Assembly (NCBI GenBank): GCA_038893995.1
Contig: JAWAQK010000001.1
Coordinates: forward strand, 32,001 to 96,000
DNA: 64,000 bases
From: Candidatus Thorarchaeota archaeon
GTDB lineage: Archaea > Asgardarchaeota > Thorarchaeia > Thorarchaeales > Thorarchaeaceae
Direction: 5' to 3'
Program-made: the position numbers and the translations under genes
Notes under the pieces: generated by a model
What the model was told of the DNA's origin: nothing
Databases searched by the model: none
The model's input: only the letters and a program-made list of their open reading frames with translations
Part shown: piece by piece, positions 1-64,000 of the stretch
Numbering within the stretch: the stretch's first letter is position 1
Layout: each line of letters begins with the position of its first letter

Positions 1-451
1 TCCTCAGCCTGGCGAATCCGTCGCTGAATAGACTCATGTGATGACGGATGTCCTCTTCCGTGTCAGCCAACGCAGAGAGTGAGATTGCCACGTCGTCCAT
101 ACCGCTCTCCTGGTACTCGTGTATCAGATCATCGATCAGGTCGCTGAGTGCCATTATCTGACGAGCAATGGTATCGTTTAGGTCGATCATACTCTGGACG
201 ATCTCAGCACTCTCGGGATCGGGCATCAGTGGGACAAAGTCCTCAAGGGCGATACCAGCCTGTCGACACTTGTCGAGTCGGCCAGGGATCACTTCGTCGC
301 GCATCTTGTACATCCACCCCAGTCTCTCACTGCTCGTCAGGTCCCTGAGATTCTCAGCTGAGAAGTATGCCGTCCAGGGTCCGTACTCGCTGCTCTCATA
401 GAAGACCCAATCGTCGAATGCCTGAAGTACTCGTTTCCATCCTTCCTCCAT
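1..451 (-). CDS. Hypothetical acidic alpha-helical protein, truncated at window edge
   Basis: Translated by hand: MEEGWKRVLQAFDDWVFYESSEYGPWTAYFSAENLRDL...; open to position 1; missing from the ORF track because the stop lies outside the window. Confidence 0.7.
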   Translation of the reverse strand, partial: MEEGWKRVLQAFDDWVFYESSEYGPWTAYFSAENLRDLTSSERLGWMYKMRDEVIPGRLDKCRQAGIALEDFVPLMPDPESAEIVQSMIDLNDTIARQIMALSDLIDDLIHEYQESGMDDVAISLSALADTEEDIRHHMSLFSDGFARLR

Positions 452-491
452 CTCTGACACGAACGACACCCAAAAGGAGTTACCGCAATCT

Positions 492-503
492 GGGTTATAA
501 ACC
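492..503. promoter_or_regulatory. TATA-like element between divergent genes
   Basis: GGTTATAAACC; TTATAAA lies about 26 nt upstream of ATG 527, typical archaeal leaderless spacing. Confidence 0.5.
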
Positions 504-526
504 AGGGCACACGAGGGAAGCATGCA

Positions 527-1186
527 ATGAGTGAGCTTGCTCGGTTGATACTGGATATCCTCGGCGGGAAGAGAGTTCCACATCCGACGTCGCTGGACCG
601 ATACGACGAGGAGGTGCTGAACCAGCTGGGGATCACGACAGTAGGTCAAGGGGAGATTGACGGCAACAAGAAGGTACAGCTTGCATTTATCGCGATTCAG
701 GAGGGTGTCGAACCGGAGGAGGTCCTGAAATACCTCACATGGAAAGACTTCGAACACTTTGTATCGGGAGTCTTGGACGAGAACAGATACAGATGCGTGG
801 AGCGACTACGTCTCAAGGGAACTGGGTCTACAAGAGGTGTGGAGATAGATATTACCGGCGTGCGAGAGAACCGAATCCTTGCGATCGACGCCAAGAAATG
901 GAGGGCAAGACGTGGCAGATCCTCGGTCATTGCCGCCGTAGCACTTCGTCAGGAGTATAGAGCGAGGTACCTGTCACAGTCGATCGACAAAGTATCCGGC
1001 CGTCTGGCCCTCAGGCCAGGTCGTTACCTCATCTATCCGGTCGTTGTCACATGGTATTCTGAAGACATTCAAGTGTACGAGGGAGTGCCCATTGTGCCCG
1101 CTTTCAAGCTAAACTCGTTTCTACTGGAACTTGACGAACTTGCGGACGTACTTCTTGTCCACGAGGCAGATGTGACAGCGCAGTGA
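527..1186 (+). CDS. PD-(D/E)xK nuclease, Mrr/restriction endonuclease-like
   Basis: LTWKDFEHFV helix, EIDI...AIDAKKW catalytic pattern. Confidence 0.75.
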   Translation: MSELARLILDILGGKRVPHPTSLDRYDEEVLNQLGITTVGQGEIDGNKKVQLAFIAIQEGVEPEEVLKYLTWKDFEHFVSGVLDENRYRCVERLRLKGTGSTRGVEIDITGVRENRILAIDAKKWRARRGRSSVIAAVALRQEYRARYLSQSIDKVSGRLALRPGRYLIYPVVVTWYSEDIQVYEGVPIVPAFKLNSFLLELDELADVLLVHEADVTAQ

Positions 1187-1283
1187 CTGGCTGGCGACAG
1201 TATCGCCATTGGAAGACCCGTCAGCGTTGCGACACCTTAAAGACACATGGTGCCAAGCAGCACCCCGCCTCGGAGGAAGCTGT

Positions 1284-2168
1284 GTGTTCTTCGGCGTTTC
1301 ATATCAGGAGAATGTGAACAACGAGGTAACCAAGAGTCTGATGGATGCCATCACCGAGAGGGGTCACAGGGTGAAGCCCTTCAGGCTCCAGGACATCGCA
1401 GCACATCTACCCGACAGATTCGTCCATCTCGAGGACGAGGACGTGAGCGACCTCAACGGTCTTGTCGTACGTACAATAGGTTTCGGGACCGGTGACCAGA
1501 TCACGTACCGAATCAGTCTGCTCGAACACATGGAGTTGGCAGGCATATACGTCATGAATCCAGCCTACTCATTCCGTAGGGCAAAGGACAAGTATGCAAC
1601 GCTGGTCACACTGCAGCACGCAGGCATCCGTGTTCCCCGGACCTTCGTGGGTGAGAACCTTGAGGCGGCAGTCCAGTTTGTGAACGATGTAAAGGACGTG
1701 GTAGTCAAGCCCATGATAGGATCACGCGGTATGGGTGCACTGAGACCAGAAGTACCGGAACTCACGTATCGGGCGCTGAAATTCATCCACCAGCTTGGTC
1801 AGATACTCTACGTCCAGGAGTACATCAAGAAGCCCGACCGCGACATAAGGGCATTTGTGGTTGGTGGAAGGTTGATCGGAGCCATGTACAGATACGTGAA
1901 AGACGCCTCCAATGAGTGGAGGACAAATGTCTACGAGGGCGGAAAGGCCGTCGCCACGCGACTGGAGTCGGAGTACGAGGAGTGTGCCATTAGGACCGCA
2001 GACATACTCAAGCTCGACTACACTGGCGTAGACATGATCGAGACTCCCAATGGACCCTGCGTGATCGAGGCCAACGCCGCACCATCGTGGAGCGCACTCT
2101 CGAGCGTGACAGGTGTAGATGTAGCAGGTGCGATTGCAGACCTCCTGATCGAGAAGAGTAGGAGATAG
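1284..2168 (+). CDS. RimK/LysX-family ATP-grasp alpha-L-glutamate ligase (possibly MptN/CofF-like)
   Basis: DKYAT, VVKPMIGSRGMG, YVQEYI, DIRAFVVG, WRTNVYEGG, GVDM, IEANAAP; GTG start at 1284 follows GGAGG (track start 1209). Confidence 0.85.
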   Translation: MFFGVSYQENVNNEVTKSLMDAITERGHRVKPFRLQDIAAHLPDRFVHLEDEDVSDLNGLVVRTIGFGTGDQITYRISLLEHMELAGIYVMNPAYSFRRAKDKYATLVTLQHAGIRVPRTFVGENLEAAVQFVNDVKDVVVKPMIGSRGMGALRPEVPELTYRALKFIHQLGQILYVQEYIKKPDRDIRAFVVGGRLIGAMYRYVKDASNEWRTNVYEGGKAVATRLESEYEECAIRTADILKLDYTGVDMIETPNGPCVIEANAAPSWSALSSVTGVDVAGAIADLLIEKSRR

Positions 2169-2185
2169 AAGCGTAGCACCTGGAA

Positions 2186-2941
2186 TCAGGAACCTGTTAC
2201 CTCTGAAACTACTGCAGCCACTTGGTCCTTGGACATCATACGGAACTGCCGGTCCTTGGTGCTCACCAGGCCCACTTCAATGGTCTTGGAGCGATCAGAG
2301 ACCTTCTCGGCTGTCTTGCTCTGGCCTGGCTGCAGGATCGCCCTCACGGCCAGCTTGACGGCATCTGTGAGCTGGATACCCTCCCTATACTGTTCGTCCA
2401 GTGACTTCCTAAAGAAGTCCTTGACAGCCTCAGCGTCTCTTCCTATGGCTGCTGCTTTCCAGCCCCAGAAGGAACCAGAGGGGTCAGTCAGATACAAGTG
2501 AGGTCCGTCGTCGTCTACTCCACCCACTAGGAGGGAAACGCCAAAGGGCCTATAACCCCCGTACTGTGTGTACAGCTGTTTGATATCGCACAGGTCCATG
2601 ACAAGGGCATAGATGGATATCGGCTCATTGTAGCTGAGTCTGTTGATCTGGGCCTGAACCCGAGCTCTGTCGATGAGCTTTCTTGCGTCCGCGTGGAGCC
2701 CAGCAATCGCAGTCCCAACGTGGTCATCGATGATCAGTATCTTCTTGAGTGTCTCGAGGTCCGCCAACGGGCTGGGAGGCCGCTTCTCTCCTGCAAGAAC
2801 AACTCCATCAACTGCCTTCACGCCGACAGCCAGTGGACCATGTCTCACGGCCTCTGTAGCATATTCAACCTGATACAAACGACCCTCGGGACTGAAGACC
2901 GTTATGGCCCTGTCATAACCCATGCTCTGCATCGGAAACAT
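2186..2941 (-). CDS. psmA: 20S proteasome alpha subunit
   Basis: YDRAITVFSPEGRLYQVEYA signature, RPFGVSLL, TDPSG. Confidence 0.97.
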   Translation of the reverse strand: MFPMQSMGYDRAITVFSPEGRLYQVEYATEAVRHGPLAVGVKAVDGVVLAGEKRPPSPLADLETLKKILIIDDHVGTAIAGLHADARKLIDRARVQAQINRLSYNEPISIYALVMDLCDIKQLYTQYGGYRPFGVSLLVGGVDDDGPHLYLTDPSGSFWGWKAAAIGRDAEAVKDFFRKSLDEQYREGIQLTDAVKLAVRAILQPGQSKTAEKVSDRSKTIEVGLVSTKDRQFRMMSKDQVAAVVSEVTGS

Positions 2942-3046
2942 GCTGCGGTGTCGCTCCCATCACTGCTTCAAGACGGACTCATTCAATGTCTGCGCATCCC
3001 GAGGCGATTTAAAAGCTTGCCTGTGTGCCTTCGCTGAGGTCCAATC

Positions 3047-3757
3047 TCATCTCCAGTCGAGACGGATCCTAATACCAGCAGGAGGCCTCGACACTACCTC
3101 TCTGATCTCCTCGGCACTCGGGACTCGCAGTCCAGCAGCCTGGTCACGGCGTACCCCATTCAGTGGGGCATATCTCTGAATGACATATTCGCCACTGTAG
3201 CCCACATCGCTCAGCACAGTGAGTATCGCTTCTATGTCCGCGGGCGCCATCAGACCGGGGACGTATGTCGTCCTGGGCCAGAACTGCACATCGGAGTCCA
3301 TGACGACCCTGATGCTCTCCATCACCTGCGGCCAAGGATTGCGATTCAGTCCGATGACATATGGATATCGGGAGGGGGAGGCCTTTATATCAAACCAGAC
3401 GCTGTCTAGAAAGGGGAGACTCTCCCTCAGGACACTAGGTACGGACCCCTGTGTGTTGAGGTTGATATGCTTGCCAGTTTCCTCCCTGAGGGCGGCTAGT
3501 AGAGCAGGCAATTCTGGATGGATTGTAGGCTCTCCCCCGCTGATACAGAAACCATCACTCATGAAGTCCTTCACCCTCTGGACAATGGACGAGACTGACA
3601 TCTCCTGTCCTGAATCGAGAGGTATCAGGCTTGAGTTATGGCAATATGGGCAGTTGAAATTGCATCCACCAGTGAATATCATGGTGACCGGTAGCCCAGG
3701 TACGTCAGAAAGGCTCACATCAATGATAGTACCTATGCGAAGTTTGGGCTCTCTCAT
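3047..3757 (-). CDS. nrdG: Anaerobic ribonucleotide reductase activating protein (glycyl-radical activase, radical SAM)
   Basis: GCNFNCPYCHN, ISGGEPT, FDIKA. Confidence 0.8.
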   Translation of the reverse strand: MREPKLRIGTIIDVSLSDVPGLPVTMIFTGGCNFNCPYCHNSSLIPLDSGQEMSVSSIVQRVKDFMSDGFCISGGEPTIHPELPALLAALREETGKHINLNTQGSVPSVLRESLPFLDSVWFDIKASPSRYPYVIGLNRNPWPQVMESIRVVMDSDVQFWPRTTYVPGLMAPADIEAILTVLSDVGYSGEYVIQRYAPLNGVRRDQAAGLRVPSAEEIREVVSRPPAGIRIRLDWR

Positions 3758-3901
3758 ACCGGAAACATCTGATCATCAGGTCTGCAACACGGGCATTTCA
3801 ATTCATCCAATTGTCAAACGTAGGCGGACGAACGCGCGTCACTGACTGCCACAACAGGGTGATTCCAGAACTTTCAACAGTCACCAGTACTCATGTCACC
3901 A

Positions 3902-4978
3902 TCATCCTGTCGAGATGCCAAGGACTGGGAATACTCTCCGCTTGACCTCTGCCACGTTTCTACGTACCTCTGCCCATGTCTCAGCATCGTCTTGCCATGT
4001 GTTCTCGTGGCTGGGGACGACGAAGGGTCGGCCTGACAGGACAGACATCACCACTGCAGACCCCCACAGCCGAGCCACCTCGCTGTAGCCACCGCCAGAT
4101 AGGACCCCTATTCGGCCTCGCGACCAGCGATGGGCGGCCTCGTGACAGTATTCTGCGATATGACGGATCGTCGCAGTAGTCAGCTTCAGATGGGCCAGCC
4201 TGTCCCTGTAGTGCGCATCGAAACCGGGCAGCAGGAGAATGAACTCGGGTCTGTACCATTCGACTATGGGCGGCACTATCTGATCGAACGCGTACTGGTA
4301 GACTGAGTCACCGGAGTCCATTGGAAAATGCATGTTGATCGTGTAACCCTCGCCCCGCCCAGAACCGATCTCCTCGATCAGTCCTGTGTGGGGGTACATC
4401 CATTCGGGGTCCTCGTGGAAGGATATCTGCATCACGTCCGGATCGTGGTAGAAATACTCCTGGGTCCCATTCCCATGGTGAACGTCAAAGTCAGCAATGA
4501 GTATCCTGCTGAACCCTCTTCTCTTCAGGAGGATTGCTGCAGCAGCAACGTCGTTGAAGACACAGAATCCGCCACCGCCCGTCCTCCGTGCATGGTGAAA
4601 GCCACCAGTGGGAGAGAAGAAGTGGTCCAACACACCTGCGATCACAGACTCAACTCCGGTGATGGTGCCCCCACATGTCATTCGTGCCGTGTCAAGAATG
4701 CCTCGGAAGCCTGGCGTGTCGATCTCGATGTCGCCCAGACCTGTCTGTGATATCATCCTGACTGACTCGATGTATTCCTCAGAGTGTGTTGCCGTAAGGA
4801 GGTCATCAGGAAGGGGGAGTGCGTTTACCATGACGACTTGATCTCCGTCGAGCAGGCCGTGCTCAAGAAGGAAATCACGAACGGACTGGAAACGTCCCCT
4901 TCGTACCGGATGCGTCGTCCCGAAATCGAAACTCTCATACTGAGGACTCCATACGAACCCGACCTTGCAACCAGACAC
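3902..4978 (-). CDS. Zn-dependent histone deacetylase/AcuC family deacetylase
   Basis: GGFHHA, GGFCVFND, DFDVHHGNGTQ, GFDAH, GGGY. Confidence 0.92.
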   Translation of the reverse strand: MSGCKVGFVWSPQYESFDFGTTHPVRRGRFQSVRDFLLEHGLLDGDQVVMVNALPLPDDLLTATHSEEYIESVRMISQTGLGDIEIDTPGFRGILDTARMTCGGTITGVESVIAGVLDHFFSPTGGFHHARRTGGGGFCVFNDVAAAAILLKRRGFSRILIADFDVHHGNGTQEYFYHDPDVMQISFHEDPEWMYPHTGLIEEIGSGRGEGYTINMHFPMDSGDSVYQYAFDQIVPPIVEWYRPEFILLLPGFDAHYRDRLAHLKLTTATIRHIAEYCHEAAHRWSRGRIGVLSGGGYSEVARLWGSAVVMSVLSGRPFVVPSHENTWQDDAETWAEVRRNVAEVKRRVFPVLGISTG

Positions 4979-5043
4979 AGTGAGTTCGTCATCACTTGCC
5001 CCGTTCCAAGCTTATATTGCTTCAGAAGTGACTAGACTGGTTC

Positions 5044-5886
5044 ATGTCACTGCCATCCTCGAGCGGTCTCGAACTTGCTGCAGAGGTACTAAGGGGGAGA
5101 CGTGTGCTTGTCGCCTTCAGTGGGGGCCTCGACAGCTCAGTGCTTGCGGTACTTGCGAGAGACCATGCCGAGAGAGCGGTACTACTGACTGTAGATACGC
5201 CTCTGATATCCGAGGAAGACAGGCTCAATGCAGTCCGAGTGGCACGCGAACTTGGAATGGAACATCTCATTGTGAGTGTTGACTGGCTCCAAGATGATGA
5301 GTTGACCCAGAACAGCAGGGATCGCTGCTACCGGTGCAAGAAGAAACTGGCAAGAATATGGCTCGACGAGGCCGCAAGACTCGGACTTGACATGGTCGTA
5401 GAGGGCACAAGCGCCACCGACATGGCATCGTTCAGACCAGGAGAGAGAGCACTCAGAGAGTTGGGCGTGGAGTCTCCCTTTCTGCGTGCTGGTGTGACAA
5501 GGGCGTCAATCAGGGAGTTTGCAGAGAGGGTGGGACTCTCAGTTGCAGACCGGCCATCGAGCGCCTGTCTCGCTACAAGAATACCCTACGGAGCAAAGGT
5601 CACACTAGACAGGTTGAGAATGATTGAGAGGATGGAGGACTTCATCAGGACCGAGTTCGGAGTCAGGTGTGTCAGAGCGAGGTATCATGGGGACCTTGTC
5701 CGAATCGAGATCGGTGTCGACGAGATGGAGAAGGTGCTCGAACGTTCGATACTGAACAGGATACACGTCATGGCGAGAGGACTCGGATTCGAACATGCTG
5801 CACTGGATGCGGGCGGGTATCGCTCAGGCTCATTTGACGAGTCGAGTCCTGATCCTGGCGACCTCATGGCTAGTGATGACGGATAG
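5044..5886 (+). CDS. larE: ATP-dependent sulfur transferase LarE ([4Fe-4S]-type Cys pattern)
   Basis: PP-loop AFSGGLDSS, DRCYRCKK, RPG, SSACLATRIPYG, VRARYHG, GYRSGS. Confidence 0.9.
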   Translation: MSLPSSSGLELAAEVLRGRRVLVAFSGGLDSSVLAVLARDHAERAVLLTVDTPLISEEDRLNAVRVARELGMEHLIVSVDWLQDDELTQNSRDRCYRCKKKLARIWLDEAARLGLDMVVEGTSATDMASFRPGERALRELGVESPFLRAGVTRASIREFAERVGLSVADRPSSACLATRIPYGAKVTLDRLRMIERMEDFIRTEFGVRCVRARYHGDLVRIEIGVDEMEKVLERSILNRIHVMARGLGFEHAALDAGGYRSGSFDESSPDPGDLMASDDG

Positions 5887-5998
5887 TAGCTGCTAGCGAT
5901 AGTGCCAGAGTGTCGGAGCATCTCTCGTGAATGCGAAGAGACATGTGCATTGTAGGAATAGCAATTGTTAAATACACATGTTGATTGGCTATAGTTAA

Positions 5999-6247
5999 GT
6001 GATTGATGTGTCAGCAAGACCCAATGAGGTGCTGGACTGCACGGGGCTATATTGTCCACAACCTCTCTTTCAGACCAGGGAGGCGTTGAACAAGATTGCC
6101 GTCGGGGAGATTCTTGAGGTCCTGGCTGACGATCCAGCCGCGGAGGAAGACATCAAGAGGCTCGTGAAACGCACGGGTCAGGAGATGGTCGGGCTGGAGA
6201 AACTGAAGGATGGAGTGATCAGGTTCCTAATCCGAAAGATACACTAG
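5999..6247 (+). CDS. tusA: TusA-family sulfur carrier
   Basis: LDCTGLYCPQPL, EVLADDPAAEEDI. Confidence 0.9.
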   Translation: MIDVSARPNEVLDCTGLYCPQPLFQTREALNKIAVGEILEVLADDPAAEEDIKRLVKRTGQEMVGLEKLKDGVIRFLIRKIH

Positions 6248-6252
6248 GAGGA

Positions 6253-6612
6253 ATGTGGGTGGCGACGATACTTTATGTACAGACAAGTGACGATCCAGAG
6301 AGGCAATACTCGCCCCTAGTACTGGCTCAGACTGCAAAGATGATGGACATCCGACCTATCATATATTATCTAGGACAGGGTCTCAGAGTACTGAGAGAGG
6401 AGACTGCAAAGAACCTAAGAGTTGGATCGTTTCCGAGCCTGTACGAGATGCTGAAGAAGACTCTTGAGATGGGAATTGACATCTATGTGTGTGAGGCCTC
6501 AAAGCAGATGCTGGGCTGGACCAGCGTCCAGTTGATGGAGGGCCTCAAGATAGTCGGGGCGGGAACACTTAATGATCTGTCGCTAGAGGCCGATGCGACA
6601 ATGTGGTTCTGA
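6253..6612 (+). CDS. DsrE/F-family sulfur-transfer protein
   Basis: YYLGQGL, GIDIYVCEAS, GAGTL; size and operon context. Confidence 0.8.
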   Translation: MWVATILYVQTSDDPERQYSPLVLAQTAKMMDIRPIIYYLGQGLRVLREETAKNLRVGSFPSLYEMLKKTLEMGIDIYVCEASKQMLGWTSVQLMEGLKIVGAGTLNDLSLEADATMWF

Positions 6613-6629
6613 GAAGAGGAGGTCTTGGC

Positions 6630-7808
6630 TTGCCTAATCTATACTTCGACTATCATTCGTCAAAACCGACTGACCCCAGAGTCGTGGACGCAATGATTCC
6701 CTTCTTCACTGAGAAGATTGGAAACCCATCCTCTCTTCACAGAGTTGGCGATGAGGCCACTGAAGCACTTGAGGCGAGCCGCAAGAACATTGCCGACTAC
6801 ATACACGCAGAACCTGACGAGATCGTGTTCACATCCGGAGCGACAGAGTCGAATAACCTCGCGCTGATTGGTTATGCTCTCCGTAACAAGAAGAAAGGAA
6901 GCCATGTGATAATCTCCGAAGTGGAACACATATCTATCATGAACCTGGCCAAGAGCCTCACCTCAATGGGCTTCCAGGTGACAAGAGTGCCTGTCGATCA
7001 ATACGGCATGGTCCTCCTGGACAAGTTGGAGAGAAGGATACGAAATGACACAATCCTCATCAGCGTGGGATATGCCAGTAACGAGATTGGGACAATACAG
7101 CCAATCAGAGAGATCGGTAAGATCGCTGCTGAGAGAGGGATAGCATTCCACACCGACGCTGTTGCCGCTCAGGGCCTCCTCGAACTGGATGTCAGACGGG
7201 ACAACATCAATCTGATGACTCTGTCCTCGAACGACTTCTATGGTCCCAAGGGCCTTGGCATCCTCTACATGCAGAAGGGATACAGAGTCAACCCGATCAT
7301 CATTGGCGGCGGACAAGAGAGAGGAATAAGATCCGGTACAGAGAACATCCCCGCAATTGTTGGAATGAGCGTGGCGGTAGACATTCTCAGGAAGGAGATG
7401 GAGTCCGAGGTCAGGAGGTTCAGGGCATACCACAGACGCATAACTGAGAGCGTACTTAGCCAGGTTCCATATAGCTACCTCAACGGGCATCCTGAGCAGA
7501 GGCTTGCCAGCAACTCTCATTTCAGGTTCGATGGTATAGAGGGAGAGGCAATACTACTCTCTCTCAAGGACAAGGGAATTTCTGTATCAACCGGATCTGC
7601 ATGCACGTCCAAGACACTTGAGCCATCCCATACACTGATAGCCACAGGTCTCATTCACGAGGAGGCGCACGGCAGTCTACAGATAACGACAGGTCGATTC
7701 AACAGGGATGACGAGATTGATATTCTAATAGAGGCGATACCGGAAGTCATCAGCAGGCTTAGGTCATTGTCCCCGATCTACTTACAGAGGAGAGTGAAGA
7801 CAAGATGA
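6630..7808 (+). CDS. iscS: IscS/NifS-family cysteine desulfurase homologue with PLP Lys replaced by Asp
   Basis: FTSGATESNN, NEIGTIQP, HTDAV, GGQERGIRSGTEN, STGSACTS; LSSNDFYGPKG instead of SxHKxYGPKG; TTG start after GGAGG. Confidence 0.92.
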   Translation: MPNLYFDYHSSKPTDPRVVDAMIPFFTEKIGNPSSLHRVGDEATEALEASRKNIADYIHAEPDEIVFTSGATESNNLALIGYALRNKKKGSHVIISEVEHISIMNLAKSLTSMGFQVTRVPVDQYGMVLLDKLERRIRNDTILISVGYASNEIGTIQPIREIGKIAAERGIAFHTDAVAAQGLLELDVRRDNINLMTLSSNDFYGPKGLGILYMQKGYRVNPIIIGGGQERGIRSGTENIPAIVGMSVAVDILRKEMESEVRRFRAYHRRITESVLSQVPYSYLNGHPEQRLASNSHFRFDGIEGEAILLSLKDKGISVSTGSACTSKTLEPSHTLIATGLIHEEAHGSLQITTGRFNRDDEIDILIEAIPEVISRLRSLSPIYLQRRVKTR

Positions 7809-8584
7809 AGTCAACCCAGTATTCGGAGAAGGTCCTGGACCACTTCAGGAATCCCAGAAACGTTGGGGTCCTGGAGGGAGACGACGTCGCAGTAGGACGC
7901 GTAGGCAATCCCGTCTGTGGTGACCTGATGGAGGTCTTCATACGGGTCAAGGACGACAGAATCGTGGATGCCAAGTTCAGGACGTTCGGATGTGGCTCCG
8001 CAATAGCGAGCAGTAGCATGACGACGGAGCTCGTTAAGGGAATGACCCTGGATGAGGCCATGAAAGTGACCCGAGAGGACGTTGCGACGGAGCTCGATGG
8101 CCTCCCGCCGATCAAGATGCACTGTTCAAATCTTGCTGCTGATGCGTTGCACGAGGCGATAATGAACTACAGGAGGGCTCACGGCCAGGCCGGCAGCGCG
8201 GACTCAGTCAGTGAAGTCACGACACCCAGGTGCATTGTGGGGAAGGAGCAGTACTTGGGTAAGGGTGTATACACATCGGTCGATGACGTGAAGGCATTCT
8301 CAGGGAAGAGAGTAATGGTGCTCCACACCGGTGACCAGTCACTCATGGCAGCTCTTGAGATCGCTAACGAAACGTCGCGGGTCATCATCGTGACCCCAGA
8401 GTCTGAGATTCATACCTCCGAGGAGATAGGAGCGAGGCTTGAGGACCCGAGAATCAAGATAATATACGAGTCCAGGCTTGCGGAGATAAGGGGCGAGGAC
8501 GAGGTAGAACGCGTGCTCATACATGACGAGAACGAGGACGAGGATCATGAGATCTTCGTGGATGCCGTTGTAATCATAGAATAG
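7805..8584 (+). CDS. iscU: IscU/NifU Fe-S scaffold fused to a degenerate thioredoxin-reductase NAD(P)-binding-like domain
   Basis: YSEKVLDHFRNPRNVG, GNPVCGD, FGCGSAIAS, KMHCSNLA; C-terminal ~115 aa resembles the TrxR middle domain. Confidence 0.88.
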   Translation: MKSTQYSEKVLDHFRNPRNVGVLEGDDVAVGRVGNPVCGDLMEVFIRVKDDRIVDAKFRTFGCGSAIASSSMTTELVKGMTLDEAMKVTREDVATELDGLPPIKMHCSNLAADALHEAIMNYRRAHGQAGSADSVSEVTTPRCIVGKEQYLGKGVYTSVDDVKAFSGKRVMVLHTGDQSLMAALEIANETSRVIIVTPESEIHTSEEIGARLEDPRIKIIYESRLAEIRGEDEVERVLIHDENEDEDHEIFVDAVVIIE

Positions 8585-8773
8585 CACATCTCGAGTCCGG
8601 CATTGGACCTGAGAGTCATTGTATCGGGGACCGCAGAGTCGTACGACTGTCTGTAACACGAAACGGACATTGAACCGGCTGAAGATCACATGAGGAATCT
8701 CGGCGATCATTCGACCATATGTCTTATCTGATACGATGAACAACCCGCAGATCAAGGAATGGAGGTCACCTAA

Positions 8774-9202
8774 GTGTCAAGGACCAGGCAGGGCGACTTC
8801 ATAGACATCCTCATGGTAGGCCAGAGAGGATCCTACAGGACAAGGGAACTCCTGTCGAGACTAGATTACGCGCTCACACCTGAGAACATTGGGAAGATGA
8901 CCGTCAAGAGAATTGTAAAGATGCCAGAAGTCACTCAGGTGGCGTACATAGTCGGTGACGAGAGCCACTATACGTGTGGCAGCGACGAGCCTCTCGTGGT
9001 CCCAGGGATAACACCAGAACTGCTGCTGAGGACGATAGAGATCATCGCCAGGTGCAGCTCGGAAAATCAGCATGTCAGATCGGTGGTGTTGTTGACTGAC
9101 AGACTGAACCGCAGTATAGAGCGATACACAGAGCAGTTCTTTTCAATCGCGCAGCATCTCGGAGTAAGCTGTACTGAAAGATGGTATGTGAGACCAGCAT
9201 AG
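8774..9202 (+). CDS. Hypothetical protein
   Basis: 142-aa ORF with GGAGGT SD upstream; no motif recognised. Confidence 0.6.
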   Translation: MSRTRQGDFIDILMVGQRGSYRTRELLSRLDYALTPENIGKMTVKRIVKMPEVTQVAYIVGDESHYTCGSDEPLVVPGITPELLLRTIEIIARCSSENQHVRSVVLLTDRLNRSIERYTEQFFSIAQHLGVSCTERWYVRPA

Positions 9203-9347
9203 CCCTACGAAGGACGATTTCGGATGTGGCCCATGATACTGGCACGTGCTAGTAGACTGGGATGATTCTGTCATCACTGATGACCCGACACTGGCATGCG
9301 GTCGTCCAAACGAGCACGGTTAGTATGAGCACGAAGACAGTGCCCAC

Positions 9348-10922
9348 CTAACCATAGATCCTCGAGTACTTGTCCCTGACATATGAAAGGAATGGCTCTG
9401 CGGAGACATCCTCCCCAGTGACCCGTTTCACCAGATCAGCTGGGCACCACATGTTCGACTTGACAAGCACCTCTCTGCCAATCCATCTTGTGACGTACAG
9501 TATGTCGCCCTCACTGATTCTCTCGAAGCAATCAGGAATTTCAGACCTCATCTTCTTGAGCCACATTCCAGCATAGACGTTTCCCAGAGCATAGGTCGGG
9601 AAGTACCCGAAGTATCCACTAGACCAATGGACATCCTGGAGAACGCCATCCTTGTCATCCCGGACCTCGACCCCGAGGTAGTCCTCATACTTCTCGTTCC
9701 AGACCTGTGGCAGCTCATCGATCTGGATCTTTCCCTCGAAGAGGTCTCTCTCTATCTCAAACCGGATTATGACATGGATGGAGTAAGTCACCTCGTCAGC
9801 ACTGACGCGGATCTTCGACGGCGTCACCCGGTTGATGCATCGGGTCACATCTTCAGGGGTGATGTTAGAGAATACGCCGCCAGACAACTCATTTGCCCTG
9901 GGCAAGTAGTGTTCCCAGAACTCTGGCGATCTGCCTATCATGTTCTCGTAGAACCGAGATATGGACTCATGTATACCCATGCCGGCGGCGGTTCCCACTG
10001 GCTGATACTTCCACTCAGGAGCTAGGCTGAGTTCATATATTGCATGGCCGGCCTCATGCATTGCTGTCAACAGAGTACCCATAGGGTCGTCATCTGTGTA
10101 CCTCAGTGTGATGCGAACATCATCGTAGTATCCTGTCGTAAACGGATGAACTGTTTCGTCGATGCGACCGCCGGCGTTCTCAGATCGAGTGTCGTACCCC
10201 ATCAGGTTGACGACATCCTCGGCGATGGCCCTCTGGCGATCTTTGGTCAGATGTCTGCGTATCTTGCTCATGTCAATGTCAGCCGCAATCTGGGAGTACT
10301 TTCGGATCAGTGGTATCAGCCCAGACCTCAGTTCTGAGAAGACCCTAGAGATCTCTGTCGAGCTCATCAGGGGTTCGAAGTCGTCGATTGATGAGTCATA
10401 GGGTCGTTTCACACCCTTGACATCCTGGAGCATCTCGCTACGCCTATAGACGAGACTGAACAGTTTAGAAAGCTCGGGCGCAAACGTATTCCAGTCGTTC
10501 TGATTGCGTGCCTTGCGCCACACATCCTGGGCGATTGCGACCTGCCTATTGATCTCTGCAACAAGATCCTCTGGTAGGCATGCGGCCTCATCATGCGACT
10601 TCCGAAGGAGGTACAGATTCCTCTTCTTCACGTCGTCGCTACCATTGCGGATCTCACTTTCAGCTCGCTTGATGAGGTCACCATACTCCTTGCTGGTCTG
10701 GAGTCGATGTGTCAGCATACCAACCAATGCAAACTGCTCACCGCGAAGGGCGACTCCACGAGGAGGAAGGTAGGTCTGCATGTCCCACTGTAGGAGGGAA
10801 CCTATAGACCCGAGCAACGAGATCTCCTTGGCCCTGCTCATTAGCTCATCGTAGGCGCTTGGCACATCTTTCACTTCCCGCGGAACACGCGTCTTTGCAG
10901 TTGTCATCGCGACGTCTACCAC
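9348..10922 (-). CDS. Carboxypeptidase Taq (peptidase M32)
   Basis: HPFT, HEAGH, GIHESISRF, IRVSADEVTY, GVLQDVHW, GYFPTYALG. Confidence 0.95.
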   Translation of the reverse strand: MVDVAMTTAKTRVPREVKDVPSAYDELMSRAKEISLLGSIGSLLQWDMQTYLPPRGVALRGEQFALVGMLTHRLQTSKEYGDLIKRAESEIRNGSDDVKKRNLYLLRKSHDEAACLPEDLVAEINRQVAIAQDVWRKARNQNDWNTFAPELSKLFSLVYRRSEMLQDVKGVKRPYDSSIDDFEPLMSSTEISRVFSELRSGLIPLIRKYSQIAADIDMSKIRRHLTKDRQRAIAEDVVNLMGYDTRSENAGGRIDETVHPFTTGYYDDVRITLRYTDDDPMGTLLTAMHEAGHAIYELSLAPEWKYQPVGTAAGMGIHESISRFYENMIGRSPEFWEHYLPRANELSGGVFSNITPEDVTRCINRVTPSKIRVSADEVTYSIHVIIRFEIERDLFEGKIQIDELPQVWNEKYEDYLGVEVRDDKDGVLQDVHWSSGYFGYFPTYALGNVYAGMWLKKMRSEIPDCFERISEGDILYVTRWIGREVLVKSNMWCPADLVKRVTGEDVSAEPFLSYVRDKYSRIYG

Positions 10923-11077
10923 TGCCTTATCAACAGTCCGGTGTGGTGATGTCCAGAAGGTATGAGCTGGCAGGGTCTGCCGACGAGAGCGTCAATCATA
11001 TGCAGAGTGCCCGCGATGAGCAGAGATAGGGGTTCTGGAAACAAACCATGACGCCTCGTCACGCCGATCGATTGATG

Positions 11078-11959
11078 TTAGACCTCGATACCGAACAGAG
11101 CCCTGACAAGTAGGCCGATCAGAAAGGTCAGACCTGCAACACCAAGACTGATTGCGGATGCCTCGAGAAACCTTTTCCTGAATGGTAGATCCTTGGCGAC
11201 AGAGATGTAGAAGGTAAACACGAGCAATAGCGTCAATGCACCGACGATCGAGGCCACGAGAGACAAGAACACGTTTTCCAGAATCAGGAAGGGTAGTATC
11301 AGGACTGTGACTGCCAAGACGTAGGCGAGTGTCGTATATGCTGAGGCCCTTGTCGGGCTCCTGTCCGCTGCCTCAGACTTCGTTGAGAGATACTCTGAGG
11401 ATCCCATAGACAGAGACGCCGCAATCCCAGTAATGAGACCCACCATGCCAACGAGACGCGATACCTGCAATGCAAACGCGAGACCTGCAAGAGCACCCGT
11501 GAGCTCGACGATCGCATCGTTCAGACCCAAGACCATTGAGCTGACATACTTTAGCTTCTCCTCGTTAACCAACGAGAGCAGCTCGCGCTCGTGCTCAGAC
11601 TCCTGACGAGCAATGTCTCTTGCAAATGGTACCTTCTCGGATATCTTCTCGTAGATCTCAGATGCCCTCTTCTCACCCCGCTCCATAAGCTTGAGACCGA
11701 AAGTGAGACCAAAGAGTCTGATGGTCAGTAGGATCTTCCACACTCTCATCCAGCTTGGTCTTGGCTCAAGACCACTGAGTTCCTTCCAGAACTCATAGTG
11801 TGCCAACTCCTCATCGGACAGACGCTGGAGGACTTCCCTGTTCGCCGCATCCTTGGTCGAAGATGCCAGTCTACGGTAGACGATGTGTTCAGTGAGTTCA
11901 TTCTTCTGGTATTCAGCGATCAACGGTAGCAAGTCTCGGATCAGGGGCTCTGGCATCAT
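11078..11959 (-). CDS. Ferritin/rubrerythrin-like domain fused to VIT1/CCC1 metal transporter
   Basis: ExxH pairs (EELAH, ESEH), VLGLNDAIVE, SLSMGSSEYLS, TM helices; likely start 11959. Confidence 0.88.
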   Translation of the reverse strand: MMPEPLIRDLLPLIAEYQKNELTEHIVYRRLASSTKDAANREVLQRLSDEELAHYEFWKELSGLEPRPSWMRVWKILLTIRLFGLTFGLKLMERGEKRASEIYEKISEKVPFARDIARQESEHERELLSLVNEEKLKYVSSMVLGLNDAIVELTGALAGLAFALQVSRLVGMVGLITGIAASLSMGSSEYLSTKSEAADRSPTRASAYTTLAYVLAVTVLILPFLILENVFLSLVASIVGALTLLLVFTFYISVAKDLPFRKRFLEASAISLGVAGLTFLIGLLVRALFGIEV

Positions 11960-12233
11960 GACACCGTTGACAAGAATTCGATTTATCTGTGACGATACCC
12001 CCTTCGCCACAGCATCCATCTCCCTGCCAAACACGACCTGGGAACATCTCTGCAGGATGCTGCTCTTCTTCAGTCTAGGAGGTCAAGATCGCCGTCGCAA
12101 GGCCCTGCTCATTTACTGCCTGATGGTGAGATCAAAGCATTGACTTGAGGTACAGAGTAGTTGAGGGACCTAGATAGTGTCGGCAAGATGGTGACTGGAA
12201 CGCCAGTGGCGACAGATTTAGGAGGGCTACACC

Positions 12234-13289
12234 TTGTTTGCCTCGACTGTGACAGGACTGACAACGTTGCTAGACAAGATGATCGCTCAGTCTAGGATGA
12301 GAGTCGCTCAAGACCGACAAGACGAGCTCGCGAAAGAACTCATGCGGAATGCCGCTCAGGGACAGTCGCCGCAATGGCTACTGATCTCGTCTATAGGACG
12401 GGCGGCTCAAGACCTGGACATGTGGAACGTGAAGAGAGGAGAGATGTTCTGTGCAACGCGTATCCCAGGAACGCCAGTCCTCACTCCATCAGACGCTCTG
12501 GTCCTGTACGGCGGTCCAGTCGAGTACTTCCATCACTTCCCAGACCGAGTTGGAGCCGTGATGACGTTCGAGATGGACGAGAGCAAGGCGATAGTGGACG
12601 AATCGGTCAGGAATATCACCAATGGCGGTCTGCATGACTGCAGCGTGGTGGCTCTTGAGGTCGACTATGAGTCCGCGACAGTAGAACCAATTGCGTTCAA
12701 TCTTCACGAGCCACGAGAGTTCCCGGGCAGGTTCGTCAGCTATGTCAAGACACCTTCACCTGTGGACGCGAGAGTCCTCGTAGTCATGTGCTCAGACTCA
12801 CGCATCTGTCCTCCCGAGACCCCCGACGGGGTTCCCATGGTCATTCGCACTCTCGGAGGCTATCTCCCGCCATATGCAGATGGAAGCAACGAGACAACCC
12901 TCCTCAATAGATACTTGAGAGTGTGGCTAACGGGCGGACCTGCAGACAAACACATCGTGATAGTTGCTCATGGCGACTTTGGAGGGGGAGGTCAGCCATG
13001 TGGAGCGGCAAGGGCCGCACTCGATCCGTGCGGGGTGCATGGAGAGTGCCTCAGAGCAGTCATCCAGACCATTAGGAATGATACAATGAGATACGAGAGG
13101 ACCGCCATCGTCGATCCGGAGTCCTCTGCAAGATCAATTGCTGAGACCACGAGAAGAAACATCATGTCCTACCCTGCCGTGGCCGAGTCTATCAGAGCAG
13201 GGACCGAGTCTGATGAACTTGTAGGAGTCCTTCTCATGGACACCGTGACAAACGAGCTGTTCCATGCGGATTTGTCAGACTTTGACTGA
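12234..13289 (+). CDS. Atypical tandem beta-carbonic-anhydrase-fold protein
   Basis: C-terminal half has MCSDSR and H-x9-CGA; N-terminal half GQSPQWLLISS resembles a degenerate beta-CA. Confidence 0.6.
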   Translation: MFASTVTGLTTLLDKMIAQSRMRVAQDRQDELAKELMRNAAQGQSPQWLLISSIGRAAQDLDMWNVKRGEMFCATRIPGTPVLTPSDALVLYGGPVEYFHHFPDRVGAVMTFEMDESKAIVDESVRNITNGGLHDCSVVALEVDYESATVEPIAFNLHEPREFPGRFVSYVKTPSPVDARVLVVMCSDSRICPPETPDGVPMVIRTLGGYLPPYADGSNETTLLNRYLRVWLTGGPADKHIVIVAHGDFGGGGQPCGAARAALDPCGVHGECLRAVIQTIRNDTMRYERTAIVDPESSARSIAETTRRNIMSYPAVAESIRAGTESDELVGVLLMDTVTNELFHADLSDFD

Positions 13290-13439
13290 GTCAGTCCAGT
13301 CCGGAGAGATCTCATACCGTGGGGCCCAGAGAGACAGGGTCGATCAGCGGTGCCAAGACGCGCAATGTATTTCTGGTCACGCTGCTCTCTCAAGAGAGAC
13401 TTACAATCGATGGCCACACGGGTGGGGGCGCCAGTAGAC

Positions 13440-13829
13440 ATGAGCGTGAAGGAGCCGGAACATCGTTGCGACTGGTGTGGGGCAGAGGTTTCACAGTTTC
13501 GCTATAAGAACGGCAGGAAGGTCTACTGCTCAGGGAAATGCTGGTCAGCAGGAATGTACCCGCTTTTCTTGCCCCTCTTCGTCTTCCTTGTTTCGTTTGA
13601 TGTGCTGATCATGTTGTTCCCAAGTCAGGTAGTGTACATGTTTCTACGATATCAAGGATACAACGGTCCGTTGCCAAGTGAGCTCAATCTGGCACTCTTC
13701 ACTGTGATTGCGCAGATCTCATTACTCGTACTGATGACGCTGTGGACTGGGAACGAGGTATGGATAGGTCGGAAGGTCCGTCGTGAAGTTAGGCAACATA
13801 CAGACAACTTGACGTCACATCAAATATAG
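13440..13829 (+). CDS. Small membrane protein with N-terminal TRASH/FCS-like Zn finger
   Basis: CDWCG...YCSGKC followed by two hydrophobic helices. Confidence 0.6.
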   Translation: MSVKEPEHRCDWCGAEVSQFRYKNGRKVYCSGKCWSAGMYPLFLPLFVFLVSFDVLIMLFPSQVVYMFLRYQGYNGPLPSELNLALFTVIAQISLLVLMTLWTGNEVWIGRKVRREVRQHTDNLTSHQI

Positions 13830-13905
13830 CATCATTCAGAACTCCGCGATGCGAGGGACAGACATTCCAGCAGATTGTATGATACGCCCGACCTCGCAGA
13901 CCTTG

Positions 13906-14964
13906 TCAGGACCTGGGAAGCAAGCGCCGTTTAAGTTCAGACTTCACGAACTCCTCACGGACAGTGTTATCTGCACCCATCACAAACCGACGCAGCTCTT
14001 CGACCATCGATGATAGACCGTCTGCTGCGCTGATATAGGTGCTCAGGACGGATGATCCATCACGGAGATGTGCTGCGATTGCGAGCGCTGCCATCTCGCC
14101 ACTCTCTATGGCAGGACGGATGCCCTCACCCGAGAGGGGATTGCATAGCCCTGCAGCGTCTCCGACCAGTAGCACATTCTCGGTACCGTAGATTGTGGGA
14201 CCGATGGGAATGGACCATCTCTCATTGTTGAGCCTCTCCCGGCAGATCAGCAGACCCTCTCTCTCCAGCCACTCTCTTAGCATACGGAGGGAGGCTGTGA
14301 TGTTCATTCTGGATCCTGAGAGAACGCCGGTCCCAACGATGACCTTTCCATCTTTAGGAATGAGATACGAACAGGCAGGCGAGATGTGTCTGTCAAATAG
14401 GACATAGAAGTCGCTCTCATAGTTCCCATCGCCATGCCATGTTTCCTGACCGACAATCATCAGGTTGAACTGACATTGTGGGAACAGAACACGTCTGACA
14501 GAGGACCGTGCCCCATCTGCCCCGACGACGAAACGTGTGCGAAACAAGCAGGGATGACCCTCCACTTCACAGGCGACCAAGATGTCATCGGTCTGCTCAA
14601 GTGAGATGAATCTGGTCGAGAACATCACACTCACACCCTCGTCACGGGCCAGGTCGATCAACCACTTGTCGAATGCGTCACGGTCGATATTATGGACCTC
14701 GTACCCATGCATCCTTCCGCCATTTGTCAGACCACTGGGCGGAACATAGGTCAGACCAAGCTGTGGGGGGTACGCACTTACCTCGGGAGGAATGTCTCGG
14801 CCCAAGATCTGTTCGATTATGTCAGGGGCTACCAGAGGAAGTACACCGCCGCAGGGCTTGTGTCTTCCCCGCTCCCCTTTCTCCATCAGGAGTACGTTGA
14901 AACCCTGCCGGGCGCAACACACAGCTGCTGATACACCGCCGGGCCCCCCACCCACTACTATCAC
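13906..14964 (-). CDS. Geranylgeranyl-reductase-family flavoprotein (LipT-like by context)
   Basis: VVGGGPGG, KPCGG, IDRDAFD, VGADG, VGDAAGLCNPLSGEGI; last gene of the lipS operon; true start probably ~14982. Confidence 0.8.
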   Translation of the reverse strand: MIVVGGGPGGVSAAVCCARQGFNVLLMEKGERGRHKPCGGVLPLVAPDIIEQILGRDIPPEVSAYPPQLGLTYVPPSGLTNGGRMHGYEVHNIDRDAFDKWLIDLARDEGVSVMFSTRFISLEQTDDILVACEVEGHPCLFRTRFVVGADGARSSVRRVLFPQCQFNLMIVGQETWHGDGNYESDFYVLFDRHISPACSYLIPKDGKVIVGTGVLSGSRMNITASLRMLREWLEREGLLICRERLNNERWSIPIGPTIYGTENVLLVGDAAGLCNPLSGEGIRPAIESGEMAALAIAAHLRDGSSVLSTYISAADGLSSMVEELRRFVMGADNTVREEFVKSELKRRLLPRS

Positions 14965-14983
14965 ATCGTAGGTAGTCGACAGC

Positions 14984-16576
14984 TCAGCGTCCCCCCATTA
15001 GACCCATCGCAGCAAGCCTCAACAGTACTTGCTCAAGCAGCTCAGTCTTAAGGGTAGTCTGGCTCTCGAAGACACCTATGTAGGCCTCTCGTTCCTTGCC
15101 AAGGTCATAACAGGTAGAATCATCAATGTCGATCAGTATGGCCGGGACTCCTGTGGCGACAAAGTCATCATGGTGTTTGCAGAAGAATCCCTCACAACAG
15201 GACCCCACAAACCCCCTTGCGCCCCTTGCCTTGAACTCGTCAATGGTCGCGATCAGATGCTCGAAGTTCTGAATGGTACGATAGGGCACCCCGATCTTCT
15301 CTATGGTTTCTATCACAGTGCCTACAGTGCAGCCTCCACAGACTGAGCAGCCCTCTTTGCGTCGGTACTCGCACTCGACCAGCTTGGCACAGTAGGGTAG
15401 CAGTACGTAGTCAAACCTCTGCCGACCCAGATGCTCGGGGGAGAAGTTGACGTACATGAGATGGTTGGTCTCATCGAGCGACAGCCCTAGTTGAGTGAAT
15501 GCCTGCTTTCGAATGGCCTCAACTATGACGTCTGCCAACTCTTGTGGCTGAATGCCGACCATCACCGCGCCCGACTCTGCAAAGAATGACTCGACCTCGT
15601 GGCGTATTGTAGACTCGTCAGTGGAGATGTTCTTTAGTCTCGCCTCGAGGTCCATCATGGCCCTCTGAGGAAACACCTGAAAATCACCAGTCAGCAGGCT
15701 ACTCACGATGAAACGACCTGCACTGTCTATAGAGAGAGAGGCTCTCACGAGCCCGCCGGGAGTCTTCCTGACCGCATTTACGTGTCCAGTGGACTCTGGT
15801 CTTCGACGCTCTAAGAAGATCCACTCATCAGACTGGAAGAAGGGCAGGCTCCTCTCATATGTCCGGATCTCTTCTTCAAGCAGGCCACCAGGAACCAGTC
15901 TGATTCCAAGGACGCTCTCGAAGCCCTCTGCGACTGTACTCTTGATCTCAGCCAATGACGGAGTGTATCCAAGTTCTCGTGACAACCAAGTGACACGGTC
16001 TCTCACACTCTCGATCTCCTTGTCCTTCAACTTCTCCATGGGAATCCTCAGTGACTTGAGCATCAGCTCAAGGTCGAAATCTATTAGTAGAGTTCCCTGA
16101 TACATGAAGGACCCGCCTCTCTCGGTCCCTCCGGTCCCCGATATCTTCCGCCCACCTACCTCGATGTCGTTCCTGGGCCTGAATTCTGCACTGACACCGA
16201 GTTTCTTGAGCGCAATTACGACTGCGGAGCAGAGGGTCCGCGCAAGCCAATCGAGGTCCCGGCCCATCTCTGCAATGCCTGGTGTCCTCTTGTCAGCATA
16301 GATCTCCCAGCCAAGACACTTTGGAGTGAACAGTATTGCACCGCCACCAGTTATGCGTCGATTGATGTCGACGCCGGTCCTGCGGCAATAGTCGATCCGG
16401 ATCTCTTGTTCGACAGACTGGTGATAGCCTACAAGGGCAACAGGGGGATTGAACTGTAGGAAGCGTAGTGTATTTGGAGATATGCCGAGACTATGACACT
16501 CCAAAAGAGTGTCGTCCATAGCCATGTTCTGTGCGCCGGTAAGCACACCTGTGTCAAGAAGCCTCCACTCCTTCAT
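14984..16576 (-). CDS. Lipoate:protein ligase Lpl(AB) fused to a Cys-rich DUF116-like domain
   Basis: NMAMDDTL, RRITGGGAI, NDIEVGGRKISG, KTPGG small domain; C-terminal LPYCAK..C..CxxCxxC..GSCC. Confidence 0.88.
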   Translation of the reverse strand: MKEWRLLDTGVLTGAQNMAMDDTLLECHSLGISPNTLRFLQFNPPVALVGYHQSVEQEIRIDYCRRTGVDINRRITGGGAILFTPKCLGWEIYADKRTPGIAEMGRDLDWLARTLCSAVVIALKKLGVSAEFRPRNDIEVGGRKISGTGGTERGGSFMYQGTLLIDFDLELMLKSLRIPMEKLKDKEIESVRDRVTWLSRELGYTPSLAEIKSTVAEGFESVLGIRLVPGGLLEEEIRTYERSLPFFQSDEWIFLERRRPESTGHVNAVRKTPGGLVRASLSIDSAGRFIVSSLLTGDFQVFPQRAMMDLEARLKNISTDESTIRHEVESFFAESGAVMVGIQPQELADVIVEAIRKQAFTQLGLSLDETNHLMYVNFSPEHLGRQRFDYVLLPYCAKLVECEYRRKEGCSVCGGCTVGTVIETIEKIGVPYRTIQNFEHLIATIDEFKARGARGFVGSCCEGFFCKHHDDFVATGVPAILIDIDDSTCYDLGKEREAYIGVFESQTTLKTELLEQVLLRLAAMGLMGGR

Positions 16577-16577
16577 C

Positions 16578-17600
16578 TCACTGAGCCTCAACAACTGCTG
16601 TGAACAGCGAACAACACTCATCAGACAAGACCACGCGGAGACCTCTCTTTCTCGCATAGTCAAATGCCTCTGGTGTGGGATATGCGATGGCACTCACCCC
16701 CGCATCTATCGCCAGACGATCAGTGAGGACACGGTGTTCTCCCAGTGGTCTTGCACAGCCGAGGATGATAGCCCGTTCGGGCATCGCGAACCTAGATGCT
16801 AGCAAGACCCGTGCTATGTCAATGGGCTCCGGCGGACGCACACCGGTCATCGGAGTCTCATCGAGGGGCATGAATGCTACCACGACTACGGACTTGGTCT
16901 TGTGCCTCGAGATCAGTCTGATTGCGTTGCCCTCGCCCCTGAGACGGCCAAAATAAAGACCGACAACAACGTGCGGTACGATCTCAACACCATTCTCCTC
17001 CAGTAGATCCATTGATCGGTCAAGGGACTCTGGGCCCATATCAAGGTGATATATGTCATGAAGGGTCTCACGGTCGCCGATTATGTCAATCATGGCACCA
17101 TCAACCCCTGCATCAGCCAGTCCCCTGGCGACGTCGGGATACACAATTCCGGTGTGTACCACCAGGTGGAGACCGAGTTCCCTCTTCACTCTCTTCATGA
17201 CCTGCGTGTATCGTGATATGGGAGTGTTGCCAAGCCGCGTAGATCCCCCGCTGACCAGTATTCCCTTGCCACCTCTCCTGACGACTTCCAAGCATATCTC
17301 CCACAGCTGCTCCGGCGTCCTGGCAGGGAGCATACTCTCAAGGAGCTTGCCCCTGCAGTGCTCACAGTTGAGAGAGCACTCCGTACCTGTGACCGAAACG
17401 CTCGGGAATCTGAAGATGTTCGTGCCCGAGTAGAAGTCAGTCTCATAGTGTCGCATGCCTGGCATGTGAAATGATATCACGTCGGAGAACCTCTCCCGTG
17501 TCAGGCTGTAGGCCCGACTGAACAGGTTCTCAAGGACCTCGACCGGAAGGTCCAGGCACTCCTCAACGGACGGAAATGTCTCAGTCAAACTCCGGCTCAT
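16578..17600 (-). CDS. lipS1: Archaeal-type lipoyl synthase subunit LipS1 (radical SAM)
   Basis: CSLNCEHC, GCARP and terminal ECC motifs typical of LipS1; adjacent to the lipoate ligase. Confidence 0.82.
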   Translation of the reverse strand: MSRSLTETFPSVEECLDLPVEVLENLFSRAYSLTRERFSDVISFHMPGMRHYETDFYSGTNIFRFPSVSVTGTECSLNCEHCRGKLLESMLPARTPEQLWEICLEVVRRGGKGILVSGGSTRLGNTPISRYTQVMKRVKRELGLHLVVHTGIVYPDVARGLADAGVDGAMIDIIGDRETLHDIYHLDMGPESLDRSMDLLEENGVEIVPHVVVGLYFGRLRGEGNAIRLISRHKTKSVVVVAFMPLDETPMTGVRPPEPIDIARVLLASRFAMPERAIILGCARPLGEHRVLTDRLAIDAGVSAIAYPTPEAFDYARKRGLRVVLSDECCSLFTAVVEAQ

Positions 17601-18699
17601 CCATCCTATACTCTAGCGAATAGTCCCAGATCTGGGTCCGGATCGTATTCAGGTCGTCGTCTGTTGGCGGAAAGGGCAGGTTTCTCCAATGACCTATGGA
17701 GGCCTGGTAGGGTGTGCAGTTACCCATGGGCCGGTTGCATGCATACTTATGGTTCGGACTCGAGCAGCCAGACGTCATGAAGGCCTCGCCTCTCGAGATC
17801 GTCTGGTCCAGCACCTGTGACGGTACCCCGAAATCAATCAGTTGCCCCATTCTGTTGAACTTCATCTGATCGGCCCTCGCAATGCCCTCGTTGATCATGT
17901 AGCGGGCCAGCTGGACTCTCCGATACGCGCCGAGGGGTGGCTGATGGTGTGTTTCCATGATTGACCCCTCCTCAGGAAAGAAAGAGAATAGATGAGTGTC
18001 TGCACCCCTGTCATATGCGCTCTGTATTGTCTCTATCATCTGCTGCTCGGTCTCGCCTAGCCCAACTATGAGATGGACACCCACGTTGTGTCGTCCGAAT
18101 ATCTCTACGGCCTCGTCCAGTGTCTTCCAATATCGCTCCCACTTGTGTGGGCCGCGAACACCGCTTCCACGTAGCCTGTCAAACAGATCAGGCGTAGCGG
18201 CATCAATGGCCACCCCAATCTTGTCCGCACCGATTTCTCTGACCCTTGCCAGCCACGCACGATCGACTATCGTAGGCGTCACCAACACTGAGATGTGGTC
18301 CATCACTTCCCGCAGGCTAGACACGACCGTGAGTGCGTCCTGACGCGCCCTGCCGGTTGTGATCATTGAAACGCAGATTCTCTCCACGTGAGGACATTTC
18401 CTGTCGGCAATTGCAGCCTTCACATCGTCAACGGAGACAATCGGCCAATCGACTCGAATGAAGGTGTTATTGACCCAGTCCGTATTCGTGACTCGAGAAC
18501 CTGAGAGGCCGCAATAGGCACAACGCGCATGACACCCCTCGTCATACGTGAGCAGCAGATTGATGCAGTAGAGCTTTGCATCCCTGTAGAATCGGCCGTT
18601 CGCCTTACCCATTGTCATATAGGCGGCTAGACTCGTGCGGACAAACTCCGGTGACTCGAGGATCCGATCTTCCTGATTGACAACATCACGTACGGACAT
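17581..18699 (-). CDS. lipS2: Archaeal-type lipoyl synthase subunit LipS2 (radical SAM)
   Basis: CHARCAYC, TSGC...CNRP motif typical of LipS2; likely start MSVRD at 18699. Confidence 0.82.
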   Translation of the reverse strand: MSVRDVVNQEDRILESPEFVRTSLAAYMTMGKANGRFYRDAKLYCINLLLTYDEGCHARCAYCGLSGSRVTNTDWVNNTFIRVDWPIVSVDDVKAAIADRKCPHVERICVSMITTGRARQDALTVVSSLREVMDHISVLVTPTIVDRAWLARVREIGADKIGVAIDAATPDLFDRLRGSGVRGPHKWERYWKTLDEAVEIFGRHNVGVHLIVGLGETEQQMIETIQSAYDRGADTHLFSFFPEEGSIMETHHQPPLGAYRRVQLARYMINEGIARADQMKFNRMGQLIDFGVPSQVLDQTISRGEAFMTSGCSSPNHKYACNRPMGNCTPYQASIGHWRNLPFPPTDDDLNTIRTQIWDYSLEYRMDEPEFD

Positions 18700-18924
18700 C
18701 TTGGGGGTCACCGACAACGTAGAGAGCCACCTTTGCGCTCTTATTACAGTTTCCATAGGAATATTGCAGGGGGCATGAATGACTGCGCCTCTGCGATTGC
18801 ACCAGGGTCCAGGCTGAGTGAGCACTACTCTTAAGTCTGCAGAGACAGACCGCATCTTGATCGAGACATCCGACCGCAGACAATTGCCAACCCGTATCGA
18901 GATGTCTTTCCCATCACTGGGCAG

Positions 18925-19848
18925 GTGATGAAGACTAGCATGGAGAGGATAGCGTTTAGGCGGAGTCAGTTGCTCACCATTGTACTCATCTGCATTGCAG
19001 CTGTAGTGGGCACTTGGGCATACCTGACAGGGGCCGCTCTTCCCGATGATACGCCACCACTGACTCCATGGAGTGTGTTGATCCTGATAGCAGTTGGTAC
19101 GATGGCAGGTATCCTCGGCGGACTGATTGGCACTGGGGGATGTAGTATAATGCTACCAATACTACACTTCTGGTTGGGCTACCCAGCACCGGTGGCCATT
19201 GGGACCACGCTATTTGCAGTCATCTTCACTGCAACTTCCGGCGGTCACGGCCATCTAATACGTGGAAACATTGACAGGAGCGCTGCAATGTGGTTGGGTG
19301 GCTTTGGTCTGATTGGTATCCTGATAGGGTCGTGGCTGTTTACAATTCTTGCTTCACAAGTAGCATTACTGGGACTCATCCTCGGCATGGCGTTCATCCT
19401 GCCAGCTCTGCGGATGATATGGGAGGGGTCAAGACCTGCGGAACAGCCCCAAAAGGTAGGAGAGATGATCCAAGGCTCAAGATACCGAATGGGAGTCTTT
19501 GGAATCATCATCGGTGTCCTGACGGGCATTGTAGGCCTTGGTGGCGGCTATGCACTTGTCCCCGGCCTGATCTACCTCTTCGGTGCCCCTGTGTATCTCA
19601 CAATGGGCACATCTCTGTTGACCATGATACCCCTTGCACTGGTCGGAGGGACCATCAAGCTTGCACAGGGGTTCGTGGCTCTTGTAGCCGCTGTGACAAT
19701 GGGGGCCGGCTCCACTGTGGGTGCCAGGTTCGCTGCGTCTATAATCAGACGCTTCAAGCCAACTCAACTGAAACTGCTCTTTGGCATCTACTTTCTCTAC
19801 GTGTCGCTGAAGTTCATCCTCGGCTACTTTGGAATCATGATATGGTAG
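18925..19848 (+). CDS. TauE/SafE-family sulfur-compound exporter
   Basis: Repeated GLIGTGG / GIVGLGGG motifs, AIGTTL / MGTSL, about 9 TM helices. Confidence 0.9.
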   Translation: MMKTSMERIAFRRSQLLTIVLICIAAVVGTWAYLTGAALPDDTPPLTPWSVLILIAVGTMAGILGGLIGTGGCSIMLPILHFWLGYPAPVAIGTTLFAVIFTATSGGHGHLIRGNIDRSAAMWLGGFGLIGILIGSWLFTILASQVALLGLILGMAFILPALRMIWEGSRPAEQPQKVGEMIQGSRYRMGVFGIIIGVLTGIVGLGGGYALVPGLIYLFGAPVYLTMGTSLLTMIPLALVGGTIKLAQGFVALVAAVTMGAGSTVGARFAASIIRRFKPTQLKLLFGIYFLYVSLKFILGYFGIMIW

Positions 19849-19916
19849 AACACTTCACAGACAGAATGTACTGACTTGATCTGACCAGAGAAGGAGAATG
19901 ATGAATAGTGTATGGG

Positions 19917-19940
19917 CCCGGTGCGGACGCTCGCACCGGG
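19917..19940. terminator. GC-rich stem-loop
   Basis: CCCGGTGCG-gacgct-CGCACCGGG perfect 9-bp stem, between the tauE stop and a convergent small ORF. Confidence 0.5.
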
Positions 19941-19980
19941 TACTGAACTACTAGGTCGGTGACCCTAGTCTAGTATCCCA

Positions 19981-20106
19981 CTAGCAGGCAGACCAGCCTA
20001 GGCCGTGATGATCGTCGTACGAGATCACATCTCTTGCTCTGATGTCTCTCGGACGCCTGTGATTGACGCGGCGCTTGCGAGGGGTTGAATGATTGTGTCT
20101 ACTCAC
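19981..20106 (-). CDS. Putative 41-aa Arg/His-rich small protein
   Basis: GGAGGTGA SD 4 nt before GTG; MSRHNHSTPRKRRVNHRRPRDIRARDVISYDDHHGLGWSAC; below the ORF-track cutoff. Confidence 0.4.
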   Translation of the reverse strand: MSRHNHSTPRKRRVNHRRPRDIRARDVISYDDHHGLGWSAC

Positions 20107-20503
20107 TCTCTCACCTCCTGACTCCCTGCAAGGTCGGTCTGCCTAGATGGTAAGAAACAAGTATGCAGTCGACCACTGGCAATCAGCCCACACTCGTCGG
20201 AAAAGTACGAGAGAAGCAGATAGTCCAACACTGACGACGACCTGACTGCCGTGACTCCGTTGGTATGATCCGGGTGAACCATCTTGGAGCAGTTACACCT
20301 GCACATAAGAACAACTGGTGAATGCGAATAAATCTTTGCACGACGTCCCTGGTCCTTCGTGGCGGCAAATAGGGGCATTCTATGAGCGTAATGTGTTTCG
20401 AAGGGCGGCCTGGCCGAAACTCAGAGAAGGGCCGGACGAAGAAGTTCCGTGAGACCCGCTATGACACAATGCATAAGTGCGAACATCATGAAGGAGGTCG
20501 CTG

Positions 20504-21451
20504 ATGGTGCCTCTATCACGGATATACAGAAAGGCAATGATCACTCTACTTGAACTGGGGGTCATACTCACACCCACTGCGTTATGGTGGATCGTCATGG
20601 ATGGACTTGGACTCCCAGTCATGTCGGTCTTCCTGGAACTTGCGCTTCCTATAGCCGGACTCGGACTTGTGTTCCTCATGCTCGGAGGCATCGAGGTCGT
20701 GATGAACATCCATCAACACAGTGTCGCTGTCCGGGGCATCAAGTCCGTCCTCAGCTCCGCCAATATCTCCGGCCAGTTTACCCCGGCAATGCAACCGGCA
20801 TATCTCCTTGCGGACTCAATGGACAGAGAGGTGCTCGCAGCCATCAGGGAGATTGGCTCAGACATCCTCGACATAGAGGATCATCTGGCAAGTAGCGCAG
20901 TGCTCCCTGCCGGACAGGACACCTACCGTGTCCTCGCCAAGCTGCGAATGTTGGGGCTGATCATGATATCAGAGAAATGGGGGAAGGTGTTTCTGACTTC
21001 GGCAGGGATTGATGCACTGAATACGCCTGCAATCATGTACACGACGCGGATCCCCGATCAAGTCTGGAACTATGTGTTTAGCGAGAAGGTCCATCTGTGG
21101 AATCAAGAGTGGGGCGAAGTCGTGATCTCTGCTACGAGAGCACTTGAGGCTGCAATGAAGGAGAGGGTCAGGGTCAGTGTGAGCGCACGGCCTGAGCTGG
21201 AACAGGAGATAATGGAGATGGCTGCCGGCAAGCCGGTTGAGACCTGGAGCGCAGGCAATCTGCTTGGAGCCCTGCGTAAGATAGGCGTGGTGAGATCCAG
21301 TAGCCTTGAGGACGTGTTGGCTGGCGAGATCATAAAGACGAGGAATCTGGTTCACGACAAGGGAAGAGAGTACACGTTCGGACCGGGAGATGCGGACCGC
21401 TGCGACACATGCCTGAGTATCCTGCTGAGGTCATGGTATGGTCCCCGGTGA
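20504..21451 (+). CDS. Membrane-anchored protein: 2 TM + winged helix + HEPN/DUF4145-like domain
   Basis: GGAGG SD; two N-terminal TMs; LAKLRMLGLI...VFLTSAG wing; RALEAAMK...TRNLVH. Confidence 0.6.
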   Translation: MVPLSRIYRKAMITLLELGVILTPTALWWIVMDGLGLPVMSVFLELALPIAGLGLVFLMLGGIEVVMNIHQHSVAVRGIKSVLSSANISGQFTPAMQPAYLLADSMDREVLAAIREIGSDILDIEDHLASSAVLPAGQDTYRVLAKLRMLGLIMISEKWGKVFLTSAGIDALNTPAIMYTTRIPDQVWNYVFSEKVHLWNQEWGEVVISATRALEAAMKERVRVSVSARPELEQEIMEMAAGKPVETWSAGNLLGALRKIGVVRSSSLEDVLAGEIIKTRNLVHDKGREYTFGPGDADRCDTCLSILLRSWYGPR

Positions 21452-21476
21452 TTAGTCCACCTGCCAGGACTTCCAC

Positions 21477-22331
21477 CTATGACTGCTCGTCCTCAACTAC
21501 CGAAGCTATTCGAAGGGACCTTACAATCTCCTTGCACCGGGTTCTCAGTGTCACCTCGGTCACTCCGGCACTGAGCGCAATGGTCGCCTGGGGAATCCAG
21601 CAGTTGAGGTGTCTTCCTGCCAAGTAGATGGCCGCAGCCGCCATACCCCACGGATCCCTTCCAGCGACAAGTCCTCGCTTCTTTGACTCCTCGACTATGT
21701 CACACGCGTGCTTCACAACTTCGGTTCTAAGGTGCAGCTCTGCAGCCACACTCCTCACAGCCGCAGTCGGGTCAGGAGGAGGCGGTCTCAGGTGTAGCGA
21801 GCGGGCAACGATCCTGAATACCCTTTTGAGACGCTCTTCTGACACTCCAGCCATGCTTGCAACTCTGCCTAATTGTACAGGCTCTCCGGACATCCTACAG
21901 GCCGCATACACGGCAGCAGATACCAGTACGTCTCTGGATCGACCTCGAAGACAAACATGGCCAAACGCATCTCTCAGTATTCCCGATGCGATGACCCTGG
22001 TCTCATCGGGGATACCAAGCTTGAATGCGAGCGAGTGAAGACTGAACAGTGAATCACTCAGAAGACGTCTGCCCCTACGCTGGGATCTCACAGACAGTCT
22101 CCTCGTGATGTCAGTCCTGGGGCTTGTCACGCGACCAGGTCCGGAGTGTGTTGCAAGTGCAGTGTCTGCATTCGTCGACGTACCTGACGTCGTAGCACGA
22201 AGGGCATCCCGACCGGAGCCAGAAACGGACTTGACACTCGGGTCGTGACGATCTGAGGGAGAGTAATAGTCGTCAAGACGCGACTGCCAGTTGTGGTCTA
22301 GGTGGTCAGACTCACCGTCTCGCACTCTCAC
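21477..22331 (-). CDS. TFB/TFIIB-family protein lacking the Zn ribbon
   Basis: Two cyclin repeats (RGRSRDVLVSAAVYAACR; AGRDPWGMAAAAIYLA) and GVTEVTLRTRCKEI HTH; no N-terminal CxxC. Confidence 0.85.
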   Translation of the reverse strand: MRVRDGESDHLDHNWQSRLDDYYSPSDRHDPSVKSVSGSGRDALRATTSGTSTNADTALATHSGPGRVTSPRTDITRRLSVRSQRRGRRLLSDSLFSLHSLAFKLGIPDETRVIASGILRDAFGHVCLRGRSRDVLVSAAVYAACRMSGEPVQLGRVASMAGVSEERLKRVFRIVARSLHLRPPPPDPTAAVRSVAAELHLRTEVVKHACDIVEESKKRGLVAGRDPWGMAAAAIYLAGRHLNCWIPQATIALSAGVTEVTLRTRCKEIVRSLRIASVVEDEQS

Positions 22332-22600
22332 CCATAGCCCCTTTGCTAGTCAGTCCTACCGTGGCATCGACGTCTGATATAGGTAAGGCTCACCATGAAT
22401 AGTGTTTGTCGTTTTTATGAGTTGTTGCGATATCCACAAGAGATCCTACCCGGATAAGACTGTCCAGACGGATACTTCGGTCGACTTCGTCTCGCGCACC
22501 GTTTCTAATGCTCACTGGAGAGCTGCGGCAAATCATCCTTAGCTGCACAGGACAGCGTGGTATGAACAGCAGTCGGAGCCGGATTCGGACGCCATTGCCC

Positions 22601-24745
22601 TCATCCCAGCGAGTATCTGTATCTGTCAATGAACTCTCGTTTCTTGGAGGATCCCCACGAACTCAGTGATTGGCTGTAGCCAGTGATGCGCGATATGACC
22701 TCGACGCCCACATAACCACATCTCGGGCAGGGTATCCTACTGAGTTCATCAACCGAGTTGAACTTCGTGACTCGCCAATCGATACCGCCCTGGTAGGAGC
22801 ACTTTGGACAGACTAGAATGTCTTTGGTGAAAGCCCAATATGCTGCCAGAGTTTCCCGAGCGATCTTGAGGTTGAGCCTCCACAGAGCATCAGGATCAGG
22901 ATCTGCCTCACCCAGGAACACGTGTGTCAGTGCGCCTCCATCCATATAGGGATGGAACATGGCCTCTTTCTTGACGCGTTCAGTCAGAGGCAGACCCGCA
23001 CCGACGTAGAGGCAAGTGCTATTCGTGTAGTAGACATCGGGGGCCTCTCCCTTCAGGTATTTCCTGATTCCTGGGTATAGCCTGTAGTCCTTCATCGCTA
23101 GTCGTCCGGCCGCGGTCTCAGCCGGCGTTCGGGTCACACCGAAATGCAGACCAGTTTCCTCCTTGAACTCGTCAGCCCTGGCCTTCAGGTGTTTCAGCAC
23201 CTTTATTCCAAAGCGTGTGCCTTCCCTCTCGTGAAGAGGATATCCAGTCACTATCTCAGCCATCTCGTTAAAGCCCACCGTACCAAGCAGATACTCTCTC
23301 CTCGTGACATCAATGAGTGGCTTTCCGTTGGGCTTGGGCTGTGTGTAGAATGGCACACTGCCGCTCTCAATCAGCTTCTGCATCAGTCGCTTCTTCTCAA
23401 GAATGACGCCCTTGCAGAGCTCAATGTACTCGTCAAGCTTGGCAAAGAATCTGGCCTCGTCAGCCCGGCCGAGCCACGCCGCACGACCGAAGTTTGGAGT
23501 GACCATCTGCGATGCTCCGAATACCATATTTCCTGTGAGGAACTCTTCCATCTCTTCCTCGCTACTTGCGGTCCAAAGATGGGAACAACAGCTACTACAA
23601 CCGGCCTCAATGCTCGATCTCCAGTTGAGGTAGTTCTCAAAATAGGGTGAACCAAACTTGGCAGCCAACTCTGATACAAGTCGCCAAGAACCTTCGTGTT
23701 CAGGAGTCATGAACTCCTCGCGCAGGACTATGTTCGGCTTGGGGAAATTGAAGCCCTTGCCTCTGGCATCTCCTGCAATCATGACCTCCATGAATGCATC
23801 GAAGAACTCACGTGCCTCCAGGTCAAAATCGCCATAGGTGAGATCAGTGACCTTGCCTCCCGGCAGGACAGCAGGTACATCGCGCATTATCTTTGGGATT
23901 CCCGGGGTCAGATCGATTGATGAGAAGATCACCTGGCCACCACGGGCAACATATTGCTGGGTGAGTGTGAATATCAGTTGCTGAGCGGCCTGTTTGATCT
24001 CCCTAAAGGTGTGGCCTCTCATGAAGGGCGCAAGGAAAGTGTTGTAGAAGAAGAATCCCTGTCCCCCTGCGAATGAGCTCTGGGCAGCAGCTAGCCATAT
24101 GGCAGAGTGATTGACGGCGACGTTCAGATGCTGAGCCGGCCCAGCAGCACTCGAATGCATGCCTCCCAGTCCATCAGGTGCGATTCCCAGAAGGAGTACC
24201 TGGCGCAGGTCCCATGTCGCACAGTAATCACGTGTGGAGAAATACTCTCTGTCCTTGATGTAGATGTCACCCCTCAGGTGTGCATCGGCCAGCTTGGGGG
24301 GAATAGTCAGATAGCAGTGTTGCTCCATGACCTGGTCGTGGACAAGTTTTGCAATCGTCTCGGGGTTGCGCATGAGATTGGCATTCGACGTGAATAGCCC
24401 AGGACTGCTTATGAGTTGGTTCAGGTCATAGATGGGTATACCGACCCGTGTATACCTGATACGCTCTGCCTCCAGCCCCATTTCCGCCAAGACACTGTTG
24501 CACATCTCACGTATCAGGGGACCAGAGAGAAACTTGATTCCGGAGGCGGCAATCCGATCCATCACCTTCAGTGCAACTGTTCGTGCAATGGTTTCACTCA
24601 TGCCGGTCTCGCGCACTAGGCTGCCCACTATACGGCTGGAGTCGAATGGTTCCATTGTGCTGCTTGTAGTACGCACCTGGGGGAGCTTCTTCTCCCTGGA
24701 CTTGACGCTCTCCAAGTCAGCACCGGTTTCTGTGATCTCGGTCAT
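22601..24745 (-). CDS. nrdD: Class III anaerobic ribonucleoside-triphosphate reductase with ATP cone
   Basis: ATP cone, AHLRGDIYIKD, FNFPKP, TPAET, YYTNS, CPKC/CPRC Zn site, glycyl loop SRITGY. Confidence 0.95.
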   Translation of the reverse strand: MTEITETGADLESVKSREKKLPQVRTTSSTMEPFDSSRIVGSLVRETGMSETIARTVALKVMDRIAASGIKFLSGPLIREMCNSVLAEMGLEAERIRYTRVGIPIYDLNQLISSPGLFTSNANLMRNPETIAKLVHDQVMEQHCYLTIPPKLADAHLRGDIYIKDREYFSTRDYCATWDLRQVLLLGIAPDGLGGMHSSAAGPAQHLNVAVNHSAIWLAAAQSSFAGGQGFFFYNTFLAPFMRGHTFREIKQAAQQLIFTLTQQYVARGGQVIFSSIDLTPGIPKIMRDVPAVLPGGKVTDLTYGDFDLEAREFFDAFMEVMIAGDARGKGFNFPKPNIVLREEFMTPEHEGSWRLVSELAAKFGSPYFENYLNWRSSIEAGCSSCCSHLWTASSEEEMEEFLTGNMVFGASQMVTPNFGRAAWLGRADEARFFAKLDEYIELCKGVILEKKRLMQKLIESGSVPFYTQPKPNGKPLIDVTRREYLLGTVGFNEMAEIVTGYPLHEREGTRFGIKVLKHLKARADEFKEETGLHFGVTRTPAETAAGRLAMKDYRLYPGIRKYLKGEAPDVYYTNSTCLYVGAGLPLTERVKKEAMFHPYMDGGALTHVFLGEADPDPDALWRLNLKIARETLAAYWAFTKDILVCPKCSYQGGIDWRVTKFNSVDELSRIPCPRCGYVGVEVISRITGYSQSLSSWGSSKKREFIDRYRYSLG

Positions 24746-25047
24746 TTTCCGTTCACCCCGACAGCCTCTCGGACTTGTTCGACTGTTGGAACCCTACCGC
24801 TCCACAAGACTGTCAGTCCCTTGCCATTCTCAACAAGAATGGTGGGCGTTGATGCAATAAAGACTTGTGCCTCTAACAGTCTGTACTCGAAGTCAGGGTC
24901 CATCTCATCAAGATCAACTTCCTTAACAGACACACACGTTCCCTCGAGGGCCTCAGACAGTACCAGCTTTGCAGCTGGACAATTGACGCACCCCTTCTGT
25001 GTGATCAGATAGACCGTAGTCAAGTCAGCTTGTCCTCCCGACGACAT
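24742..25047 (-). CDS. Thioredoxin/NrdH-like redoxin
   Basis: GCVNCP, STPTI cis-Pro; stop overlaps the nrdD start (ATGA). Confidence 0.8.
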   Translation of the reverse strand: MSSGGQADLTTVYLITQKGCVNCPAAKLVLSEALEGTCVSVKEVDLDEMDPDFEYRLLEAQVFIASTPTILVENGKGLTVLWSGRVPTVEQVREAVGVNGK

Positions 25048-25469
25048 CTGCAAGCACCCGGCGCCTGTATTGATCACAGGTACTGGAGATGACACCTACG
25101 GTTGAATAAAAGTCTTGGCACACCGGAATCTTCCAGCATGGAGCGCTCTGTAGGCTCTTGGAGCCCTTGCTCGAACGGGTGTGATACATTGTCAGAGTCA
25201 TGTGCCCGGTGACCCTTAAGAGCTCCTACGAGGAACACTTCCAGAATCAGGTCGGGCGAATTGCAGTCGCACCGGATGACTCGTGACGCGAGAGGGGGAC
25301 AGGACTCGCTGCACTGCTCACCCCTCCTTGCAGGATTGCGCCACAGACACCTGGACGGAATTGCTAAGACGACCGTGTTCTGACCATGTCACGAAGGCAA
25401 GGAGAATCTCCAGAGAGGACAACAAATCATAATAGGTTCATGCAGAACGACGCCAACAGGTACGAGGCA

Positions 25470-26093
25470 ATGCCCATCTATCTGAGAGCAAGGACGCCCG
25501 CGGCTGGATGGCGAATGGTTGTAAGAAGAATCATGGAATCGGGAAACACTAGACTTGACGAGCGAGGACTGGAGACCCTTTGGCTCGACAACGTGATGAT
25601 CCACGTCCAGGATCCCTACACCGACAGACTGGCATCCGAGTACCCATTCAGCGAGGATGTGATCAAGAACAAGTACGCAACTCAATTACTCACGCCTGAC
25701 AGGTTGGACTTCGAGTATACGTACGGTGAACGACTCAATGCTTGGGGTGACGAGAGGATCAACCAGGTACAGTATGTAATAAGGAAACTTCGAGAGAACA
25801 AGAATACCCGTCGCGCCGTGGCGACCACCTGGGACCCGAGGAGGGACCACAAGACTGACGAGGTCCCCTGCCTGAACCATTTCGTGTTCATGACCAGAGA
25901 GGAGGAACTGGATGTCTCGGTAATGATCAGGTCCAACGACATGTTTGGTGCATGGCCGGCGAACGTCTATGGAGTGTCGGAGCTACTCAGAAAGATCTCA
26001 GCAGACACTGGACTCCGACCGGGAAGAGTCACGACCCTGTCAGTCAATGCTCACATATACAGACACGACTGGGAGAGAGCATCTACAATCTGA
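25470..26093 (+). CDS. thyA: Thymidylate synthase (archaeal type)
   Basis: YTYGERL, TRRAVA, VPCL, RSNDMFGAWPAN, NAHIY. Confidence 0.92.
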   Translation: MPIYLRARTPAAGWRMVVRRIMESGNTRLDERGLETLWLDNVMIHVQDPYTDRLASEYPFSEDVIKNKYATQLLTPDRLDFEYTYGERLNAWGDERINQVQYVIRKLRENKNTRRAVATTWDPRRDHKTDEVPCLNHFVFMTREEELDVSVMIRSNDMFGAWPANVYGVSELLRKISADTGLRPGRVTTLSVNAHIYRHDWERASTI

Positions 26094-26151
26094 TTGGCAG
26101 AGCGGTTGTCTTCAATACAGGATGGGCCAGATAGTGACGGAGCGTGCTGCA

Positions 26152-26784
26152 ATGAGACATTCGAGTCGAGGACTATCCGATCTGGATGACACTGATCGAA
26201 GCATAGTTGCAATACTTCGGTCCAATGGACGTACTAGTCTGTCTCAGATAGGTAGGCGGCTTGGCCTGTCGCACGTTGCAATCAAGAACAGGATCGACAG
26301 GCTGGTCAGGAGGGGACTCCTTCGAGTATCAGCCAACCTAGGTCTGACGAAATTGGGAATGCGTGTGATGTTTATCCTATTGACTCTTGACGACCCCAAG
26401 TGTGCGGACCACCTGGCAGCAAAGTACTCTGGGTGTCCTCGTGCACTGATAGTAACTCAGCTGACAGGGAAGTATCATCTCGCAATGACTATTGTTGCAG
26501 AGGACGACAAGTGCCTCGAGTCAATCAGCATGAATCACTCCGTACTGAGAGAGCCGTGTGTGAGCAATGCCGAGCTCCATAGGGGAACAGTGGTTGCGGA
26601 GTCCCGGCATCTCCCCACGGATGTCATACAGGAAACCAACAGCAACTGCAGTACAGCATGCGAGAGATCATGTGCTGAGTGCAGCCACTATCGCTCAAGG
26701 GACTGCCCCGCGTGTCCCGGCACTGTGTGGTACAGATGCAGTGGTGCCGGTCCCTGTGTCAATGGCAGCATGAGGAAGAGTTAA
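26152..26784 (+). CDS. Lrp/AsnC transcriptional regulator with Cys-rich C-terminal tail
   Basis: LDDTDRSIVAILRSNGRTSLSQIGRRLGLS HTH; tail CSTACERSCAEC..DCPACP. Confidence 0.85.
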   Translation: MRHSSRGLSDLDDTDRSIVAILRSNGRTSLSQIGRRLGLSHVAIKNRIDRLVRRGLLRVSANLGLTKLGMRVMFILLTLDDPKCADHLAAKYSGCPRALIVTQLTGKYHLAMTIVAEDDKCLESISMNHSVLREPCVSNAELHRGTVVAESRHLPTDVIQETNSNCSTACERSCAECSHYRSRDCPACPGTVWYRCSGAGPCVNGSMRKS

Positions 26785-26818
26785 CTCGCCATCGTGAAGG
26801 GTTCAGCACGGTGTCTGC

Positions 26819-27409
26819 ATGACAGGCAAGTTCATACATCCTCTTGCGGTCGTCGAGGAAGGAGCTACAATAGGCGATGGGACCCGGATCTGGCACTTTG
26901 CCCATGTCAGGTCTGGAGCCCGGATTGGTGAGAACTGCAACATTGGAAAGGACGTATACATTGACGCGGGTGTGACGATAGGAAACCGTGTCAAGATACA
27001 GAACGGGGTATCAGTATACCACGGTGTGAGCATCGAGGATGATGTGTTCTGTGGGCCACACATGACCTTTACAAATGACATGTACCCCCGTGCGTTCTCG
27101 TCCAGCTGGGAAGTCGTGAAGACCCTCGTTAAGAGGGGTGCATCAATAGGGGCACATGCAACAATCGTATGCGATACAGTCCTTGGGGAGTATTGCATGG
27201 TCGGCAGCGGCGCGGTCGTGACCAGAGATGTTCCTCCCCACGCACTGGTGGTGGGCAATCCAGCCCGCATAATAGGATTTGTCTGCTTCTGCGGACAACC
27301 TCTGAGAGAGGAGGTACATCGGACTGGCGAGGAAGTAGTATTTAGATGCGGGAAGTGTCGCGAGCAGGTCACGATACCAGTGTCCGTCTACAATCAGAGA
27401 GTTGAGTAG
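26819..27409 (+). CDS. Hexapeptide-repeat N-acetyltransferase (WbpD/WlbB-like) with C-terminal Zn ribbon
   Basis: IWHFAHV, KIQNGVSVY, FTNDMYPR, VVGNPAR, CFCG...CGKC. Confidence 0.9.
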   Translation: MTGKFIHPLAVVEEGATIGDGTRIWHFAHVRSGARIGENCNIGKDVYIDAGVTIGNRVKIQNGVSVYHGVSIEDDVFCGPHMTFTNDMYPRAFSSSWEVVKTLVKRGASIGAHATIVCDTVLGEYCMVGSGAVVTRDVPPHALVVGNPARIIGFVCFCGQPLREEVHRTGEEVVFRCGKCREQVTIPVSVYNQRVE

Positions 27410-27414
27410 AGTCC

Positions 27415-29499
27415 TTGGCTCATCTGTACAAGAGATTCGTTGGAGAGAAGGTCGTAGGTCTCCTTGAGAACATCAAGAACATCAGGAACTGTACAGTGAT
27501 TGCCCACATCGATCATGGAAAGACGACCCTGACAGACTCCCTCATTGCAGCGTCGGGCCTCCTATCGGACGACCTGGCTGCGTCTGTGAAGCTCCTAGAC
27601 TACGATGCCATTGAGCAACAGAGAGGCATTACTATCAAGGCATCCAGCATATCGCTGGTCCATAGGAGGAACGGACAGGACTTCCTAATACACCTGATCG
27701 ACACACCGGGCCACATAGACTTCTCATTCCACGTCACCAAGGGACTCAGGATGGCAGACGGAGCCATCGTCGTGGTTGACATAGTCGAGGGTATAATGGT
27801 ACAGACTGAGACTGTGACACGTCAGGCGGCCACTGAACTCGTCAGACCAGTGTTGTTTGTCAACAAGATAGACAGACTGATATCTGAGAAGCAATACGGA
27901 GCCCAGAGGATCGCGTCAGAGGCGGGTCGAATCGTAACAGAGTTCAACGCAATGCTAGGCAAGTATCTACCCGATGAGATCCTCAGTGAATGGGAGGTGT
28001 CATTTCGACGAGGGTCCCTGGTCATCGGTTCGGCTCTGGACAAATGGGGAATTGACATCGTTGCACTCATGCATCGGGCCGGAAACGATCGGCAGCCCAG
28101 GAAACTCGAGAGAGCACTCATGGAGATCCTTGAGGATATCGTGTCCCTATACAGAGAGGGTCAGGAGCAGGTCCTCTCGAGAAGATATCCACTGGCCAGG
28201 TGCGTCCTAGACGCAGTCGCTGATAGCGTGCCCAGTCCGGATGTTGCCCAGTCATATAGAGTCAGACACTTCTGGCGTGGCGATACTGAGTCTGACGTTG
28301 GTAGGGCCCTGCTGAGATGCGAGAGAGATACGGGCTGCATAGTGTCCGTGGGCGATGTTCAGTCAGACAGACATGCTGGGACTGTCGCAGCCGTACGCGT
28401 GATGACTGGCAGGCTCACAAGAGGTCATGAACTACGGAATCTGAGGACGGGGAAGGTGTCAAGAACCCTGCAGGTAGGGCTATTCATGTCCAAGACCAGG
28501 GTTCCTGTCGATACAGTCCCTGCGGGAAATCTCGCATTCATCACTGGCATTTCCGAAGTGGCAATTGGCGACACGCTCGTGGAGGGGGACATGCCCAAGA
28601 TCCAGCCGCTTGATGAACCTCAGTATCCAACTGAACCCGTCGTCACCTACAGTGTGGAGCCCAGGAACCTCGCGGACCTGAAGAACATACAGGAACCAAT
28701 CATGAGGATGGTCCAGTCGGACCCTTCACTCGAGTTCTATGTGAGTCCGGACTCTGGCGAAAACCTGCTCTCGGGAGCTGGCGAACTTCACATCGAGATA
28801 GTGGTGGAGAAGTTGGCCAGAGAGGGAGTGGAGATAGTCGTTGGGAAGCCGATGGTAGTACTCAAGGAGCAGATGGCCCACGATGGGGAGACCCAAGAAG
28901 CGGGAGGAGGAGATGTCAGCTGGTTCAGGGTCCGTGCCCTGCTCACACCAGAAGGACTTGAGTCACCGCCTCCCGGTACCGTATTCTCAGATGCAAGACA
29001 GGGATGCTACCTAGTGGACCAGACAGGCACCATCAACGCACAAAGTCCGGCGTTCGAGTGGGTGGTCGACGGATTCAAGACCCTGATACGTAATGGGCCT
29101 GTGTCCGGGGAGAGGATGAGACGGTTGACAATCAGGATCGAGGATGCCACGATAGTTGCAAGCACACCTGAAACATCGTGGAGGGATGTCACACAGCCAC
29201 TGATTGATGCGTCTAGGGCCAGCATCCTGAGTGGTAAGCCCATGCTGATGGAGCCATGGACAAGGCTTGAGATCAACACCCCTGGCCAATACGTCGGTGA
29301 CGTGAGTGCAATAGTAGCCCGTAGGGGAGGCAGGATAATCGATCTGACTTCGACCAGGTTCATGTTCAAGATAGAGGCCGAGATACCAGTGAGACAGTCA
29401 TTCGGATTCTCGACGGAGCTGAGGACTGCGACATCAGGATGGGCGACCTGGGGCGCGCGCTCGGGCGGATATCGACCAGTCAGCAATGATAGATCATGA
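27415..29499 (+). CDS. Elongation factor 2 paralogue lacking the diphthamide His (aEF-2p-like)
   Basis: AHIDHGKTT, RGITI, DTPGHIDF, NKID, GAGELHIE, GFSTELRTATSG; domain IV loop ASTPETSWRD replaces HxDxxHRG. Confidence 0.9.
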   Translation: MAHLYKRFVGEKVVGLLENIKNIRNCTVIAHIDHGKTTLTDSLIAASGLLSDDLAASVKLLDYDAIEQQRGITIKASSISLVHRRNGQDFLIHLIDTPGHIDFSFHVTKGLRMADGAIVVVDIVEGIMVQTETVTRQAATELVRPVLFVNKIDRLISEKQYGAQRIASEAGRIVTEFNAMLGKYLPDEILSEWEVSFRRGSLVIGSALDKWGIDIVALMHRAGNDRQPRKLERALMEILEDIVSLYREGQEQVLSRRYPLARCVLDAVADSVPSPDVAQSYRVRHFWRGDTESDVGRALLRCERDTGCIVSVGDVQSDRHAGTVAAVRVMTGRLTRGHELRNLRTGKVSRTLQVGLFMSKTRVPVDTVPAGNLAFITGISEVAIGDTLVEGDMPKIQPLDEPQYPTEPVVTYSVEPRNLADLKNIQEPIMRMVQSDPSLEFYVSPDSGENLLSGAGELHIEIVVEKLAREGVEIVVGKPMVVLKEQMAHDGETQEAGGGDVSWFRVRALLTPEGLESPPPGTVFSDARQGCYLVDQTGTINAQSPAFEWVVDGFKTLIRNGPVSGERMRRLTIRIEDATIVASTPETSWRDVTQPLIDASRASILSGKPMLMEPWTRLEINTPGQYVGDVSAIVARRGGRIIDLTSTRFMFKIEAEIPVRQSFGFSTELRTATSGWATWGARSGGYRPVSNDRS

Positions 29500-29503
29500 G
29501 AGC

Positions 29504-37424: not shown

Positions 37425-39663
37425 CGTCAGCCTGGATGACGAAAAAGGGGACCTGATCCTGTGGATAAGGGATGAGACAGGGACCAAGGGACTCAGATAT
37501 CGTCGATTCAGACCGTCCCTGTTTGTGAAGACAGACCTGATCGACAGACCGGAGTTTCCGGTCAGAGAACTGATCAGGAGAGTCAGCGAGCATCCCAGAG
37601 TTCTCGGCGTTCGGCTTGTCAAGAGATACCTCTCCGTATATGACGAACATAGGAGCAAAGTACTACAGGTATTCGTCAGAGGAAACTCATTGCAGAGAGT
37701 TGCAGAAGACCTGGAAACATTGCCAGGGGCAATCGTGTTTCATGCAGACCTAGATGCCGTACAGCAGTTCTTCATCGACAGAGAGATCTTTCCCTTCAGT
37801 CTCATCGAGTATGAGACGGATGGCATCGAGTTGTTCGACATCAGGTGCCTCAGCAGGAGGGAGGAGGTAGAATACGAAGTGCCCCCGCTCAGAGAGATAC
37901 AGATTGAGCCATACATGGAAACGAGAGGCCCCTTTCCCAGAATCGAGGATCCAATTCACCACATTCGAGTTAGATTCGACAATCGGACTCTCTACGTGAG
38001 AGGACACAGCGAGAGAGAGACACTGTGTCTGTTTCAGGAGGTAATTGACCGCATAGACCCCGATATCATCATCACACGTGGCGGAGACGATGGAGTGCTA
38101 AGATATCTCAGCATGAGATACAGGGTCAACAACATGGCCCTGAGACTCTCAAGAGACGGAAGGCCGCTCATCATCAATGAGAGAGAACCGTCTTCATTCT
38201 GGCAGTACAATAGGATCGTCTTCAGACCGGGCAATCAGGTCATGCTCAGAGGCAGGATACATATAGATATGGCAGATAGTCTCTACTACGCGCCCTCCAG
38301 GGTGGAGGGGGTGATTGAGGGCTGTAGACTTGCGATGGCACCTCCCCAGAGAGTTGCACGTATGTCCATCGGAAGCGTCAACGCGGCAATGCAGTACTAC
38401 ACCGCAATGAAGAGGGAGATCCTCATTCCCCCAGTCAAGCGCAATCCCGAGTATCTCAAGACAGTGGAGAGGCTCCTCAATCTTGACAGGGGAGGGCTCA
38501 TACTTCAGCCACGTCCAGACATCTATGAAAATGTGGGGGAGTTTGATTTCTCATCGATGTATCCGACAATAATGATCACCAAGAACATCAGCCCTGAAAC
38601 TGTCTGCACACGAACCACCTGTCCCTACGATAAGAAATACTGCATCGATGTTCCAGAACTCGACTACAAGATATGTGGCCGAAAGAGGGGACTTGTGCCC
38701 GAGTCATTAGAGCTAGTGGTCAAGAAGAGAAATCAGCTCAAGAGGCTCATGCTTGACGGAAAGGACGTCAGACGGCATGGAGTCATCCAGAACACCCTCA
38801 AGGGAATACTGGTCTCCTGTTTTGGATACCTCGGATTTAGAAACGCCCGATTTGGCCGTGTTGAGGCGCATGCTGCAGTGACGGCCTTTGCGCGAGACAT
38901 TCTGCTCAGGACGCAGGAGATTGCGGAGGAGAGAGGCCTTGAGTTGGTGCATGGGATCGTCGATTCTCTCTGGGTACACTCGAGAACAGAGTTGGGTCAC
39001 CAAGACCTGTTGGAGTTCGCCAGACAAGTCACCGAGTGCGTCGGCATTGAGATGACGCTGAAGGGAGTCTACAGATGGATGGTCGTGCCATCATCAAGAC
39101 TGCATCCAGTGGTAGCACCCATGAATCGTTACTACGGAGTATATCGGAATGGTTCAATAAAGGTCAGGGGTATTGAGGCCAGACGCAGAGACACTTGTCT
39201 CTACGTGAGGGACTGTCAAAAGGAGATGATCCGGACGCTTGCACATGCACCAGACAGAGATGCTCTTATCCGGGCAATACCCGATGCGAGGGCGGTCTGT
39301 GAGGAATTCATCCGGAAACTGAGGGAGGGAGATGTTGACATTAGAGACCTGGTCCTGCAGTCAAGACTGACACATCATCCGGATGAGTATCATGGTACTA
39401 CAAGAGTGGCGGTGGCAGCCCGCCAGTTAGCAGGCATGGGACGGAGACTCTACCCTGGACAAAGCGTGCGATACATAATGGTGGAGTCCAAGTCAAGGAA
39501 CCCGGCTCGACGGGTGAGGGCCATCGAGCTGGTAGATGAATCCACAAGATATGACCCGGACGCATATTCGGAACTCTGTATCCGTGCCTTCGAGAATCTG
39601 ATACCGGCCCAGTATCTCGACTCATCATCAGAACTGGCTCACTCGGAGACCAGATTGACCTGA
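37390..39663 (+). CDS. Family B DNA polymerase, PolB2/Dpo2 group
   Basis: DFSSMYP, KGILVSCFGYLG, HGIVDSLW (PolB2 variant of YGDTDS), KVRGIEARRRD; degenerate exonuclease. Confidence 0.9.
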   Translation: MPAAKKRGWLLDVSLDDEKGDLILWIRDETGTKGLRYRRFRPSLFVKTDLIDRPEFPVRELIRRVSEHPRVLGVRLVKRYLSVYDEHRSKVLQVFVRGNSLQRVAEDLETLPGAIVFHADLDAVQQFFIDREIFPFSLIEYETDGIELFDIRCLSRREEVEYEVPPLREIQIEPYMETRGPFPRIEDPIHHIRVRFDNRTLYVRGHSERETLCLFQEVIDRIDPDIIITRGGDDGVLRYLSMRYRVNNMALRLSRDGRPLIINEREPSSFWQYNRIVFRPGNQVMLRGRIHIDMADSLYYAPSRVEGVIEGCRLAMAPPQRVARMSIGSVNAAMQYYTAMKREILIPPVKRNPEYLKTVERLLNLDRGGLILQPRPDIYENVGEFDFSSMYPTIMITKNISPETVCTRTTCPYDKKYCIDVPELDYKICGRKRGLVPESLELVVKKRNQLKRLMLDGKDVRRHGVIQNTLKGILVSCFGYLGFRNARFGRVEAHAAVTAFARDILLRTQEIAEERGLELVHGIVDSLWVHSRTELGHQDLLEFARQVTECVGIEMTLKGVYRWMVVPSSRLHPVVAPMNRYYGVYRNGSIKVRGIEARRRDTCLYVRDCQKEMIRTLAHAPDRDALIRAIPDARAVCEEFIRKLREGDVDIRDLVLQSRLTHHPDEYHGTTRVAVAARQLAGMGRRLYPGQSVRYIMVESKSRNPARRVRAIELVDESTRYDPDAYSELCIRAFENLIPAQYLDSSSELAHSETRLT

Positions 39664-40994
39664 GATAGGATCAATGGCCTGAGCTCACGGAGAGGTATTC
39701 CCGTCTCAAGGGAGATCTTACCCACATCATCTGCCTCAGGTTTGATGTTGACAACGCTACCATCTGGGGAACGTGAGACCTTGACACGGACCATGTACTC
39801 CCTCTCGTCAATCCTGACCCTGCATACCATGGACTCTCTGAACGTCTTCAGACGTTGCCAGCTGGTGTAACGGATGCCCAAGGTCCCAAGGTGGTGTATC
39901 ATCAACCTTGCAATTGTCTTCAGTCCGGTCCTAGGAGCCACGACCTGAACTATTGTACACGGACGATTCTTCTTGCCGTAGGCCGGGATCATCACTACAT
40001 CGTAGGCCAGCCCCTCGGATAGGAGAAAGTCGAACAGCTGGCCCATTACTTCGCCGTCCACATCGTCCACTGTGGACTCAATGACTACGACCTCGTCGGT
40101 GTCCCACGCGTCGAGGGGCTCAGTCGTTTCAGGGACCGCCTCCTTAGCGGTCACGGCGGCCGAGACAGGGGCTCCAGTTGCCTTGGCACGGAGACGTGGT
40201 TCGACCTCTGTAGATTCTACGCTCGGCACCTCGATGTCGCCGATGAGTATTCTCATCGTGTTAGGAAGGGTACCAAGGTCCCTTGCGCCAAAACCAACGC
40301 CCTGTCGCTTGATCATGAAACCCTCCAGACTATCGACATAAGACTGTACCAGTGCAGCAATGAGGGCGGCGCCAGTTGGTGTTAGCACCTCGGTCTTTGC
40401 ATCACCAGGGTGATGGGGTATATTGTGCTTTGTCAGGATCTCAACGACCGCTGGCACTGGGACCTGCATCGTGCCATGTTCAGTCACAATCTGGCCACTG
40501 CCAACCGCAACATGCGTAGCCATGAACTTCGCTCGGTCAATCAGACGGGCCCTCTCCAAGAGATACACAGTCCCCAGGATGTCAAGCATCGTGTCAATCG
40601 AGCCAGTCTCATGCAGCTTCAGATTCTCAATCGTGGTACGGTGTGCCTTCATCTCAGCCTCGAGCAATATCTCAAGCGCGGTGCGTGCGATCTTCTTGGC
40701 TGCGGGGGACAACTCGAGTTCCTCGCTGACTGTTGAGAGCATTCCATGCAATGAGCCCGGAGAAAAGCGGACTCCCCTGTCACACGACACGTCAATTCTC
40801 TTGCCCGACCCTGATTCCGAGACCCGTGAGTTGACCCTGACTCGAAGTTGTGGGTCATATATCAGGAGACTTGCAGCCACGGGAACCAACGCCTGGTCCT
40901 CCCCGAGGAGGTCTACCAATGCAGACAGGAACATGTCTCCAGATGCTCCAGCCCTGGAAACATCAAAGAGGACTATACTCTCCGGCAAGCACAC
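39639..40994 (-). CDS. larC: Nickel-pincer cofactor biosynthesis protein LarC
   Basis: GASGDM, HETGSID, HGTMQVPVPA, TPTGAA, ESTVDD, KKNRP, GTLGIR, KPEADD. Confidence 0.9.
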   Translation of the reverse strand: MCLPESIVLFDVSRAGASGDMFLSALVDLLGEDQALVPVAASLLIYDPQLRVRVNSRVSESGSGKRIDVSCDRGVRFSPGSLHGMLSTVSEELELSPAAKKIARTALEILLEAEMKAHRTTIENLKLHETGSIDTMLDILGTVYLLERARLIDRAKFMATHVAVGSGQIVTEHGTMQVPVPAVVEILTKHNIPHHPGDAKTEVLTPTGAALIAALVQSYVDSLEGFMIKRQGVGFGARDLGTLPNTMRILIGDIEVPSVESTEVEPRLRAKATGAPVSAAVTAKEAVPETTEPLDAWDTDEVVVIESTVDDVDGEVMGQLFDFLLSEGLAYDVVMIPAYGKKNRPCTIVQVVAPRTGLKTIARLMIHHLGTLGIRYTSWQRLKTFRESMVCRVRIDEREYMVRVKVSRSPDGSVVNIKPEADDVGKISLETGIPLRELRPLILSQVNLVSE

Positions 40995-41153
40995 ATTGCT
41001 CCTTGGGGTGTGCGGCGGGCGCGCAGTTTCGATGCTAATCGGTCCTAAATAACATTATGACCGGGCCTCGACACTAGGATTGACAGACGCCAAACGATAT
41101 CAGGCATGATGAGATGGTGCCCCTCAGGGAGCCATCACCTGTCTGGCAGTTCC

Positions 41154-41948
41154 TCAGTCATGATGTAATGTCTGCCGATTTCCCCGGCGCCACTGCTCAA
41201 ATATGGCCATGTACATACACTCATCTGGGGGAATCCACATCTCAGAGGAATCGAATGAGCGGTCCACAAACTCAACGGGAGCGTCTCTCACAAGCACTGC
41301 AGGAACGGACTCATCGGACTCTCCCATCACTGCTGTACAGGCAGAGGCGATATTGTCAGCAACGGCCCTCCGAGTGATCCTGAGACGATTCCCGAAGAGG
41401 TCCTGTCGACCCCGATCGTCAGCTACCGGGCGAAATCCGGAGACTCCCAACGCCATGCCTATGTTACCGAGCCGCAGGGGCTGAGTCCGACTGTCAATCA
41501 CCATCACGCCTATGGATTTGCCGAACCGTCTCCGGACCTCCTGCCTGATTCTCTCTGCGCTTCCAGCGGGGTCTCTGGGTAACAGACATGCAAACCCTGG
41601 AGGCACATTCGACTTGTCGATACCAGCATTGGCCATCAGCGTGTTGTCCTTGATCGTGAGGACCACGTGAGGAATCCCGCCCAGGATCTCGTCAGACTCG
41701 CGCAGGATCAGCTCGGCGACGGCCGGCAGGAGATCGTACTTCTTCGCGAGCTCCTCGGCGCGGGGAGATACTGTCACCGTGGATAGTCGAATGACGCATC
41801 CCTCAGTCGTCCCAAGCGGAGTCTCAGCGACAACTAGAATGTCACGATCCTGAAACTCGTACCCCGCCCGGTGCATTCCTTCGGTTATCACGTCAAGAAT
41901 GTTGTCAGTAGGAGTTATGATGCGTGTCCTTATTGGCAAGACCAGCAA
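41154..41948 (-). CDS. cofE: Coenzyme F420-0:L-glutamate ligase
   Basis: ANAGIDKSN, LLPRDP, IDSRTQPLRLG, DLFG, VMGESDE. Confidence 0.9.
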   Translation of the reverse strand: MLVLPIRTRIITPTDNILDVITEGMHRAGYEFQDRDILVVAETPLGTTEGCVIRLSTVTVSPRAEELAKKYDLLPAVAELILRESDEILGGIPHVVLTIKDNTLMANAGIDKSNVPPGFACLLPRDPAGSAERIRQEVRRRFGKSIGVMVIDSRTQPLRLGNIGMALGVSGFRPVADDRGRQDLFGNRLRITRRAVADNIASACTAVMGESDESVPAVLVRDAPVEFVDRSFDSSEMWIPPDECMYMAIFEQWRRGNRQTLHHD

Positions 41949-42108
41949 TCTTGGACCCTCGACTCCGTACGACAGGAATCTCTAGAAAAAGGCACCGTCA
42001 TGCAGGTACTATTGCCGCGCAACTCGTATGCCGACGTGGCTACGCGATCAGGCGGGTTGTGTCAGGGAGGTATGTCTATATCGATGATGCTGCTGGGGGA
42101 GCAACAAC

Positions 42109-43026
42109 ATGTTCGTGTTCAAGAGAGAGCAGACAGTCTTTGACGCAGGAGGTGTCAGGATAGGCGGTCAGCCAGGTGAGAATCCCACAGTCCTCGTTGG
42201 AGGTCTGTTCTTCAAGGGTCAGCCGATAGTTGAGGATGTCAGCAGTGGGAGGTTTGATCAGGCACTGGCTGCTGAATGGATATCGACTGCGATGGGCATG
42301 TCCCAGAGGACTGGGCATCCGCTCATCCTGCAGGTCTATGGCGCCACGCCAGAGGCAATGGAGAGGCATCTACAGTGGGTCACAGAGAAGTTCGATGGCC
42401 CCTTCATGTTTGAGTCTACCAACAGTGATGCAAGGAAGCGAGGTATCACCTACTGCAGTGAAGTCGGACTCGAGAACAGGACCATTTACAACTCGGTCAA
42501 CATGTCCATGAGGGATGACGAGAGAGAAACTCTGAGGAACAGTCCGATACACATGGCGGTCATCCTTGGATGGTCACCCCGGATTGTCTCAATGCTGGAC
42601 AGGATGGAACTGATCAGGTCCACATTGAGTGAGGCGGAGGGCCTGGGAATCGATGTCTTCCTCGTGGATCCAGCCGTGATGCCAGTCGGAGCGGGCTATG
42701 GGAGTGAGTACAGGACCCTGATCTCCATCAAGGCAGAACTTGGACTCCCGACCTGTCTTGGGCCTCACAATGCGGTGTCGTCCTGGAGCTACCTCAGACA
42801 ACACAGTTCCGACAATAGAGACATGTATCTTGCATCAATCGCTGCGTCTGTCGCTGCGGCTCAGGTCTGTGCCGCGGACTGCATAATGTTCGGTTCTCTG
42901 CAGTGGGCGAGGGAGATATTCGCATCAGTGGCACTCGTTCAGAACGCCATAGTGACAGCTGTGGGAGAGGCTGACGAGACACTCGGGCTGAAGCGAGATC
43001 TGTTCGAACCACCAACATGCAGATAG
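42109..43026 (+). CDS. mtrH: MtrH-family pterin:corrinoid methyltransferase (divergent copy)
   Basis: MFVFKREQ..IGGQPGENPTVL, IYNSVN, GLPTCLGPHN. Confidence 0.85.
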   Translation: MFVFKREQTVFDAGGVRIGGQPGENPTVLVGGLFFKGQPIVEDVSSGRFDQALAAEWISTAMGMSQRTGHPLILQVYGATPEAMERHLQWVTEKFDGPFMFESTNSDARKRGITYCSEVGLENRTIYNSVNMSMRDDERETLRNSPIHMAVILGWSPRIVSMLDRMELIRSTLSEAEGLGIDVFLVDPAVMPVGAGYGSEYRTLISIKAELGLPTCLGPHNAVSSWSYLRQHSSDNRDMYLASIAASVAAAQVCAADCIMFGSLQWAREIFASVALVQNAIVTAVGEADETLGLKRDLFEPPTCR

Positions 43027-43039
43027 GGGGTGCTGAGAC

Positions 43040-43732
43040 ATGACCAATTCTGACAAGCGAAAGTGGCCGCCGGTACCAGGTGACTACCGTGTCGGGAATG
43101 CCAGCAGCCCTGTCGCCATCTGCACACTGGGAAAATGGATTGATGTCGATGTCGACTACGCGATTCTTGGCACCTGCAAGACAGAGAACATAGGAATTGA
43201 ACGGATCATCGTAAATACCATATCAAATCCTCACATCCGATTCTTCATTCTTGCAGGCCCCGAGGTCCCAGGACACAGGACCGGTGCCTCGATAAGAGCC
43301 CTGTTTCAGAACGGGGTCGATCCCAGAGACCGCAGAATAGTAGGAGCCGAGGGCGCAATACCCTACATCGAGAACATTCCACTCGAGGCAATCGAACGTT
43401 TCCGGAGGCAGCTTACGCTCTGCGACATGTTAGATGTGGTAGAACCCGAGAGAATCAGGGCGGCGGCAGTGGCCCTTATCTCAAGACCAGTGGAACCTCT
43501 CGCAGAGGAACCGATGTGGGTTGACTTTGGGTCAGGCAAGCGAAGTACGCAGCATGCGATGCAGGCAGGGAGTGTCTCTTTAGTCCCCGAGTTAGGACTG
43601 GTCCTGGATCCGCGCATATCCATGGTATCCAGACAGAGCCGAAGTGCAACGGTGACCCAGCATCCGTCACCAGCGGGCGTGGAGATTCAGACTAGGGATG
43701 GGGGAACACTACTGATGGCAAGGGGGTATTGA
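43040..43732 (+). CDS. mtrA: Soluble MtrA-family corrinoid protein without membrane anchor
   Basis: WPPVPGDY, CKTENIGIERII, SNPHIRF, EVPGH (Co-ligating His), GAIPYIEN; no TM helix. Confidence 0.9.
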   Translation: MTNSDKRKWPPVPGDYRVGNASSPVAICTLGKWIDVDVDYAILGTCKTENIGIERIIVNTISNPHIRFFILAGPEVPGHRTGASIRALFQNGVDPRDRRIVGAEGAIPYIENIPLEAIERFRRQLTLCDMLDVVEPERIRAAAVALISRPVEPLAEEPMWVDFGSGKRSTQHAMQAGSVSLVPELGLVLDPRISMVSRQSRSATVTQHPSPAGVEIQTRDGGTLLMARGY

Positions 43733-43735
43733 GAG

Positions 43736-44671
43736 TTGTTTGTGTTCGAGAGAGAACAATACATCTACAACATCGGAGGCGTCAGGATAGGGGGCAACCC
43801 GGGCGAGAGAGCGACTGTACTGGCTGGCACCATATTCTATTCGGGAGACAAGACTGTCAGCGACCCCAGTGCGGGTGTGTTCGACAGGACCGCGGCCGAG
43901 ACACAGATCCGGAACCAGGATGCGATCTCAGAGACTACGGGAAATCCTGCACTGGTACAGGTATTCGCAGAGTCGGAGAGCGCCATGACGAGGTATATCG
44001 ACTTCGTGACCGAGATGACAGACGCTCCGTTCCTCATTGACTCCACGGATCCGAAGGTCCGGATAGCCGGTCTCAGACACGCAGAAGAGGTGGGAGTCAT
44101 AGGTCGGGCCATCTACAACTCGCTCAATGTCAGCATCAACACAGAAGAGTTGCAGACTCTCTCCGAACTGAGACCAGAGGCCGCGATCATATTGGCTTTC
44201 AATCCTGCCGACACGTCAATTGCTGGAAGACGTGCAGTGCTAGAGGAACCGTATGCTGAGTATGGCGAGGGTCTGCTATCACTTGCCAAGAGGGTCGGAA
44301 TAACAAAGCCCCTCGTCGATACCGCAACTACTGCTATGGGCGCAGGAGCAGGTCCATCTGTGTCTTTCGTGTTCGTGGCCAAGAGCGTCTATGGTCACCC
44401 AACAGGATCTGGAATCCACAACGCTCCATCATCGTGGCCATGGCTGAGAGCGCACAAGAAGGTCAACCGTGCGGCCTTTGAGGCATGTGATGTCGCATCG
44501 GCACTGCTCGTACATTCTATGGGGGCGGACTTCATCTTGTACGGGCCCATCGTGAATGCAGACAGGGTCTTTCCTGTGGTGGCCATGGCTGATGTCCTGG
44601 CCGCAGAGTCTCTGTCTACGGAGTTTGGTCTGGGGCCACCTGAGAATCACCCATTCCGAAGGCTCCTATGA
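43736..44671 (+). CDS. mtrH: MtrH-family pterin:corrinoid methyltransferase (canonical-like copy)
   Basis: PFLIDST, IYNSLN, GSGIHNAPSSW, DFILYGPI. Confidence 0.92.
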   Translation: MFVFEREQYIYNIGGVRIGGNPGERATVLAGTIFYSGDKTVSDPSAGVFDRTAAETQIRNQDAISETTGNPALVQVFAESESAMTRYIDFVTEMTDAPFLIDSTDPKVRIAGLRHAEEVGVIGRAIYNSLNVSINTEELQTLSELRPEAAIILAFNPADTSIAGRRAVLEEPYAEYGEGLLSLAKRVGITKPLVDTATTAMGAGAGPSVSFVFVAKSVYGHPTGSGIHNAPSSWPWLRAHKKVNRAAFEACDVASALLVHSMGADFILYGPIVNADRVFPVVAMADVLAAESLSTEFGLGPPENHPFRRLL

Positions 44672-44693
44672 CAGATGTCGAGGAATCCGGTCA

Positions 44694-46130
44694 ATGAGGT
44701 ACAGGATCATTCACCCGCGCGGCATAAGCATGCTCTCGGTCAGGCTGGGCTCCTTCTTCACTGTTGCGTCGGTTGAACTCGGCAATACCACGACCAAGTG
44801 TATCGTGGTCACCACTAATCTGAAGACGGCCGAGGTATTTGAGATTGGGAAGGAGGTGCGGATGACGCGTGACATCAGATTACCATGGGACGGGGAGACA
44901 CCATTTGGGCATACAATCACCCGCAGGCCTCTCACGAGAGAGGCTGTATCGGAGATGGTGAGTGACATCCTGACAACAACGGTGAAGCGCAATGGTATGG
45001 ATATGAAGACTGATCTTGACTTCGTCGTACGCTCTACAGGCGTTACGGCGGGATTCGCACATCCTGATGAAGTAGATGGGATGATCAGAGCGCTTGCAGA
45101 CGGTTGTCTGAATGCGGGCGTGCCACCTGGAAAGATGATGGCCGCAATGTCAGTAATCAACCTCAACCCACGATTGCGCTCCCACAGCTGGTTGAACAAG
45201 GTGCACTTCGATGGTGCAGTTGCGAGCTGTCTTCCACCGGCAGGCAGACAGGTGGTGGCAAATGAGATGGAGGGCGAGCTTGTCACTGCCGGAATAAAGG
45301 GGGCCGCCAAGGGTACGGGTATTGACTTCCGCAATCCAGTCGCCACGATGGACTTTGGAACGACCCTCGCAGGGAGAATCACAGACGACTCCTATCCGTA
45401 CGCAAACACAGTGGCCTCCTTTGTTGGCCTTGCAGGAGCCATTCCTGACGCCGTTGTGAGAGGGACCGGTTTCGTAGACAGGAACGAGGGATGCACCATC
45501 GACCTCACCTTACCGCACAAGAGAGAGGAGATAGAGGAATCGTCTTCGTGGTTGGAGGAGGCCAGCAGGATCATTACGGTCGATAGGGTGCCCAGGGGAG
45601 TGGAGAGGTTCGGGACTGTACCCGTAGACATGAGGGCTGCAGAGGAGGCAGACCTGACCTTGCTCGGAGTCGATGTGGGGTGCAATGGATCTAGACTAGC
45701 TGATCTTGGTGAGATAGGACTCAGCATTGTTCAGGAGAAGGGCCCAGAAATCTTGCACTCATTTCTTGATCATCTTCAGGCACGCATAGTCCACAGACTG
45801 ATAGAACTCGCTGAGTCAGAGGGACTGGTCAACGGACGCACATCGATAGGCCTCACAGGACGGGCGATAACAACTGGAATGAAACCTGAGCTGATCAGCA
45901 GCTGGCTGGAACGGTCTGGCGTATTGCCCCAGAGAGAGCAGGACATCGTAGTCTTTGTAGAAGATGGCCTCGCATTTGGCGCAGCTGTGGCCGCCAGGTG
46001 CATGAACTCACTGGGAACGCCTCATGAGCCAATGGGAGGACGTAGGGGAGACAGATGCATAATGGGGGCGCGCATGGCAATCCAGTCAGGCAGGGCTGGG
46101 GAGGTCAGGAGGAACTCGGCAGACAACTGA
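44694..46130 (+). CDS. Methanogenesis marker protein 14 (DUF2114, ASKHA-fold)
   Basis: VASVELGNTTTKCI, RMTRDIR, VVRSTGVTAG, ANEMEGELVTAGIK, DFGTTLAG, GLTGRA, EDGLAFGAAVAARCMNSLG. Confidence 0.85.
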   Translation: MRYRIIHPRGISMLSVRLGSFFTVASVELGNTTTKCIVVTTNLKTAEVFEIGKEVRMTRDIRLPWDGETPFGHTITRRPLTREAVSEMVSDILTTTVKRNGMDMKTDLDFVVRSTGVTAGFAHPDEVDGMIRALADGCLNAGVPPGKMMAAMSVINLNPRLRSHSWLNKVHFDGAVASCLPPAGRQVVANEMEGELVTAGIKGAAKGTGIDFRNPVATMDFGTTLAGRITDDSYPYANTVASFVGLAGAIPDAVVRGTGFVDRNEGCTIDLTLPHKREEIEESSSWLEEASRIITVDRVPRGVERFGTVPVDMRAAEEADLTLLGVDVGCNGSRLADLGEIGLSIVQEKGPEILHSFLDHLQARIVHRLIELAESEGLVNGRTSIGLTGRAITTGMKPELISSWLERSGVLPQREQDIVVFVEDGLAFGAAVAARCMNSLGTPHEPMGGRRGDRCIMGARMAIQSGRAGEVRRNSADN

Positions 46131-46169
46131 ACAAGTGCCGAAAAGTGCAGGCCCCTCTCCGGGATCATT

Positions 46170-47531
46170 TCAGGTCAGATAGGACTTCTCAGGAGGAGAA
46201 TCGATGCACTTCAGACTACCTTCGGGCAGCCCCCTGGCTAGGTGCTCAGCAACATCCTTGCTGAGGATGACCTCAACAAGAATCTGATCCTCGCCGAACT
46301 CCTCTCGCTCAATCCGAGCGACCTCATGAATCCACGACAACAACCTCATGCCCTCAGAGCCATATGGGAGGGTCACCACAAATCTCTGTTCGGAGGGAAG
46401 CATCGATATGATCTGATCGATCAGAAGATCGATGTTGTGACCAGTCTTCGCTGACACCGGTACCACTTCTCTCGAGAAATGGCTGAGCAGTTGTAATCGG
46501 TCGGGCACTAGGGCGGGGTCTATCATATCGATCTTGTTGAGTACGATTGCCAGGTTCGGTGTGAGGACTCCGATCGACTCGAGTGTTGAGAAACATGCCT
46601 CCGTCTTTCGGACCATCTCGTTCGAGGGCTCCGAACCATCAACAACGAGCAGGACCACATCTGCAGTTCCGATCTCCCTCAGGGTCGTGTTGAATGCCTG
46701 AAGTAGGGAACGAGGGAGATCGCTCACAAAACCGACGGAGTCTGTGACCACAATGTTCCTTCCTGTGACACTCATCCTCGACGTCTTTGTCGACAGCGTG
46801 GTGAACATCTGGTCACTCACTTCAGCATCAGACTGTGTCAGAGCCCTATGCAATGTACTCTTGCCCGCGTTGGTATAGCCTGCGAGTGCTACCTCGTAGT
46901 ATCCCTCACGGATCCGCTTCTTTCTCTTCAGATCCTCTGCATCCGAGATCGTTCTGAGCTTGTCTCTTATGATGGCGATACGCCTTCTGACCTCCATCAT
47001 CCTGAGGTTGAGAATGTCTTCACCGGCACCTACCTGCTGCCCAACCGGACGAGCACCTGTATGCTCCCTCTGCAGACGTTTCCGCAGCTGGTGACGGATG
47101 AAGGGCAGTTCATATCTCAGCCGGGCCTCCTCGATCTGAAGCTTCGCCTGGGGTGTCCTCGCGTGGAGATCAAAGATCTCGAGGATGACCTGACCCCTGT
47201 TCCGGACATCAGTCTTCCACGCTCTCATAAGACGATACATCTGGCTTGATGTGAGATCCGGAGACACTAACACTACGTCCACCTCGTTGTTCCTGATGTA
47301 CTCTCCAATCTCATCCACCTTACCAGCACCAATTCCGTACCTCGTCTGATGTCGGCCCACTATGTCAAACCGACCTACCACGTCGTACCCTGCTGTCGAT
47401 GCAAGTGCCTCAAACTCAGCAAGTAGATTCTCCGAGGCAGGGTTCCTGCGCTGTATGATGATGGCTCTCTGTCGTTCCACACGGAACGGACCCATGGATA
47501 CTGTCTTAAGTAGTTCGGGCCGGGACACCAC
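46170..47531 (-). CDS. hflX: GTPase HflX
   Basis: ILEIF, AKLQIE, AGYTNAGKST, MFTTL, DSVGF, NKID, VSAK. Confidence 0.95.
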   Translation of the reverse strand: MVSRPELLKTVSMGPFRVERQRAIIIQRRNPASENLLAEFEALASTAGYDVVGRFDIVGRHQTRYGIGAGKVDEIGEYIRNNEVDVVLVSPDLTSSQMYRLMRAWKTDVRNRGQVILEIFDLHARTPQAKLQIEEARLRYELPFIRHQLRKRLQREHTGARPVGQQVGAGEDILNLRMMEVRRRIAIIRDKLRTISDAEDLKRKKRIREGYYEVALAGYTNAGKSTLHRALTQSDAEVSDQMFTTLSTKTSRMSVTGRNIVVTDSVGFVSDLPRSLLQAFNTTLREIGTADVVLLVVDGSEPSNEMVRKTEACFSTLESIGVLTPNLAIVLNKIDMIDPALVPDRLQLLSHFSREVVPVSAKTGHNIDLLIDQIISMLPSEQRFVVTLPYGSEGMRLLSWIHEVARIEREEFGEDQILVEVILSKDVAEHLARGLPEGSLKCIDSPPEKSYLT

Positions 47532-47596
47532 AGTTCACCGTGAGAGAATACTACTGAGATTCATGAGACCCCCAAGACCTGCAAGGGGATAGGAAG

Positions 47597-49654
47597 ATGG
47601 ATGTCTTCGAGTTGAGGGACCGAGATGGTCTTGCCAGACTTGGCCGACTGATCACAAGACACGGGACTGTGACAACACCTCTCCTGATGCCGGTGGTACA
47701 TCCCGGGAAGTCGACCGTCACTGCACAGGAACTGCGAAGCGAGTTTGGATTCGAGATGGTGATAGCCAACTCGTTCATAATCCGGTCTCGGCCGGAATAT
47801 AGGGACGTCGCGCTCGAGAGAGGAATACATGCCCTGCTAGACTTCAACGGGCCGGTGATGACTGACTCAGGAACGTTCCAGATGTACTATCATTCGCTGC
47901 CTCGTGAGACTATCGACCCCATCGAGATCGTCAGATTTCAACGGAGCATCGGGACGGACATTGGTACGATACTTGACGTGTTCTCAAGACCCGACGCAGG
48001 AAGAGAGAAGATCGAGGAGGACGTCAGGACATCAGTTGAGAGGGCGAGGAGGTCGGTTGGGGAAAAGGGAGACATGCTCCTGGCAGGAACAGTGCAGGGA
48101 GGGGCCTACACTGACCTGAGAGAGGCATGCGCACGAGAGCTCGCCTCAATGGACTTTGATCTACACCCAATCGGCGGGGCAGTACCACTCATGGAGAGTT
48201 ACCGGTATTCAGACATTGTCAGGGTCGTCCTTGCCGCAAAGAGGAATCTCCCAGCTAACCGGCCCGTACATCTGTTTGGGTGTGGACACCCGATGTTCCT
48301 GGCTCTCGCAGTGGCCCTGGGATGCGATCTGTTTGACTCGGCGTCATATGCTAAGTTTGCAGAGGACGGAAGACTACTCCTACCAAGTGGTACTGTGCAT
48401 CTGGACGACCTGAATGAGATGCCCTGCGAATGCAAGATATGCTCAAGCACGACACCTGAGGAGATCAGACGACTGGAGAGGGACCAGCGCGAAGACATGA
48501 TCACTCGACACAACCTCTACGTCATGGCCGCCGAGATGAGGAGAGTACGGCAGGCGGTCCGAGAAGAGAAGATACTCGAGCTTGCAGCGCTCAGGGCGAG
48601 GTCGCATCCTCGGCTAATCGAGGCGCTGATGCAGCTGCTCAACCACGCAGACCAGATCGAGGCTGAGGACCCCGTGGGGAAGACTGCATCGGTGTTCTAC
48701 ACAGGACCTGAGACCGCCCTTCATCCCTCACTGTACCGCTTTCACAAGAGGGTACTCGAGAGGTATCCGTATCTCGAAACGGACACCTTGCTCCTAGTCC
48801 CAGACATGGGGTACGTTCCATTCTCAGAGTCCAATCCGACAATCGAAAGTCTGGCCGGCACTCACACCCCCGAGGAGCTCATCGTGGTGTATGTGACTCC
48901 CATTGGTGTTGTCCCGTGGGAGTACGGACAGGTCTATCCGGCCCAGCAGTGCGTCTTCGGGAGGATGCTAGATACAGATACCCTTGATACGGTGGCCAGG
49001 AGAACAAGTCAGTTTGTTGATACTGTGACCTGCCGCCGTGTCGTGTGGGTTCAGAGAGAGCATGTAGTTGACTCGGTGCGTCAGAGGATGAAATGGTCTG
49101 TCGAGCCAGATACGATCAGTCCATCGGACCTGTCGAAAGATCTGGTACCGGAGGCAGAGGGTCGTGAGAAACTTGCCGTGGAGCGAACTCTGAAGGCCCT
49201 GTTTCGATACCAATGGGGGGTCGATATCACGCGGGCAATTCCCATAGAGCAGATGAGGTGCGAATTCTCGAGGCGCACAGGCAAGATGAGACATCTGTTC
49301 CACGGGGAAGAATTGCTCTTCACGATTGTCCCCACCACAGGTCTCATGACGCCAACTGTTCGAGGTGCGCAGGTGCTCCTCGATGCAGGCATCGGCGACG
49401 ATTACCGAGTTGTAGTATCTGACGAGGCAGCACCCTTCATCCGACAGGGAAAGTCAGTGATTGCCAAGTTCGTCATGAGGGCCGGTACTGACCTGAGGCC
49501 TGGCGAGGAGGTGCTGATCCTCGATCAGGACGGAAATCTGCTTGGAACCGGACCTGCACTGTTGAGTGGCCGAGAGATGTTGACGTTCAAGAGGGGAGTG
49601 GCTGTAAATACTAGGCACCAGCAGAGGCAGCAGCCTGCGATGAGTGACGCGTAA
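47597..49654 (+). CDS. tgtA: tRNA-guanine(15) transglycosylase (archaeosine TGT) with PUA domain
   Basis: MTDSGTFQ, VQGG, HLFGCGHP, DLFDSASY, CECKIC..HN, C-terminal PUA (GKSVIAKFV, GVAV). Confidence 0.95.
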   Translation: MDVFELRDRDGLARLGRLITRHGTVTTPLLMPVVHPGKSTVTAQELRSEFGFEMVIANSFIIRSRPEYRDVALERGIHALLDFNGPVMTDSGTFQMYYHSLPRETIDPIEIVRFQRSIGTDIGTILDVFSRPDAGREKIEEDVRTSVERARRSVGEKGDMLLAGTVQGGAYTDLREACARELASMDFDLHPIGGAVPLMESYRYSDIVRVVLAAKRNLPANRPVHLFGCGHPMFLALAVALGCDLFDSASYAKFAEDGRLLLPSGTVHLDDLNEMPCECKICSSTTPEEIRRLERDQREDMITRHNLYVMAAEMRRVRQAVREEKILELAALRARSHPRLIEALMQLLNHADQIEAEDPVGKTASVFYTGPETALHPSLYRFHKRVLERYPYLETDTLLLVPDMGYVPFSESNPTIESLAGTHTPEELIVVYVTPIGVVPWEYGQVYPAQQCVFGRMLDTDTLDTVARRTSQFVDTVTCRRVVWVQREHVVDSVRQRMKWSVEPDTISPSDLSKDLVPEAEGREKLAVERTLKALFRYQWGVDITRAIPIEQMRCEFSRRTGKMRHLFHGEELLFTIVPTTGLMTPTVRGAQVLLDAGIGDDYRVVVSDEAAPFIRQGKSVIAKFVMRAGTDLRPGEEVLILDQDGNLLGTGPALLSGREMLTFKRGVAVNTRHQQRQQPAMSDA

Positions 49655-50771
49655 GTGGGTGGCCCCGAACTCTCTTCAGGGCCTCAACACCGCCCGTAGG
49701 AAGCACCATCACGTTCGAGGGTGAAACAAACAAGTGAAGGGTGTCTCCGGCATTGACTGTACTATGAGGAGGCAACAGGGCCTGAGCACTCACATCACCG
49801 ACATTGAAGTAGACCTCAAGTGAGTTGCCAACAAAGATCGTTCGACTGACTGTGCCGATAATCTCGTTGTCCTCAGGACTCTGACGAGACATCGACATGG
49901 CCTCGGGTCGGATTGCACAGATCGCCGACTCGCCTATCTCGAATGGATAACCGGTGACTGTCGATCTCCCCCGGACCTCCTGTCTGGCTGAGAGTTGAAC
50001 AACAGTCCAGTCACCGATCGAAGATATGGAGCCTCTCAGTAGCGTGCATTTTCCTATGAAGTCGGCCACAAACACAGTCTGCGGATTCAGGTATATCTGC
50101 CGAGGCGTGTCAAACTGCTGCACATATCCACGGTCCATCACAGCAACTCGGTCAGAGATGCTGAGCGCCTCGTGCTGATCGTGAGTCACGTAGACGGTGG
50201 TGATAGACAGTTCCTTCTGGATACGCACTATCTCCTCTCGCATGTCACTACGCAGCTTGGCATCGAGATTTGAGAGCGGTTCGTCGAGTAGAAGGACTGC
50301 GGGCTCTATCACAAGTGCGCGGGCCAGTGCGACCCTCTGTTGTTGACCACCAGATAGTTGGTGAATATGTCGATTCTCAAGACCCTCGAGCCGGACTAGG
50401 GCGAGCGTCTGGGAAACACGTCTGTGGATGGCACTGGCGGTATACTTCATTCCATTGATGCGCTTCAACTTGAGACCATATGCTACGTTTTCGAACACAG
50501 ACATGTGTGGCCAGAGGGCATAGTTCTGGAAGCACATGCCCGTGTTTCGTTTGTGAGGGGGTAGCTCAGTCACATCACGGTCGTCAAAGTAGATCTTACC
50601 GGAATCAGGGCGATAGAATCCTGCGATAAGCCGAAGTAGCGTGGTCTTGCCACATCCAGATGGACCAAGCAAGGTCGATAGTTCGCCCTCCCTGAGGACG
50701 AGATTGACCTCATCAGTGGCGACCACGTTGCCGAATGTCTTTCGGAGATTCTCCAGACGTATCTCAACCAT
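49611..50771 (-). CDS. ABC transporter ATP-binding subunit (Fe3+/polyamine/thiamine class, TOBE)
   Basis: GPSGCGKT, LSGGQQQR, LLDEP, VTHD. Confidence 0.95.
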   Translation of the reverse strand: MVEIRLENLRKTFGNVVATDEVNLVLREGELSTLLGPSGCGKTTLLRLIAGFYRPDSGKIYFDDRDVTELPPHKRNTGMCFQNYALWPHMSVFENVAYGLKLKRINGMKYTASAIHRRVSQTLALVRLEGLENRHIHQLSGGQQQRVALARALVIEPAVLLLDEPLSNLDAKLRSDMREEIVRIQKELSITTVYVTHDQHEALSISDRVAVMDRGYVQQFDTPRQIYLNPQTVFVADFIGKCTLLRGSISSIGDWTVVQLSARQEVRGRSTVTGYPFEIGESAICAIRPEAMSMSRQSPEDNEIIGTVSRTIFVGNSLEVYFNVGDVSAQALLPPHSTVNAGDTLHLFVSPSNVMVLPTGGVEALKRVRGHPLTRHSSQAAASAGA

Positions 50772-50780
50772 AGTGACACC

Positions 50781-52886
50781 TCATATACCCGTCATTGCAG
50801 ATGTCCTAGTACCCAGTATCTTGGTGGTCACTGCGATTACTGCCATCTGCATGGACATCATGAGCGTTCCTAGGCACGCCGCATTAAACGGACCACCATA
50901 ACGTCCTGTGGCATACAGGATCTCTCTGGTCCAGAACGTCATTGGGGCAAACTCGTGTCCGAGACTGCCCAGAATCAGGCTAGTACTTACTTCACTGACT
51001 GAGTACACGAACGACAGCAACGCACCTGCCAAGACATTGACCCCTATCAGGGGGAGTGTTATCCGAAGGAATGTCTGACTCTTGCTTACTCCGACACTCT
51101 GTGACGCTTCCTCGAGTGAGACAGGCGTAGAACGTAGACCCGCATATGCAGCCCGGACCGTGAATGGAAACTTCCTCACTGTGTAGGACCACACGAGCAG
51201 AAAGGCAGGACCGGGCCAGCCCTGTGCGGGAAAGAACGGGGTATTATAGAAGAGTGTGAAGTAGCCAGTTGCAATGACGATCCCGGGCAGTGCGACTGGG
51301 GATGTGACAAGCAGATCAAGAATGGTCCGACCAGGAATGTCTTTTCGGACTATGATGTAGGCGGCCCCGGTGCCCAGTAATGATATCATTGCTGTTGCAA
51401 TGAGACCATACAACAGAGTTAGCAGTATAGAGTTCCTGACGTCCGGATAGGCCCAAAGCACAGAATAGTTGTCTAGGGTCCAAGCATCGGGGAGCACGGC
51501 ATTAGTGGACCAATAGCTCGTCAGAGACAGGACTATGACGCTCATCTGAGGGATCAACGCGAGAAACAGCAACGGGATGAGCACTGCGTAGAGAATGATG
51601 GTCGATCTACGAGAGAGCCTTCGGACTCGAGGATTCCACTGACCCCCCTTGGTGCCAGACTCGTAGGACCTCAACGAGGCGTATCGTCGGATGGCTATAA
51701 AACCTGCAAGTGCAAAGGTGAGCAGGATGACACCGATGGCGGGTCCCACGGGGTTGATCGTGCCCGCCTGGGTCGCGATGCTGCTGAACACCTGAAACGA
51801 CAGAGTCTTTTGCGCCTGTAGGTTCTCGTAGTACACTATCGGTCCGCCGAGGTCTTCCAGGCTGATGATAAAGGTGAGAATTGCACCAGCCTGAATGCCA
51901 GGCATGGCCAGCGGGAGGGTGACCGAACGAAATAGCTTGAAGCCAGTTGCCCCGAGATTCTCTGCCTGTTCCTCTAGTGAGGGGTCGATGCTCATGAAGG
52001 ATGAATATGCATTGAGATAGACTAGAGCAAAGAGCGACAGCGACTGAACGAAGATTATGGCGGCGAGACCCTGCAGCTGTATCCTGGGGGGAGTCTCGAT
52101 TGCGAGCCAGGGAAGGGTCGTCTGTAGCCAGGAAACAATGGCTCTTGCCGCGTTATTGAAGAAGCCATGTGTACCCATGAAGTACTTTACACCTATAGCA
52201 CCTACGAAGGGAGTGGCCAGGATTGGGAATATCAAAACAGTGCGGAGTACTCTCTTGCCGGGGAAATCGTAACGAGCCATGACGAACGCGAGGAAAACAC
52301 CAATGATGACAGCGAAGAATGTCACGAATGTGGCGACATATAGTGAGTTGAGTATGGCACCAAGGTCCCAGCCTCGAATGACAATCGTTTCCGGTCCTAC
52401 CACGATCGTTTCCAGATTAATATAGAACACCCAGCCTGAGTTGGGATCATACTGAAAGGGCCAGATATTGGAGTTCTGGAAAAGAGACTGAAAATGTATC
52501 AACGATGGCAGTCCTGTACTCTGGTCAGTGAAAGAGAATCGGATGACATCAGCAAGCGGCAGCACGAGGAACAGACCAAATGCAATGAGTACAGCTGCAA
52601 GCTGAACAGTAGACAACATGTCTAGTTCTGCCCGGAGCTTGACAAACATTCCACGAATTGCTGCAGCAGGGTTTCTTGAGCGCCACGCCACCATCTTTGC
52701 CCAGTCCCGTGGCCTTGAAACCAGCGATGAGTATGCACGCAGCATCCTCCGCTTGACAAGGGAGGGGAGTGCGCCCACGGCCTCTCTGACCCTGCCAGGG
52801 ATGCTGTCTGGGACCAGTTCCGTTTCCTCAGGCTGGTGTCCCGTCCTTTGGTCTGTCGTTCCCGACACACTCCTGATAGAGGTCAC
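50781..52886 (-). CDS. ABC transporter permease (duplicated, FbpB/ThiP-like)
   Basis: Two EAA loops (LEEQAENLGA, LEEASQSVG); GTG start overlaps the SBP stop. Confidence 0.92.
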   Translation of the reverse strand: MTSIRSVSGTTDQRTGHQPEETELVPDSIPGRVREAVGALPSLVKRRMLRAYSSLVSRPRDWAKMVAWRSRNPAAAIRGMFVKLRAELDMLSTVQLAAVLIAFGLFLVLPLADVIRFSFTDQSTGLPSLIHFQSLFQNSNIWPFQYDPNSGWVFYINLETIVVGPETIVIRGWDLGAILNSLYVATFVTFFAVIIGVFLAFVMARYDFPGKRVLRTVLIFPILATPFVGAIGVKYFMGTHGFFNNAARAIVSWLQTTLPWLAIETPPRIQLQGLAAIIFVQSLSLFALVYLNAYSSFMSIDPSLEEQAENLGATGFKLFRSVTLPLAMPGIQAGAILTFIISLEDLGGPIVYYENLQAQKTLSFQVFSSIATQAGTINPVGPAIGVILLTFALAGFIAIRRYASLRSYESGTKGGQWNPRVRRLSRRSTIILYAVLIPLLFLALIPQMSVIVLSLTSYWSTNAVLPDAWTLDNYSVLWAYPDVRNSILLTLLYGLIATAMISLLGTGAAYIIVRKDIPGRTILDLLVTSPVALPGIVIATGYFTLFYNTPFFPAQGWPGPAFLLVWSYTVRKFPFTVRAAYAGLRSTPVSLEEASQSVGVSKSQTFLRITLPLIGVNVLAGALLSFVYSVSEVSTSLILGSLGHEFAPMTFWTREILYATGRYGGPFNAACLGTLMMSMQMAVIAVTTKILGTRTSAMTGI

Positions 52887-54313
52887 TGAAACAAGGCTTG
52901 AACGAGACTCATCACATACTGATACTGGTTCTTTGCGGCAGTCGTCCACCGGCTTGCAACTATTGAGGCATAGGATGCATCGTATATCATGTCATGGTTT
53001 ATTGACCGGGCATACTCCACGGTGAACTTCTCGTCCTTCAAGGTCTTCGGGTCTTGAATCGTGACCGGGGATCCCATCAGGCCAGCGTAGTAGTCGACAT
53101 CGATCAGCGAGATACGACCTTCGAAGTAGGCACTCAATATTGCGGTCCAGCAATTCACGAGCTCAGTGTGAGCATGAGTGAACACAGACTGGAAGTACCT
53201 AATGAACGCGGAATTGGTCTCGACTGACAGGGTGTCATTGAATTCGATCCCATGTGTCGCTACAGTCCTGTTATAGGCTGCATAGAGGTCCTGCGCTTCG
53301 CTGGCCTCGGGCTCGAGGAATGCCTCCCTGAGAATGGGCATTCTCCGGATGCTCTCGTCAAGCCACAGGACTTGGCCACGAGGCGACAGTACAAAGTCGA
53401 TGAAGCCTTCTGCCAGTTCCATCTTTGAGGTCGTAGCGGCTATTGCTATGGGGTCTGCATTGACAATGGTCTGACCCTCAGGGACTATGTACTCACAATC
53501 GGGATTCCTGTACTGCGTCTGGTAACCATAGAAGTCTATTGACATCGCTATGCCTACCTGTCCAGTCTCGGCAGCACTCTGAGTTTCGACCGAGCCTCCG
53601 TAGATGTTTGCGCTACCCGCCATCCTCGCCAATGTGATCCATCCAGCATCCCAACCAAGGGCCTGAGTGATGATCTCGTAGATGCGTGTGTTCGAGGTCG
53701 TGTCTGGAGCATTACCCATTGCTATGGTTGCCTGTGAAGGTAGGAGCTTCCCGTAAGTCACATTGGCGAGATCTGTCCATGTATGGGGAGTGGGAAGACC
53801 ATACTCGTCGAGAAACGCATGATTCACAGTAAAGCCGAAAGAAGATATTGCAGCGCCAATCCACACGGTCTCGCCTGCCGTATTGTTTCGCTTCATTACT
53901 GAACCGGCGATTGTATTGTTTACGCGGGCTGCGACTTCAAGCATGAGAGGGCTTGTCAGGGGGGCAAGCCTTCCATCACGTGCCAATTGATCGAAGAGAG
54001 TCGGACCGCCGCCCCAGCATACATCAACCTGTCCGGTGTCGATCAGATCATCCCAGAATTCCTGAGAGGGGGTCCTCCAGATAATATCTACAAGCCCGTG
54101 AGATCGTGCAAACTCTGTCTGCAAGAACGCTGGTTCAAACACATTCTGAATTGAAGTGTCATGCCGCGTCAGGATAGTCAGAGTCGTGGTTTGAGTAGTG
54201 TCTTCAGCCAGAGGTCCACTGAGTATCACGAGGCCGACTGCAGAAGACACGACAACCAGTGCCGCAATGGCTGCAACAAGCTTCGTCTTTGAGGCTGTTT
54301 CAAACTCAGACAC
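52883..54313 (-). CDS. ABC transporter substrate-binding protein (AfuA/FbpA-like)
   Basis: N-terminal anchor, DVCWGGGPTLF, STNT-like SNTRIYEII, NADPIAI, FIDFVLS; start approximate. Confidence 0.88.
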   Translation of the reverse strand: MSEFETASKTKLVAAIAALVVVSSAVGLVILSGPLAEDTTQTTTLTILTRHDTSIQNVFEPAFLQTEFARSHGLVDIIWRTPSQEFWDDLIDTGQVDVCWGGGPTLFDQLARDGRLAPLTSPLMLEVAARVNNTIAGSVMKRNNTAGETVWIGAAISSFGFTVNHAFLDEYGLPTPHTWTDLANVTYGKLLPSQATIAMGNAPDTTSNTRIYEIITQALGWDAGWITLARMAGSANIYGGSVETQSAAETGQVGIAMSIDFYGYQTQYRNPDCEYIVPEGQTIVNADPIAIAATTSKMELAEGFIDFVLSPRGQVLWLDESIRRMPILREAFLEPEASEAQDLYAAYNRTVATHGIEFNDTLSVETNSAFIRYFQSVFTHAHTELVNCWTAILSAYFEGRISLIDVDYYAGLMGSPVTIQDPKTLKDEKFTVEYARSINHDMIYDASYASIVASRWTTAAKNQYQYVMSLVQALFQ

Positions 54314-54470
54314 CTGTACACACACCTCTCTAGGCCATGGGATGATGGAGTCATGTACCTCTGCTCGTAGTCGGAATAATAAACCTTTCACAATCGAGCT
54401 ATAAAGGTTAAATCCAAGCGTTTGATTCGGAAACTACCCAACGAGCCCGGTGCTCGAGGAGAGAGACTCC

Positions 54471-55526
54471 ATGAATCAGACGAGAGTGAAGAGCATCCTC
54501 GCAATGACCATGATATTGATCATGGTCGCTTCCATATTCTATAGCTACTCGATACCGGCCACAGCAAGTGACGTCACACCCGGCTACCGTGGGAAGATAC
54601 TCATCGACTATTCACACGGACAGTTCAAGGAAACGGCTCAGTACCTTGACAATCTTCTTGCGGCTAACCTTACTGAGATGGGCTTTGAGGTGGTCTTCCT
54701 GCGGGGAGGAATTAACAGCACAGTGTTGTCAGACGCAACAGGGCTGATAGTCAGTGGTATATACGAACCGACAAACGCCATCTTGCCCGCTGAGGTCGAG
54801 GCGATAGCAGCATGGTTCAACGCGGGACACAAGTTCCTGTGGGTCGGTTATGACTCAGACTATCCCACCACAACAACAGGCCAGTGGATCCTGGACAACA
54901 TGACTGCGATACTTGAGGCAGTGGGCTCTCACGTCTACGGAGAACCAACTGCGGTACAGGACCCAGTACTGAACGCCGGAGCAGCATACAGACCAATCGC
55001 CAATGGCACAAGTAACGATCCGGTCGTCGCATCATGTGTGGCAAACGTGGGTCGAGTCCTAGTTCACAGCCCGACCATCCTCTATGGCAGCAACAGTCCG
55101 ACTCCAGGTGAGAACGTCAGTCCAGTGGCGCTTGAGGAGGTACAGATTGAGAATGTATACCCAATCCTGTATCACAGCAAGAACGCCACTATAGTCGACA
55201 GCGATACCCTGTATCCCTATGCCCACCAGGATGGCCAGAGAGGCGCATTTGTGTCAATGACCCTGGAGCTGAAGGCAGGTGCAGCCAAGAACGGCGCCAT
55301 CGTTGTCTCCGGTGCCAACCCCATCGGCTACTACTGGCCAATGACCGCTGACTTCTATTATGGACAACTGAGGCTGACAGGTTTCAACTTGGTACTCCAG
55401 ACAATTGACTTTGGCATTACCGAGGCGCTGAAGGTTCAGTTTGACTGGACAACAATCATCGTAATTGGCGGGGTAGTCGCACTCGTTGTGATCGTTGCAG
55501 CTGTAGCGATCAAGCTCAAGAAGTAG
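54471..55526 (+). CDS. Surface protein: signal peptide, DUF4350/GIFT-like domain, C-terminal TM anchor
   Basis: KILIDYSHGQ, EAIAAWFNAG, terminal hydrophobic helix followed by KLKK. Confidence 0.7.
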   Translation: MNQTRVKSILAMTMILIMVASIFYSYSIPATASDVTPGYRGKILIDYSHGQFKETAQYLDNLLAANLTEMGFEVVFLRGGINSTVLSDATGLIVSGIYEPTNAILPAEVEAIAAWFNAGHKFLWVGYDSDYPTTTTGQWILDNMTAILEAVGSHVYGEPTAVQDPVLNAGAAYRPIANGTSNDPVVASCVANVGRVLVHSPTILYGSNSPTPGENVSPVALEEVQIENVYPILYHSKNATIVDSDTLYPYAHQDGQRGAFVSMTLELKAGAAKNGAIVVSGANPIGYYWPMTADFYYGQLRLTGFNLVLQTIDFGITEALKVQFDWTTIIVIGGVVALVVIVAAVAIKLKK

Positions 55527-55535
55527 AAGAGAATC

Positions 55536-55569
55536 GCCCGGCAACGGCCGGGCCTCATTTTTCTTTCTT
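55536..55569 (+). terminator. Stem-loop plus T-rich tract terminator
   Basis: GCCCGGC-aacg-GCCGGGC then CTCATTTTTCTTTCTT, 10 nt after the stop. Confidence 0.65.
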
Positions 55570-55595
55570 GGTCCCATAGGAGAACGAGAATACTT

Positions 55596-58016
55596 ATGAG
55601 AGGCGGCGACAGTGTCAGGGCGACTATGAAGACAGGACGACTGGGCACGACCATCCCTGTGTTGTTGATCATTCTGTTCATTATGTTTCCATGGATTGTA
55701 GTTACGGATTCTGTGCACACGACCGAACCCGATCGTGAGCCAACATCAGACGCTATCTCAGCGAGAGTACTGATCGACGAGTCTCACTGTGCGAACGGAA
55801 GTAGTCTGTGGACTCCCGGCAACCTATCTCTCTTTGGATGGATACTTCAGCAGAACGGCCATGTAGTGACTACAAATCTTGCCACGAGCCTGGATTCTGG
55901 GATCCTGCAGGACTACGATGTTGTCGTCCTCTTCTATCCTGCAGTCAACCTGACCGCAGGCGAATTTGATGCTATCCGAGCGTTCGTTGAGTCGGGTAGG
56001 GGACTAGTCCTGGTTGGTACCGACAATGAGAATTGGTGGAAGCTCAGGCCAGATTATCTCAACACAATCTCCCGAGGATATGGTATAGAGTTCAACCAGG
56101 ACCGTGTGACTGCCGATGTGACAGATCTTGCTGTGCACCCCATCAACCATCAGGTCTCGGTGCTTCACACGAGAGGGATCCAACTTGATGGGTGTACTCT
56201 CACTCTAAGCGGAGCGGCAGCGTATATTGCAGCAGTCCCTACGGGTCCAGTTGCTGCAGTAACAGAGGCCGGTGCGGGTAAGATCGTTGCAGTGGGTACG
56301 CCCGCACCATTCTACATGTACCGCATGCTCGACCCATCAGCCAGCAGAGCACATTTCCAGTTCGCTCTAAACATAATTGATTGGCTGGCGAGCAATTCAC
56401 CCAGGACCGTCAACGAGCCCGAATATGCCATCATTAGAGTCAAGTCAGGACCGACTCTGAGTGCTGAGGACCTGGAAAGATACAAGCTGTACGTAGGACT
56501 GTATCACGACCACACCACTCATAGTGACGGCGCAAACTCGGCTGCACGCATGCTTGAAGCAGGGCTCGAAAAGGGACTCGACTTCATGATACTGACGGAC
56601 CATTCGCACTTGCAGCCAAACACCATATCCGGGGTGTATGGAGCCATGGAGGCGAGGAGCATCGCCGAGAAGTACGGACTCGACTGTCTTCAAGTCATTG
56701 GAGCTGAACTGTCGTCCGTAAAACACACAGCGGGATTCCCACTGAATGAGAATATCTGGACAAACAACCAGTCGGAGGCAGTCATTCGGATTCACGAACA
56801 GGGCGGAATCGCTATACTCTGCCATCCGACAATGGAATACTCCTACGGCGAGGTCTTCTCGCGAATGAACGAACTCAACTATGACGCATTTGAGGTCGAC
56901 AACAGCGGATACATTTTCGGCTCGGGCGAGGATGCTCTGATCTGGCCATTCATGGGTGCCTGTGACAGTCACTCTGCGTCCCATGTAGGTGACGTGCTGA
57001 ACGCCCTTTTCGTCGAGAACCCCAGCGGACAGGAGGGACAACTGGCAGATGAGGACATCAAGAACGCAGTCCTCACCAGACAACTGGTCGTGCTGGATCA
57101 GCTCAACAAGATCATACTCGGCGACAAGACATGGGTCGACAGACTCGTGGAGATGTGGGACAATGCCAAGAATGACATCACACAGACGGAGAATCTTCTG
57201 ACCCAGATCGAGTCAACAGGACAGAAAGTTACCATGTCCAGATACTACCTCGACTCAGCAAGGACCTCGCTCGAACACATGAGCATCGGACGTGCAGGAC
57301 GTCTACTTGGAAATGCGACATCTGAACTTGTGTTGGGATTGGACATTGGAATTGAAACGATCGAGATTGGCGAGCCTTGGTCCAGCATACCAATAGTGAT
57401 CAGGTTGGCCAACAACCATTCAGCTCCAGTCGTTCTAAATACAACCGTCTATCCGCTGGGTGAGGTGGTGATTGACCCTATCAACCAGATCATCAATGCC
57501 TCTGCCAAGTCTGTGACAACTGAGACAAGGACCATGCAAACCGGAAACTATGGCTATCTGAATTTCTGGCTCAATGTCATGAGCCTGTCTGATGAATATA
57601 CTCTCATTCCTATCTTCATCTCAAGTCGGGGTCTTATCGATCATGTGACACACACAATAACACCTGTAGGTGACAGCTTTCAGGTCGAGTTTCAATTCTG
57701 GATAGGGAGGCAGAACACCAAGACAGTCATCGATGCGTCTCTATTCTACGACACGGGATCGGGCTGGACGATGGCCAAAATGGAAGAGTCCTGGAACTAC
57801 TTCTTTGCCCGAGTTGGTCAACTGCAGGCAGGCATGAAGATTCGTTATCGTGTCGTCGTGGTCACTGAGAGTGGTGTATTCACCCTCCGTGAGAGGTTGG
57901 CAGAGATACCTGGCACAAGTCCAGACCTGGGCATCATAGGGCTAGTCGTTGCCGTGGGAGCGCTTGGGCTGGTCACTGTGCTTGGCGTCTGGCGCATGAG
58001 GATCCGTCGAAACTGA
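55596..58016 (+). CDS. Membrane-anchored surface metallohydrolase: DUF4350/GIFT-like + PHP (CehA/McbA-like) domain
   Basis: RVLIDESH; YHDHTTHSDG, ILTDH, GAELS, LCHP, ACDSH; N- and C-terminal hydrophobic helices. Confidence 0.8.
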   Translation: MRGGDSVRATMKTGRLGTTIPVLLIILFIMFPWIVVTDSVHTTEPDREPTSDAISARVLIDESHCANGSSLWTPGNLSLFGWILQQNGHVVTTNLATSLDSGILQDYDVVVLFYPAVNLTAGEFDAIRAFVESGRGLVLVGTDNENWWKLRPDYLNTISRGYGIEFNQDRVTADVTDLAVHPINHQVSVLHTRGIQLDGCTLTLSGAAAYIAAVPTGPVAAVTEAGAGKIVAVGTPAPFYMYRMLDPSASRAHFQFALNIIDWLASNSPRTVNEPEYAIIRVKSGPTLSAEDLERYKLYVGLYHDHTTHSDGANSAARMLEAGLEKGLDFMILTDHSHLQPNTISGVYGAMEARSIAEKYGLDCLQVIGAELSSVKHTAGFPLNENIWTNNQSEAVIRIHEQGGIAILCHPTMEYSYGEVFSRMNELNYDAFEVDNSGYIFGSGEDALIWPFMGACDSHSASHVGDVLNALFVENPSGQEGQLADEDIKNAVLTRQLVVLDQLNKIILGDKTWVDRLVEMWDNAKNDITQTENLLTQIESTGQKVTMSRYYLDSARTSLEHMSIGRAGRLLGNATSELVLGLDIGIETIEIGEPWSSIPIVIRLANNHSAPVVLNTTVYPLGEVVIDPINQIINASAKSVTTETRTMQTGNYGYLNFWLNVMSLSDEYTLIPIFISSRGLIDHVTHTITPVGDSFQVEFQFWIGRQNTKTVIDASLFYDTGSGWTMAKMEESWNYFFARVGQLQAGMKIRYRVVVVTESGVFTLRERLAEIPGTSPDLGIIGLVVAVGALGLVTVLGVWRMRIRRN

Positions 58017-58341
58017 TTGACCCAGTGATGTGGCCGCGTACATTACTGCGAGCAGTACAATAGTTTCCCGGGTGGACCGACTGTCACGTGTCGGTCTGGG
58101 ATCAAAGCCAATTGACTGCTTATGCATCCTTGAAACCGGTGACGGACATAGACACTAGGACTGCGAACATTTGACCGGGTCTGTGTCTAGTAGTCATCGG
58201 CTAGAACTCGAGAAGTTCTATCTGCCCAAAGTAGCTCGCAAGCTCCATCTCTGGTCCTTCACATAATTTAATATTCATTGATGAGTATTGTACATAAGAT
58301 AGGGATAGAACTTACATCGGACTGAGTGAGAGGAACTGGAG

Positions 58342-58914
58342 ATGCACGACCTCGAACGGGACGTAATAACAGCCTTCGGTCATGCAGTTGTTGAGTTCGA
58401 GGCCGCCCTGTATCAGAAGTTCATCATGATGTCTAGCGGTCATTCGTTGATAACCGTGGAGGAGTTCAGGAAGATCCTGCAGGAGATGTACGCCAAGGGC
58501 TACATCAGTCCGTTAGATCTTCTGGGGAAGAAGGCATGGAAGAAGCTCGTGATCGAGGACAGGATCGATGACGCACTGGTGCCACGAAGAATGATGATGA
58601 GTGGCGAGACACCCCCAGAGAGGATGGTCAAGACAAAGGGTCGTGTCGTCACTGAGTCCAGATGGGTTGCAGATCAGATAATGGAGGCCCTATCACGTAG
58701 CAGGTTCACAAGTAAGTCGCCTGAGAAGCGCATGGTCGAACTGCAGAAACATCTCTTAGAGATGAGGAAGGCACTCACGGTATCACAGAATGAGTTCATG
58801 AGCTATGTCGACAGGCACTTCCCCGATGTCAAGGAAGATCTGGCCAACCTGTTGAGGTCAAGAGGGGACCAGATGCTACTCCTTGGCATTAGGGTCCTGG
58901 AGGCTGTCGCATGA
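58342..58914 (+). CDS. Hypothetical protein (possible N-terminal winged helix)
   Basis: GAGG SD, AT-rich promoter at ~58264-58275; FRKILQEMYAKGYIS..KKAW resembles a wHTH. Confidence 0.6.
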   Translation: MHDLERDVITAFGHAVVEFEAALYQKFIMMSSGHSLITVEEFRKILQEMYAKGYISPLDLLGKKAWKKLVIEDRIDDALVPRRMMMSGETPPERMVKTKGRVVTESRWVADQIMEALSRSRFTSKSPEKRMVELQKHLLEMRKALTVSQNEFMSYVDRHFPDVKEDLANLLRSRGDQMLLLGIRVLEAVA

Positions 58915-58923
58915 GAGGCTGAA

Positions 58924-60045
58924 CTAGTAATCTCTCTTGACCAGGAATTCAGAGAAGTCCAACAGGAACTTACTGTATTTCTCGACGAGAGGTGGTAGTG
59001 CTTTTCCAAGACTCCTCTGACCCTCGTTGAGGAGCTCGAGCATAAGGCGCCTGGAGGCCTCAAGCGCACCGGAGTCTACGAAGACCTTCCGCACCTGATC
59101 AACCTCTTCGGGGGTCATGTCTCTCTTCCCCAGTAGCTCACGGAGAATACGTCTGTGTTCCGAACTGCCCATCTCGTTTGTCTTGACCACCAGGATCGTC
59201 TTCTTACCCTCTCGTATGTCCCCATCAGCGGACTTGCCTGTCACCTTCTCATCGCCGAAAGATCCAAGTATGTCATCCTGAATCTGGAAGGCCTGACCCA
59301 CCCGTGTTGCATAGACACTCAGCGATGACTTCTGGGACTCACTGGCACCAGCAATCGTGGCGCCCATCAAAAGTGACTTCTCGATAAGCGCAGCAGTCTT
59401 CATTCGAATCATATCGAGGTAGGACGCAGTACTTGTCTCGGTATCGTGGACCATCACCATCTCAAGGAGTACTCCATCGACAAGCTCGTGGTATGCGGCC
59501 TGGTAATGACGCATGCACTCGACGCATGTCGTGGGATCTAGTCCAGAGCTCGCAATCAACTCGGCACCCATGTTCAGTACTGAGTCGCCACTGAGTATGG
59601 CCATAGCGGCTCCAAATTCTGCAGCCCGGTCGGGGGCTGCACCTCGTGTCTTGGCCGCCCAGTCACGGTAGAGAGCGTGGACAGTGGGACCACCCCTACG
59701 CGTTTCATCACGGTCGATCAGATCATCGTGAAGAAGCGAACCGTTGTGGAGGAACTCCACTGCGCATGACACCCTATAGAGATTGGCGGGCGCGGGCTGG
59801 TCTGAAATGGCCTTGTAACCTATCACGGTCAAGAGTGGTCGCAGACGCTTTCCCCCACGCATCATATAGTCGCGGATGTTCGTGTAGAACTGGTGGAACA
59901 GAGGTCCCATCTTCTCGCTGCCGACGAGTATTGATGCAAAGTGCTCGGACAATGCTGCGCTAACACGCTGGAGTTCGGTGGTCATTATCTGTTCGTATTC
60001 TGACAGGTGTCTCAGCCCCTTGACGACGGGAGCGAAAGACCTCAC
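58924..60045 (-). CDS. Polyprenyl (GGPP) diphosphate synthase
   Basis: GGKRLRP, HDDLIDRDETRRG, MKTA, FQIQDDILG, DIREGKKT; start uncertain. Confidence 0.93.
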   Translation of the reverse strand: MRSFAPVVKGLRHLSEYEQIMTTELQRVSAALSEHFASILVGSEKMGPLFHQFYTNIRDYMMRGGKRLRPLLTVIGYKAISDQPAPANLYRVSCAVEFLHNGSLLHDDLIDRDETRRGGPTVHALYRDWAAKTRGAAPDRAAEFGAAMAILSGDSVLNMGAELIASSGLDPTTCVECMRHYQAAYHELVDGVLLEMVMVHDTETSTASYLDMIRMKTAALIEKSLLMGATIAGASESQKSSLSVYATRVGQAFQIQDDILGSFGDEKVTGKSADGDIREGKKTILVVKTNEMGSSEHRRILRELLGKRDMTPEEVDQVRKVFVDSGALEASRRLMLELLNEGQRSLGKALPPLVEKYSKFLLDFSEFLVKRDY

Positions 60046-60552
60046 CTATTTTAGCGTTACTGATTGTGTCGAGTCTCAGTTCTTCAATCAACGATAGGGC
60101 AAGAAGAGTTGGACACTGACACGGGTCTATTGTGGCTCGACTAGATGATGTAGGACACTGCAATTGTTCCGTGTGGCTACAGAGTTGCTACGATCACTCG
60201 GTACGGACAATCTATGGATGTCCCACCCGACATGCCCGACGCTCGGACACTGGGACCTCGACGCATTGAATCCATTGTCGTAAGGCGCATAGTAGATCTA
60301 GGAATCCCACACATTCGACGTGTAGTTTAAGCCTGGTTTAACCCAGACCGTGAGGTCAGGATCGTATCCTCTGGGGTATCGCCCAATGGGATGGCCGGCA
60401 CTACCAGACCCGGGTTGTAGACATGCTTTTGACGAATATGCAATCCACCTGAACCCCAGGCCTGGTCCCTCATTGCTGACGGGCCTCAACGGGCGCGTGC
60501 TATCACGATCAAGTCTGTCATGGGCATCGAGCGTATAGTTCTGTGAGCACAC

Positions 60553-61473
60553 TCAGATCAGGAGGGTGCCTCTCATGACAGTCACTCCCTTTCCACTCAC
60601 CTTGACGTGTCTGATCTCGTTCTGGTCACCGTCAACCTCAACGAAGATCTTACCGGGTCTGCCAAGTATATGCCCCTGCTCAATGACAATACTCGTGACA
60701 GGCTGCGAAGGAGCAATGATGCCATACTTGATCAGGTAGCCGGCCATGCTTCCTGCAGCCGAGCCTGTCACAGGGTCCTCTTCAATTCCAAGCAGTGGGG
60801 CAAAGTGCCTGACATGAACATCTGATGTGGGATCCAACGTTTCTCTTGTGAAGACCTGTATAGACAGCCAATCGGAGTCACTCTGAAGTTGGTTGAGCAG
60901 TTCAGGATTGGGCTGGATGCGTCGGAGAGCACGGAGACTGGACACCGGTACCATCAGCTGAGGAACACCGGTACTTACGGTCTGGATAGGAAAGGGGGAC
61001 ATGATATCGGCCAGTGACAGTCCCAGAGCCATGGCATACTCGTGTGGGTCATATGTCTTCATGAAGGTGGGACGTTCGTGAGTTATCTGGACCTCGTGAA
61101 GTCCAGTCACCCGATCGTGTACGACCTCGATCTGGAGCACACCGGCTCTAGTTTCCAGGCTATGGACTGAAACGTCTCTCGATGTGTCGATCAGTCCCTG
61201 ATCAATGAGGGCTACGAAGCCCGCCACGGTTAGATGTCCTGAGAATGGCATCTCTCCTCCCCGGGTCATGTAACGAAACAGCCAGTTTGCCGATGCAGAC
61301 TTTCCAATGAACACGGTCTGGCCAGGACCGATCTCATCCACGATCTTCATCATCTGGTCGTCATTCAGATCGGTACTGAACACCACAAGTGCGGGATTGC
61401 CGCCAAACGGGATATCGGTAAAGGCATCTACCTGGAAGACACCGATTTCGCTTCTACGATGCGCCATGCTCAA
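60553..61473 (-). CDS. PhzF-family isomerase/epimerase
   Basis: QVDAFT..FGGNPA, EMPFSGH, STG, EDPVTGSA, IEQG, GRPG. Confidence 0.92.
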   Translation of the reverse strand: MSMAHRRSEIGVFQVDAFTDIPFGGNPALVVFSTDLNDDQMMKIVDEIGPGQTVFIGKSASANWLFRYMTRGGEMPFSGHLTVAGFVALIDQGLIDTSRDVSVHSLETRAGVLQIEVVHDRVTGLHEVQITHERPTFMKTYDPHEYAMALGLSLADIMSPFPIQTVSTGVPQLMVPVSSLRALRRIQPNPELLNQLQSDSDWLSIQVFTRETLDPTSDVHVRHFAPLLGIEEDPVTGSAAGSMAGYLIKYGIIAPSQPVTSIVIEQGHILGRPGKIFVEVDGDQNEIRHVKVSGKGVTVMRGTLLI

Positions 61474-61486
61474 CTACACAAATCAC

Positions 61487-61663
61487 ACACCTGCTAATTA
61501 ACCCTGTTCAGGTGTTCGACTTGTGAGACCAGGTGGTTGAGAATGAGGTGGCAGGCACATGGGACATCGTGGTAGGAGGGGGAGTTTCATAGTTGAGGGC
61601 ATACAACTAAAAACAACCCATGTACCTGCCATTGCTAAGTGATTGCACCAGGGTTGTGTCTCG
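61487..61663 (-). other. Candidate structured RNA / 5' leader upstream of phzF
   Basis: 15-bp stem 61549-61563/61617-61631, inner 6-bp stem, separate 7-bp stem 61487-61493/61509-61515. Confidence 0.4.
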
Positions 61664-61915
61664 CGCTACCACTGTACCATAGACAGAAGTCCTCGCCCTA
61701 TTTAATATTTCTATTATGCGATGACTAAACGAGTGTTTAGTCCGTGTGACAGTTCCGGTACTTCGTAGTTTAAGATGCATGAATCAATATCGCAGAAACG
61801 TATTGCAGGTAGAAGACGAACAGTGGCAAGGCCAGCCAGGGAATGTGCACCCGGCCAGCCCGACACACCGCTAGCATGCTCCTCGGAACTAGGGCGGACT
61901 TGCCACCTCAGCGGA

Positions 61916-63559
61916 CTAGACATGGAACGGCCGAGATATGCTCTCTTCCTCAACGGCGTCAGGTCTATGGCCCTCTCTCCACTGATCCAGAGTCACGGAG
62001 TACTTTCTCTCTAGCCTGGACCGGTGAATGGTATTCATGGTGCAGAAGGGTACGATTCGGCCGTCGGGAGTAGCATAGTTCACGTCACAGTGTTGCACAC
62101 GTTCGAGGTCGAGGTTGAAAGGATCCTGAAAGTGCATTATGCCGATCATGATGACACGACGCATGAACTTCGCCAACGATTCGTAGTCACCCCGGTTGAG
62201 GAAGGCGACCAGCAAGTCCTTTAGGACGCCCTTCTTCTTGATGAAACGGACACTGCCCAGCATCTTCGCCTTCGCACGGGCACTTGCACCCCGTTTCTCG
62301 TTGGCATAGAGATCAGAGATCTCCGAAAGCACCTCAAGGAACTTATCCACGTCGATCATGTCCGTGATGGGACGATAGCTGCCGTCCTCGTCAATGTATA
62401 TGAACGTGGACATCCCACATGCAAAGTGTGAGCTGAGTTCTAGCTGAGGACTGCCCTTCATGAAACCCAGGGCCCTCCCAACGGGCAACATGGCTGGCAC
62501 TGGATACCACACCGTTGCAGGGATGAGACCATTGGTCTGCTCTTCGATGAGGTGTATGACATCGGGAACAGTGATCCTCATCTTCATCCGTGCGCTATAG
62601 TCAATCCTACCAGTGATGCTGACTGGCTGGAAGTTCACACAACGCACCACATCCCTGTTCTGTACTGCGAACTCAACTATCTTGCCAAGTTGGTCATCAT
62701 TCACGCCCCTAACAACAGTGGGAACTAGCACGAGAGACTCCATACCTATCTCTCGAGCATTCTGGATTGCCTGTTTCTTCACATCGAGCAGGTTCATCCC
62801 TCGGGCGGCAATGTAGGGTTCGGGCGTGACTCCATCAAACTGCATGTAGACTGTCGACAGTCCGGCGTCTCTGAGCTCCTGGAGATACTCCTTGCTCTTC
62901 CCAATCCGAATCCCGTTACTGGCGATCTCCACGTGCCTGAAACCAAGCTGCTTTGCCCATCGTATGTACTGAGGCAGATGCTTACTGACTGTGGGCTCAC
63001 CACCTGCGAACTGGATGGCTGGGGCGGGCACCGGAAGGTTTCTCCTCAGATTTCGCATCATTTCCAGGACCTCTTCGGGTTTGGGCTCGTAGACTGTGCC
63101 GCCCTCTGCTGCAACCGCGAAACAGATTGGACATCTCAGGTTGCAGCGGTTCGTGACGTCCAGGAGTGCAAGCGCAGTGTGGGACTTGTGCTGTGGGCAC
63201 TGTCCGCAGTCCTCGGGGCAACCTGCTACAGTTTGGGTCCTGGGATTGTCCAACCCTACTGATCTGTACCACCGGCTCATGGCTCTCCTGAACATATCTG
63301 CGTCGCCCCAGTATATATCGACGAACTCGCCGTGCTTCTCGCATGTCTTCTTGTACATGACCTTCCCGTCTTCTTCATACAGCGTGGCATCGATGACATG
63401 CACCTTGTCCTCTCCCAAGAAGCACTCTGGACAGATTGACTTCGTGGTGTATGGGAGGGACCTCATAGGATACTTCTCGATCCGATACCTTGACAGACTG
63501 CCTCCATCGGCATGGGTCACCGGTTTCTCTGGAATAGGAGTCACATCTCCAGATGTCAT
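61916..63559 (-). CDS. tes: Tetraether lipid synthase Tes / GDGT-MAS (radical SAM, MJ0619 family)
   Basis: SICPEC..KTCEKHG N-terminal metal site, CPEDCGQCPQH, CNLRCPICFA, NFQPVS, HFQD, CDVNYATPDGRIVPFCTMN. Confidence 0.85.
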   Translation of the reverse strand: MTSGDVTPIPEKPVTHADGGSLSRYRIEKYPMRSLPYTTKSICPECFLGEDKVHVIDATLYEEDGKVMYKKTCEKHGEFVDIYWGDADMFRRAMSRWYRSVGLDNPRTQTVAGCPEDCGQCPQHKSHTALALLDVTNRCNLRCPICFAVAAEGGTVYEPKPEEVLEMMRNLRRNLPVPAPAIQFAGGEPTVSKHLPQYIRWAKQLGFRHVEIASNGIRIGKSKEYLQELRDAGLSTVYMQFDGVTPEPYIAARGMNLLDVKKQAIQNAREIGMESLVLVPTVVRGVNDDQLGKIVEFAVQNRDVVRCVNFQPVSITGRIDYSARMKMRITVPDVIHLIEEQTNGLIPATVWYPVPAMLPVGRALGFMKGSPQLELSSHFACGMSTFIYIDEDGSYRPITDMIDVDKFLEVLSEISDLYANEKRGASARAKAKMLGSVRFIKKKGVLKDLLVAFLNRGDYESLAKFMRRVIMIGIMHFQDPFNLDLERVQHCDVNYATPDGRIVPFCTMNTIHRSRLERKYSVTLDQWREGHRPDAVEEESISRPFHV

Positions 63560-63676
63560 ATCATTCACCCAGACAACTATTTTACCACTAGACAGGGTGG
63601 TATTGTAGCAACACGGCAATAGGGCCGGATATAATCTTTGTCCGACGAATCAGAGTATGAATAGATAGTCCGGTAG

Positions 63677-64000
63677 TCAGATGGACATGACGAGACCCTG
63701 GTCAAAACCACCACGAGACTTACGTTTCTGTTCACGGATCTGGTCAATCTCTGCAGGAGAGACACCCCGAATGTCAAGAAGACGTGAAACAGCCTCTAGT
63801 AGGTCAGCGATCTCCTCAATGTCGCCTGACTGCTCGAGTTCATATGCCTCCTCCACTATCTTCCGTCGGAGCATGAGGTCGAGCTCGACACCCGTCACGA
63901 TACGTACTCTCACGGAACAGCCCCTGCTCCGCATGATATCAGGGACTCTATCACGGACCAGTTTTTCAGCGGGCTGCAAGATACCGGGCCCATTGCCCAT
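63677..64000 (-). CDS. All-alpha NTP pyrophosphohydrolase (MazG-like house-cleaning)
   Basis: KLVRDRVP, KIVEEAYE, EEIADLLEA, RGGF; start at or near the window edge. Confidence 0.85.
   Translation of the reverse strand: MGNGPGILQPAEKLVRDRVPDIMRSRGCSVRVRIVTGVELDLMLRRKIVEEAYELEQSGDIEEIADLLEAVSRLLDIRGVSPAEIDQIREQKRKSRGGFDQGLVMSI

What the first reader, a model, noticed from the sequence alone, without database searches (positions are those of the whole stretch)
6630..7808. IscS lacking the PLP Schiff-base lysine (SSND)
Seen: LSSNDFYGPKG where desulfurases have SxHKxYGPKG, while the catalytic-loop Cys (STGSAC) is retained. Known: Archaeoglobus fulgidus IscS has the same Lys-to-Asp change, lacks desulfurase activity and contributes a Cys ligand to the IscU cluster. 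Inference: sulfur here does not come from cysteine via this enzyme but from sulfide or persulfide carriers.
Basis: partly seen in the sequence, partly recalled or inferred. Interest (0 to 1): 0.7.

Follow-up and report, generated by a model that had tools for sequence, protein, structure and literature searches.

The report
Lysine-less IscS in sulfur-carrier operon
This Asgard-archaeon gene is a further member of the known Archaeoglobus-type "dead" cysteine desulfurase (aspartate replaces the cofactor-binding lysine), and it sits in a conserved operon with two sulfur-carrier proteins that hint at where its iron-sulfur scaffold gets sulfur.

Summary
The gene at 6630-7808 (+) encodes an IscS/NifS-type protein with SSND where desulfurases have SxHK, and it keeps the mobile-loop cysteine (STGSAC).

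Its best solved relative is Archaeoglobus fulgidus IscS2 (E 5e-132), which carries the same SSND and is published as inactive. The change is not an error. All 74 close relatives in genomes and 119 of the 120 nearest database proteins have Asp. They form one clade with no lysine-bearing member, and that clade has also lost two other cofactor contacts (Gln to Ala, His to Asn).

The gene is the third of a tight four-gene operon: TusA, a DsrE-like protein, IscS*, and IscU fused to a degenerate thioredoxin-reductase-like domain. Where flanks were sufficient, 52 of 52 Asp-type genes had TusA within 3 kb, against 4 of 59 lysine-type genes.

Persulfide carriers are indeed encoded next door. However, this genome also encodes a SufS-type desulfurase with both lysine and cysteine, and five other complete carrier genomes each have canonical IscS genes. 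Cysteine therefore remains possible as the ultimate sulfur source.

This scan reached the same reading on other genomes many times. I found no paper describing the carrier linkage.

Verdict: a new member of a known kind, of moderate interest.

The parts
6630..7808 (+). IscS* : lysine-less (Lys->Asp) IscS/NifS-type protein, 392 aa. An alternative upstream GTG start lies at 6603.
   Evidence: Pfam Aminotran_5, E 2.4e-69. Best PDB hit is A. fulgidus IscS2 4eb5/4hvk, E 5.5e-132. It scores below the NCBIfam NifS and IscS equivalog cut-offs. An RBS-like AGAGGAGG precedes the TTG at 6630.
7233..7235 (+). Asp codon at the position of the PLP Schiff-base lysine (D202 in 392-aa numbering; D211 counted from 6603)
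   Evidence: Invariant in alignment A1.
7602..7604 (+). Retained mobile-loop cysteine (C325 in 392-aa numbering; C334 counted from 6603) within STGSAC
   Evidence: Invariant in A1.
5999..6247 (+). TusA sulfur carrier (82 aa) with the D-x-x-G-x-x-C-P-x-P motif. It also has a second, nearly invariant Cys five residues upstream.
   Evidence: Pfam TusA, E 5e-25. Conservation. Found within 3 kb of 52/52 Asp-type IscS genes against 4/59 Lys-type.
6253..6612 (+). DsrE-like protein (119 aa) with a single, invariant Cys (YVCEAS)
   Evidence: Pfam DsrE, E 2e-13. PDB 3mc3 DsrE/DsrF-like, E 8.5e-12. 58-75% identical across phyla. Next to 47/52 Asp-type and 0/59 Lys-type IscS genes.
7805..8584 (+). IscU scaffold (three Cys, Asp, His) fused to a C-terminal domain like the NAD(P)H domain of thioredoxin reductase or FNR. 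The glycine-rich motif is degenerate and no Cys is conserved. Its start overlaps the IscS* stop by 4 nt.
   Evidence: Pfam NifU_N, E 8e-50. TIGR01292 TrxR match to residues 144-257. PDB TrxR/FNR hits, E 4e-8. Conservation. It is the only NifU_N match in the genome.
5044..5886 (+). LarE-like PP-loop ATP-dependent sulfur transferase, 113 nt upstream of tusA. This is neighbouring context and not part of the conserved cassette.
   Evidence: TIGR00268 LarE, 238 bits against a cut-off of 150. Found 2-4 kb upstream only in some archaeal (Thorarchaeota or unclassified) loci and in no bacterial carriers.

Best explanation
The gene encodes an A. fulgidus-type, lysine-less IscS (a MisS-type protein). It cannot form the internal PLP aldimine and so is most likely not a cysteine desulfurase. 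By homology it forms an (IscS*-IscU)2 complex with the IscU encoded immediately downstream. In that complex its retained loop cysteine (C325) acts as fourth ligand of the nascent [2Fe-2S] cluster and/or as a persulfide shuttle. I infer that sulfur reaches this complex as protein persulfide through the two co-transcribed carriers. The DsrE-like protein (one invariant Cys) would pass sulfur to TusA (invariant Cys), which would pass it to IscS* C325 or to IscU. The ultimate source is left open. It could be the genome's separate SufS-type desulfurase, or inorganic sulfur taken in through the YeeE/YedE-TusA pair or as sulfide. Shown here: the sequence features, the homology, the operon and its clade-specific conservation. 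Known from the literature for the A. fulgidus protein: inactivity and the Cys ligand. Inferred: the carrier-to-IscS* transfer and its direction.
For: (1) The end-to-end match to A. fulgidus IscS2 has identical SSND and GSAC motifs. Its inactivity and Cys-ligand role are published (PMC8918507 section 10; PMC7585200 discussion).
(2) Three cofactor-contact positions are changed specifically in this clade: Gln to Ala, His to Asn and Lys to Asp. The rest of the pocket is invariant: H100, D176, T72, S199 and R356.
(3) Constraint is strong, so this is not a decaying gene. Mean column identity is 75% across archaea and bacteria.
(4) The operon is tight. Gaps are 5 and 17 nt, and there is a 4-nt overlap.
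(5) The linkage is specific. TusA lies within 3 kb of 52/52 Asp-type genes against 4/59 Lys-type genes. The DsrE-like gene accompanies 47/52 against 0/59 (Fisher p about 1e-26 to 1e-27; the Asp-type group is one clade, so the events are not independent).
(6) The lysine was lost once. All Asp-type sequences plus three other lysine-less representatives form one clade (support 0.97) with no Lys inside. That clade holds separate Asgard, Actinomycetota and WOR-3/Zixibacteria/Aminicenantes subclades, all of which keep the cassette.
(7) The carrier cysteines are invariant.
(8) This IscU is the only U-type scaffold found in the genome.
Against: The A. fulgidus authors favoured free sulfide as the source (cited in PMC8918507), which needs no carriers. 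Nine of the Asp-type loci have TusA but no DsrE-like gene, so DsrE is dispensable. TusA could equally be an acceptor rather than a donor, as it is in E. coli, where IscS loads TusA. The association statistics rest on one clade, so they show maintenance of the linkage and not repeated independent origin. I could not inspect the A. fulgidus locus itself.
Confidence: 0.6

Rival explanations
1. Free sulfide is the direct sulfur source. IscS*-IscU assembles clusters from Fe2+ and environmental or metabolic S2-. IscS* only stabilises IscU and ligates the cluster. TusA and DsrE-like serve another purpose, for example taking sulfur away for tRNA or cofactor thiolation or buffering persulfide.
For: This was proposed for A. 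fulgidus (cited in PMC8918507 section 10). Sulfide supports the SMS system in anaerobes (PMC12192291), and this genome carries a SufC-SmsB pair. The carriers are anaerobic lineages. The DsrE-like gene is missing from some cassettes.
Against: It does not explain why TusA accompanies 52/52 Asp-type but only 4/59 Lys-type IscS genes. It also does not explain why the carrier cysteines are invariant.
Confidence: 0.2
2. IscS* is still an enzyme. With non-covalently bound PLP or PMP it catalyses a different or partner-activated reaction, for example desulfuration of a carrier-bound substrate or a lyase or transaminase-type half-reaction. The Asp acts as an alternative catalytic residue.
For: Most of the cofactor pocket (H100, D176, T72, S199, R356) and the loop Cys are invariant. 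A. fulgidus IscS still binds PMP or PLP (PMC8918507).
Against: The A. fulgidus protein showed no desulfurase activity (PMC8918507; PMC7585200). Three cofactor-contact residues are lost together in the clade.
Confidence: 0.1
3. The cassette is mainly a sulfur-trafficking hub for thiolation chemistry and not a general Fe-S assembly machine. An IscU-bound cluster or IscS* persulfide would pass sulfur to PP-loop thiolases such as the neighbouring LarE-like enzyme.
For: A LarE-like PP-loop sulfur transferase lies 113 nt upstream here and 2-4 kb upstream in several archaeal (Thorarchaeota or unclassified) loci. In E. coli, TusA serves thiolation pathways (PMC2854127).
Against: LarE is absent from the bacterial and Loki-type cassettes. 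This IscU has every canonical scaffold residue and is the only U-type scaffold in the genome.
Confidence: 0.1

Closest known systems
Archaeoglobus fulgidus IscS2 with IscU (PDB 4EB5, 4EB7, 4HVK; D199K variant 4R5F)
   Same: It has the same IscS/NifS-type fold family, the same SSND motif at the Schiff-base position and the same GSAC loop Cys, and IscU is its partner. The alignment runs end to end, E 5.5e-132.
   Different: The solved A. fulgidus IscU chain is 153 aa, so it lacks the thioredoxin-reductase-like C-terminal domain fused to IscU here. Whether the A. fulgidus genes have TusA/DsrE neighbours could not be tested here. The window's protein belongs to a subclade shared by Asgard archaea and several bacterial phyla.
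MIS (minimal ISC) system, MisS-MisU (Garcia et al. 2022, as summarised in PMC13066941 and PMC12192291)
   Same: An IscS-like gene and an IscU-like gene lie adjacent. No chaperone, ferredoxin or A-type carrier gene was seen in the 7 kb examined.
   Different: MIS is described as an active cysteine desulfurase plus a scaffold with no further components. Here the desulfurase lysine is missing, and two sulfur-carrier genes are conserved parts of the operon.
Methanosarcina acetivorans IscS1
   Same: It is reported to lack the catalytic lysine and is suggested to act like A. fulgidus IscS (PMC7585200 discussion).
   Different: It is uncharacterised: the recombinant protein was insoluble. Its sequence and gene context were not examined here.
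E. coli IscS-TusA and IscS-IscU complexes (PDB 3LVJ, 3LVL)
   Same: The same three protein families are involved. TusA and IscU dock on IscS near the loop Cys (PMC2854127).
   Different: In E. coli an active IscS makes the persulfide and hands it to TusA. Here IscS* cannot make it, so any transfer would have to run from TusA to IscS* or IscU, or not involve IscS* chemistry at all.
DsrE3/DsrE2-TusA sulfur relays of sulfur oxidisers (own knowledge: Metallosphaera cuprina, Hyphomicrobium sHdr systems)
   Same: Small DsrE-family and TusA proteins with single active cysteines are encoded side by side.
   Different: Those relays feed dissimilatory sulfur oxidation (Dsr, sHdr). This one is fixed to an Fe-S scaffold pair. 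The nearest solved DsrE-like protein is 3MC3, at E 8.5e-12 only.

Membership tests
A. fulgidus-type lysine-less IscS | IscS/NifS-type (group I) class-V aminotransferase fold | tested here: met
   PF00266 covers residues 14-375, E 2.4e-69. Full-length alignment to 4eb5_A.
A. fulgidus-type lysine-less IscS | Asp at the position of the PLP Schiff-base Lys (SSND for SxHK) | tested here: met
   Invariant in the clade.
A. fulgidus-type lysine-less IscS | Mobile-loop Cys retained (GSAC) | tested here: met
A. fulgidus-type lysine-less IscS | Encoded next to an IscU with three Cys, Asp and His | tested here: met
   IscU at 7805-8584 overlaps the IscS* stop. It aligns with AfIscU 4eb5_C and other IscU chains.
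A. fulgidus-type lysine-less IscS | No cysteine desulfurase activity; binds PMP/PLP non-covalently; the Cys ligates the [2Fe-2S] cluster on IscU | not testable with these tools
   This needs purified protein. It is known only for the A. fulgidus protein (PMC8918507).
Canonical IscS/NifS cysteine desulfurase | Schiff-base Lys in SxHK, with the flanking His and the Gln that contacts the cofactor | tested here: not met
   K to D, H to N and Q to A, all clade-specific.
Canonical IscS/NifS cysteine desulfurase | Score above the NCBIfam equivalog cut-offs (TIGR03402 NifS, TIGR02006 IscS) | tested here: not met
   453.4 bits against a cut-off of 530.75, and 385 bits against 643.2.
MIS (MisS-MisU) minimal system | Adjacent IscS-like and IscU-like genes without chaperones, ferredoxin or A-type carrier | tested here: met
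   ORFs and Pfam scan of 3.9-9.2 kb. Only this neighbourhood was examined.
MIS (MisS-MisU) minimal system | MisS is the cysteine desulfurase that supplies the sulfur, and there are no further components | tested here: not met
   The lysine is absent. TusA and DsrE-like are conserved operon members. Activity itself was not measured.

The most novel reading that the evidence does not exclude
The TusA/DsrE-like/IscS*/IscU cassette is a distinct Fe-S assembly input module. In it a protein-persulfide relay replaces cysteine-desulfurase chemistry, and the lysine-less IscS has been converted from an enzyme into a persulfide-receiving adaptor and cluster ligand. The module would be old and vertically kept in several Asgard families and shared with anaerobic bacteria through ancient transfer. 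It would answer the open question of how A. fulgidus-type IscS-IscU pairs obtain sulfur.
Probability: 0.4. Interest if true: 0.7.

Novelty: new member of a known kind. Interest (0 to 1): 0.42.

Why it matters
A 2022 review names as open the question of how [2Fe-2S] assembly proceeds on A. fulgidus IscS-IscU without desulfurase activity (PMC8918507).

The conserved, clade-specific linkage to TusA and a DsrE-like carrier gives a concrete hypothesis. It can be tested with four small soluble proteins.

The linkage also shows that the "minimal" MIS picture (desulfurase plus scaffold, nothing else) does not hold for this large subclade. That subclade occurs in about half of the Asgard genomes sampled and in several anaerobic bacterial phyla.

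The lysine-less protein itself is already known, so this gene alone adds a member and not a new principle.

Tried and rejected
1. A. fulgidus gene context. A typed 72-aa fragment copied returned only generic lysine-type IscS loci. These were later reused as the control set. Two back-translated A. fulgidus-specific DNA patterns found nothing in genome contigs. The A. fulgidus neighbourhood therefore remains untested here.

3. Complex prediction with two copies of IscS* plus TusA, both as alignments, scored 0.20 against a mark of 0.32. The verdict was 'no answer' and controls were not run. This is not evidence either way.

5. Literature searches for the carrier linkage found no paper describing it. 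Terms used were TusA+DsrE+IscS+IscU+archaea, Asgard+IscS+IscU+TusA, and MisS/MisU/TusA. The library lacks most subscription journals, including the original A. fulgidus papers and Garcia et al. 2022.

6. Sequencing error or pseudogene: rejected because of invariance across the clade and strong conservation.

7. The 142-aa ORF at 8774-9202 as part of the operon: rejected. It has no family match and no homologue in any related locus.

8. The IscU C-terminal domain as a working NAD(P)H or disulfide reductase: unlikely. The glycine motif is degenerate and no Cys is conserved.

Full report
**The observation**

The ORF listing gives one long ORF at 6603..7808 on the + strand. Its product contains LSSNDFYGPKG and STGSAC. 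Direct translation places the Asp codon at 7233-7235 and the loop Cys codon at 7602-7604.

It is preceded by AGAGGAGG, and the identical 392-aa database protein starts there. Residue numbers below use this 392-aa form: D202 and C325.

**What the protein is**

- It is a class-V aminotransferase of the IscS/NifS type (PF00266, E 2.4e-69).
- It scores below the curated NCBIfam cut-offs for NifS (453 against 531 bits) and IscS (385 against 643 bits).
- Against all PDB chains the best match is A. fulgidus IscS2 (4eb5, 4eb7, 4hvk), at E 5.5e-132 and aligned end to end. SSND lies on SSND and GSAC on GSAC. The next entry, 4r5f, is the engineered D199K mutant.
- The literature held here states that A. 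fulgidus IscS has Asp199 in place of the lysine and binds PMP. It has no cysteine desulfurase activity and was proposed to provide only a Cys ligand for the [2Fe-2S] cluster on IscU. The sulfur source is left as an open question (PMC8918507, section 10).
- M. acetivorans IscS1 is reported to lack the lysine as well (PMC7585200, discussion).

**The change is a fixed clade character**

- Of the 120 nearest proteins in the large protein database (68-100% identity), 119 have Asp at this position and one has Tyr. Where a source name is given, it is Thor-, Hod-, Hermod-, Sif- or Promethearchaeota.
- A scan of species-representative genomes returned 80 loci. Every IscS at 55% identity or more has SSND. 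Seven of the eight at 43-47% have His at the Asn position, with Lys following in four of those seven; the eighth (L088) could not be read.
- Among 150 representatives of 50%-identity clusters, 135 have Lys. Fifteen lack it: four have Asp, and the others have Thr, Gln, Ser, Ala, Pro, Met, Gly or Arg.
- I built a maximum-likelihood tree (FastTree, LG+gamma; 213 sequences, 383 columns). All 74 Asp sequences and three other lysine-less representatives fall in one clade with support 0.97 and no lysine-bearing member.
- Inside that clade, the Asgard sequences (Loki-type and Thor-type) form one group. It is sister to a WOR-3/Zixibacteria/Aminicenantes/Stahlbacteria group, and an Actinomycetota group lies outside both.
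- Comparing the Asp clade with the lysine-bearing set shows four clade-specific substitutions. They are Gln to Ala in the DAxxQ stretch, His to Asn and Lys to Asp in SxHK, and Val to Thr after the Cys loop.
- By established knowledge of E. coli IscS, the first three correspond to Gln183, His205 and Lys206, which contact the cofactor. That mapping rests on my own knowledge and was not tested here.
- The rest of the pocket and the loop are invariant across 43 sequences from archaea and bacteria: H100, D176, T72, S199, R356 and C325. Mean column identity is 75%. The protein is therefore under strong constraint and probably still binds a cofactor, as the A. fulgidus protein does.

**The surroundings**

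The gene is the third of four tightly packed genes on the same strand:

| Gene | Coordinates | Notes |
|---|---|---|
| TusA | 5999-6247 | Pfam E 5e-25 |
| DsrE-like | 6253-6612 | Pfam E 2e-13; nearest structure 3mc3 |
| IscS* | 6630-7808 | the finding |
| IscU fusion | 7805-8584 | start overlaps the IscS* stop by 4 nt |

- The IscU N-terminal 125 residues are a canonical scaffold.
- IscU residues 143-258 resemble the NAD(P)H domain of thioredoxin reductase or FNR. The glycine-rich motif is degenerate and no Cys is conserved.
- The solved A. fulgidus IscU chain is only 153 aa, so it lacks this domain.
- TusA has an invariant Cys in the CPxP motif and a second, nearly invariant Cys five residues before it. 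The DsrE-like protein has a single invariant Cys.
- A LarE-like PP-loop sulfur transferase lies 113 nt upstream (TIGR00268, 238 bits). It recurs only in some archaeal (Thorarchaeota or unclassified) loci and at a greater distance, so it is not part of the core cassette.

**Specificity of the linkage**

I scored all 160 fetched loci with HMMs built from the TusA and DsrE-like alignments. Only loci with at least 1.5 kb on both sides of the IscS gene were counted.

| IscS type | TusA within 3 kb | DsrE-like within 3 kb |
|---|---|---|
| Asp-type | 52 of 52 | 47 of 52 |
| Lys-type | 4 of 59 | 0 of 59 |

Fisher p is about 1e-26 to 1e-27. The Asp-type genes are one clade, so this shows that the linkage has been kept in three deep lineages. 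It does not show that the linkage arose many times.

A DNA pattern for S-S-N-D-x-Y-G-P was searched across a sample of the phylum:

- It occurs in 164 of 301 sampled genomes, and in 61 of 90 high-quality ones.
- By family: 64 of 76 in the window's own family, 61 of 68 and 16 of 19 in two others, and 0 of 28, 2 of 21 and 0 of 11 in three others.
- The reversed-pattern control hit about 13 genomes.

**Other desulfurases and sulfur routes in this genome** (91% complete)

- A SufS-family protein has the lysine (SIHK) and the cysteine (RSGWHC). It scores 411 bits on TIGR01979 (cut-off 475) and is not next to any Fe-S gene.
- A second SufS-like protein has no lysine but keeps the cysteine.
- A more distant class-V aminotransferase and SerC are also present.
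- A SufC-SmsB/SufB-like pair is present.
- No SufE match was found.
- The only IscU is the one in the window.
- Two more TusA genes exist. One is beside another DsrE-like gene. The other is beside a YeeE/YedE-type sulfur transporter and a ferredoxin-like protein.

Five complete carrier genomes (Lokiarchaeum ossiferum, three WOR-3 genomes and one unclassified bacterium) each have the Asp-type gene plus one to three canonical SxHK/GSAC genes. The Asp-type protein therefore coexists with a lysine-bearing desulfurase in six of six genomes examined. Cysteine cannot be excluded as the ultimate source.

**Mechanism**

The best-supported reading is that IscS* is a non-catalytic partner of IscU, as in A. 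fulgidus. Sulfur would arrive as a persulfide on the co-transcribed carriers and pass to C325 or to IscU. Only the sequence features, the homology and the genomic linkage are shown here. Transfer and its direction are inferred.

The main rival is direct use of sulfide, with the carriers serving another role. It explains the anaerobic distribution but not the clade-specific linkage.

A complex prediction for IscS* with TusA gave no verdict and counts neither way.

**Comparison and novelty**

The lysine-less IscS is a published kind, and this gene is a new member of it. The MIS system is described as a desulfurase plus a scaffold with no further components (PMC12192291; PMC13066941). I found no paper reporting the carrier linkage. 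The library lacks most subscription journals.

This scan has reached the same reading on at least fourteen other genomes. My tests were made independently and agree with those notes.

Noticed in passing
window 7805-8584: IscU is fused to a ~115-aa domain like the NAD(P)H domain of thioredoxin reductase or FNR. The domain has lost the glycine-rich motif and has no conserved Cys. It is present in nearly all cassettes of this subclade but absent from the solved A. fulgidus IscU (153 aa).
   Followed up: partly
G000:C2:1146-2366 (L003/L204), outside the window: This is a second, independent lysine-less desulfurase-like protein, of the SufS (type II) kind. It has S-A/G-N-x-G where SufS has S-x-H-K, and it keeps the RSGxxC cysteine. 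The same motifs occur in 12 homologues from other genomes of the same family, and 22 of 25 sampled family genomes have a match. Its neighbours are uninformative.
   Followed up: partly
G000:C48 (L093:369-2388): A YeeE/YedE-type sulfur transporter (PF04143, E 3e-71) lies next to a TusA-like gene and a 4Fe-4S dicluster protein. This is a possible inorganic sulfur (thiosulfate-type) entry route into the TusA network.
   Followed up: partly
G000:C22 (L092:557-1716): A second TusA and a second DsrE-like gene lie near each other on opposite strands, with a 136-aa ORF of no family between them.
   Followed up: no
window 5044-5886: The LarE-like PP-loop sulfur transferase carries a CxxC pair plus a third Cys (SACLATR). 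By my own knowledge this fits the [4Fe-4S]-dependent, non-sacrificial type of LarE and not the sacrificial one.
   Followed up: no
window 5999-6247 and alignment A2: The cassette TusA has a second Cys five residues before the CPxP cysteine. It is conserved in at least 90% of 43 sequences and could act as a resolving or relay cysteine.
   Followed up: no
L190 (bacterium bin44 chromosome) and L120 (Rokubacteria MAG): Further lysine-less IscS-like variants carry other residues (AGQN; GS). The Rokubacteria one also has a TusA neighbour, in line with earlier notes that lysine loss and TusA linkage go together beyond the Asp subclade.
   Followed up: no
Asgard phylum sample: The SSND-type gene is very patchy by family. 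It is nearly universal in three families (64/76, 61/68, 16/19) and not found in others (0/28, 0/11, 2/21).
   Followed up: no

What the first reader, a model, noticed from the sequence alone, without database searches (positions are those of the whole stretch)
42109..46130. Soluble mini-Mtr cassette: MtrH'-MtrA-MtrH-marker14, a possible pterin-to-pterin methyl shuttle
Seen: four tightly spaced co-oriented genes (gaps 3-22 nt). Two different MtrH paralogues flank one anchorless MtrA that keeps its Co-ligating His, followed by methanogenesis marker 14. No mtrCDE is present in the window, and cofE is divergent. Known: in methanogens MtrH transfers methyl from CH3-H4MPT to the MtrA corrinoid, MtrE passes it to CoM, and marker 14 usually lies next to mtr operons. 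Inference: a second MtrH replaces MtrE, so the system could move methyl groups between two carriers (e.g. H4MPT and H4folate, both reported for Thorarchaeia) or from an unknown donor, without Na+ pumping. Marker 14 could act as an ATP-dependent corrinoid reactivase or chaperone.
Basis: partly seen in the sequence, partly recalled or inferred. Interest (0 to 1): 0.85.

Follow-up and report, generated by a model that had tools for sequence, protein, structure and literature searches.

The report
Membrane-free, self-tethered B12 methyl relay
A hot-spring Asgard archaeon keeps a rebuilt, membrane-free piece of the methanogens' vitamin-B12 methyl pump, with two differently tuned methyltransferases around one B12 carrier; it probably passes methyl groups between C1 carriers in its relatives, but this genome lacks the enzymes that would feed such a shuttle.

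Summary
Observation confirmed: mtrH′ (42109-43026), anchorless mtrA (His79 kept), mtrH and marker 14, with gaps of 13, 3 and 22 nt, in a Thorarchaeia genome without mtrE or mcrA. The order holds in 40/40 relatives examined, normally as (metV)-metF-mtrH′-mtrA-mtrH-m14-cofE. Here the block is inverted and metF/V are gone, so 'divergent cofE' is a local rearrangement.

MtrA's membrane anchor is replaced by an MtrB-like MtrH-docking hairpin. MtrH is orthodox. MtrH′ keeps four pterin-ring residues but carries an invariant catalytic Asp→Glu and a changed tail pocket. Marker 14 has an ASKHA fold; its binding to MtrA has weak model support.

A folate/methanopterin methyl shuttle is the best class-wide reading (about 40%), but no specificity is shown. 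This genome has both carriers' methylene-level pathways yet no MetF, canonical Mer, ACS or methionine synthase, so the relay has no known feed here.

Adam et al. 2022 published Thorarchaeia MtrAH plus marker 14 (m26). The second MtrH, the MetF link and the tail were not found in the library. This scan already noted the cassette, with metF, on at least 10 other genomes. New variant of a known kind.

The parts
42109..43026 (+). mtrH′, diverged MtrH paralogue (305 aa). Keeps N128, D187, H220, N221 and the MtrB-docking R202. Clade-wide changes relative to canonical MtrH: T32G, Y35F, H38Q, D103E, F156W and loss of K242/K243
   Evidence: own long-branch clade inside the canonical-MtrH superclade
42412..42414 (+). 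Glu102 codon (GAG) at the position of catalytic Asp102 of MtgA / Asp103 of MtrH; Glu in 47/47 MtrH′
   Evidence: D102A abolishes MtgA activity (PMC7154762)
43040..43732 (+). mtrA, soluble cobamide-binding subunit (230 aa): MtrA domain about 6-165, flexible linker 166-175, beta-rich tail in place of the membrane anchor
   Evidence: model superposes on MtrA structures at 1.2-1.5 A rmsd
43274..43276 (+). His79 codon, lower axial cobalt ligand (His84/85 of methanogen MtrA)
43574..43645 (+). MtrB-like hairpin in the MtrA tail (residues 179-202, invariant P183-E184), matching the MtrB N-terminus that docks the MtrH dimer in methanogens
   Evidence: role of MtrB 1-23 from PMC12774963
43736..44671 (+). 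mtrH, orthodox copy (311 aa): T32, Y35, Q75, E79, D102, N128, D195, H228, N229 and the basic patch R238/K241/K242; lacks the MtrB-docking Arg
   Evidence: TIGR01114 356 bits against cut-off 271
44694..46130 (+). methanogenesis marker 14 (DUF2114, m26), 478 aa; ASKHA-fold putative ATPase with conserved ELGNTTTK (28) and DFGTTL (220) loops and no CxxC motif
41154..41948 (-). cofE-family glutamate ligase; last gene of the operon in relatives, divergent here through the inversion; the weakest-scoring of three CofE homologues in the genome
41949..42108 (.). left junction of the inversion; metF/metV, which precede mtrH′ in relatives, are absent here and genome-wide
46131..46169 (.). right junction, between marker 14 and the convergent hflX (in relatives hflX lies upstream of metF)

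Best explanation
A soluble, self-tethered cobamide methyl relay rebuilt from Mtr, linking two pterin C1 pools at the methyl level without ion pumping. Steps: (1) MtrA binds its cobamide through His79 [sequence shown; chemistry from known MtrA]. (2) Its MtrB-like tail docks it on an MtrH dimer, probably H/H′, replacing the membrane stalk, so the cobamide domain swings on the linker between two TIM-barrel sites [homology shown; docking and heterodimer inferred]. (3) Orthodox MtrH exchanges CH3 between a methanopterin-type N5-methyl-pterin and Co(I) [strongly inferred from residues]. (4) MtrH′ does the same for a second pterin with a different tail, most likely tetrahydrofolate, whose methyl form is made or oxidised by the co-transcribed MetF(V) in relatives [inferred]. 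(5) Marker 14, an ASKHA ATPase, binds MtrA to load, exchange or help reactivate the cobamide [fold shown, binding weakly modelled, function inferred]. This genome carries a rearranged, metF-less version whose feed and outlet are unidentified; it may run on an unrecognised reductase or on the RACE/MtaA-like/corrinoid cluster elsewhere in the genome.
For: Gene order H′-A-H-m14-cofE in 40/40 genomes from 15 genera, with metF directly upstream in 39/40 and metV in 20/40; metF is single-copy in 75/87 genomes. H′ keeps N128, D187, H220 and N221 in 47/47 copies, and its changes are themselves invariant (G32, E102, W155), which indicates selection on a ligand site. Of positions fixed in 74 Methanosarcinales MtrH, 31 are kept by H only and 5 by H′ only, including the MtrB-docking Arg211. 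The tail profile picks MtrB as all 40 top hits among 4,247 methanogen ORFs, and an MtrB profile picks this tail first among 12,142 ORFs of this genome (E 0.029, next 0.51). Both carrier branches are encoded: Mch and Fhs each in 39/40 family genomes. 33/40 have Mer or ACS (two Mer are partial at contig ends). In the other metF-less genome, G010, H′ has changed faster than in its genus sisters (37 vs 7 sites; other genes 130 vs 176; p 2e-7). Marker 14-MtrA model: score 0.53, best control 0.01, 'weak support'; the mark was reached by 58 of 80 solved and 2 of 110 mismatched pairs, and at 0.60 or under by only 7 solved and both mismatches; the runs share at least 54% of contacts, partner pLDDT at least 89; no marker 14 relative was found among solved structures.
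Against: No biochemistry exists for either MtrH. The Asp at this position is essential in MtgA and is Glu in H′. This genome (91% complete) has no MetF, canonical Mer, ACS, CoFeSP, MetE, MetH or MttB. 7/40 family genomes lack both Mer and ACS, and four of these also lack Mtd, yet keep the cassette. RFA-P synthase is present in only 1/41. Asgard MetF sequences branch with the ANME-1 type proposed to act on methanopterin itself (PMC9012536), which would remove the need for a shuttle; I did not place the Thorarchaeia MetF on that tree. The H′ speed-up is not exceptional class-wide (G010 ranks 6th, this genome 9th of 41) and here cannot be told from genome-wide acceleration (p 0.42).
Confidence: 0.4

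Rival explanations
1. One-site enzyme. H and H′ are a subfunctionalised heterodimer: H is the only catalyst, and H′ supplies the docking surface for the MtrA tail and cobamide-contact loops or is regulatory. CH3-MtrA then donates to, or is charged by, a partner outside the operon, and MetF(V) simply makes the methyl-pterin that H uses.
For: H′ alone keeps Arg211 (salt bridge to MtrB Glu9) and Pro201 (corrin contact), while H alone keeps the catalytic Asp and the tail patch. In canonical Mtr the MtrA domain was seen bound only to the membrane-proximal protomer of the MtrH dimer. D102A kills MtgA.
Against: Four pterin-ring residues are invariant in 47/47 H′, and Asp→Glu is paired with Thr→Gly in the same pocket. 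No known CH3-MtrA acceptor is encoded: MtrE 0/87, MetE 0/41, MetH homocysteine domain 0/41.
Confidence: 0.25
2. H′ is active but handles a donor or acceptor that is not folate or methanopterin (another pterin-like or amidine-bearing ring). The cassette funnels methyl from an unknown substrate into one pterin pool for oxidation through MetF or Mer, or methylates a biosynthetic target.
For: Nearly every pocket position outside the four ring-binding residues is changed and fixed. The cassette is more constant than Mer, Mtd or ACS and survives without MetF in this genome and in G010.
Against: All characterised members of the family that I could check (MtrH, MtgA) act on pterins. No transporter or substrate-specific gene travels with the cassette.
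Confidence: 0.2
3. In this lineage the cassette is a stranded relic: after loss of metF/V, mer and acs it has no flux, and H′ is drifting.
For: MetF, Mer and ACS not found. This H′ breaks otherwise near-invariant sites (R79A, L199S, P223V, A225S) and falls outside all other H′ in the tree while its H nests with G009.
Against: All four frames are intact with every key residue. H here is better conserved than in its nearest relative (7 vs 15 changed sites). The proteins are unchanged across samples. The genome is only 91% complete.
Confidence: 0.15

Closest known systems
Thorarchaeia 'canonical MtrAH' plus marker m26 (DUF2114), Adam et al. 2022, PMC9635834
   Same: Same lineage and genes: MtrA and MtrH without other Mtr subunits, with m26 tied to them by synteny.
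   Different: The passages retrieved treat it as a remnant. They mention no second MtrH, no metF(V) or cofE linkage, no MtrB-like tail, and no fold or role for m26.
Na+-translocating Mtr (MtrA-H) of methanogens (PDB 8Q3V, 9QTS; PMC10998594, PMC12774963)
   Same: His-ligated MtrA domain, orthodox MtrH, MtrB-type docking hairpin, marker 14 as companion.
   Different: No MtrE, no membrane anchor on MtrA, no Mcr; the docking hairpin is fused to MtrA; there are two unlike MtrH.
MtgA of Desulfitobacterium hafniense (PMC7154762) and MtgA/MtxH-like second-step methyltransferases
   Same: Same TIM barrel and pterin-ring residues; precedent for an MtrH-family enzyme that uses tetrahydrofolate.
   Different: H′ is not in that group (Q75 and H229 as in canonical MtrH; tree). 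In many Thorarchaeia a third, MtgA-like copy sits beside a Rossmann corrinoid protein and a RACE activator; this genome lacks that copy.
MtrAH fusion of Atabeyarchaeia and Freyarchaeia (PMC11291895); mtxXAH of Methanosarcina (from memory)
   Same: Soluble MtrA-like plus MtrH-like pairs of unknown function outside the membrane complex.
   Different: One MtrH only; marker 14 was not found in those Asgard families (1 of about 260 non-Thorarchaeia Asgard genomes searched).
ASKHA cobamide reactivases: EutA, diol dehydratase reactivase (2D0O), RACo (3ZYY)
   Same: Marker 14 shares the ASKHA fold; EutA is its nearest named family by Atlas features (0.83, a lead only).
   Different: The fold search ranks kinases, FtsA and Kae1 as high or higher (2D0O Z 13.1 against best 17.9). 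No Fe-S motif as in RACo or RamA.

Membership tests
Mtr complex (MtrA-H) | MtrA with Co-ligating His | tested here: met
   His79 invariant in 47/47; fold match 1.2-1.5 A
Mtr complex (MtrA-H) | C-terminal membrane anchor on MtrA | tested here: not met
   no hydrophobic segment; beta-rich tail
Mtr complex (MtrA-H) | MtrE (CoM site, Na+ translocation) | tested here: not met
   0/87 genomes; controls ring
Mtr complex (MtrA-H) | MtrC, MtrD, MtrF, MtrG elsewhere in the genome | not tested
   not searched by family; none lies in the cassette
Mtr complex (MtrA-H) | MtrB N-terminal MtrH-docking segment | tested here: met
   present as a fusion to MtrA; low E-values alone (0.002-0.16) but reciprocal best in three searches
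Canonical MtrH (gene at 43736) | TIGR01114 cut-off; D103, N129, D196, N230; basic patch 239/242/243 | tested here: met
   356 against 271 bits; all residues present
Canonical MtrH (gene at 42109) | TIGR01114 cut-off; catalytic Asp103; basic patch | tested here: not met
   241.5 against 271 bits; Glu in 47/47; K242/K243 lost
MtgA (folate-specific MtrH family) | S32, D75, D102, S226 and NF047990 cut-off | tested here: not met
   H′ has G32, Q75, E102, H220; 165 against 550 bits
Two-carrier methyl shuttle | different pterin specificity of H and H′ | not testable with these tools
   pocket residues differ systematically; needs an assay
Two-carrier methyl shuttle | folate and methanopterin branches both encoded | tested here: met
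   Fhs, FolD, FtcD, DHPS; FwdA, Ftr, Mch, Mtd; RFA-P synthase absent
Two-carrier methyl shuttle | a known source or sink of methyl-pterin in this genome (MetF, Mer, ACS, methionine synthase) | tested here: not met
   none found in a 91% complete genome
Methanogenesis marker 14 (TIGR03285) | score over cut-off | tested here: met
   599 against 274 bits
ASKHA ATPase superfamily | two-lobed actin-like fold with phosphate loops | tested here: met
   model pLDDT 82; top 50 VIA hits are ASKHA-type, best Z 17.9, rmsd 4.7, 310 aligned
RACE/RamA reductive activators | Fe-S cluster motif | tested here: not met
   no CxxC, no ferredoxin domain
EutA/DdrA-type cofactor-exchange reactivases | closest structural kin; ATP-dependent action on a cobamide protein | tested here: inconclusive
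   Atlas 0.83 for EutA; 2D0O rank 35; weak complex support

The most novel reading that the evidence does not exclude
Thorarchaeia rebuilt the methanogens' sodium pump into a soluble three-protein enzyme. MtrA carries its own MtrB-derived tether onto an H/H′ heterodimer that swaps methyl groups between tetrahydrofolate and a scavenged methanopterin, a direct bridge between the two C1 carrier systems. Marker 14, found with Mtr in methanogens and still without a function, is the ATP-dependent maintenance factor of the MtrA cobamide.
Probability: 0.25. Interest if true: 0.85.

Novelty: new variant of a known kind. Interest (0 to 1): 0.55.

Why it matters
The role of MtrAH outside methanogens is stated as open in the literature (PMC9635834, PMC11291895). 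Marker 14 accompanies Mtr in methanogens, and I found no function for it in the library. This cassette is small, soluble and membrane-free, so both questions become testable with four expressed proteins: which pterins an MtrH paralogue pair uses, and whether marker 14 keeps the MtrA cobamide active. It also shows how a membrane pump can be reduced to a soluble enzyme by fusing a docking strand onto the carrier. This genome adds a natural metF-less, rearranged version; it is a useful control but a poor host for the shuttle idea.

Tried and rejected
Conventional Mtr completed elsewhere: rejected for MtrE (0/87) and McrA. Methionine synthesis as the outlet of CH3-MtrA: no MetE-type or MetH homocysteine domain in 41 genomes. 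Mer bypass as the universal reason for the operon: canonical Mer is present in 20/41, mostly alongside metF. H′ as a recruited MtgA/MtxH: residues and trees place it with canonical MtrH. H and H′ as sisters: neither shown nor rejected (AU p 0.21). H′ decay after metF loss: significant for G010 against its genus sisters, not exceptional class-wide, and not separable from a fast lineage here. Assembly artefact for the inversion: two other assemblies give the same order. No clear inverted repeat at the junctions; the tblastn for a metF remnant at the junctions failed to run, but a MetF profile finds nothing genome-wide. Expression: no RNA holder listed. The sigma-70 promoter scan is not suited to archaea. 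PDB sequence search for marker 14: nothing. Literature: no paper in the library holds Thorarchae*, metF and mtrH together; Liu et al. 2018 was not held. ECF-like genes beside mch/fwd: no Pfam or NCBIfam hit.
Full report
OBSERVATION. The four genes are there as described: mtrH′ 42109-43026, mtrA 43040-43732, mtrH 43736-44671 and marker 14 44694-46130, with gaps of 13, 3 and 22 nt. Family assignments are firm, and the two MtrH are 39% identical. MtrA has no membrane helix and keeps the cobalt-ligating His79. The nearest named relatives are Thorarchaeota, and the runs that hold this DNA are hot-spring metagenomes. The genome is 91% complete and holds only these two MtrH, one MtrA and one marker 14. 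McrA is absent, and MtrE is absent from all 87 class genomes.

CONTEXT. The cassette is class-wide. In 40 of 40 other genomes, from 15 genera and chosen by their best MtrH hit, the order is H′-A-H-marker 14-cofE on one strand, mostly between hflX and larC. metF lies directly upstream in 39 and metV in 20, and this metF is the genome's only one (75 of 87 genomes, one copy each). In the window genome the four-gene block is inverted between cofE and hflX, and metF/V are missing locally and genome-wide. Two other assemblies show the same order, so it is real. Among 331 Asgard genomes, marker 14 occurs in 70 of 71 of this family and in one other genome, where it again adjoins cofE.

MtrA CARRIES ITS OWN TETHER. 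The model shows the MtrA domain, a flexible linker (166-175) and a small beta-rich tail. The only Pfam hit of the tail is MtrB positions 2-25 (E 0.074; 10 of 45 orthologous tails hit it, best 0.002), and its best PDB hit is MtrB. A tail profile returns MtrB as all of its top 40 hits among 4,247 methanogen ORFs. The reverse profile returns this tail first among 12,142 ORFs of the genome. In the Methanosarcina complex, MtrB 1-23 is the strand on which the MtrH dimer docks, through Glu9-Arg211 and Arg5-Asp5 (PMC12774963). The matching Glu184 is invariant. The membrane stalk has thus been replaced by a fused docking hairpin: homology shown, docking inferred.

THE TWO MtrH ARE SPECIALISED. Against 74 Methanosarcinales MtrH, the downstream copy keeps T32, Y35, E79, D103, F156 and the basic patch proposed for the methanopterin tail; 31 fixed positions are kept by it alone. 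It groups with canonical MtrH in trees. MtrH′ keeps the ring-binding N129, D196, H229 and N230 in 47 of 47 copies, but has fixed G32, F35, Q38, E103 and W156 (canonical numbering) and has lost K242/K243. It alone keeps Arg211 and Pro201. The Asp replaced by Glu is essential in MtgA (PMC7154762). The paired Thr→Gly change may make room for the longer side chain, which is inference. H′ is a long-branch clade inside the canonical-MtrH superclade (support 100/95), apart from the MtgA-like third copy that many Thorarchaeia keep beside a corrinoid protein and RACE activator. The complementary retention suggests a heterodimer; it does not decide whether H′ is catalytic.

MARKER 14. The model (pLDDT 82) has an ASKHA fold with conserved phosphate-loop motifs and no Fe-S motif. 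Its nearest named family by language-model features is the cobalamin reactivase EutA (0.83, a lead only). The fold search does not single out reactivases. A marker 14-MtrA complex scored 0.53 against a best control of 0.01. This is weak support: the mark was reached by 58 of 80 solved and 2 of 110 mismatched pairs, and at 0.60 or under by only 7 solved ones and both mismatches. The runs share at least 54% of contacts and the partner's pLDDT is at least 89. An ATP-dependent maintenance role for the MtrA cobamide is plausible; a self-sufficient reductive activator is not.

METABOLIC FIT. This genome encodes FwdA, Ftr, Mch and Mtd, mostly in one cluster, plus Fhs, FolD, FtcD, SHMT, glycine-cleavage genes (recognised by eye) and a dihydropteroate synthase. 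It has no MetF, no canonical Mer (best 186 against 349 bits; 27% identity to a class Mer), no ACS or CoFeSP, and no MetE, MetH or MttB. A RACE/MtaA-like/corrinoid cluster is present without its usual third MtrH. Across 40 family genomes at least 90% complete: Mch 39, Fhs 39, Mtd 28, Mer 20 plus 2 partial, ACS 18, RFA-P synthase 1, methionine synthases 0. Thirty-three have Mer or ACS. Seven, including this one, have neither. Asgard MetF has been grouped with the ANME-1 type that may act on methanopterin (PMC9012536), so the metF link does not by itself prove a folate side. H′ has changed fast in the other metF-less genome relative to its sisters, but not exceptionally for the class, and here not beyond the lineage's general rate, while H stays conserved.

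MECHANISM. Best reading (0.40): a tethered cobamide swings between an orthodox methanopterin-type site on H and a re-tooled pterin site on H′, exchanging methyl between two carriers without ion pumping, served by MetF(V) in most of the class and maintained by marker 14. Rivals: a one-site heterodimer with H′ as docking partner (0.25); H′ acting on an unknown donor or acceptor (0.20); a stranded relic in this lineage (0.15). Shown: gene set, synteny, absence of MtrE, tail homology, residue partition, ASKHA fold. Inferred: docking, heterodimer, specificities, direction, role of marker 14.

COMPARISON AND NOVELTY. It works like the soluble half of Mtr but is not a member of the Na+-pumping complex (no anchor, no MtrE). 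Adam et al. 2022 reported Thorarchaeia MtrAH with m26 = DUF2114; MtrAH fusions are known from other Asgards. I found no mention in the library of the second MtrH, the metF linkage, the MtrB-like tail or a fold for marker 14. This scan has noted the cassette, with metF, in at least ten other genomes; those notes are not independent evidence, but they prompted the tests for ACS and methanopterin synthesis. Verdict: real, conserved, partly published, a new variant of a known kind. The proposed shuttle is possible for the class and has no known feed in this genome. Interest 0.55.

Noticed in passing
window 41949-42108 and 46131-46169: The H′-A-H-marker 14 block is inverted relative to 40 other Thorarchaeia and metF/metV are lost; G010 (L041) has lost metF without the inversion and keeps Mer and CoFeSP.
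   Followed up: yes
L075-L094 (other Thorarchaeia): A third, MtgA-like MtrH (S32, D75) often lies beside a RACE activator and a Rossmann corrinoid protein; two genomes have it in tandem (L078, L079). Absent from this genome.
   Followed up: partly
L117:7743-11374 (G000 C25): RACE activator, MtaA/CmuA-like methyltransferase and corrinoid protein with no pterin methyltransferase; a possible feeder for the cassette.
   Followed up: partly
L116:6320-7093 and 13811-14578 (G000 C34): Two hydrophobic, apparently related genes bracket mch-ftr-fwd; no family hit. If they are importers they could explain the missing RFA-P synthase.
   Followed up: partly
L106 (G014): The only RFA-P synthase among 41 class genomes; it may be contamination or a retained ancestral gene.
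   Followed up: no
window 41154-41948; G000 C9, C22: Three CofE homologues. The one tied to marker 14 scores lowest as F420 ligase (196 against 251 and 255 bits) and highest against a putative folate glutamate ligase model (107 against 88 and 79), so it may glutamylate a pterin.
   Followed up: partly
L206:8946-11162 (G094, another Asgard family): cofE followed by marker 14 at a contig end, the only marker 14 found outside this family among the Asgard genomes searched.
   Followed up: no
L209: The closest relative of Thorarchaeia MtrH in the tree lies directly before a marker 14 gene, suggesting the mtrH-marker 14 adjacency is older than this class.
   Followed up: no
L119:2288-3301 (G000 C22): Mer-like luciferase-family gene below the Mer cut-off, next to an aldehyde-oxidoreductase-like gene; similar hits occur in most class genomes. 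An untested candidate methylene-pterin reductase.
   Followed up: partly
L121:3792-7380 (G000 C2): gcvH-gcvT divergent from a 403-aa dihydropteroate synthase with a C-terminal extension and mptE; a second, divergent mch lies on C5 (L122:6692-7693).
   Followed up: partly
window 33724-36609: Roadblock protein, two small Ras-like GTPases and a WD40 protein, typical Asgard eukaryote-like genes, upstream of a family B DNA polymerase (37348-39663) and larC.
   Followed up: no
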